A DNA stretch of 64,000 nt from Diadema antillarum (GCF_040938485.1 NW_027270908.1:2790001-2854000), one strand, 5' to 3'. Numbered from the stretch's first letter, positions 1-64,000 are shown. Notes: generated by a model from the sequence alone, not told the origin. A program made the numbers and translations.

Positions 1-13400: not shown

Positions 13401-16400
13401 GGCAGGACTTGAGTTGAAAATGAAGTAGAAAATAAAAAACACCCTTGTGAGATAGACAGGATAGGCATAGAGAGCCTACATGACTTTCTGCACTTTCATT
13501 AAGATTCAAAATTCCACCTGCCTTCTTCAAAACTTTTTAACGTATCAGGGTCAGAGTCCTTCACTTTGCACCTCACTTGTACTCTGCCTCCTTTCACCCG
13601 AAATGAACCATTAGGTCTAACTTGGTATTATCGTCTGTCACAGGGCGGATGTATTCTATCGTCAAGAGTCTATATCCCCAGAAGAGAGTAGGAACAAGAA
13701 GGAATCCCGATACCATGGTAACGAAACAAAAAAGGTTACCGCTCTCTTAGCGTCGGCTTTTGAATGCATTTGACCCACTTTTTTGAGCCGTGTTCTTATT
13801 GCTCCGTCGTCATTCACGAATGGGAAATAATGAATGGGGTGTGCGAACAACGGCTGGAGGTAAACAGTCGAGCCGACAAGGTACATTGTGTCTGATTCGA
13901 TGGGGAGTATCACGACCTTCCCTCCCCAAATGGACTCCCGATCCTGAAAGCATCTTTGTTCGATATCGAAAGTGGGTAAATCACCTAGGAAGGTCTGTGA
14001 TGGAGCGTGATATGTCAGAGGGGGTAAGGGGGTGAGTAAGGAAGGGGCGGGGTATAGGGTTATACTTTTCTCGGATGAAATTAATGAAACAAAACATCGC
14101 ACAAAACATCAGGGAATTGTTTCTGTCTTGCATTTAGTAGGCCTATAACAAAGGAAACAGCATGAATCCAAGTAACCTATTTCACCCTGTACTCGGCGTT
14201 AAATGGCGTTTACGAACTCCCGAATTTTAGATGGACCCGTCCCCTTAAAATTAATTTTCAAACCCAACAGATAAAACAAGTATGCGTTCTAGTTCATAAA
14301 CTAAACACATCAAACCATGGATCGTTTCATGGAACAAAGTCTAGAGAAATAAGAACTAGACTTGAACTTCAGGAATATTTCTCATAATGACTGAAAAGAG
14401 ACTAGATGGAATCATGAGAATGTAAATGTATATGAACTGACACTTGTGTGCGGTCTGGTGGGATGTATGGCTGTATGTACAAGTGTATGGTGCACATATG
14501 TGTGTTTGTTGTGTGCGTGAATGTGTATGACACTTTTGGCCGACGAAATATATGTTTTTAGAGAGGCTGGACTAAATAGTTGCGAGTTTTCACGTTCGAC
14601 CGAAATCTCGCACGCCTGCGGGGTTCCTATTCTGCACGTGGTAATAATAGACGACCCGGAATTCTCCAAACTATGCGGTTACATGTGAGCGATATCTGAA
14701 GAATGATAAACAGGAGGAAACTTACCAATACACTATTTCTTTTGAGAGAATCGGGTTTCCATTTTTTGACATATCGTAAATTCTGAGAGAGAGAGCGAGA
14801 AAATGATACCAGACAAGTAAGTTATATCTGACAAGGATAACGAAAGACACCTTCATCTTCAGAACTGCGTTAATGGAATTTTGTTATTTGCCAAGAAGTG
14901 TTATTTTCAAAACGCCGAGCTGTCCGCATAGCGGTGTGACAAGTTCAGCGTACGGTTTTGAAATATTTGAGAAGAGATGGAAGCGCGCAGGTGTTAATAG
15001 TGTGCTTTGGGTGGTTGTACAGGAGCGGGCGCGTAGGTCAGATCGGGCGGGCTCGACAGGCACCCCCGAAAGTGGCTTGGCCTCCTTTCTTTCAGTAACT
15101 CTCGCCTTTCAAATCCCTGTAGGCAGCCAAAAATCTAGAGTACTAGGTGTTCATCCACTCTGTAGATCACCCACAAACGCATACAACAAAATGAAACTCG
15201 ACATGTTTATAAATAGCTGAAGTCAAAAAAAAAAAATGTCTTGTATTTTAGATTGTCTCCTTTGAGTCGATGTTCGTACGTTGCATCTCATGTCTGTTGA
15301 TTCATAAAGTGACAGTCAATGAGAAATAGACGATATCCGATTCGAATCTATCCAGCTTGTAGGCCTGTGTGGTTTAAACTCGAGACAAAGCAATTTACGC
15401 TTATGAGGGAAGGTAAAGACAAACAAAACACACGACAGCTTAAAGGATTTTAGATGAAGTCAATTTCGAAACAGTTAACAACTGGGGCACTACAATGTGT
15501 ATGATAGAAAGAATGTATTATGCAAGCCCTGGGTATGATTAGTATAAAATACAGTTACCAGTAACTTGTATAATGCATTTTGTCAAACTCTACAGTTATA
15601 GAGCAAAAGTTATTTTACCTATTCCGTGTGTGCAGCATGACGACTTGAAACAAAACCAAAAACAACAACAAACGGACTGTCAGTCTGATTTGGAATGCCA
15701 ATCTCTATAATACAGTGTATCATGAAAGATTCTCCCATTATGCTATAAGAACGAAATATCCCTCACTCCATTATTCTTCGAAATAAATTACGATGTCTGT
15801 TTTGCTCTGTCATCATGGCAGTATTGTAAGACGTGAGTCACACAACACTCCTGTCTGAGTAGACTTCATCTTCACGTTGACGAGTTTTATCATTATGCGT
15901 CATACATAGATGAAGCAAAACAACTTTAGAGACGCTAGTTTCCACTTTTTTGACGAACTTAGTCATAAAAATGTTATTTTGGCTATGTTTTGCTTTGTTT
16001 TGGTGGCGTTTTCTTTTTTTTTTCTTGTTTCAATCTTTACGTTTTAAAGCAACATAGCAGTTATCATATACGAGATAAAACTAAAACATTGTCGATACTC
16101 GACAACGAAAGAGAAAAAACAACAAGAATGCTTGAATTGAGGCTAGAAGTCAGAGGGTAGTCGAAACTTGGAGGTGAATATCTTAATTGCTGGCTGGTAT
16201 GCCTCGCTTCCAAGTTAGCCATTCAACATGTTCTGATGGATGTTATTAGATTTCTGATGTTGCGTGTAATCCTAACCATGCCGTTTAACCTCCTTCGGAT
16301 CCCCGCCGAAATGGGGAGGCTCGAGTCGCCAGCCGAAACGTGTCATTTCTCGATTAACTTGGATGATAGCAGCGAACAAAGGGTGTATACCTTGAGGAGG

Positions 16401-19400
16401 ATGGGGTGTCAGGTAATGTGCCCCTTTTTGCGACATCACGAGGCTCCGTTTTGAAAAGTTCAATGTCTATTTTCTCATCTAGAGATATAGATAAACGTGT
16501 ATCCCTGCCATAGCGTGTAGGATAATGAAATCACCGTTGAGTAATGACTAAATCCGGAGGGGTGGGGGTGGTGAAAACCTGCTTAAAACTGTGGTTGATA
16601 GGAAGTTGCAAAACCTATAAGCTGTTGCCTTTTTCCCAAGTGAAGCCTTGACATTGTCAATAGAGGGATGCTGCCCCAACCAAGTTCCAATGCTGCACCC
16701 CTCCCCCTTCCTCCTACCTTTTTTTTTTCGTCAGGGGCATACTCTGTGGTTGCGTCATGTGGTTCCTCTTACAAGGCACTACCTTTGTCCGCCAAACATG
16801 CTGCTTTTGGGACTTGTACCAAGTCACACCATGGCGTAAACCACAGTTAATTCGACAGTTGCGCACCTATTGCAATATATTGCAAAGCAAGCCAGAGTTC
16901 ATGTGGCTTGATGACTACATTGATATCAAGAGCAGCCAAAATGACTTGCGAAATTGCCTAAAAAGTCGTTTTCGTACAATATCATAAGCTGATGAATGGG
17001 GGCATTATTCTGTCAGAGGAATAAAGAGGGGATTTGAAAGAGAGGGGCGAAGAAACGGGCGGAGGCGGAGGAGGGGTGGGGAGAAGACGGAAAGTGCGTG
17101 AAATGTAGCGGTAATGGTATTGTAATATGAGTAAAACTAATAGTTGTGTTGGAAGTAATGACACTACTTTCTAAAGAAAGTGGGTTTGGTATTGGTGTTT
17201 GGAGCATTTGTCGTAATTGTTAACGTATAGAAATGACACATGTACTCCATTGATGGGACAAAATGTTATGGTCGAAAAGAATGCAGTAGCATACAAGGAG
17301 AGAAGGGGAAACCTCAAAATGGGGAGATGGGGGGGGGACTTTTCATCCTTAATGGGCCACACTCCCAGCTGAAGAAGCACCACGTCATGCCCCTGTCTCA
17401 CATGGAGTTGAGCCTACGAGTGCCGATGCAGCCACAGGGGAAAGGGGGAGGGGAGGGGACAGGGGCAGAGAAGAAACGGAAAAATTAGGGAAAGAGAAAA
17501 CGTTGATTTTTTTTTCTTTGCCGTTAAGAGTTCTCAAATTTATTTTCTTTTCATCCAGTTTCGATACCCGGTATACCCAGACGCGGTAGTCGAATTTTTA
17601 GGGATTAGTTAGAGCTTTTTCTTCCCCCGTCGCGTGCGTCGTCATGTTAAAGATACTCTTCACCAAGATTTTGATCTCGGACGCGTGTTTTGCTGAATGG
17701 AAACAATAGGCCTAGTACTTCAACTTTGATCATTTACCAGCACGCTGCTATTTACGAAGTGAATAATACGAAGGAAGGCCTGTAACATCTTGTACATTAG
17801 AAAATGTGGAATCGCCAGCCATGAAAACAGCAAGATAAGTGAAAACAAGTGAACATAATACTATATGAAGACAAGTGTCACGTTTTTAACACGAATTAAG
17901 GAGTCAGTCTAAAAAAAATCATTACCCCTCAAAGCCACCACACTCACTGTAAATGAGATGGAGAGGGCAATGGATGACAAAACACGGTACACACTTAGCT
18001 CTTCCGTTACCATGACAACCAGGAGGAACACAGTGCTGATGATATTCCGAGGTGTTAGTTCTGAGGGGATTGCCATTGTTGCTGTAGTTTGCTCATGTGT
18101 TAATTATCTTCTCACGTGTATAGTCGGCATTTATTTTCAAAGGATCATTTATCATCTATAAACAGCCCCAAATAGGCCGTCATCATTATCGGATATAAAC
18201 ATTAAAGTAATTGGGCCACTAATACTGGTAAACGTGTAGTAATAGTCCTTTATCTTCTCGTTCCTGTAATTGTTCTTGGATTTCAGAAACCTTGCCAGAC
18301 TTCAGGACAGCAAGGACTGAATGTATAATTAAGCAGTCGACATGATATACCTATTCAAAACCACCACCCTTTCCATGTTATTCCATCACATTGCATTCTA
18401 CGGTGGCTTTTGTTAATGTCACATGCGTCAGACTTGTGTCAAACCTCCCTGCTCAAACTAACAAAATGTGATCAGTTGAGAGAAATGAAAACCGTCCTTG
18501 AAATATTGTTTATTACCATCTCCGAATAGTTAAAGTGTTTTACGGTCCTTTAGGGAAAAGGGGGAAAGAAGAAATATCAACATTTCTGAATCCCTGATGT
18601 CGTATTTTTGACCATGAAGAGAGCAGTTAACGTGTGACCTCACGGGGCGATCTTTGCTGCCAGAAGTACTCGATTTCTTTAAAGGACAAGTTCACCTTCA
18701 TATACACATGGATTGAGATAATGCAGCAATATAAAGTATAAGGACACATCAGTGAAAGTTTTAGGAAAATCTTACAATCCGTTCAAAAGTTATAGATTTT
18801 TAAAGTTTTTGTGCAGTCACTGCTGGGTGAGAAGACTACTGAAGTGTATGATGTCATATGCGAAGAATGATATAACGAAAATATAAAGAGAATTCCAAAA
18901 AAATCATTAAAAAAAGTAGGCCTACACATTCCCTCAACTTGTAACTGACGTATGTTGAGGGTAATTATTACTCCCCCTGCCTGCTGAAAGAGGCAAGTCA
19001 TGTGCTGTTTTATTATGCGAGAGAAAGTGAAAATATGCTGAATCTTGTTTGTATTTTCTTTAAAATCGTTCTACACGTATGACGTCAGAAACTGTAGTAG
19101 TCTTCACATCCAGAAATCGCGAAACTGAAGCTTCAAAAATTCATAACTTTTGAACGGATTGTTAAATTTTACTCGAACTTTCACAAAATTGTTTTACTAT
19201 TATTGCTGCATTCTCTCAATCCTTACGTTTATGAAGGTGAACTTGTCCTTAAAGCCACCCAACTGTCCCTCCCTGCACTATGGAGCAATAAAATGAGGCA
19301 CCTTTCGAGAAGCGTGTCTTACTTTCATCTTCTTTGCCAAGGACATTATGTTGGAAACACAACAGATTCGGGAGAGATCAGTCGACGTTAAAGTACATTG

Positions 19401-22400
19401 TGTTTGCAGGTTGTATAGGCATTGTTGCTAGTTGTATAAAGAACTTGAACATCATCATGTAGGCTTACATTATTAAAAGGAACCACAATGAAATCTTGAC
19501 GGTTACTTATTAATTTGTCTCCTTGCAGACCAGTTCATTGAACTTGTCTTCATTTATATGATTGATTCGGCAGGCCTAGTGTAATGATAGTGATATATCT
19601 TCCTACCTGGGGCTGAGACAAAATTACAGCATATCGAATCTTGCAAATAATGTATACAGTCTCAGACACGTACTGACTGATAGATCTTGTGATGTATTGT
19701 GCCAATGTTAATGGGGTTGCTCAACACCCATTTACCAGGTGTTTGTGTGTGGGGGGATGAGTGGGGACGTGGTTATGTTGAAGTTCACGGAACCCTCATG
19801 AGTCAAACTTCCAACACACACCCATACTCACACAAGTGGCAAAAGATGCAGACATGCCTGTTGAAGGCCGTCAGAGGAGGTATCATGTGTTCCGTAGAGC
19901 TCCATGGTAAAGGGTTAGTCACTGACAAGCCTTGTCAACATTAAAGGGATAGACGTGTGTGTGTGTGCGTGTGTTTGTTTGTTTGTTTGTGTGTGGATGC
20001 GTTTGTCAAATAGAACCTGTTTCAAAGACTATTCACCATTCCAATTAATAACATACATTAGTTTATCCTGAATTCATTGTGACACAAAACTTTCTTTTTT
20101 CCAGTTGACATTTATCATGATTAGGGTACCTACATAAATCGATCGATGTGTACAATCGATTATAGGAATTGAATGCTACAAATTGATTTACATATGAAAT
20201 GCCCATACTGTAGACAAGATAAACTACGAGGCTTAGGATGCAAGTCGACTGCGATAAAGTGTGAAAACACAAATTAAATAAGCCAAGTATTCACTCGAGC
20301 TTGATATTCTGATAAATAATTCGATTTTGAATAACATATGGGTTGTTCACATCTCCAATAGGGATTGTTGTGCTCCTCATTATATCAGGTAATAGAAATA
20401 CCAGCCCTTCATCCTGCTCGAACTGCTGGAAACGGCTGGCGACTCAAAACATGTGTAAATCTTATAAAGATTTTATACTCTTATACGTACCCATTTCAGC
20501 TTCAAAGTGACACTCCTATCTATCCTAGTCTTGTACCTGCAGTAGATCATGGGTTCGAATATCTCTGGACATTTTGTTTGTCCGTTTGTTTGAATTTTTA
20601 AATAGGATATCCAATGAATATAGCAGATGATATATTCTCAGCACGGGGGGGGGGGGTGACAAGCGCTCAAACAAGAAATTCACGAACAAGGGAATTGAGT
20701 GCCTAACGATTTGATTCATCACCTTAAGACGTGGAGCCAGGTAACACCGAATATATCTAATGCTGGCTGCCCCGATTCTTCTTTGTCTTGAATAGACTGG
20801 ATAACATTGATGTGTTATTGTGTGTATAAGGTTTGCGAAGAGGCTCCGTATATCTTTAGCCTCGTAAAAAACCAATTAACACAATTATAGAATCAAAGTA
20901 AATGTTGTTTGGCGGCGACATTTCGAGACAGATATAAAGCAAACATTTCCGCAACTACAAAGCACAGCACAGATTTTCACGCTTAGGGGCATGCAGTATA
21001 CAAACTGTATATAATTGATTCCCCTTCCCCTCTATTTCAATTTAAGAGCCTCGGCAGACATTCGCAGACGGAGTTGATTGTAACCGAATTTCAACTAGTT
21101 GTAACATATTCTTTGCGATCAATTACAAGTGCCACCTTGCAACAGGTCCCGTCTTTTGTTGACTCATCCTTCTCTCGATGGATATCGCAATTATTTCGAT
21201 TTCTATCGTCCTTCTTAGGTATGATTGTCCATTCATGTTTGGAAGTGGATACCGCGATGTGATTGATTCGAATTCGAGCCCCGTCTCCTCCTCTAAATGC
21301 GGACAGGCCCCTCAAGTCTTCTCGCTACACGGTTGCATTCACACTCACCCTATTGTCGCCTTTCTAAATCCACCTAGTAAATGTTTTGACCTCACATTCC
21401 AAATCTGTTTACCCACCAGTCGTCTTCAGCAATGGAGAGTTTTTCTGAAGGTAGCCACCATGGCGGAGATCCAACGCCATGACTTCAGCGAGACATGCTC
21501 GACTCAACTTCGACCCTACTCGAGAAAGTATGCCCCTGTTTTATTATGTAAAGTGAAAGCGCTTTGCAAACATGGAACGAGTAGAAATCAAAAAACTTCC
21601 ACCAAGAATGGCCCGCACTCTCTTTATGCTCAGGTGTTAAGCCATTCGATACCAAGGTCTTCTTTTTACGTGTGCAGACGACATAGGCGTGATCAGTTTG
21701 GTGTGAAAAGGTTTTTCCCTTGGGGGACCACACCTCCACTGTTTTAACATGCTGGGACATTGCAATGGGGAGATTATAGGGTATAGGGGTAAACTATAGA
21801 CGTTGGTTTGGGGCGCCTGTATTGACGCTGTCTTTTGTGAATTTGTTGTCAGTAGGCCTATACAGCGAGTGAATCCGATACGCAGCTCGGCTAAACAGAA
21901 AGAATCCAGAAACCTTACGTAGCTTGCTCAACACAGTCTAACATTCTGACAAGAAAATTTGTACGAGGCATATCAGAGAGAACTACAAATACAAATACAT
22001 GCAGATTTGTATGACATGACATGACATTACATACATGTAATGCGATGTTAAGAGAGAGAGGGGGGGGGGGGGGAGGTTAAACGGAAAACTGCAGAAGGGG
22101 GAGAGAAAGATAACAAGTAGGCCCTACCTGTTCCTAAACTTCAGTTATTAGTCATGCTACATAAGTTTTACAATAGATAGGCTTAAATGTTTGTTTTCAC
22201 AAATCATACTTTTAATTGGCCTTTATTGTGGAATGTTTGTAGGCCTATATGTTTATTGTTTATTGATTAACAGTATTGTATTCATCAACTGACCGTGTTT
22301 GATACTTCTCTTTCGCATCCTGCATTTTCAGTTAATGGAAGATGGTCGCCTCTGGCTGATATATTGGAAGTAATCTGTGTCGAATAATAACGTCATTCTC

Positions 22401-25400
22401 CGATATTGTAGATGTTAAACTAGGCACTTACGAGTTAAGATTCACAGGAAATGTTATTTCAGTGACAAGAACACTGTATTCAGATTACTCGTCTCACTGT
22501 CAGCGACATATACTGATATAGGAGCCTATTGACATGGTATGTAAGTATGTTGTCCTTGAGACTGGATGAGTTGGAAAGCGTTGTTCATCATCATCAGCAC
22601 ATTATGTGATCTAGGCCTATATCTTAAGAGTGTCGACATTACAGTATGCTGCATGAAAATAACGGCCTGGCACCCAAATCCCAAAGATGGTCATGCTGCA
22701 GAAGATTTCACGAGCGGAGAAGGCCAGCTTATGGATTTTTTGTTTGTTTAGACCACATGATGTAGTAGAGCACTGATTTTCCATTCATGAAACACCGTGT
22801 ACTTGTGAGCTAGTGGTTGAAAACAATTGCAGTTGAATTTAAGTCTAGTTAACTCCTGCTGAGGTAGCACATTGTGTAAAATTAAGAAAACTTTGGATCG
22901 TTTTATAGCGTTTGTTTTCCAGGGGAGGTAAGATGCTATTGTCAATCATGTAAAAAGTGAAATGTGATCGTGCTCTTGGGAAAAAAACAAAAACCCAATG
23001 ATTATAGTGGTAATAGATTCTGACAAACTCGTACAAGTACACTTTGCGCTGGGTATCTGCTTGCGTCTCCTACGAGACGGTGTCAACTTCTGTTCAGACC
23101 ATCGTAATGCGCAGAGGACTGCTAATGCAGCTGCGACAAAGGGTTTTGGCCTAAAAATGAAGAACGCAAAAAATAGGCACTGTAAGTCATAATGCCACTT
23201 CCCTTGACCTGTTCTTCGTGTTTAGACTGATGTCTTAGCCTTCATAACCTGGCTCTTCCACATCAATTTTGGATTAAAAACTCTGGAATAGTTCAACGAA
23301 ACCTATCCTCCTTCGCTGACACAAAACTATGCAATTTGTGTGTGTGTGTGTGTGTGTGTGTGGGGGGGGGGGGGGGTGCTGCAAAGGTGTTCCTACCACG
23401 TACCGGTACATCTTCCACTTACAATGCGATTCCCATAACACATTCGTTATTGAGTTGCACTTATTGTTATGACCACTTAAATATCATAATTAATTTTAGT
23501 ATCACTTCAAATACTGAATTTTGTAGTTGTTATTGCCGATGGTATTCATCACGTTCGGTAATGTTGTATCGGCGTTTGTCCAGTAGGGCCCAAGTCTTTT
23601 CCTTCCTATGATGATAAAGATGCGTTGGTCAAGTCCTTGGAATTCATCTCATATTATTCCCGGCGATGTGTGGTCATCGCCTGTCATTGTTCTGTTAAGT
23701 GGTCAAGCATTGAGTGTGACCAATTATTAGTCATTCGTCCAGACTGGCGGATTTCTCAGGATCAATTACACCGCAAGTACAAATATTTCGTATAGTAGGG
23801 ACATTTCGAACAACAAACCACAACTAAAGCTTCTTGAGTACAGGTATTCTTTGCATGTAGTTTTCTATCTTATTACTCTGCATCCTCTACCTTGTTTGGG
23901 GATTTCTCCTTCATCACTTACTGAATGTGACTAAGGAGCAAACATTCCAGAAATACATACGCTGACCTCTTGAACGAATATTTCTGACTTCTGATGCGGG
24001 CATTAATTTGAATGAAACCTTCTTAAAGGCTGGCGTAACCGACGAGGAATGCCCTGAAAACAATGAAATGGGGGTGCGAGTTTGTTTTGTGCGGGGATGA
24101 TTCACGTGCGACGGCATTCCATCCTTGGTCGCTGGGAATAACCACCATAAAAACTCTTGAAGAGGGGTAACCACCATAAAACTCTTGAAGAGGGGTGATC
24201 TCTCCCCCATTAAGGAGGCATTAAGTCGCCCATTAAAGTCTCGGAACAGAATGCGGACATGGCGGATACTGTACCTTCGTCCCATGTATAGACAAACGAT
24301 GAGACTGGGTACGAGTGACAGCGTACGCGAGCAGCGTTAAGCATTTGACCAGAATAATCTCCATTGAGAATGATTAACTCTGTAATACGATTAGCCGGCA
24401 CGGTCGCGCGAGCACGCACTTTTACAAGGTTGATGTCTCTCAAGCAAACATTAGAAGAAAAAAAAAACACTTAACGAAGACAACTAGGTTGAACAATTAG
24501 AACTGCTAAAGGTCGCCTAGCATGTATCATCCCATGTTAAGCTCTCCGCTGTGACTGTTTTTACGAATGTAGTGAATGAATGTATAGGACATTAGTCATT
24601 ATCGTTACGTTATTTGCCCCTGATCACGTCCACGCAACATGACTTTCAAATTAGTCACCAATTACATCTTAATCATCTCTCGCACTGTTTTGTTCAAGTG
24701 CAAATCATATCAGCCGCATTGTTAATTGACTGTGTGATTTCATGTTCGTTAAGGTGTTTTGCATTCAATTGCAAACCGTTTCAGGCTTAAAACGTAGGTC
24801 ACAGTAACACAAAGACTCAAAAGGACAAAACAAGTGAGATTTAGATTTCTGGCTCGTTGCGTAATATTGGTGATGAAAACTCCCTAATGTTAATAGCACC
24901 AGTAAAACATTCAGATAACAATATTACTCAATGCAGTCCATAATTTTTGTATTAACCATGGTGCGACAACGAAGTGTGCGTCTTCCCGCCAATACAGAAA
25001 CCAACACCATAGCTTTGTGACAGGGAACTTCTGAAATATAACATTGCCGTCAATGGCTATTCACGATCATGATGATTGTTATGATGTTATGATGATAATG
25101 ATGATGATAATGATGATACAATTGGATGATAAGGATGTCATGGAATTAAATTGCTAATAGTGATGATAGAAATCATCATTATCAACATCGTAGTCATCGT
25201 CATCATCATAGAACGAAAGAGGGCGCTGTTTTATTTACCCAGTGGGTCTATTACCATGGCACTCACAGAGGACCGGACCTGTCATTGTCACACTAATGAT
25301 CACACTCCGTCAGACTTCGCACATGAATTTGTTACCAATTATGTCTGTGCGGAGTTTGTGAATGTATGTTGGTTAATGTCTTAATTTGATTGTGTAACTA

Positions 25401-26995
25401 TTTTTCATTGGTTCTCTGGCTGTTATGTTTTTTTTTTTTTCCAGAGGACAATGTGGAGACGTGTTTAATCATATTGTAAGTCGGCAAATAATGAGGATAA
25501 TGTGGGAATTGAAACTGTAAATGAAATAAAATAAAATATTATTTTCCAAGGAGAGTATGATGAATCATCCAACAGTTTTATGTGACATGGTCTTCATTCT
25601 CCGAAACTAGAGTTAACTGAAAGAAATATCGTTTTCACTGTCATACCCTAAGCATCCACACTAATGTCTGAATGGTTGAATGTTATCCTAAGTGGATAAG
25701 CCACGAGATTGAACCGTTATCCAGAATCAGACATTTCGAATTAACTCGGTTCTCACGTTTCATCCATTTCCCCCCTCTCAGCCAAGCCCAAGCGACCTCC
25801 GTTCTTCCTACAAAAGCTCTCCGACTGCGAGGTGCACGAAGCTGGAGCCAACGGGCGACTGCAGTGCAAGCTGGACGGGGAACCCGCCCCGGAGGTGGCC
25901 TGGATGAAAGAAGGGAAAGCCCTTCAGGAAAGCCACCGCGTTCACTTCGTGCGCAACGCCAACGGCATCCACGCCCTCATCATTGATGACGTCACAGAGG
26001 ACGATGACGCCATCTACACCTGCGTGGCCAAGAATAAGCATGGTCAGGTCTCCAGCTCCGCAGAACTCATAGTCGGTAGGTTGAAACCTTAATGAATCTA
26101 GTATTGTTATCATCAGCGAAATCACGCACATTACACGCAAAAATTCAGAAACAGAGGGGGAGATAGAAGATGGATTATAGAGTGCTTCTGTTGGAATAGG
26201 TTTATCAGATTCACACGTACAGGCCTATAAAGTTTTAAGTTAGATTTCCGTTAGTTAGAATTAATCACAATCCAGGGCAAGATCGAGTGCCCTGACCGTC
26301 AAAAGAACACAAACCCTAACTCTAACCCTAAACCTAACACGTACAGGCCTATAAAGTTTTAAGCTAGATTCCCGTCAGGTAGAATTAATCACAATCAGGG
26401 CAAGATGGAGTGCCCTGACCGTCAAAAGAACACAAAGCAAGACAAAAATCAGTGTTGTTTTTTTTTTAACTACGTAGGTGGCTTTCAAGTCTCCTTTGTA
26501 TTGTATTGATTTTTTTTTGTTTCAGTAAGGAATGCCTCTTAAAGTATAATGCATCACTAATTGCATCACGGCAATCATTAAAGTAGTACACCTTTTCCAT
26601 CTATATTTCTTTTCATAAGTGATCAACCCCCGGATCTGTAGCTTTGTCAGGAGTATTCCGTCTTTGCTGCCGTTTTCGAGTATCTGTGTTAGTCACTGTA
26701 TTTGACCTGATTTTTTCTTCCTGAGATCATATTACAGTACGGCGGAAGGATATGATTTCTGCGTTACATAATTTAAGCTTGTCCTTGGTAAACAGATAAA
26801 GATACACTTCCTTTTCGATCATAATAATTATGAATAGCATACTTGACAGCACTTCTTTAAACTGATGGACTCGTTACAACGCCCACACTTTTGTAGGAGA
26901 CCTCAGCAATACATTAGGGGTAACTACAGCAGGTAAACAGATGTGGCAAGGTAAATGTGAAGATTAGTCTGTCTGTCTGTCTGTCTGTCTGTCTT

Positions 26996-27038
<43 letters not shown>

Positions 27039-30000
27039 CCCTCCATCTCTCCCTCTCTTCCTCTCTCTATCTTTTATACCGTGACACCCTAACTCTCTTG
27101 CGTCCCACGTATCTATGCTACAACAACCTCTCTTTTTGCTTTGAGGAGAGTATCACGTGTCGTCACTAACTTTCTCGGGCCCATCTTTAGGGAAAGTAGG
27201 GAATCCAATGTGGTTTTTGATAGTCACAGAATGTGCGTACCATCTTTATGAGACCTTTTAGAAATGGAACGCTGGTGGGCAGATTTACCGTGACTACAGA
27301 ATAAAAGTAGGAAGAAAAGGAAAGGGAACTGGAAAAGATGGTATAAAAGAAGGAGGAGAAGAAGAAGAAGAAATGAGAAGGCGGAGGAAGGGGATCGAGG
27401 AGGAAAAGGAGGAGGAGGAGGAAAAAGAAGAAGAAAAAAAGGAGGAAGAGGGGAAAGGGAAGAAGGAGGAGGAGGATGTNNNNNNNNNNNNNNNNNNNNN
27501 NNNNNNNNNNNNNNNNNNNNNNNNNNNNNNNNNNNNNNNNNNNNNNNNNNNNNNNNNNNNNNNNNNNNNNNNNNNNNNNNNNNNNNNNNNNNNNNNNNNN
27601 NNNNNNNNNNNNNNNNNNNNNNNNNNNNNNNNNNNNGATGTCACATACTCTTTGTATTGATGCGTGGTTTCCTCACAAATACAAGCGACCGTGTGTTTAT
27701 CGATGAATCAGTTCGACTCAGTGATTTGTTTACCTCGTCGTTTTCGGGGAAGGAATGTGATGGTGGGAGACTATTCGCAAAATCAGTGATAAAAACAATT
27801 AAAACCAGTGACGATAACACTTATGTGAAAATTCAATGCCAAAATACCCCAATTTTATGAATGCCCCCCAAAAATGTGACTGGCATTTCGTATGTAATGA
27901 GTAAATTCTGTCTTTCAGCCCTTATTTGTAGAATCCTACACACATCAAGCCACATTCGTGGTGTACACACAAATAACGTGTATCATACCGGCAGGGAGGG
28001 TTTGGTTGTGCAATGTTTCATCCTGTACATCCCTGTTATCATACAGAATGCACTCTGCTACTGTTTCCCCCACAAAGTTGTCACTTCTATGTTGTCTGCG
28101 TTCAGTGATAAGGGTCGCCCCGTGGCGGCTTCGATAATTCGACCGTTTCCTGTTTCTATCACTGTTTATCAGTTTTACCCCGTCCTGATCGAACCACAAT
28201 TATCACTACAATTGGCATGTTAAGTAAAGGCATAAAGTTTTGACGTGAATGACGTAAGTCTTGTGGTGCCATTAAGCTAGCCCGATGTGCCAACCATTTT
28301 TGTCACCTAGCCTGTTTGTTGCTCAGTAATAACAGTCTGTGTTAGCCTTCGAGTATCATACTATTCGTCATAAGCATGATTCATGATGAATAAAGTCTTA
28401 TCAGTAAACACTGACATGATACAGAGGACATTATTTAATTCAAATATATTTCAGAATGATCCGTTCAGTTCCGTTACTTCTGTTCTGATTGTTAGTCAAC
28501 CAACATGGTCAATGATCACCTCAAAATAGTCATCTCTTGAGGAGGAAGTATCATTTATTTTCGGGAAGGGGGGATGATTCGAAATTAAAGGTGTGTTCAT
28601 GACCTTTTGAAAAAAAAGGAAGGCAAGATTATGAAGATTACGTAAATTAATGTTTATACACATCGTGTTATATAAAAATGAGGTGGTTCTTTTCGTTCTG
28701 TTATTATTATTGTAATTATACATGGTATTTCTGTCTATTTAGGAAGTGAAGGCATCGAGGTCACGTGACTTTAATAGACCGTTATTCCGAGCTGCTGGAA
28801 GGGCACCATATTGTGTCACGTGATAGCTGACATCTTATCCGTTGAATTTCCTCCATTTTTGTCTGACATTGCCGATATGTTTGCCCGTCTGTTGCTCTGA
28901 GTTCATCCGTTTCATTCCAAATTACGCTCGTCTTAAAGACTAAGCTTTTCTCCAGCTACCATACTGCGTTGAAGAAAGATTGCAGATGAATGGAAATTTG
29001 ATATGACTATTTCTTATTGGTGTTTTCACGATTGTTTTTTCATATTTGCAGAAATCGACCCACCGACCAAAAGTGCCGATGAGAACACTGTGTTCAACAA
29101 CAACCCTCTTCATATCGACGAGTCAGACATTGATCCCAGGTGAGATGCAATAAACCAATACTTCCTTATATTAGCGTCTGATGACCTCAAAAAGAGATTT
29201 GGGTGTTCGTTGCATACACCTGTGACGATATGTATATTACAATTAATGTCTGTCTAACTTTCCTCGCAACCTTGTAACACGTAAACTGATCAGTACACCT
29301 CATAAATTCTACCCAGCCGAGGTGTCACGTTTCTTGCCCGGTGAAAAGATTTATTCGGTGGGATCGTATATCCCTCAACAGGTCATAATTATTTCCTGCA
29401 TCAAATAAATTATTATTAACGAGAGGGGAAAAAAAGAGCGTCATAATCATTCATCTCTCGTCCTTGAAAGATTATTGTAAAATCACATATTTGACTTTAA
29501 TGTATAGAATTAGCGTGGTGTTAAATACCCCGTAAAATCACGGTAAGAGATACCCCGGTAATAGATACCGCGGTAATAATAGATACCTAGGTAATAGATA
29601 CCGCGGTATTTCAGTGGTACCGTTCTCTCATTCGCGAGATACCGTGGTAATCCCGGTCCGGAAGTACACCTCTCGGAGGTAAGCACTGTGCATACGCATA
29701 TCTCCTAGACGGGAAAAAGACAGGAAGTGTGTCTAGGCAGGGAGGTGGAACTTCCACCTCCCTGGTCTAGGTCACGTGAGAAACACACCGCTTTAGCTTT
29801 ACGGTTGGTGGTACTTCGTGGCACTATTCGAATTCAAATTTCGCATCCTTATTTGGCGCCAAGTTTGAATTACCATTCTCTAAATACCACGGTATTTCGC
29901 GACGTATTTCGCAGTGTCTTTCGTGCAGTGTTTGCTTTCGTATTACGAAATACACCGCGCACATCAACAAACGCAAATGAACTTGTCAACCAAATGTTTG

Positions 30001-31468
30001 ACAGAGAGTCTGAGAAGTTCATGGAAATATTGCAGGGCTCAATGATTGATAAGTGGGCATAAGTATTTCTTAAATTATGTTAAAAGTTTCCAGAGAGGAT
30101 AGATGTGTAACTTCGTCCCCAAATACTACTCGATTGTAGATTTTAAAGTGTTCTGTCATATGTCAAGTGCAGATGATGGCCAGTAAGACAAATATTTTCG
30201 TTTCCTCCATGTATTCTAGCTCTTCCATCTCGTCGGCTGCCCCAGCAGCACCCGAGCCGGTGCATACGGCTCCTCAGTTCGTCACCCGCCCCAAGTCTGT
30301 CACGGTGAACGAAACCAAGTCAGCACGCTTCTGCTGCACTGTTTCGGGGATTCCCCAACCCGTGGTCACGTGGGCACGGGACGACCAGGTGCTAAAGGAT
30401 GAGGGACGATTCGAGATCTTCGAGGACCATGGCGAGTTCGTCATGGAAATCTTCGACGTCGTGCCCGGGGACTCCGGGATGTACACGTGCACAGCGTCGA
30501 ATGCCGCAGGGAAAGTGGCCACGGGTGCACAGCTTACCGTTCAAGGTAAGCAGGTCTCATAATTAAAGCTTTTAAAAAAGTCACCACGTAAAGGGTCATT
30601 ATCTCGGAAGTTCTTATGGAGAGACATAGAATTGAAAACCAGTATTGTATGCAGAAGATAGCAACAATTGATATATCAAATTTTTAGAAGACTTCCAACA
30701 AGGCCTCGTAATATCAGCTTCCATTCACTCGCTAAGCACACTGATCAGTCAGTCACGACTTTTCGATGCTTAGTGTGGAATGACATTCATTGCTTTCATC
30801 ATGTTCATGAGGAATTGATTGCCCAGCTTTTTATTTCTTACTGTAATAACGTTAGTATGGTAGGTATATAAACAGTGTTATTTGATCAGAAGTTTTGTAT
30901 TTAGTCAGGTGTTGGGCTACAGTCCTGAGTGTGTGAGTAGTAGACTATTAAGTTGAAGTGATCACGTTTTTCAGTAATGTGTGTTCTCGCATCACATTTT
31001 CCAATAGCAGTCAAGAAAGCAGAGAAGCCACCGGTGGTACCGTACACGAACTCGATGTCGTCGACCGACGTCAGAACGGAGGATGTCTTCTCCTCGGAAG
31101 ACGTGGCTTCCATCCGTTCGGAACAGATCCCCGAGCCGACGCCGGCAAAGACAACAGAATTCGAGCCCCCGTCTCGCATTCCGCCCGAGTTTCTGGCCCG
31201 CCCGTCCTCCCAAACCCTGGTCGAGCCCAACTCGGCCAAGTTCGTCTGCCGCGTCGTAGGCGACCCCAAGCCCTCTGTGACGTGGAGCAGAAACGGCGTC
31301 GTACTCGGCGACGCCGGCAGATTCGAGATCTACGAGGAGGGGGATGACTTCGTGCTGGAGATCTTCGACACAACGCCGCAGGACACGGGATCGTATGTGT
31401 GCACGGCGACGAACCTGGCTGGTCAGAAGGTCGCTGAGGCGACGCTGACGGTGGAAAGTAAGCATCAA

Positions 31469-31513
<45 letters not shown>

Positions 31514-34500
31514 ATTGATGATGAAAAAGCATTTTTTTGCGCCATTTATCAGTAAAAACATTCAAAGGTACCCACCTCCCACAATGTGTTCCACATCATT
31601 CACAAATTTGCTGGAAAAAATAGGTTCATCACAAATAACCCATGATTAACCGAGATTCATTAATTGTCAAAATATCAAAAGAGAAAATGACAGAAAACAT
31701 AAATAGCAACTAGAGATCACGTGCTATCCATGACTTGCCATATTAAATGCCAAGGACGGAAAGAAAATTAAACAATACACGTCATTCTTAACGGTTTAGG
31801 AGTCTATAACTACAAATTTGAGCGAGGTATTGGGAACCACAAATATTATGGATGTGTCAAAAACTAGCAGAAGAATCACAAGGAAATTTTCCACCATAAT
31901 TTATCGTGTGAGACAAAAGATGAATATACGCTCCATACAAGCATAATTTTTGTAAGCAATTCACTTCAGATGGAAATCTTATTAAAGAGATCAAATGCCA
32001 GATACTGTCAACCTCACCCCGATAGAATCATACGGGACTGGAGAAAAATCTTTGGACTTACGTGAATTTCTACCTAAACAACATAATTACCTCGTGTTTA
32101 TATCCATACATGTCGAATTTTCCTTCGGCTTGCCAGTTTTTAGACTTGTGTGAGGTCGACTTAGGAGAAACTGACTGTATGTAAATACTTAGCAGATTGT
32201 ATGTATGTAAATATTTAGCATACTTAGCAGTTTAAAATGAGGATGAATTTTCATATCTTTCACATACAAAAAGTCAATTTCACGAAATATGTAACATCAT
32301 TTTAGGTATATAAACACATTTACACAGGATTAAAACGATCAGCTAACAGATGCTTTCCATTAATGTCCCGTATGGACATTGCAGTTTCCTACATAGGGGC
32401 GTAACTATAATAAGAAATGCTATCCCCTTGAAAAGACGGAAGTTAAGTATTAAAAGAAATAAATATCTGAGGTGCTTTAATAAAACACTGATGTACAAAC
32501 GTGTTTCATTATCATTATCGTACTGGAAACAAAAATGATACTTTACAATGCAACACTCTCACAGTTTCGAATGAGACATACGGGTATAGTGAAACCTGTC
32601 TACAGCGGTCACACAAGGTGGCCGTTATAGATAGGTGGCCGCTATAGACGGTTTTCACGGGGGAGGGGTGGTGGCCGTTTACGGCAGGTAGCCGCTTTAG
32701 ACAGGTGGCCGTTAAGGCAGGTTTGACTGTATATCCTAGATTGACTATTACCCCTGACAGAATACTAGCTTTCGCGCGTAGAGTGTCCTGTAAGGAAATC
32801 TCTTCTTTTTTTTTCCACGTTGTCTCGTTTGTCTAGCACTGTTAATCTCTACAGGAAACCCGCAGCTTGCTTGTGGCCATGGCTTATGAAATCTGTGCCG
32901 GGCCTAACCACAGTAGATAGAGATGGTTCGAACACTGGAAAATAGAAACGGAAGAAGCAGGTGCAGCCATTAAGTCATCAGTGGGCAGTGGAGCCAAAAA
33001 TATCCCTAATTTCAATGCATGAGTGCATTGGACGCCGTGTGACGTTCCCCTACACCTCAATCAGTCAATGTATCTTTATCGATAACTGTCTTTTTGTCAT
33101 TCTGAACATGTCATAGAGACTGTGCATCATAACGATCTTCTGCTTCACTTACGACGCTATAGAACTCTCCGCACGAACTGAATGGATAACACCTGCCTTG
33201 TATTATAATCTTTGTCCCCGCTAGTCTTCAGCACGTGACCGCGTGGTGACCCCGAGACGATTTATTTCCACTTTCGGTTTGATATAAAAGGTGTTGAGCG
33301 TGATGCACGTGCGTTATGTTTATAATTAAAACAAGAGAACGGGGGCCCGCTTTGGGGCTAAAAAGATGACAGGATTTTTAAAGGAAAGAACACCCAAAGA
33401 GAAATGTGGATTGAGTGAAACCAGCAACATTAGTAGAACACATCAGTGAAAGTTTGAGGAAAATCGTAAAGTCCGTGCAAAAGTTATGAATTTTTAAAGT
33501 TTTGGTTTTGGAACTGCTGGATGAGGGTTATGACATATACTGTGTGGACAACAATATGTATAAAGAAAATATAAAGGGAATTCCACAAAAATTCATTTTT
33601 CTAGCATAATGAAAGAGCACTTGACTAACCGCTTTCAGAAAGCAAGGGGAATAACTGCTACCCTTGACATGTCAGTATCAAGTTGATGGAATCTGTAATT
33701 TTCATGAAAATGATTTTTTGTGGTATTCCCTTTATATTTTCTTTATACTGCTGTCCAGACATGACACCGTATTCTCTGGTAGTCTCAACCCACATGTCTA
33801 TGAAGGTGAACTTGTCCTTTAAGTTTTGCCATTTTGGATCATAATTCCAGTTGACTTTATATTGTAATTGAAAATGTGTCCAGAGTGAAATCAAACATGC
33901 GTATGCCTTCAATGTTCCTAAAGTGCAGTTTTACAGTATGTCCCCAAAAAAATTACAACGGGGCCCTCCGCAATGATATCTTTAAAAGTAGTGAATCAAT
34001 CTAAATACAAATTCAGGGTATGAAACTATAACTCATTGCCCACATCTTACAGAAAACCCCATTCGATTTGCTTCAGTGGTCAAAGAGAAATACGGAATTT
34101 TGTAGAGGATGTCGGGAATCTCTTCTGTCCAAGTTCTGTCTATTGTTCACACACAAGATCATCGAAATGCTAAACTCGGAAGAATCTGATTCATGACATG
34201 CTTTACAACAATCCAAATTTCTCTGTGACCGCTTAACCAAATCGAATGGGGATTTCTGCAAAATAGAGCTAAAATGTTATATTTCAAGACCCTGAAGTAG
34301 CATTTGAAAAATTTAATCATATTGGGCATTATCAATGCGAAAATCTTATTGTAATTTTTTGGGGGACATACTGCAGTAAGTCGCCCCAAAAATTACAATC
34401 AGATTTTCGAATTGATAACACCTATTATGATCAACCTGTGTACGTGCTACTTCAGAGTCTTAAGGTATAACATCTTAGCTCTATTTTGCAGAAAACCCCA

Positions 34501-37500
34501 TTCAATTTGGTTAAGCGGTCACAGAGAAATGTGGATTGTTGTAAAGCATGTCATGAATCGGATTCTTCCGAGTTTAGCATTTCGATGATCTTGTGTGTGA
34601 ACAATAGACAGAACTTGGACAGAAGAGATTCCCGATATCCTCTACAAAATTCCGTATTTCTCTTTGACCACTGAAGCAAATCGAACGGGGTTTTCTATAA
34701 GATGTGGGCAATGAGTTATAGTCTCATACCCTGAATTTTGATTAAGATTCGTTCACTATTTTTAAAGATATCATTGCGGAAGGCTGCGTTGTAATCTTTT
34801 TTGGGACATACTGTATTGCAAGATTGGATGCCATTGTTATATCTAAAGGGAACATAAAGGGGTATGGCATGCGAATATAAAAGTTCCTCCGTTTCTTACT
34901 TTTTTCCCCAGGTAAATGCAGGAAGCTCTTTTCAGCCTTATTAGAGTGGGTTGAAAACTTTGGTTACCATGGTTACAAACATAACACGTTAAAAAAAATA
35001 TTTAGTCAGATGTGTCTTCCTAGCGTATGGTATAGAACATTGTGCCAGGTTGATACCGTTAAACAAGTGTGAGTACACAACACCAACGGAAAAACAGACA
35101 AGGGGTACTACAAGGGTTCCTTAACGCGATGCATTATAAACTAGAGTACGGATATAATATTTGTATCCTGAAATAGATCGACTGATTACAGCCTTCTTCA
35201 ACGTTTCCAATTTACCAATTGAGTCAGAAAGCACCCTTAATCACGAGTCAATGTTCCCATTTTGATTTGGCTGGAGGCCAAGCTTGCCCTGCTTTAGAAA
35301 TCTCTTTAGCCTTAAAGTCTGCGGATGTTCCTTCGATGTACTTGTCCCCGGCGGGGGAGATCCCCGTTGAAGTATACCGCAAGCCCATCGCAGCCCACGG
35401 AGGAAGCATTACTCTAAGAACAAACCTGGCGTTTTCACAGTGTGAACATGAGAAACGCCTTGATTAAGACTAATAATAACATGTCACTTCCGGCTGAGAT
35501 GACTTTAATGAGAAGAGTAAAAGTGTGCATGATATTTTAATGCCGTTTGTTTCGTAGTCCTTAAAGATAGAGAAATAACACCTAATGTCCTTCTATTCTA
35601 ATTTATTTTGGTGAGATGATTTTTTTTCTTGTCTTTTTTTTTATTTTGTTTTGGAAGTGTGTGCTCTGAATACGCTTTACATCAAATTACGTCACACCTG
35701 GAGCCCTATATTTACTGCAGACAAAATGTGAAAAATCATCTGCATGTTTACAAATCACTTGTATTTTGCCAGGTTCTGCACCGAAAGGCTCAGCCCCCGA
35801 ATTCCTGGAGAAAATTTCTGACGTCACGGTAAAAGATGGAGACTCTGTAAAGTTCGTCTGCAAGCTGGCGGGTATACCGCCTCCTACCGTCCACTGGTTC
35901 TATCGCAACCAGGAGATCGTAGGCAGCGACGAGGTGTACGAGCTCTTCCATGATGGCGAGACGGCGTCGCTCTGCCTCCCCGAAGTCCTCCCCGAGGATG
36001 AGGGCGAGTACTCTTGCAAACTTCGGAATACCAACGGAGAAGCCAGCTGTAAGGCTAACCTCAAAGTTCATGGTGAGCAGAGTCTTGTTTTTTTACCAAG
36101 GTATAGCATCTATAATGAATGCTGAAAATATAAATTACGATACGTACTCATTTGTGCACGTAACATTCTGCTCATGTTTCACACAACGGCAGAGTATAAC
36201 ACTTTTTGCTTCATTAGTATACATCAGTGATCATGAGCATGGGACCATTACAATAAAAAAGATGAATGAATATATTGATCGTGAATCTAAATTTCAATCA
36301 AAGGCATATTCAACCCATTCAAAATAATGTATACTAACACATTCAGGAGAAGACAGGTCCTGAAGCGTTTCTGAAGTCTTGTGACAGAAATAATTGTTGA
36401 GACCTAGATATCGGAACATAAGTACTGCACAGAACAAACAGTACCAGTTAGAGAAGAAAACAGATGATATTGGTATGACGATGATGATCATAGGGATCAT
36501 TCAAGTTAAAAAAAAAAGTTAGAAGTGGAAGTAGTTGTAGCAGTAAAAATAATGATAGTAAGTTGTAGTAGTAGTAGTCGTCGTCGTCGTCGTCGTCGTC
36601 GTCATCGTGATAATGAGAATGATAATAATGAGAATGATTTGAATAAGAATAATGATGATAATGATGATGACAACAATAATGCCAATTATAATGATAAATG
36701 ATAATGATCAGAAGAAAACAAATATGTTGTTATCATCACCACTTTTAAAACTCTAACTACTACTTTTACAATCTTACCGTCATTTTCACTACTGACCACA
36801 TTATCATGGCCACCTTCGTTCATCGTCGTTATTATAATTACCCTTTTCCATCATCTGTCACAGCTGCACCTGCTGTTGTCAACAATGCGACCGAGGTCGA
36901 CAAGGCTTCCACGGCGACCAAGCCCGAGTTCGTCCAGAAGCTGAAAGACATCCAAGCCATCGACGGCAATCCCCTCTCACTTCCGGTCAGGGTCAAAGGT
37001 GAGACTCTTGTCGGTGTTTTTATCACCATTATGTCGATAACATATACCCTTGTATTTAGATATATTCGATGAAATATTCTTAATGCATCAATGGTGGTAG
37101 CTTGTGTATTGATACCTATTTGTAGATATTTTTTCTGTGAGAGAGGTGTTGTCTACTTTGCTCAATGTAGATTATACTGACTTTTAACCTTACGTCGCCA
37201 TCTTACCGAGAATAGGTTCAAAATAACATTTGCTCTGAACCTTTGGTTTGTCTTATTAGGCTCTCCCGATCCCGAAGTGAGATGGTTCTTCAACAACGAA
37301 GCCATCAAGGAAGATGACGACTTTAAGTTCGTACGAGACGGTGATCGATACTCGCTGGTGATCGCCGAGGTCTACCCCGATGACGCTGGCGTCTACACCT
37401 GCAAGATTTCGAACGCAGCCGGAGCGGACGAGTGTTCAGCGAAAGTTTTCGTCCAAGGTGTGTGCTGCGTACATTAGTACCTACATTTGTTATCAAAATT

Positions 37501-40500
37501 CATTGTTTCTTCCCTGAAGAGTGCCATCTAGCTAGTGTTTGAGTATGTATAGTCTGAAGTGGCATCGAAGACACCTGCTAGTATCAAATTTCGTGTTTAC
37601 ACATGCGTATGATTGGTTATTACTAGTTTCCTTTTTCTTTTTTAAGTGAAATTACTGATTGGGATAAATTTCACAAATCCCCCCTCCCTCTGTGCATTGC
37701 AATAATCCTTCTTGAGAATGGTTTTGCATTGTCATGAAGTCAAAGGAAGACTTCGTTTCTAAGACTTGCAGGGAAGGAGTACCAGATTTGCCGGAAACAT
37801 CGTGTCGAAATCAGTTTTCAGTCGTATAATAGAGAACTGAGGTTATAATACAAGTCAATAATTATTACCTTACACTAGTCTTCTTTCAACGAAATGCATG
37901 GATTTGATTTGACCTGACAGAGAACGACTTCGATGGATGCCCGCCAAAGTTCCTCCAGAAGCCTCGCTCCATCAACATCGACGAGGGGAGCAGCGTCACG
38001 CTCTCCTGCAAGATCGACGGCGAGCCGCTGCCCACGATCACGTGGATCAAGGACGGCCGCCCCATCGAACCCGGAAGGAGATTCAAGATGGAGTCGTCGG
38101 GTATTTCCGGCACGACGCGCTCGCTCAACATCCCCACGGTGCTGTCGACGGACGCGGGGAGCTACACGTGTGTGCTGCAGAACGAGTTCGGGACCGAGCA
38201 GTGCAGTGTGTCGGTGGTGGTCAAACCCCTGGAAGAGGAACAAACGGACTTCCGTTCACTGCTGAAATCCAGGTATGTTGACTCACCATGTCTTTTTCCT
38301 GTCGGCATCTTTGTTGCGTAAGGTGCCGAAGATAGTTTTTATGTTTATAGTTGAGTGATAATTAGATGAATGTTCGAGTATAATCAAATGCCTATAGGCG
38401 TGCAAGAGACTGACGGCATTTAGTTCGCTGTGAGTTCACGGTCAGATGACATTTCATCAGAAAACATAATTACGACATTAAAGTGAATTGCTCATTTGTC
38501 ACTTCTATAAGGAAAATGAAATCATCATAAGGTGACTGGGAGACACATCGAATATCTAAATGATGTGTATGTTATGTTCTGGCGAAAATGCANNNNNNNN
38601 NNNNNNNNNNNNNNNNNNNNNNNNNNNNNNNNNNNNNNNNNNNNNNNNNNNNNNNNNNNNNNNNNNNNNNNNNNNNNNNNNNNNNNNNNNNNNNNNNNNN
38701 NNNNNNNNNNNNNNNNNNNNNNNNNNNNNNNNNNNNNNNNNNNNNNNNNNNNNNNNNNNNNNNNNNNNNNNNNNNNNNNNNNNNNNNNNNNNNNNNNNNN
38801 NNNNNNNNNNNNNNNNNNNNNNNNNNNNNNNNNNGCTTATTTTTTGCTGCTCACGATAAGTGGACTGCTGCTTAAAGTGTGTGACGCCTATATTTCTATC
38901 GCTCTTGTTTGATGAAAAACGTTACAGATGGCGGAGGCACAGATTCAAGGGCTGCTACACATATTATTCGGCTTGTGAATCATTGATGAATGTTTATTTA
39001 TTCCACTGCAGACCCCGTCTCCAGAACATCTCAAACTCCCCAAACAACATCTCCAGCGACCGAAGCGAAGTGGACCAGGTCGACTTCCGTCACGTGCTCA
39101 CGCGCCACGTGCAGACCAAGAAGCGGCCGGTCTTCACCCGTCCCCTCACTGACCTCGAGGTGATGGAAGGCGAGCCCGCCTGCTTCGAATGCCACGTGGA
39201 CGCGTCCCCGCCCCCTATCATCACGTGGACGCTCAACAAGAAGGAGATCAAGGAATCCAAGTACTTCCAAATGAGCTACACAGGTGAGATAGTGTTTATA
39301 CAGCGTGAGCATTGGGTTGTCCCGTTGTACATTTCATCACTCAAATCGCTTAGTGATCAAAACACCTTTTTCAAGTCGGGTGAGATGCGTGTTCTGCCTG
39401 TCACAGGGAGCTCTAGATTTTCGACGCGGACGTTGAGACGACGAATGCGTTGGCCATTCTCCTCTCTCCTTGCATTGTGTTGCAAAGTAGCTTTCACGGA
39501 GATGCAGCCAGTACAAAGTAAAATTATGTTCCCGTATCATTATTGCATCAAGTAGCTCTCTGCGTCGTAAATGTAAGCGGAAGCAAAAATGGCCCGAAAC
39601 TGACCATGAAAGCTAAGACGACGCGATATCAATTTTGATGAGCAATTTTGAGCATACGCAGAATATTTTGTCCACATGGTGAACATCTAAAGCTCCATAG
39701 CAAGAAAATGTCAACGGATTGCGACATTTGAACGTTCGTAGCTAAAGTCGTGATATCGGACTGCATGGCCTCCACAAGGAACTGTCAATTATGGCCTGAA
39801 CACAAACGTGGTTAGCGCCCTCTATCATTTTAAAGGTTGATTTCATCGTGTCTTTGTTTTTATTGTTTTACTTTTTGAGTAAAGCGACTTCTGTTTTTTC
39901 GGGTGAGTTAGAAAGTACAGTGACTTTTAGTAAAATAGAGAAAGTACCGTGATCATTGCTGCAACAAAATCTTAGAGGAGCAGTGAAAGTTGAGATAAGA
40001 CCACTTGATCATAAGTAGCAATAATTTTGACATTGAAATTTGAATAGAGATTCGTTCCAGGAGGGTGTGTGTAATAGCGTTGTCACACTTTTCAACATTC
40101 AAGTGACAGTTATTACATGATTTCTTAATGAGCAAATTATACGTCAAATGCCAGCATCATAAGGCTATTATGTCTGTGGTTAAAAACACAGCCAGTATGT
40201 CATTCCTAGTAATAAGGCTACTAAAGGTACAGGGCTACTCCTGCATAAGGATACAGAGCGTAAAAAAGAAAACTTACTAAAAAAAAACACGCACAAACGT
40301 AGGGCACAGCTGCAGCATCACAACCAATACAGTAATGAGAGGACATCTGTAGAAATATTCACCAGACTTTCAGCCTAAATCTCCGTCCTAATATTCATAA
40401 ATTTCGCTGTAGGTAGGTGTTCTTTTCGAGGGAGAAAATGGCATGATCGCATTATCTGCCTTGTAAGTCAGTTATGAGCGCGCTGAACAAATTTAATTGT

Positions 40501-43500
40501 GTCTCACACAGCGTACGAAATGAATACCTCACAGCCCCACACTGGGTGACAGGTAGAAACACCCCTGGGGCGCCATTTTCTCCCCTACCGGCCCAGAATA
40601 TGTATGTGCAGTCATGTGTGGAGACCGAGCGGGCGACTTTATTGGATCCCCGGCGGCGGATCATTGAGCGCGTTCTGCACGGAAAACGAGCGTACACACA
40701 CACACACACACATACCAGACACGTACGGTGTACAATGTAGAATATAGAATGTCATAAAAAACCGAAGGAGACCACACACAAAGTATACTGCCCCTAGCAA
40801 AGAGAGCATTACTGCCATAACGCTTGATAGAATTAATTGATTTTGAATCACAACGGAGATATTTCACACCCGACATCGCCTGACACTGATCAAATAATCA
40901 CATCAAGCCTTCTTGCACTGAAAGAAAGTTTGCTTTATCCTATCACTTGGGACATTTTAATATTCTTATTGTTTGACAGGTATTGATTTATTTGATTTGG
41001 TCGTGCTCAGTAAATTGAGTAATGTATTTAAGAAGAAAGATATAAAAATGGAAGTTGAATATAAGTTGCGTTAAATGAGAGCTATAATTTTTCAAAAACT
41101 GAAGTGACCATCAACTTATCAAGAGCTATGTCTGCTACCATAAAGACGAGAGGATTGATGTTTGCAGGGTCGTGAATGTCGTGAAGTGTCAAAGAAATTA
41201 TTACAATAATGTTCAAATAGACCTACTACCACGTTTGTCTACCATTAGTTACGAAAATGATCATAGATTTGAACACTTTCAAGTAGAGTCATAATTGTGT
41301 TATTTACGCTAAATGATAAATTGAACTAGTGTCACTGTTTGCACTAAAATCGTTTTACGTCTGCTTTCGAATGGGGCTCTCCCGAGATGCTGTCTCTCAA
41401 CATTAAATGAAGTGTGAACGTTCCCATTAAAGGATCTATGCAATGAAAAGGCACACTGATGATTTATGCTACTCTGACCATCACGAGTATACGAGTATCT
41501 GAGCATGTGCTATATATTGTACAATAATTTTCTACTATTTTACTTCAGATTACTTGGATGTGCCCATAGAACGCCTCCCAAGCCAAGATTCTGTTGATGA
41601 CATCATCTGTCGGTTACTGCTAAATTGCTAATATGATTAACAAAAAAACACTGGAAGGCACCTTCTCCTAATCTGAGCATATCTTGCATGCTCCCATGTT
41701 ACTAACATGATGAGCAAAATACATTGTTTGGTAACATACAGGTTATGCTCAGTCTCGGGGAATGTGCATTCCGTTGTCTTTAGTTAATCTTACTAGGCAT
41801 GCTGTAGCAGTGATTGCCTGATGATGTCATTGACAGTATCTTTGTTTGGAAGGATTTTTTTTCTTTTTGTGGATGTATCTAAGAAATCTGAAGAAATGTA
41901 ATGGAGTGAGCACAAAGCGTTGTGGATTACATGGGTCCTTTAAGCGCGCTGGTATATTCCGCAGCCGAGCGGAACGCGGAGATAGCCCCCTCCCCGTGAT
42001 ACCACCCAGTGAAGGCATCACTTATTATAACAGCCGAGTCTTGAGCGAGAATTTGACGAGAATGGACGGGTTTCTTTTGACTGCTCGCAGTACAATCTTT
42101 CCTCTGCTCTACTCGGAGTTAAGATTCTTCTTTTGACCTTGAACTGAGTTGGAATAAGAAATCTTAGATGACTACCTGCGCTGATTGTCAAGTAATAGGG
42201 AAAATATTTATGAATTTTCATCTGTTTCATGTTGATGCCGCGCTAACAGACCGGGATCAATTAGTTTCGAAATTGTAAGTCATGATAAATATCAGTAAAA
42301 TTGTGGTTGCTTGTTCGTTTGTTTGTTTGTTTGTTTGTTTGTTTGTTTGTTTGTTTGTTTGTTTGTTTGTTTTTGTCTTGTTGTGAGTTGAGATTCATCG
42401 CTTTCAAGAGTAAAATCTGCTTTCTGGATAGTCAACAAAATCAATCACTGCTGGTCCGACATTCATTTTGGTAGAGTTGTACATCGGTCGGTTCATATTT
42501 GTTTGTTTGTTTGTTTGTTTGTTTGTTTGTTTGTTGTTGTTTTTTTTGTTGACATGTCCACTTAAGTCTCGTTTGTTTTGTTCTTTTCTTTGCTGTTTTT
42601 TTTTTTTTGCTTGTTTTTGAATTGTTGATTGAAGTACTTTGTAATCAGAAGGGTTTTTCGTATCGCTGCGCTGATCTGCAAAATCAATGTACATTATTTC
42701 GATGTGATTCGATGTATACAGGGCGCGGCTATTGCTATGTTTCGTCTGCGTTTTAACAGTGTACATAATCATAAGGATAACTTGAACTTGAACTTGAACT
42801 CAAAGGGTAAGCTGAAATGACATGCATACTCATATTCGCACATTCAAACCTTTTTGGAGTGTTATTTGTTGAAACTATCGGAAGTGTGACACAGAATTAT
42901 CAACGCACATAATTAGAAATTTGGAGTTATTTGTCCAACAGTGGAGTATGTTTTCATATACATCAGTGATATAATTTTACAAGAAATTAATGTTTTATCC
43001 ATATTATAGCACACGATAAATGTATTATGCATCATGTCAAATCTTTCATTTCATACTGCAAACACATCTTCAGTCGAAGTCTGTACGCAGTCCTTCTCAG
43101 TATAAAAACAAACAAACCAAAAGGAAGACAGTGATTGCTTGTTTTGATTTCATCAACATTTTGTTCGTTAACCATGAACAGCTTTGATAGTCAAGCCTCA
43201 ATCTCGCCTCGCGTCATTAGGTGGCCAAATGGGTCGAGGAATATTAACTTGACTTTGACATCAAAATTGCGGGATTGGGAACGGCTGTACACTGCCGACT
43301 CGGTGTCTTCGTTTCGTTTAATTGTTTGTTTGTGTGTTTGTCTTTTTGTTTGTTTGTTTCTTTGTTTGAATTTTTGCTTGTTTTTAGTACGCAAGAGATC
43401 AACAAATAAATCCGACAGACTGACGTTTTCATTGACAAGAAATTGTCGTCTATAACCACACGCACAAATTAGACGAAAATTGAGGACAATCGACTTCCCT

Positions 43501-46500
43501 TCTTTCAAAAATATGAAATTGGTTTACGGCATAATGTGTTGAGTTTTTTCCAATAGGGTATCAGTCGAAGGTTTTAATAATACGTGTTATACTTACGGAT
43601 TATAATTTATGCCAACTGCTCGAACGGTGACGTCTCCCTTCATATTCATTAAAAAAAAAACACCCCGTGAATCTACCACCTGTCGTAGTTGAACACCTTG
43701 CTATAGCTGAACACATTGCTATGTCTTGTTCTCCAATTCAGATAACGTGGCCAAGCTTCTGATCGCCGAGGCTTTCCCCGAGGACGAGGGGGACTATACC
43801 TGCACGGCTACCAACGACGTGGGGCAGGTCTCCTGCAGTGCAGACCTTACTGTGCAAGGTACCAAGACCAAGATATTATAATCATGAGGAGTTTAGATAG
43901 ACTGTTAAACATATTAAAAATAGGAACATAGAAAGATAGATAAACATATAGATAGATAGATGGACATAGATAGANNNNNNNNNNNNNNNNNNNNNNNNNN
44001 NNNNNNNNNNNNNNNNNNNNNNNNNNNNNNNNNNNNNNNNNNNNNNNNNNNNNNNNNNNNNNNNNNNNNNNNNNNNNNNNNNNNNNNNNNNNNNNNNNNN
44101 NNNNNNNNNNNNNNNNNNNNNATATTGATAGATAGATAGGTAGGTAGATATATTGACAGATAGATAGGTTGATAGATAAATAAATAAATGAATAGATAAG
44201 TAGATAGAGATAGATAGTAGACGGATTGATGAATAGGTAGAGAGAAAGATATATGGGTGGATAGATAGATGGTGAGACATGATGAGGGATATATACATAT
44301 ATGGCAAGATGGGTTAAACGATATAAGTAGATAGATAAATGAATAAATGCTCTGATAGACTAATAGACGAAGTGATAGACAAAGTGAAGTAAAATAGAGT
44401 CAAAGGTAATGCAAATTTACCGAAGAACAGATGGGTGGATAGGTACGTAAGTAGAGGTAGTTAGGTTGATAGATGGATACATTGATAGAAAGAGAGTTCA
44501 ACTGATTCATAGTTTGACAAATAACTAAAAAGATAGATGTATAGATAAGTAGATACAAAAACAAATAATAATATGTAGATATTAAAAAAATGGATATTAG
44601 TGTATAATACATCCAAATTGATAGAGACGAAGAAAAAGAAACAAAAGTGACCCACAGGTAGACAGGCAAAGAGGATAAAAAATTATCTATTATTGTATTT
44701 TTTTAAATATTTTTAGTGTTTAACTTATCTCTATTTTGTTGTTTCATGTCCTAGCAATTGACATTTCTGACTGATGATTTGCTATTTCACAGATGACGAA
44801 TCCAACCTCAGTGTAGAGAAGGCTGTATGTGAGGAGGAAGCTGTGATAAGGGCGCCATCTAGCGACGGAACTCGCAGTGTGATCGAGCACGATTCTACCA
44901 AGGACAAAGTCGCAACAACTTTCAATGTGCGCCTGTCCAAGGTGATAAACGGGACCGAGCCCTCAACGGCGGTACAGCTTAACACGAACACCAATAACAA
45001 TAAAGCGGTCGTTTCGGCGCCAGTAGAGCTATCTCCGCCTGTCGTGTCGCCAGAAAAGCCCGCTCCGGTGGTGGAGCCCGTGTCTAAGTCAGAACTAGCC
45101 GCGGTCAACGCAGTCATGGATCACGCAGCTCAGAACGGCGATCGCTCTCCTCCGGCATCCGAGCCGCCCGCCTTTCTGGAGGGCGGACTCCGCGACGTGA
45201 CGGTGCTCGAGGACAACTCGGCCATGCTGAAATGCCAAGTCGTCGGCGAGCCCGAACCCGACATCCACTGGTACAAGAACGACGTCGAACTCAAGAACGA
45301 TCGCAAGTACAAACTCAGCTTTCCCGATGACGATGTCGCGGTTCTTATCGTGAAACTGGCCACCCTAGACGACGCGGGGACGTACACGTGCAAGGCCGTT
45401 AACTCGTGTGGTTCTGCAGAGTCAAGCGCAAAGATCATCGTAGAAGGTAAGTCAGTTCAATATTCGCATTAATTCTTTGTATGCTTGAGTATAGACTGGC
45501 ATAGAAAACCTATAGCATTATACACACTTTCCCAGACATAAAAAGGATTAAAAACGCCTTTGGGGGGGGGGGGGGGGGGGGGGTTGCACAACCACCTTTC
45601 ATATATTTTCCCCTTTTTTTTTCTTTATTTTTATTACCACTGTTTTCATTTAACCCTATACACTAAGATACTACAAAGATGACACCTAATCTCGGTTTTA
45701 AGTGCCCATTTGGTTCAGGAGATTGAATTTTACACTTTTTCCGTGCCATGATGCTGCCGTAAATGCGATATAAATTACGCGTTTTTAACTTGTTTTTGTT
45801 TTTTTCTTGTAGAGTTCCGTACTTATCATCGTTTTCAAATGTTTTGATTGTGTGCAATCTTCAGTAATTCGGAGTGAAGAGCCCTTTTATGATGCAAGTG
45901 ACGATGGTTGCGTAATGTTAGTCACACTATGACAATCAGACTAGAGACTATTTCTTTCTACGAGGCAGTAATCATTCAATATCACATCAGAGTCCTAGAT
46001 ATAACTCTCTTCGACCCGTTTACAGCTGAAACGATGCAAGCAAATTCTAATAGCATGGGAATATATGATATGCATGTTCGTGCGAATAATGTGCAACCAA
46101 CTGTTACGGATCAAAAGTACTTCATTCGCTCACCTTTACGATAGCCAAGCAGAAAATGAAACCAGTGGTCAGTTAGAAATGTCGCACCGATCATCTTCTT
46201 GATTGATTACGCTCAATGGAAACTAACGAATTGATTTTTGGTGACACTTAGTTTCACTAACCCCAATGAACTCCGGTTTCGCCTGTGTATTCATGGGGGG
46301 GGGGGGGGGGAGATTGTAATATCTTGCATTTTGATGATATCAAACTTGGGTATGTAGGTAGGGAAATTATGTTTCTCTAGCTTGGGCAAGTGAATTTCAG
46401 ACTCGATATCGTGTACTCGTCGTCCATAAGTTTCCAGTTATACAATCATCAATGGCGTGTATGTTTATGGTATGGAGAGGTGTGTTCGTGTTACACGATT

Positions 46501-49500
46501 AATTTCAACACTGATTAACAACAAATGTAAGATGTGAAGTATATGCAGTGTTATCAAGTCAATGCATTGTGTTGGAATAGTTCATTTGTTTGTTCGTTTG
46601 TTCGTTTGTTTTAAGAATTAAATACAATAATCTCTTCTACATTTCTGGATGGACCATGCAATATCGGGCATTTTCATACACATTGCATAATGCGCGCCCA
46701 TCTTATGTCCTATTCAAGTTATGTTTATTGCATGGTATGGAAAATACATGCCACACTTAAGTTATGATTGTATTTGAGGGACCTTTAAGTCAGGTGATAC
46801 ATTACTGTATTCTGCGGCCATGTTTAAAGGTCCTTATTGTTCATGCACTGTTCTGTCTGTGACGGAGAAGGCGAGACCTGTGATCCTATTAAAATCCGAC
46901 GTCTAAGGCATCTATTTTAGGATAGTGGCTGTCTTCGGTAAACGCTTCCCCAAATCCCATGAAATGTCACCCCAAGATGTCCAGTCGCATTCATGAAAGC
47001 ACGTGGTAGATTTAAGATATACAAGTGTAAACTGTCTTCACTTTTACTCTTCACAATGAGTGCTGAGATTATTGTTTGGAATCTTAATTTTCTTTGAATC
47101 TCAGAGATGCCGAAATTCAAGATGATTTGTGACAATTGCATGCAAAATATTGTCACGTCAGTAAGTTTCATTCACTGACCATGGCCTTCTAGTTGAAATA
47201 TTGGCTATACCGTATTAATTATATTGTATATGATTACGAAAGCAGAACAACTCAAGGAATCAAGATACTGTCATAATGTATCGTATAAAGGCTCCTGAAT
47301 CTAAGATTTTCAGGTAGACAAAATTTTCCCCACCCGCCATCCATGTCTTCGTGTTGATGTTATCGCAGAACAAATATGCACCTGGCTAAACGAAAAAAGT
47401 ATGCATCTCTGCTTTGCGTACGTTCTACAACCTGCCATAAAGATTGTTATCGGTGAAAACACATCTACCACTATTTAGATGGACATCTGACAGTGTAAAC
47501 ATCTTGTTTTAGAAAGAAAACAACGGCTGGAGTAGACCATTGTACGATGGGAATAAGTACAATTGTGATTATGTATCTGCAACAACTTGACTCCAGTAGT
47601 GTATCATACGAGTTTTACCTAGAAAGCGAAAAGGAGCAAGGAAAAGGGGTGGGGGTTAACACTACTTATCAGAATTGCAAATGGAAGCGAAAAAGAGATG
47701 TTTAAAATAATATTTAGCATACAGTGTGCAAAGATTGAGATAAAATTCTCGTTACAGGCGGCGCGGAAAATCCATTGCGAACTGATATAGAACTTGCTTG
47801 AGAAAAAGGTCTTAAATTGGAAATGATTATAGGAAAATAGATCGGCGAGGTAAGAAGAGATGAAACTCAAATGAAGACAGTGAATGACAAATGAATGTCA
47901 ATCCAGTATTATGTCCAAAGAAATCCTCTAACTCTGTGGCCTATTTCTCGCTCATGTCAACTCACCTTGTGTCTTGATTTAATTGTTTTTTGATGATGTC
48001 ATGTTTACCGCGAGAAGTTTCGCTCGTGTTGGGACTTAGGCATGTAAAACAGTTTTTTTTTAATTCCACTTGCGGTTAATTTGCCGAGAAGATTAGTTGG
48101 TCTGTCGGGAGCAAAGTAACCCCTGTCAGAAAAGTGCATCATCTTTCATTTCTTCTTCTTCTTCTTCTTCTTCTTCTTCTTCTTCTTCTTCTTCTTCTTC
48201 TCCTTCTCTCCCTTTCTCATCATGTCTTTCTATATACCGATACTTCTGGGCAATTCCGCGGTAACGGAATTACAAATTAGAGAATTTTGGCTCATATTCT
48301 TTCACCCTGTATACAGGATTGATTACTTTGCCTTCTCTTGATACATTTAAAAGATGCAGAGGTACTCACACTGTCACCCCAAATACAAATTTGTTAAATG
48401 TTCTCACTTGGTTGGTTACAAAGGAGGTCTATGTGCGATGGTAACGGAATTACCAGAGAATTTAGTCACAACTCAAACTCTGACTTTGGGAGTTGTTTCT
48501 CTGAAATCTATAACACATACACTGTAGTTTGTTATCTGATTTCATCTTTGATTGTGTCGACTTCAATTCGGTTGTATTGTTTTTCAAATATTTCATCACA
48601 TTTTCCAAGCAGCACGCTTTTTTCCTGTAAAGTCAGTGGTAACGGAATTACACAAATGGTAACGGAATTACTCCTTCTGAAATACACTGGAAAAAATACA
48701 CATTCTTGGTACTCATGTATTTTGAAATGTCTTGATAAAGATTGCTTATGCCTTTAGCTATAATATAACCACTAAATAAGTACTCTCTAGCCTTTGACCT
48801 TGAACTGCTACAAGTGTATAGGTGCCAAATGAGTTTTTATTGTCAAAAAACATAAAATGTTCATGCTAACGACTGTGAATTGAAGTTGTAACTATGTCAA
48901 TCAAGATCTCGTAACTTCTAAGTACCACATCCATCAAAATTTGTCTACTTTTAAGTTAAGAATTTCACACTCTGCAGGTAAATGACATCTAAGACACATG
49001 GTAACGGAATTACGCTCGAATAGCCCTACACAAGTACAATTCTATAAATCCAGTCAACAATACTCAAATTTTCTTGTATTTCTTTTGTTGATATCATGCA
49101 AGACAGATTTCTCTGTTTCTTCTTCCTAAATATGCCAATAATTGACAATATGTGTGAATTACTTACAGGTATTCTACATAAATATGATGTGCACATGCAT
49201 AAGAAAATGATAAAAAACTGTCCGGATTGACACTGAATTTAAATCTAAATCATAAAGTGCCAATTTACAGTGCAAGAGCACAATGTGCAGCCCCATCATT
49301 GAACACAATGTTTAATATTAAGGATGAACGCTACAGATGCTTGAAACTTTTAATTTGGAAAGTGAAGAGATGCAGTTGTGGTTCAATGACAAGTATAACA
49401 AATTACAATTCAATCATAAATAGAAAAGAAAATTTTCTTATATGGTACTGCACCAGTGCTTAATCATTATCATCTATATGTTGTGGCATATATTAATCAC

Positions 49501-52500
49501 TAAAAACTTGTGACATTTTACTAATAGCTGAAGTTGCCCCCTGGTATATAATGTAGTGCATAATTTGATAATTCCCTTACAGTGTAAGTCCTACTTAAGC
49601 CCACCAAAATAAAATGAACTAAACTAAAAGGAAATAGAAAACAGCAAAATAACTTTGACAAACTACAACTCTTTGAACCATTAGAGTGAGTCCACCAAAT
49701 TCTGTTAATTCATAGAAAGGTAAGAGGGCCTCTTTTATCCATCTGCAGCTCACTGTGTTAGAGATAGATTAATCAACCTGTGAATAATGTTAGTATTTAC
49801 TTCTTACCACACAAAATTTCCAAATGACGTCTTCAGAAACACAATCATGACTAAGCCTATAATTTTCCTACAAGTTTCCTGTCTCTGTCTTTCTTCTTTG
49901 ACTTTGTCTATTTTCTCATCCTGAGTGTTGCTATATATTTACTCACAAGAAGTGTGCATCTTCTCTTTTGCAGTAAGTTGAATTTTGACTGCCTGAAAGC
50001 AAATTATAAAATACACTGTAAATACACTGTAATGGCACTTGTATGAAAGGAAAGTGGATTGTACAGCAAATGGTAACATGAAGAGTAAAGGTAGAAGCAG
50101 AAGCCCATTGACTTTAATATTTAAAATCTTCTTAGGATTGGAAAGTATAGGCTTAAATGTTACATTTCAGAGCTGTATCACAATTACTGACTGGGTAAAT
50201 GTTCATCACAAATGGTGTTTTTGTCTTTATTCCTTTTAAAAAGAAAGGATTAAAGAACAAATTTCAAAGGGTAGCAGATGCTCTGTATCAAATGGGCATG
50301 AAAATCAAAATACATGTCTCTGTGGAGGAAAGATCTAAGAAACAAATGAAAGAAGGTAATAGTCATACACTTACCATTAAAGATAAAGGACTTGAGGATG
50401 AAAACAGGACATGTTCAATAAAAGGTCAGACTATCGACTTGGTGATAATAAAGCCTTTAGCATACAGAAAGATCAAAGGTGTCACATTCAGTGGGCATCC
50501 CGTGTCAAGTAATGACTTCTATCACATTGTGTATGATCCTTCTCTTAAATTCTTGATCCTTCCTCACAAAAATCATTTCTCTCTGTCAGTAGCAGTGCTC
50601 TCTTTTCCTTTTAAAGAAATTTTATGTCCTTCCTCTTCTTTGTAACCTTTGTTCAATTTATGCTGCATCACACCCATTTAATAGTCCCTCATCACTATAC
50701 TTAGATTTTGTATGAAACCATGAGACTTTTTAGCAAGAAAATATACAAATTGATATCTCAGAATTCAGTATTGAGAATGAGTATCTGTAGCAAACCCTAT
50801 AAAGTTATCAGTTAGCACAGTCTCCATGTACACATGTAGTTCTTGTACATGAGAGAAGGTGAAGGAAGGGAGGAGACTTTCAGCACAAGAAGTCTTGTCA
50901 AGCGTGTACCCTGATGTCAGGACTTACTGTCAGAGGTATCCAGCTACACTGTATGCTGAGTCATGTCAGTGTATCATACCATACATCTATTTCAACTTTC
51001 ACTCCTTTACTGCCAATCACTAACACTGTTAAGCTCAATAATAATGCCCTGAAGCTATTTCATGGACAGTTCACATACATATTGGCACGAAAGTAGGATA
51101 TGTCATTCTCTTCCATATTAGATGTGCGTGTAATTCCGTTACCATGTAATTCCGTTACCACAATTACAGAAGAACTGAAGGAGATATTTCACAAAATGTT
51201 TTGTGACTTTTCAGGGAGTCACATGTAGAGAAAAAATTTACAAGGGGAGAAAAAATCAGTGATTAGTTTGTTCAGGAGAAAACTTTTTTCAATTTTATGG
51301 TAACGGAATTACGTCAATTTGTCAGTAGATTTTGAACATTTCTCCAAAAAATATCATAATGAGAGTGACTGAATGCTTCATTAAATGTGATTGTTGAAGC
51401 ATAGGAATAAAAATGTGGAAGTATGGATAAAGCAGAGAGATATTTAAGTTGTTTCATTTTAAATTTTCATTTAATATTGTAAGATTTTAGATAAATACAA
51501 TAAATAGTCTTCCAACTTCAAAAGTGTGTACAACAAAAACGAGGAAAGTTATTGGTAAAGGGTTTTTTGTTTCCGTAAATACAACAATCCGTCTGTACGG
51601 GAAACTTAAATTTCTGAGCATTTACTTAACTTTTAATTTTGCTGTTTTTGCCCTTCCCATACGGAATTGCCCTTCTGTCTTTGTCTATCGATCGATCGAT
51701 CGATCGATCGAGTCGTCTGTCTGTTCTTTCTATCTATCTTCATAGCTGTCTCTTTCTTCTCTTTCTGTCTATCTCTCAAAGAAATATACGCGCACACATA
51801 ATATGAGCAGATATAGAGTACATAATAATATATTTGTATATTTCTCTCTTTTTTCTGTCTGTCTATCTTTCCTTTACTGAACAACAACAACAACAACAAG
51901 ACACAAAGAGCATTTCGTAAAGGAAGAATGATATCACTTAAAAGTTTAAATTTTCTTTTCTTTGCATTCTTTGGACATAAATTTACTACATGAGGTAAAT
52001 TTAGGACAGCAAACTGTTTGATGTGAATAAAGATTCTATATGCCTTAATTATACAGTAGTGTGGTTTTTAATAATCATAATTTCGGCATGGAAGCAAAAT
52101 ATTTGACCAAAGAAATGAAAATGGAAAAAAATGAGACAGTGGGTACATAGATGTATACATGTACGTGCATTTATGCTTTGTGAAAGATATGAAACATGTT
52201 CAGAACTATCAAAATCATGCGCCGTTCTAACAAGACATTGATTTATAATGGTTAGGTGATATGAAATAGTCATGTGAATTACAACGTCGTAAGAAGTCAA
52301 ATGGGAACAAACTCTGTCAGCTGAAAACCAACTATCCTAGATCAAAGTAAAGTTCATGTGACAATCGGTACGGGAAATGTACAGCACATGCATCTTTGTA
52401 AAGAATTTGCCACAAACCAGCAATCTAACAATGAATGTATGAATCGCATCCAAATCACACAATATTTACATTATGTGGTATTATCAATTTTGTATGTGGT

Positions 52501-55500
52501 GAGTTCATCTACCTGTATACGTTGACCCATCGGTGTGTTGTGTTAACGCTCTACACTCGAAAAAAAAAAAATCAGCCTGTCACGATTTTATTGTTGCCAG
52601 TTACAAACAAGGGGACACCACAGCGTACATACGTTAAGTGTACATTATCACCGTTGTAATCGCGACAGTAAATACGTCTACACTTCGCCTGTTTGTAAAG
52701 CTCTGTATACAAGGCGTGATTGGATTTTAAGCCCATGCACAACACCGTTCCTCATATTGTTTCCAAATGTAAGGTCCAGAGGTACGTCTGATTAACTTGT
52801 TTCCGTGGTATTCCTCACTAATTAGCATAAATGTGGTCAATGACGAGGGACGAGGAGTTAATTGAAAAAAAAAAAAATCGTCAAATGCACCTCTGTAGAA
52901 ATAACGTTGCAATTAAGTACAAGTCCGGAGCTAACGGTCGGTTTTGGTCGACAAACCCCACAATGCTCCTTTTTTTTTTTTTTAATACGGCACTCGGTCA
53001 GATATTGGGTCATCACTCATAAAATCCAAGGGGAAGGAATATAGGATGCATTTCTTCGCAATTACGTAATACTGTATAAATATTATCACATTACCCACAA
53101 TGAAGACGTTTTGCTTGACCTATATAGTATACCTTTTGAAAAATTCATCAGTCGCAGCTAAAATGAGGTCGATTTTTTTTTTTTTTTTTGGGGGGGGGGA
53201 CATAAAAGATGTTCCAGCAAATAAGGGTCACTACCTTAGAATAGACCAAGGGTATCATCAAGTCTAATATTATTATGCCAAACCAGTTTGTGTTCTGAAA
53301 TGTCACGGCGCAGACAAGAACAAACCTCAAAAGGGAGGCGGTAATCTCGAACGGTCTGCCGCATAATCCTATTCTGTACTCCCCATGACATTTAAAGTGG
53401 AGCGTATTAGTGCATGTAATAAGAGGGCATGTTTACGGGTTCGTAAAACCATCGGTCCGGTCCCTTACGCACTGCCTATCCTTTGCCAAAACATTAACCG
53501 ACGAAATTTAGTATCACATATTTGCAACGTTAAAATAATCATATACATGTACATCAAGTTTGTCACTCAGTCGTATGATTTCAGTGAATTATGTCTGTAG
53601 TTTATGAATCAATTACTCAAAATTGTAATTATATATCTCTGAGTGATGGCATGAACTTTCTATATTTTAATGACGGGCAAATGAAAAACAGTCCTTTAAG
53701 CCATAATATTGGGCTGTTATTTTATCATGTTAAACATATATGCGAAGTCAATAATCAGGCCAAAATGGTAGTATTTAAGGATACTTAAATTTGCAATGTT
53801 CATATTTACTGTGTACAAATCATGACATTATAGAGTCATAGAGAGGAAAGAATCCAAAGGTCATTGACCTGTCAAGGCTGTTCCTGGAAAATTAACCCTT
53901 TGAGTGGCGATTGACACATACAGAAATCCCACATCGTTGAACACATTGTCTGAAGTCCCTTGCACACAAAGGATAAAACAAAAGTGTAATATTTTTTATG
54001 TCCGGAAGTTTATCTCAAATATTGCCGTACATCTCTACTTTAAAAAAAAAAGATTCCAGTTGGCATTTCACGAAATGAAATATTTATAATTTCAATCCCA
54101 CCTTACATGTCGTTGAACAGCAGCCGACACAGAATACTATATTGCTTTCTTTTTGCTTCTTTTTTTTGTGTGTAAATATATGATACTATACTGTCTTGTG
54201 TATTGTTTGCTGGTACATTTACTCTTTTACCTCGGTGGTGGAAATAAATGAAGTATAATGAAAACGAAATACAACTGTACTGTAAATGACTACAATCGAA
54301 AATGTCTCATTATGACGTCATCTACAGCTCCTGCCAGCATCAAGGATGCCCCTCGCTCCGTCCAGGCAATGGCTGGCAAGGATCTGACCATCACGTGCAA
54401 CTTCGTGGCCATCCCCGAGCCGGACGTCGTGGTGTGGAGCAAGAACCGCAAGACCATCAAGGAGGACGACAGGATCGAGGTCGACGAGACGGAGACGAGC
54501 ACGACGCTGATCGTGGGCAAGGCCACGCACGCCGACGCCGGCCGCTACACCCTGCTGGTGGAGAACGAGCTCGGCTCCGATGAGGCTACCATCAACGTCA
54601 GCGTACTAGGTGAGACGACAGACCAAGCCGGCATTTTGTGTTTGTTTGTTTGTTTGTCTGTTGTTGTTGTTTTGTTGGTGGTGGCGGCGGTGGTGATGGT
54701 TGTGTTGGTGGTGATGCTGACTTTTATTGGGGGGGGGGGGGGGTGGTGTTCGACATCAGCAAAGATTTGTCTCATTTCGTAATATTAATACATTATAGCA
54801 CCTATCTGTAATGGTAAAAATATGAATGTATGCACATTCTTTTCTTCACATGAAACACCCTGGATTTACTGAAATAGCCGGTCGTGGTTCTCCCACTGTG
54901 ACTAGCAATGGGCAGCAAACGGTATCAACCAGGCACATTGTGCCATACGCTTGAATGAATGAATTTCATTAGGGGTCACCAGCACAGATCATTATTGAAA
55001 TTGACAGTGGTGTTAGCAGTGATATGATGCAATTTTTGCCCTTCGTTCGATTCCAGACAAACCCGACCCGCCGGTGGGCAAGCCGATCGCTTCACACGTT
55101 ACTCGCGAGTCACTCACTCTCTCATGGACCGGCTCCAGCTACGACGGGGGTAGCCGAATCACCGGGTACGTCATTGAGATGCGTACCGCTGGGGACAGAC
55201 CCGAGGGATGGCAACGCGTGGCCACCGTCTCCAACACCTCCCACTGTCTGGAGGACCTAAAAGCGGAAACAACATACATCTTCCGGATCAGCTCGGAGAA
55301 CGAGTTTGGGATCAGCGAAGCGGGCCAGGAATCCGATGAGATACTGACGGTTGTGAAGGAGCAGAAGAGTAAAGCGCAACCAGCGAAATCCGAGTCTGAC
55401 TCCGATCGTAAGCCAACTCCTGTTTATTGCTGCTTGTTGTATAGAAAGGAATATAAGCAGAAAGAAGATAAAGAAACACATGAAGCTGTGGCGGAGTGCC

Positions 55501-58500
55501 TTTGATTAATTTTGAAAATGAGAAAAATCCATGTTGAAATAAAGGATGAAGACAGATTCAAAGTTAGGTGATTATGTGATTGAAAAGTAATGTCAGGATT
55601 CATCCCTAAATTTGTCGTTTGTTCAAACACTAGTGTGATAATGAATGATATGTGTTAGTCCTAACAATGTTGAATTGAGGATATACATCGTACGTGTCTT
55701 TATTTATTATCATACTTCAGATTGTGATATACACCTACTGGTAATGAACTTTAAAGCATCAGCATAGTACAGTAGCACACTTTTTTTATGGGCATAGCCG
55801 CATATACGTCGCATGGGTGTTGATGCGTGAGCGATTGGTTAGTCTAAGTATACAGACTTGAAATTGTCGCGTGAAGATTTATCGCCACAGGCAGAATCAT
55901 CGTATCTCGGGTTTTGCCTTTAGCCAGTCGGAGACTGGCATAAAGTGAACGAGTTTCATCACCCATCCATACAAACCATGCTTATCTATTACCGCCCTTT
56001 GCGATGATAGTAGCGACCTTTAGTTCTGCGACGCGAACGCGAAGGCGACGCAGACCCCCGCCGGACGGGGAAACAGCTGTCTCGAGTATTTGCAGAACAC
56101 CATTTTTTTGCCAAAATGGCGTCGTCTTACTGTTCGCGTCGCAGATCTAAAGCTCGCTCGTTTCGTCTGTGATTGGAAGTTCATGGTACATAATCATGAA
56201 AACGTTGGCATACATGCTAAAAATGTGCTGTTAGAGGTGCTTTGTTGACTTGTAATTGCCACCGACATATCATAGACAAGGAAAATGGTAGTAATTTGTC
56301 TTGTTTTGTTTCGTTTGGTTTTGTTCTCTTTAATGTAGAAGATGCAGAGCAGGTCGAGTTCCGTCACGTGACCATCAAACCCGACAAAGAGTTCTCGGAG
56401 AAGTACGCCATCAAGGAGATTCTCGGAAAGTAAGTTCTGAGAGTCAAAGTTTATACAAACTTGCCTAATAAAGCTTGTCCCCGACTATCGCGTATAGCTT
56501 GCCCTAGATTTTCCTCCTACAATAGTTTTGTCTGTCATGGCAACAACTAAATGCATACAAAATACATTGCCGGTATAGAAATAAGTTGAGTATACAGGTG
56601 GATGCAATAGCTTGTTACAAAGTCCTTAGATGAGGGATAGAATAGAGAGTTAAATACAGTAGCAAACCTGCTTATATTATAATAATAGTTCATTACCAGG
56701 TCATGCAGGGGAGGGGGGGTATGTCCACACATTTGAAGACATGAAACAGGTGTATTAAATAGGATGATCTGACCCATAAATTATCGATGCACTGCCAGGG
56801 GTCGATTCGGCACAGTACACAAGTGCGTGGACAAGGTGACCGGTAAGGAGTACGCCGCTAAGATGATCAAGACCATCAAGGCTAGCGAGAAGGAGGCTGT
56901 GAGGAACGAGATCGAGGTGATGAACAAACTCCATCACGCCAAGCTCCTGCAATGCCTCGACGCCTTCGAGTCACCCAAGCAGATGATCATGGTGCTGGAG
57001 ATGTGAGTATATGGACCTAAATAATACCCATGTGTGTGTCCGCCGGGTGTCTATGTGTGTGTCCGAGTGTCTATATGTATGTCCTAGTGTCTTTGCGTGC
57101 GTATGTCTACAATGTTTATGGCTGACGTGTTTGTGTGTGCGTATATGTCTATGTTTGTGTGTGCCTCTTTTTGTGTCCGTGTCCGTGTATGTGTCAGTGT
57201 CTCTGAGACTGAGCGTGTCACAGGGAGTGTCTGTCTGTTTTATTTGTGTTTGTGTACTGATACACATTGCAGAGGACATAATGAAATGAGAAGCTCGAAA
57301 GTCTAGATCCTCCAGGGCCAATATTGAATTCATAAATGTGAAATATTGATAGGCAGATTTATTCACAACGAGTAGAGTTGAAGTGTAACTTAGAGGAAGT
57401 GATGAGCTTAATGTGCACGTGGACAGAAAAATTCTGAAATATCAAAAATTGTCAGTATAACGAAAGTTATTGCAACAAACAATAGTTGTATGCCAGCTGT
57501 CCGTAACCACTTGTAGCCGATCAGCTTTTTCTTTGTCAATCTATCAATTATTAAGGTTTCAGGTTGATAAAATTGTCAATGTGACCTGTTATAATTTGCC
57601 TCTTGTGTGTATGTGTGGCGCAGTGTGAACGGCGGAGAGCTGTTCGAGCGGGTCATCGACGACGACTTTTGCCTGACCGAATGTGACGTCATCAAGTTCA
57701 TGCGTCAGATCAGTACGGGCGTGCGTCACATGCACCAGCAGAACATTCTCCACCTGGACCTCAAGCCCGAGAACATCCTCTGCGTCGACAAGACGGGCAG
57801 CCGCATCAAGCTGATCGACTTCGGCCTAGCGAGGGCGTTCAACCCCCGCGAGAGCACCAAGGTCATGTTCGGCACGCCAGAGTTCGTCGCCCCGGAAGTA
57901 ATCAACTACGACGCCATCGGCTTCACCACGGACATGTGGAGCGTCGGGGTCATCTGCTACATTCTGTGAGTGCTCGCCGAAGAAAGATTCTCAAACTTTA
58001 TCTATTGATATTACATGCGATTTTTATCTGTTTATTTATTTATTATTATTATTATTATTTCTTCTTTTTTTGGGGGGGGGGGATAAAGAAAGGTTTATGA
58101 TAAAGGAAAGAAAAGTCTATGCCATGTGAAGAGGTGTTTGTGTGACATCTTAATCAATTTTTCCACATATTTTTCTGGTATAGTTTTGTGCCAAGGTAAG
58201 TCACGGATACCGACATAATATATCAGAGCATTACATATATATCATACTTTACCGAGTTTCTACTTCTCAAGTTGATGTAGAGCGGTGCGGTATGGGTACC
58301 ATGCCCAATTCAGCTACCTCCAACTCACTGTGTAGCTACGTCTGAGCAGTAAGTTGTTTTTTTATCATAAAGTCCATTATCTGGATATACACGCATAGAT
58401 AGTGAAAACCTCGTGATCGCTGATGTAACATTATGATTATCGTTTCGTCCGCCTTCCGCCCCCAGGTTGAGCGGCTTGTCTCCCTTCATGGGCGACAACG

Positions 58501-61500
58501 ACGCCGAGACGCTGAACAACGTGACCCTGGCCGAGTGGGACTTCGAGGACGAGGCCTTCGACGCCATCTCCGAGGACGCAAAGAGCTTCATCGACGGTCT
58601 GCTCATCCAGAAGAAAGAGTTAGTCCGCAAATCCATTGTTTGTTTGTTTGTTTTTCTCTCGAGCTGATTTTAATGTTGTATGTCATATTGCTATTTTAGT
58701 GATAGGATCCGCTCGTCATACATACACTTATTGTAACGCTTTTATATCTTACTTTCCTTAACTTCAAAACGCAATAACTTTACTGCCGATTTATCTTGGT
58801 TCTTATTCATGACATCAAAGGTTTAGACGGTGTCAATAGCTCAGTTTCAAGAGTAATTTCAAGTTACTTAGAAGATGAAACATAGATCATTTTCGGTTAC
58901 TTTTGGGGAGAGAGGAGGAAAAAATGGATACATCTTCAACCTAGTCTCGTATTCCTGTTCAAAAAAAACAAATTAATATATAATACTTAATTATTTCCCA
59001 AACATACCTTTTCAAATACTCTACAGTCCTTCCTTTAAACTTCAGAATAATAATCTATACTTCAAAAAATGCCATTACATGGGATGCTCTATTTTGTTTT
59101 GTTTTCTTGGGGGGGGGGTGTCAATATTATTAGTGCTATGCTTCTTTTGTATAGTCGTTTTGTATTGTTTGTCTCTATGAGGATAATTTGTGGTTCGATT
59201 ATTGAAAAAGGAATTGGAATGAGTACTGCAGTAGACTGTAGATAACTTCTTCGTATCCATGGTTACAGGGAAAGGATGACAGCCGATGGGTGTCTGGAAC
59301 ACAAGTGGCTGCGAAACGACTCCAGTGACCTCAAGAGCAACAAGATCAGCACTGCCAAACTCAAGAACTTTGTGGCAAGGAGAAGGTGGCAGGTACGTTC
59401 ACCTATACCTAGAATATTCCTAAACCAATCATGGCTGAATTTATCGTGAAGGGATGGATTTACCAAGTTTTGAGGGCGATGCAAAAAAAAAACCAACTAC
59501 AACAAAAAGCATATCAATTAAAATGCGGAAGGTCATCAAGTAAATCATGTTCAGCACTGCTAGGAATTACCAATGTTAATACTCAAATGATGCCACCGTC
59601 TTTGAGGGCTACTTGAAATGATTATACAAACAAAAGGAAATATAATGAATTTTGCAAACCCAGTGCTGCAGCGATCTTTGTATTTTTTTACTGCTCTCAT
59701 TAAAGTGGATTTCTTTCAAGATGGCTTTCTCTTTAAAGCTGCTTTATTGGGAATTGGTGCATAAAAAGCTGTGCTTTTTACATCTCGGAAGAGAGTATCT
59801 TTCTCTTTCTCAAATAAGTTTCCCCTTGTTCCCCTTTGTCGCTTCCGTTGCTTTCAAATTCCATATCTATATTCGTTTTTCTTCAATTTCGTTCATTGGT
59901 AGTTGTCATTGTGTACGTATTACTGTGATATCTATTTCCCTTTATGTCATAGTCTGGTATAATCTCCCTCTTGTTTCCCCCCCCCCCCCCAAGCCCCATC
60001 TCCCCTCAAGTTCGTAACATCCTGTATATGTATATGTGTGTATGTGGTGGATATCTTTTCCTTGGGTAATCATTACATGCCATATAAAAGGGTTGGTGAT
60101 AAATTTGGGATGGTTGGGGGAATTTCGCTTTCCATATACTTGTTAATCAAAAGATTGTTCTTATGTTCTTTAGCCATTTTCTCTTTCTCTTTGTATAGAT
60201 ATCTCCCAAGTTATACATGTACTCTCTGTCGACACCAGAGTATATATTGCTTATTTACCTTTGTATATACCTCAAAACGGGCTTATAACAGATCTAAATG
60301 AGTTGCATATAATATATAATGTTTGTTGGTATCTTTTATTGTCTTATTTTAACAATACCGAAGGGTTCCAATGGCAACTCATGCAGCATAATTATTCTCC
60401 TTTTCAACATTAAAAGAAAATTACCGGATAAACTTTGACAAAGCACATGAACAGGTTACCAATTTGAAAGTCTTATCCTGAAGAATACTTGACATAAGAT
60501 ATGTTTTAGGGGGGTTGTTATTATTGAGGGGGCATAAAAAATTCCTTTCTTTCTGTAGCCTATACTCTATTTATGTTTCATCTTGATCTATTTTCTATGG
60601 ACCTACCGTATGTTTTCTTAATTATTGTTCCCGTCTTTCATGTTGTTTGTTCGTTTACCTGTTCTTCGTACGGAGTCTTCTTTCTTTCCTTTCTTATAAA
60701 GAAAAAAGTTCAAAAGAGCTTTTTGCCAAAGGCTGATAAACTTTTTGTTATGAATGTTACTCATGTGTGTCGCAAGTTTTCAAAGTTAAAGGGTAGAAAT
60801 CGTTTTCACATCTTTCTGTTGAAGCAGAGTGGATCAAACGAGTTAGATTCGAGCTCGTCTGATGTGGAAGAATCAACGGACGATGTACGTGTACACGTGG
60901 TATACGGTGCTCGCTTTTTGTGTGCGGTGCTAATACTAACAATCACCAACAACATGTTTGCTTTTATTATTCAAAACAGAGTGGTTTGGGGCGCAATATA
61001 GCCAATGGCGTGGTACTAATATTCGAGGGTTATTTCATATCTTATATCATCTGCGAAGAGGAACTACTAACAGTTTTTTTTTGTTTATAAACCTAATAGC
61101 TCATCTTTTCCTTTTAAGAGTGGGATTGAATTTTTTATGCAAGACTGAGGTTTGAAGTGTTCACAAATCATTCATAAATGCGATTATGATTATCGTCCGT
61201 CGTTGCATTCAATCATAATTTTGTGCTTTACATATCGATAACCTGCTCAATCATTATTTATTCATTTGTCAGTATATTAATAAACTGGACATGCACGCAA
61301 TTAAAATCACGGTTAATCTACGGGTTAAAGAGTCTCTCAAAGTATACATATAATGGGATAGGAATGATAAATATGTCTTGGTTAAAGTCACGTGGGTGCA
61401 AATCAATGTCACCATCCGAGACATGACGTAACAGTGTATTACTTTAGGTCGTCACGGCTCATCTTCACGCATCGTACTGATGCCTCGTAGACACTCAAGA

Positions 61501-63206
61501 AAGATAAAACTGAAGACTTTAAAATAAACGTTTAAAATGCACCTTTATACAGTGGACTCCCGTTATCACGAAGTCCTCGGGACCCACACCGGCAGTTTTC
61601 AAACGTTATATCGAAATTTCTTCATAACCGAACAAATAAACAATAAAAAACAGAGAGCCATTATGTTGCGGCCTGAAAGTTTACTTCGTTGTAACCGGAA
61701 TTTCGTTATAACCGTGTTCGTTATAACGGGAGTGCACTGTAGCTCTTCTCTCATTTGAAGCTCTGATATGACATATTTCGATCGAATAAAACATTGGAAT
61801 TCAAGGTTAATTTTCGACCCTTTCATATGAGAGAAAATAAATGAATCTATCATTAATTCGTGAGAGCCACGTTTTTTGGGGAAAGAGGACGGGATATAAG
61901 GAAGCACTTCTAAAGATCAGCCACTGACGTATTTCGGGCATTTATGAGATGGCTAGTCACGTAAGCACAACTCATGGCCTTGTTAACTCATACCTCATAT
62001 GCAGTGATGCTTCAGTTTATTACTATAATAATTTCTAATTTCATATTCTGATTGACCCAATGACGTCACTCATGTAACATTTCTAAGCTCGTTTTATCTA
62101 ATGCTTTTACTCCATATTTGAGCATCATTATCATAATTTTTTTATATAATTTTGAATAAATTGCTGAAATTTCTTGGAGTGCAACTGGTGTATGCAGAAC
62201 CCAGATCTGACACAGGAAAGCAAAAACTCGTATTCTGTTTAAAATTACAAATTACGCCAACAAGAATTGCGAATTAACATATTTCATTAATTTGAATTAA
62301 TGTTGATTTATCAAGGAAAAGAAAAACTCGTCAGTATACAGAGTGGCGTGAACCAAGTATCATTGAAGAACAAGTGCAACAACTGAACTTCACTGCTCAG
62401 TCATTTCTCGATTGAATGAGACCAATGCTGATATGTATCATCAATTCTAGGTTCTAAATACATTACTAATCGTCATCAACACCATCTCATTTCCACAGAA
62501 AACTGCCACAGCCGTTCGTGCCATCGGGCGTATGGCGTCGCTTTCGCTCTTCGGAAGCGCCAAAAAGTCTGCCGACACCAAGGCCCAGTCCCCGGCGCTT
62601 CCGTCGCCGAAGGAGAAGGTGGAAAGTGAAGCGGCGCTTCCAACGCCTCCCAATAGCGACATCCAAGCAAAGACCGAGTCTTCTGCAGCGCCATCTACGG
62701 CGAAGACCGAAAACACTAAACTCGAGAGCGAGCTTATCGTGCGAGAGGATAGCGTGAAGCTTAATGCGCAACCCAAAGTAGAGGATGTGAAATTAAATGA
62801 CAGCCGATCAGCAAACGACAACAAAAAGGCTAGCGAGGAAGCGGCGAGCGACGGCGCTGACGAAGAAGGAGACGAGGTTGATGGTCTGAGGAAGGATTTG
62901 AACCAGAACATTCCGGGAGCGCCTCACTTCACAAAGGAGATGGTTGACTGCGAGGTCTTCGAAGGAGACAGCGCGCGCTTCGACTGCCGAGTGGCAGGTG
63001 ACCCAGAACCGGATATCAAGTGGTTCCAAGATGGCGTCGAGATCGAGGAGAGCGCTCGATTCATCTTTGACTACGACGACGGCGGCCTGTGCTCGCTGAT
63101 CATCAGGAGGATCCAGGAGGACGATGAGGGGGAGTATTCGATCATGGCAACCAACAGCAAGGGGGAGGCGACATGTGTGGCGGATCTACTGGTGGATGGG
63201 TTCTAG
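10435..63206 (+). CDS. MYLK: Long myosin light chain kinase (MYLK1-like), 21-exon model, about 2351 aa: 11 Ig, 2 DFRxxL, Fn3, CAMK-family kinase, CaM-binding helix, telokin-like Ig
   Basis: Hand-spliced GT-AG exons with consistent phases at every junction, summing to 7056 nt. Diagnostic sequences: YTLLVENELGS..DKPDPP..LTLSWTGSSYDGGS; GKGRFG; HLDLKPEN; FGTPEFVAPEVINY; ARRRWQKTATAVRAIGRMAS. The 5' start is the least certain part. Confidence 0.93.
11023..12614 (+). CDS. MYLK: Exon 2: Ser/Thr/Pro-rich low-complexity region plus Ig1
   Basis: Acceptor ttttttccccattcacAG. The frame is open from 11024, upstream of the ORF-track start at 11402. Contains the I-set Ig PAFIKKP..FSC..VTW..DAGLYTC. Donor T|GTGAGT, phase 1. 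An alternative acceptor at 11032-33 is possible. Confidence 0.9.
18683..19249. mobile_element. TTAA-flanked MITE (Kolobok/T2-like AGG termini)
   Basis: Perfect 20-bp TIR AGGACAAGTTCACCTTCATA / TATGAAGGTGAACTTGTCCT, longer imperfect inverted arms, TTAA on the left and TAAA on the right. Superfamily inferred from termini only. Confidence 0.8.
24139..24196. repeat. 28-29 bp tandem duplication
   Basis: taaccaccataaaa(a)ctcttgaagagggg occurs twice, adjacent. Confidence 0.9.
25782..26075 (+). CDS. MYLK: Exon 3: Ig2
   Basis: ccccctctcAG acceptor; PPFFLQKLSDCEV..LQC..VAW..DDAIYTC; donor G|GTAGGT; phase 1-1. Confidence 0.93.
26213..26436. repeat. About 100-bp direct repeat pair separated by four telomere-like CCCTAA units
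   Basis: Copies at 26213-26313 and 26338-26436 (about six differences); spacer ccctaa ctctaa ccctaa acctaa. Confidence 0.9.
26968..27037. repeat. (CTGT)n microsatellite
   Basis: Direct reading. Confidence 0.95.
27300..27479. repeat. Purine-rich GAA/GAG low-complexity tract running into a gap
   Basis: Direct reading; Ns follow at 27480-27636. Confidence 0.9.
27480..27636. other. Assembly gap
   Basis: Run of N. Confidence 1.
29052..29139 (+). CDS. MYLK: Exon 4: short acidic linker (EIDPPTKSADENTVFNNNPLHIDESDIDP)
   Basis: Not in the ORF track. tttgcAG acceptor and AG|GTGAGA donor. Phase 1 in and phase 2 out, exactly bridging exons 3 and 5. Confidence 0.85.
29523..29896. repeat. Array of 15-bp units AGATACCnnGGTAAT with a palindromic core
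   Basis: Units at 29548, 29563, 29581, 29596, 29637 and 29882, plus a degenerate one at 29523. Confidence 0.8.
29847..29856. promoter_or_regulatory. Perfect CArG box (SRF motif) CCTTATTTGG
   Basis: Matches CC(A/T)6GG. Function unproven; such 10-mers occur by chance in a window this size. Confidence 0.3.
30220..30545 (+). CDS. MYLK: Exon 5: Ig3
   Basis: tattctAG acceptor, phase 2; PQFVTRP..RFCC..VTW..DSGMYTC; donor G|GTAAGC. Confidence 0.92.
31008..31457 (+). CDS. MYLK: Exon 6: linker plus Ig4
   Basis: Tandem TAGCAG acceptor (start 31008 or 31011); PEFLARP..KFVC..VTW..DTGSYVC; donor A|GTAAGC. Confidence 0.92.
31469..31513. repeat. (GAT)15 microsatellite
   Basis: Direct reading; starts 11 nt after the exon 6 donor. 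Confidence 0.97.
32587..32729. mobile_element. Short Tc1/mariner(pogo)-type MITE
   Basis: TA|tagtgaaacctg ... caggtttgactg|TA with internal repeats of ggtggccg. Confidence 0.7.
33382..33818. mobile_element. Second copy of the TTAA MITE family
   Basis: TTAA on both flanks; right TIR TATGAAGGTGAACTTGTCCT identical to the copy at 18683; left arm alignable (cacatcagtgaaagttt..aaaagttat). Confidence 0.8.
33934..34813. mobile_element. 880-bp palindromic dimer of a 440-bp Tc1/mariner-type MITE
   Basis: TA|CAGTATGTCCC ... GGGACATACTG|TA. Monomers 33934-34373 and 34374-34813 are inverted and each has its own TIRs of about 25 bp. Confidence 0.88.
35773..36072 (+). CDS. MYLK: Exon 7: Ig5
   Basis: ttttgccAG acceptor; PEFLEKISDVTV..FVC..VHW..PEDEGEYSC; donor G|GTGAGC. 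Confidence 0.93.
36500..36720. repeat. Trinucleotide low-complexity tract (GTA/GTC/ATG/ATA)
   Basis: Direct reading. Confidence 0.85.
36864..36998 (+). CDS. MYLK: Exon 8: linker plus N-half of Ig6
   Basis: tctgtcacAG acceptor; KPEFVQKLKDIQAIDGNPLSLPVRVKG; donor G|GTGAGA. Confidence 0.88.
37260..37457 (+). CDS. MYLK: Exon 9: C-half of Ig6
   Basis: tcttattAG acceptor; GSPDPEVRWF..EVYPDDAGVYTC; donor G|GTGTGT. Confidence 0.9.
37921..38272 (+). CDS. MYLK: Exon 10: Ig7 plus first DFRxxL motif
   Basis: The ORF track misses the correct frame at the 5' end. Spliced frame reads ENDFDGCPPKFLQKPRSINIDEGSSVTLSC..TDAGSYTC..EEQTDFRSLLKSR. Donor AG|GTATGT, phase 2. Confidence 0.93.
38593..38834. other. 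Assembly gap in the intron between the two DFRxxL exons
   Basis: Run of N. Confidence 1.
39012..39283 (+). CDS. MYLK: Exon 11: second DFRxxL motif plus N-half of Ig8
   Basis: ttccactgcAG acceptor, phase 2; QVDFRHVLTRHV..PVFTRPLTDLEV..FEC..ITW; donor G|GTGAGA. Confidence 0.92.
39405..39698. mobile_element. Degenerate MITE with AGGGAGCTYTAGAT termini (possibly PIF/Harbinger-like)
   Basis: Left agggagctctagat, right atctaaagctccat; termini related to the element at 56012. TSD not clear. Confidence 0.5.
42314..42540. repeat. Two (TTGT)n microsatellites
   Basis: Approximately 42314-42372 and 42498-42540. Confidence 0.9.
43742..43858 (+). CDS. MYLK: Exon 12: C-half of Ig8
   Basis: Not in the ORF track. 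ctccaattcAG acceptor; DNVAKLLIAEAFPEDEGDYTCTATNDVGQVSCSADLTVQ completes the Ig begun in exon 11; donor G|GTACCA. Confidence 0.92.
43890..44640. repeat. Degenerate (GATA)n tract spanning a gap
   Basis: gata/gaca units around Ns at 43975-44121. Confidence 0.85.
43975..44121. other. Assembly gap
   Basis: Run of N. Confidence 1.
44793..45446 (+). CDS. MYLK: Exon 13: Pro/Val/Glu-rich linker plus Ig9
   Basis: ctatttcacAG acceptor; PPAFLEGGLRDVTV..LKC..IHW..DDAGTYTC; donor G|GTAAGT. Confidence 0.93.
48151..48200. repeat. (CTT)n microsatellite
   Basis: Direct reading. Confidence 0.97.
48248..51672. mobile_element. 3.4-kb non-autonomous DNA transposon with 4-bp TSD and subterminal 14-mer repeats
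   Basis: TTCT|GGGCAATTCCG ... CGGAATTGCCC|TTCT; eight copies of GGTAACGGAATTAC clustered near the two ends; no intact transposase ORF. Confidence 0.8.
54328..54609 (+). CDS. MYLK: Exon 14: Ig10 (pre-Fn3 Ig)
   Basis: tctacAG acceptor; ..DAGRYTLLVENELGSDEATINVSVL; donor G|GTGAGA. Confidence 0.93.
55057..55407 (+). CDS. MYLK: Exon 15: fibronectin type III domain
   Basis: ttccAG acceptor; DKPDPPVGKP..LTLSWTGSSYDGGSRITGYVIE..YIFRISSENEFGIS; donor C|GTAAGC. Confidence 0.94.
56012..56158. mobile_element. 147-bp MITE with 27-bp TIRs
   Basis: agcgacctttagttctgcgacgcgaac / gttcgcgtcgcagatctaaagctcgct (two mismatches). TSD not evident. Confidence 0.75.
56339..56429 (+). CDS. MYLK: Exon 16: pre-kinase linker and start of the kinase Gly-rich loop
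   Basis: Long polypyrimidine tract plus TAG; QDAEQVEFRHVTIKPDKEFSEKYAIKEILG(K); donor AA|GTAAGT, phase 2. Confidence 0.92.
56799..57002 (+). CDS. MYLK: Exon 17: kinase N-lobe
   Basis: No + strand ORF in the track. GRFGTVHKC..YAAKMIK..NEIEVMNKLHH..MIMVLE; donor AT|GTGAGT. Confidence 0.95.
57030..57260. repeat. Degenerate GT-rich low-complexity tract
   Basis: Direct reading. Confidence 0.85.
57624..57965 (+). CDS. MYLK: Exon 18: kinase catalytic loop and activation segment
   Basis: VNGGELFERVIDDDF..HLDLKPENILC..IKLIDFGLAR..FGTPEFVAPE..DMWSVGVICYI; donor CT|GTGAGT. Confidence 0.97.
58466..58618 (+). CDS. MYLK: Exon 19: kinase C-lobe
   Basis: LSGLSPFMGDNDAETLNNVTLAEWDFEDEAFDAISEDAKSFIDGLL; donor GA|GTTAGT. 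Confidence 0.95.
59269..59392 (+). CDS. MYLK: Exon 20: end of kinase, autoinhibitory segment, N-half of CaM-binding helix
   Basis: Not in the ORF track in this frame. ERMTADGCLEHKWL..KISTAKLKNFVARRRWQ; donor CAG|GTACGT, phase 0. Confidence 0.94.
61550..61739. mobile_element. 190-bp Tc1/mariner(pogo)-type MITE
   Basis: TA|CAGTGGACTCCCGTTATCACGAA ... TTCGTTATAACGGGAGTGCACTG|TA (23-bp TIR, two mismatches, TA TSD). Confidence 0.88.
62057..62121. promoter_or_regulatory. Motif cluster in the last intron: CCAAT, CRE (TGACGTCA), one-mismatch CArG (CCATATTTGA)
   Basis: CCAAT 62057-61, TGACGTCA 62061-68, CCATATTTGA 62112-21. Motif match only. Confidence 0.25.
62499..63206 (+). CDS. MYLK: Exon 21: C-half of CaM-binding helix, linker, telokin-like Ig11, stop
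   Basis: catttccacAG acceptor, phase 0; KTATAVRAIGRMAS..PHFTKEMVDCEVFEGDSARFDCRVAGDPEPDIKWF..GEATCVADLLVDGF, then TAG. Confidence 0.95.
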   Translation, partial: KTATAVRAIGRMASLSLFGSAKKSADTKAQSPALPSPKEKVESEAALPTPPNSDIQAKTESSAAPSTAKTENTKLESELIVREDSVKLNAQPKVEDVKLNDSRSANDNKKASEEAASDGADEEGDEVDGLRKDLNQNIPGAPHFTKEMVDCEVFEGDSARFDCRVAGDPEPDIKWFQDGVEIEESARFIFDYDDGGLCSLIIRRIQEDDEGEYSIMATNSKGEATCVADLLVDGF

Positions 63207-64000
63207 AGTTTAGTCTTGGCATTATCAGCAGATGAAACCTTGAAGATCTAATGTGCGCATGGACGTTAAATCAGTATAACACACGAAAGTAGTGTGGGCA
63301 AATGTCTGTTGTGCTATGTCCTTTGTGACGTCAAACAGCAATAACTGCGGTCAAGCTTACAGCAATGACAATTACATGTCTCTGCGAGAACGCAGCCAGA
63401 TACAGACAAATTGGATATGGCTTTGCGGCTCTTCTGCAGACCACGTGCACAAGGGTCGAGTCAAAGTTGAAAGATATGATTGGTGCTTCCGAAATTAACT
63501 TTGTAATGGCGATTTTTTTTTTTCTAATCACAGAAGCAAAGTAAACAGCAATAAGACTCTGTTTAGTAGATAAGATTGAGTGGCTTCAACAGCGCGGGGA
63601 ATGTCCGATTTTCCCAGGGCTAGAAAGATACACCGCCGGACAGGGGGTTCGCCCAGTTTGGAAAGATCTACAACAGTTTGCTGTTACAAGCCAACCTCGA
63701 TAGGAGCAGAGCGAGGTGTCAAAAGGAGCATTTGTCTACCTTATGGAGAATAAGGTGAACCTATGTTGCATATCTTTTTATTCTTATGAGAACAAAATAA
63801 TACGTCAATACATTTTTGACAATATTCTTGTTTTACCTATCCTACATGCGGCGGAATGTTCTTTTCTTTTTCTTTGAATGGTGTTTCAGCCACATCAAAC
63901 TACAGGTTAAAATTTGAGACTTTTGTTATATTACCAGAGGTAACTTATTCAAACATGTATTCATTACGATATTTTGTATTATCGTTTTATAGAACATGGA
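63207..64000 (+). other. Probable 3' UTR of the MLCK gene
   Basis: Follows the stop codon. I saw no AATAAA, so the transcript probably extends past the window. Confidence 0.45.

What the first reader, a model, noticed from the sequence alone, without database searches (positions are those of the whole stretch)
59375..63206. Telokin-like unit: intron splits the CaM-binding helix and a Met follows, as in vertebrate MYLK
Seen: ARRRWQ|KTATAVRAIGR-M-ASLSLFGSAKKS..QSPALPSP..Ig, with a phase-0 intron inside the 1-8-14 (W-V-M) CaM helix and an ATG at 62532 opening a 224-aa ORF. Established: vertebrate telokin is transcribed from a promoter in the intron interrupting the CaM-binding domain and starts at a Met just after RAIGRLSS, followed by basic-Ser and Ser-Pro phosphosites. 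The RxxS inhibitory site is retained (RMAS). Differences: longer linker and no poly-Glu tail. Inference: an independently expressed telokin-like protein may exist outside vertebrates.
Basis: partly seen in the sequence, partly recalled or inferred. Interest (0 to 1): 0.7.

Follow-up and report, generated by a model that had tools for sequence, protein, structure and literature searches.

The report
Sea-urchin MLCK tail exon, telokin-like
This is the ordinary last intron and last exon of a sea-urchin myosin light chain kinase gene, built like its vertebrate counterpart, and nothing available here shows that the tail is also made as a separate telokin-like protein.

Summary
The sequence features are real. 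Exon 59269-59392 ends ..ARRRWQ. A phase-0 GT..AG intron of 3106 nt follows (59393-62498). The last exon (62499-63206) opens KTATAVRAIGR-M-ASLSLFGSAKKS, and the ATG at 62532 opens a 224-aa ORF. That ORF is about 130 disordered residues followed by an I-set Ig domain. The Ig's best sequence and fold match in the PDB is telokin (46-49% identity).

The genome is a sea urchin (Bindin family, 213 bits).

The intron position is old. One metagenome contig shows it at DNA level (RRKWQ|gt...cag|KTGNAIRALGR). Six other invertebrate ORFs that read through the acceptor CAG imply it.

The Met is the position-14 hydrophobic anchor of the 1-8-14 calmodulin motif. It is M in most invertebrate homologues, I in one, and L in the vertebrate peptide. 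The vertebrate telokin Met lies three residues further on. Kinase function alone therefore explains the Met.

Independent expression could not be tested. Weak indicators point against it:
- no canonical CArG box in the intron
- five upstream ATGs behind the only TATA-like site
- C at -3 of the ATG
- no poly-Glu tail
- no annotated short isoform among the database hits

Verdict: a conserved MYLK gene structure that could have pre-adapted the locus for telokin. It is not evidence of an invertebrate telokin. The scan's only other note on this feature is on this same stretch.

The parts
59269..59392 (+). Penultimate coding exon. It holds the end of the kinase tail, the autoinhibitory segment and the first half of the calmodulin-binding helix (..KLKNFVARRRWQ). 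W at 59387-89 is anchor 1.
   Evidence: ORF and translation. Aligns to the DAPK1 autoinhibitory/CaM segment that ends ..ARKKWK. Acceptor ttacag| lies at 59268.
59393..62498 (+). Last intron: 3106 nt, phase 0, GTACGT...CCACAG, 35.7% GC. It splits the calmodulin helix between Q and K.
   Evidence: The same position is shown at DNA level in L014 and implied in P0003, P0005, P0006, P0007, P0008 and P0009.
61548..61741 (.). MITE-like repeat inside the intron: 194 nt with 25-nt terminal inverted repeats that are 92% complementary. Very high copy number.
   Evidence: the repeat finder. Summed word depth of 2-6e5 and hundreds of loose ends at its borders in three DNA runs.
62112..62149 (+). The only promoter-like motifs in the proximal intron: CArG-like CCATATTTGA (one mismatch) at 62112 and TATATAA at 62143. 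No more than chance in AT-rich DNA.
   Evidence: Motif scan. There are 0 canonical CC(A/T)6GG in the intron, 4 TATA-like sites on the + strand, and 5 one-mismatch CArG-like sites.
62499..62534 (+). Second half of the calmodulin-binding helix, KTATAVRAIGRM. V at 62514-16 is anchor 8 and M at 62532-34 is anchor 14. The M is also the ATG of the 224-aa ORF.
   Evidence: The only PDB hits are smooth-muscle MLCK peptides KTGNAVRAIGRLSSM bound to calmodulin.
62535..62570 (+). Phospho-regulatory segment ASLSLFGSAKKS. The Ser of RMAS aligns with vertebrate site A, and KKS resembles site B (telokin Ser13). The nearest relative keeps it almost unchanged (MASLSLFGSSKKS in P0013).
62571..62921 (+). Disordered linker of about 115 residues with S/T-P motifs. 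An acidic patch (ORF residues 102-117, nt 62835-62882) sits just before the Ig domain. The linker is poorly conserved even in the nearest relatives.
   Evidence: pLDDT of 42-55 over residues 1-135 of the exon product. Alignment A1.
62922..63194 (+). Telokin-type I-set immunoglobulin domain (ORF residues 131-221).
   Evidence: Pfam I-set 1.6e-25. Telokin 1FHG/1TLK at 102 bits. Model pLDDT 94-97. Telokin is the top Foldseek hit, TM 0.91-0.92, 46-49% identity.
63204..63206 (+). Stop codon TAG, three residues after the Ig domain. No poly-Glu tail. No AATAAA or ATTAAA in the 794 nt up to the window end.

Best explanation
The stretch is the 3' end of the sea-urchin orthologue of MYLK, the smooth-muscle/non-muscle myosin light chain kinase.

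The penultimate exon ends with the autoinhibitory segment and the first half of the calmodulin-binding helix. An ancient phase-0 intron follows. The single last exon then encodes four things in order:
- the second half of the helix
- a Ser-rich phospho-regulatory segment
- a long disordered linker
- the C-terminal telokin-type Ig domain, which in vertebrates binds myosin

As part of the full-length kinase, the helix (W1, V8, M14) would bind Ca2+/calmodulin to release autoinhibition. The RMAS serine would lower calmodulin affinity when phosphorylated. The Ig domain would tether the kinase to myosin filaments.

The ATG at 62532 is there because residue 14 must be hydrophobic, not because it starts a second protein. 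The domain order, the motif and the homology are shown. The biochemical roles are inferred from the vertebrate enzyme.
For: - Gene context: Ig, Fn3 and protein-kinase exons lie directly upstream, in MYLK order.
- The two exons read in frame across GT..AG and give the 1-8-14 motif.
- The exon-21 start matches only smooth-muscle MLCK calmodulin-binding peptides in the PDB.
- The exon-20 end aligns to the DAPK1 autoinhibitory/CaM segment.
- The Ig domain's best sequence and fold match is telokin.
- The same intron is seen at DNA level in an unrelated metagenome contig, L014..KRFMARRKWQ|GTGTGT, about 770 nt of intron, then TTTTTGCAG|AAAACTGGG...
- The same intron is implied in six other invertebrate ORFs, where similarity starts exactly at K after an acceptor-derived CAG.
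- Residue 14 is M in the window, P0003, P0005, P0006, P0007, P0008 and P0009. It is I in L014 and L in the vertebrate peptide.
- All invertebrate homologues carry helix half, linker and Ig in one exon and end within about 5 residues of the Ig domain.
- The genome is echinoid: Bindin PF02084 at 213 bits, none in 14 control genomes.
- No protein from NCBI or UniRef in the 123-392 aa range appeared among the hits, so no short isoform is annotated there.
Against: - Nothing contradicts it, but it is not exclusive. A full-length kinase exon can also serve an internal transcript, as in vertebrates.
- No RNA evidence of any kind was available, so even the exon 20-21 splice is inferred from sequence and homology.
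- The last intron is several times longer than the neighbouring introns of the kinase region, which leaves room for regulatory DNA. Part of that length is a MITE.
- The segment MASLSLFGS-KKS just after the helix is strongly conserved in the nearest relative. That fits a regulated N-terminus as well as kinase regulation.
Confidence: 0.8

Rival explanations
1. Telokin-like gene within a gene. A promoter in the last intron drives a short mRNA that runs unspliced into the last exon. It is translated from ATG 62532 into a 224-aa non-catalytic protein that binds myosin and modulates light-chain phosphorylation, as vertebrate telokin/KRP does.
For: - The architecture would permit it. An in-frame stop at 62448 means ATG 62532 is the first in-frame start for any transcript that begins in the proximal intron.
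- A CArG-like site (62112) lies 31 nt before a TATATAA (62143).
- The product would keep the RxxS and KKS serines and the telokin-type Ig domain.
- The N-terminus MASLSLFGS-KKS is nearly identical in the closest relative, while the linker is not.
- Vertebrate telokin does arise from a promoter in the corresponding region of MYLK, intron 28/29.
Against: - No transcript evidence. The three runs served were genomic contigs colinear across the intron-exon border.
- There is no canonical CArG box in the 3.1-kb intron, whereas the vertebrate promoter is SRF/myocardin-driven.
- The motifs found are at chance level in AT-rich DNA.
- A start near the TATA site would leave five upstream ATGs (62192, 62300, 62416, 62425, 62433).
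- The ATG has C at -3.
- The Met is explained by the calmodulin anchor, is replaced by Ile in L014, and is not at the vertebrate initiator position.
- There is no acidic C-terminal tail. From my own knowledge of the KRP literature, not checked here, that tail is needed for myosin binding.
- Comparison of the two haplotypes shows no extra constraint in the proximal intron.
- No short annotated isoform appears among the database hits.
- No paper in the searched library describes an invertebrate telokin.
Confidence: 0.1
2. The long intron hides an alternative cassette exon (60828-60884, 57 nt, in frame, SGSNELDSSSSDVEESTDD). When included, it would insert 19 acidic/Ser residues into the calmodulin helix and give a calmodulin-insensitive kinase isoform.
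For: - The segment has an acceptor ttctgttgaagCAG and a donor GTACGT, the same hexamer as the true exon-20 donor.
- Its length is a multiple of three and it is open in phase 0.
- It is 46% GC against 36% for the intron.
- It is single copy in the genome apart from the other haplotype.
- The two haplotypes do not differ across 60800-60899.
Against: - By a simple splice-site score, five other segments in the same intron do as well or better.
- The shuffle control in that script was run at a threshold that was too lax (the donor score of a shorter segment). It therefore does not calibrate this exon, though shuffles passed the lax bar easily.
- The haplotype comparison has no power at this scale.
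- No RNA or cross-species support was available.
Confidence: 0.07

Closest known systems
Vertebrate MYLK (smooth-muscle/non-muscle myosin light chain kinase), C-terminal regulatory segment
   Same: - The domain order Ig-Fn3-kinase-autoinhibitory/CaM helix-Ig is the same.
- The CaM motif ARRRWQKTATAVRAIGRM compares with the vertebrate KTGNAVRAIGRL peptide: anchors 1-8-14 are kept, and the RxxS serine is kept.
- An intron interrupts the CaM-binding region.
- The C-terminal Ig is 46-49% identical to telokin.
   Different: - Anchor 14 is Met, not Leu.
- The whole tail is one exon, whereas vertebrate telokin spans the last three exons.
- The linker is about 115 residues rather than about 40.
- There is no poly-Glu tail.
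Telokin / kinase-related protein (KRP), the independently transcribed C-terminus of vertebrate MYLK
   Same: The ORF from ATG 62532 covers the homologous region: post-helix serines, linker and the same Ig domain. An intron lies immediately upstream, where the vertebrate promoter sits.
   Different: - No evidence of its own transcript.
- No canonical CArG box.
- The Met is three residues upstream of the vertebrate initiator and is part of the CaM helix.
- The acidic tail is absent.
- The predicted size is about 24 kDa against 17 kDa.
Invertebrate MLCK-type genes seen as anonymous contigs (P0001-P0010 clusters, L014)
   Same: They share the same phase-0 intron before K of KxGxAxRAxGR, GR(M/I)xS, a single terminal exon with a variable low-complexity linker, and an Ig domain that ends the protein.
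   Different: Linker sequences cannot be aligned between lineages. The window shares the MASLSLFGS-KKS motif only with its nearest relative (P0013).

Membership tests
MYLK / smooth-muscle-type MLCK orthologue | CaMK-group protein kinase domain directly upstream of the regulatory tail | tested here: met
   Pkinase 7.7e-37 for exon 57607-57969. Further kinase ORF pieces lie at 56.8-58.7 kb.
MYLK / smooth-muscle-type MLCK orthologue | Autoinhibitory segment followed by a basic 1-8-14 calmodulin-binding helix | tested here: met
   W-V-M at positions 1-8-14. Only MLCK CaM-binding peptides match in the PDB. The DAPK1 CaM segment aligns to exon 20. The exons were searched separately and the joined peptide was not searched.
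MYLK / smooth-muscle-type MLCK orthologue | C-terminal I-set Ig domain of telokin type | tested here: met
   Telokin is the top hit by sequence (single domain) and by fold.
MYLK / smooth-muscle-type MLCK orthologue | Ig and Fn3 modules N-terminal of the kinase, and DFRxxL actin-binding motifs | tested here: inconclusive
The Ig (54300-54620) and Fn3 (55074-55400) modules are confirmed.
Telokin / KRP (independently expressed protein) | Own promoter in the MYLK intron and a separate short mRNA | not testable with these tools
Telokin / KRP (independently expressed protein) | SRF/myocardin-responsive CArG element in the promoter | tested here: not met
   There are 0 canonical CC(A/T)6GG in 59393-62498, only one-mismatch sites.
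Telokin / KRP (independently expressed protein) | Initiator Met just after the CaM-binding helix (RLSS-M) | tested here: not met
   The Met aligns with Leu-14 of the vertebrate helix, three residues before the vertebrate Met. It is Ile in L014.
Telokin / KRP (independently expressed protein) | Acidic poly-Glu C-terminal tail | tested here: not met
   The ORF ends ..LLVDGF-stop. No invertebrate homologue has the tail.
Telokin / KRP (independently expressed protein) | Basic-Ser (PKA/PKG) and Ser-Pro (MAPK) sites near the N-terminus | tested here: inconclusive
   KKS at ORF residue 13 is conserved in P0013. The SP/TP motifs are present but lie in low-complexity sequence and cannot be aligned.

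The most novel reading that the evidence does not exclude
The last intron of the sea-urchin MYLK gene holds a working internal promoter, so a non-catalytic telokin-like protein of about 24 kDa is made in an echinoderm. The kinase/anti-kinase 'gene within a gene' arrangement would then predate vertebrates.
Probability: 0.1. Interest if true: 0.6.

Novelty: new member of a known kind. Interest (0 to 1): 0.25.

Why it matters
The stretch shows that the parts vertebrates use to make telokin were already in place in the deuterostome ancestor, and probably earlier. Those parts are an intron inside the calmodulin helix, a start-capable codon at the end of the helix, and a self-contained linker-plus-Ig tail. 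Evolving telokin then needed only a promoter in that intron. This is a modest evolutionary point about a well-studied smooth-muscle regulator. It would become notable only if an internal transcript were actually found in urchins.

Tried and rejected
1. RNA test. The look-up of sequencing runs returned only three runs of unknown kind. Laid on 58300-64000, their contigs run unbroken across the intron-exon border at about 95% identity, so they are genomic DNA and say nothing about expression.

The contigs behind P0001, P0002 and P0013 could not be read.

3. The listing of cluster members gave no names or accessions.

4. Haplotype footprinting. C526 is the other haplotype of C20. Divergence per 100 nt shows no sign of constraint in the proximal intron (8 differences in 62200-62499 against 7 in the 700-nt exon). 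Power is low.

5. Promoter motifs. No canonical CArG or MEF2 site was found. TATA-like, E-box and GATA sites are at the density expected for AT-rich DNA.

6. Candidate 57-nt cassette exon. It is not exceptional by splice-site score.

7. Rfam scan of 59000-64000 found nothing.

8. Protein Atlas gave only generic Ig clusters.

9. Literature. No paper in the library describes telokin outside vertebrates. One search was wasted by a loose term setting.

10. The primary papers on the vertebrate intron position were not held. Codon-exact identity with the vertebrate intron therefore rests on my memory of Gallagher & Herring 1991 and Collinge et al. 1992.

Each exon was searched by reference.

Full report
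**What is there**

- The penultimate exon (59269-59392) ends ..KLKNFVARRRWQ, with the Q codon at 59390-92.
- The donor is CAG|GTACGT at 59393 and the acceptor is TTTCCACAG| ending at 62498.
- The intron is 3106 nt, phase 0 and 35.7% GC.
- The last exon (62499-63206) begins KTATAVRAIGR-M-ASLSLFGSAKKSADTKAQSPALPSP.
- The ATG at 62532 opens a 224-aa ORF that ends at TAG 63204-63206.
- W, V and M fall at positions 1, 8 and 14 of the joined helix.

Each was searched by reference.

**Homology**

Upstream ORF pieces carry an I-set Ig (54300-54620), an Fn3 (55074-55400) and protein-kinase exons (Pkinase 7.7e-37 for 57607-57969).

The exon-20 product aligns to the autoinhibitory/calmodulin segment of DAPK1, ending ..ARKKWK.

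The first 24 residues of the last exon hit only four PDB sequences. All four are smooth-muscle MLCK calmodulin-binding peptides, KTGNAVRAIGRLSSM. The E-values are 0.2-0.9, which is expected for so short a query, but the exclusivity is telling.

ORF residues 131-221 are an I-set domain (1.6e-25). Telokin (1FHG, 1TLK) is the best single-domain sequence match at 102 bits, against about 57 bits per titin domain. An AlphaFold model built on alignment A1 has the first ~135 residues of the exon product disordered (pLDDT 42-55) and the Ig domain at pLDDT 94-97. Foldseek against the PDB puts telokin first, with TM 0.91-0.92, rmsd 0.7-2.8 and 46-49% identity.

The stretch is therefore the C-terminal regulatory tail of an MYLK orthologue.

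**Organism**

I tested this. The echinoid sperm protein family Bindin (PF02084) is present at 213 bits, in two copies, and rings in none of 14 control genomes.

The assembly is 1.75 Gb and holds both haplotypes. Contig C526 mirrors C20 gene for gene, and its copy of the last exon is 99% identical in protein.

**The intron is ancient**

The word search with the 224-aa ORF found ten short proteins, all anonymous ORFs from ENA or Logan contigs.

In six of them (P0003, P0005, P0006, P0007, P0008, P0009) similarity to the window starts exactly at the K of K-x-G-x-A-x-R-A-x-G-R. The residue before it is always Q, preceded by unrelated, pyrimidine-codon-rich residues. That is the in-frame reading of a ..YYYCAG acceptor. 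No L, A, T, I or V codon can end in AG, so the intron must end right after that CAG, in phase 0.

One metagenome contig proves this at DNA level. L014 reads ..KNLKRFMARRKWQ|GTGTGT, then about 770 nt of intron, then TTTTTGCAG|AAAACTGGG.. = KTGNAIRALGRITS.

The intron inside the calmodulin helix is thus a shared, old feature of MLCK-type genes. It is not a special likeness between this urchin and vertebrates.

The statement that the vertebrate telokin promoter lies in MYLK intron 28/29, upstream of the last three exons, is supported. That this intron interrupts the calmodulin-binding exons rests on my knowledge of Gallagher & Herring 1991 and Collinge et al. 1992, which the library did not hold.

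**The Met**

Residue 14 of the motif is M in the window and in six invertebrate homologues (GRMAS, GRMSS, GRMAC). It is I in L014 (GRITS) and L in the vertebrate peptide (GRLSS). It is the third hydrophobic anchor for calmodulin.

The vertebrate telokin initiator is the M three residues further on, in RLSS-M. The ATG at 62532 is therefore accounted for by kinase function and is not positionally homologous to the telokin start.

The Ser of RMAS does align with the vertebrate site-A Ser. The KKS at ORF residue 13 is conserved in the closest relative, MASLSLFGSSKKS in P0013. Both sites also matter in the full-length kinase, so they do not discriminate between the readings.

**Test of independent expression**

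This could not be done. The look-up of sequencing runs served three runs of unknown kind from one study. Their contigs lie unbroken across the intron-exon border (for example 61715-63410 and 61715-64000) at about 95% identity.

The indirect indicators are weak and lean against an independent transcript:
- There is no canonical CArG box in the intron, although the vertebrate promoter is SRF/myocardin-driven.
- The only suggestive pair is a one-mismatch CArG at 62112 and a TATATAA at 62143. This is at chance density for AT-rich DNA. A start there would leave five upstream ATGs before 62532.
- The ATG has C at -3.
- An in-frame stop at 62448 does mean that ATG 62532 would be the first in-frame start of any proximal-intron transcript.
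- The two haplotypes show no extra conservation in the 300 nt before the exon.
- No hit in the 123-392 aa range came from NCBI or UniRef, so no short isoform is annotated there.
- No paper in the searched library reports telokin outside vertebrates.
- The ORF, like all invertebrate homologues, lacks the acidic tail.

**Other content of the intron**

- A 194-nt MITE-like element with 25-nt inverted ends sits at 61548-61741, at enormous copy number.
- Nothing matches an Rfam family.
- An in-frame 57-nt segment at 60828-60884 has good-looking splice sites. It is single copy but is no better than five other chance segments in the same intron.

**Verdict**

However, the two clues taken as pointing to an independent product, the intron and the Met, are both explained by ordinary conservation of the kinase gene.

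I put about 0.8 on 'plain terminal exon of the urchin MYLK orthologue' and about 0.1 on a real telokin-like transcript. The interest lies in the modest evolutionary point that the locus was pre-adapted for telokin. The decisive experiment is simple (RNA 5' ends, or a reporter in urchin embryos) but could not be run here.

Noticed in passing
window 61548-61741: MITE-like element of 194 nt with 25-nt terminal inverted repeats (92% complementary). Summed word depth is 2-6e5 in three DNA runs, with hundreds of contigs breaking at its ends, so it is one of the most abundant repeats of this genome.
   Followed up: partly
window 60828-60884: A 57-nt in-frame segment (SGSNELDSSSSDVEESTDD) flanked by ..ttctgttgaagCAG and GTACGT, 46% GC in a 36% GC intron, and single copy. 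If spliced in, it would split the calmodulin helix. By a crude splice score it is no better than five other segments of the same intron.
   Followed up: partly
G000 contig C526:989883-995410 versus window 59205-64000: The assembly (1.75 Gb, 2963 contigs) carries both haplotypes. C526 is colinear with C20 in reverse, with about 2% mismatches plus indels here. Every feature of this genome may therefore appear twice.
   Followed up: partly
window 29847 and 41424: These are the only two canonical CArG boxes, CC(A/T)6GG, in the 64-kb window. They lie on either side of the region where another reader noted DFRxxL actin-binding motifs (38247-39099). They could mark an internal promoter for a short kinase isoform, as in mouse Mylk, or be chance.
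   Followed up: no
window 63207-64000: There is no AATAAA or ATTAAA in the 794 nt after the stop codon. The 3' UTR probably runs beyond the window end or uses a variant signal.
   Followed up: no
L014:1880-2700 (metagenome contig Ga0224511_10063891): An anonymous animal contig in an environmental metagenome carries an MLCK-type gene end with the same phase-0 intron and Ile instead of Met at anchor 14. Its organism is unknown.
   Followed up: partly
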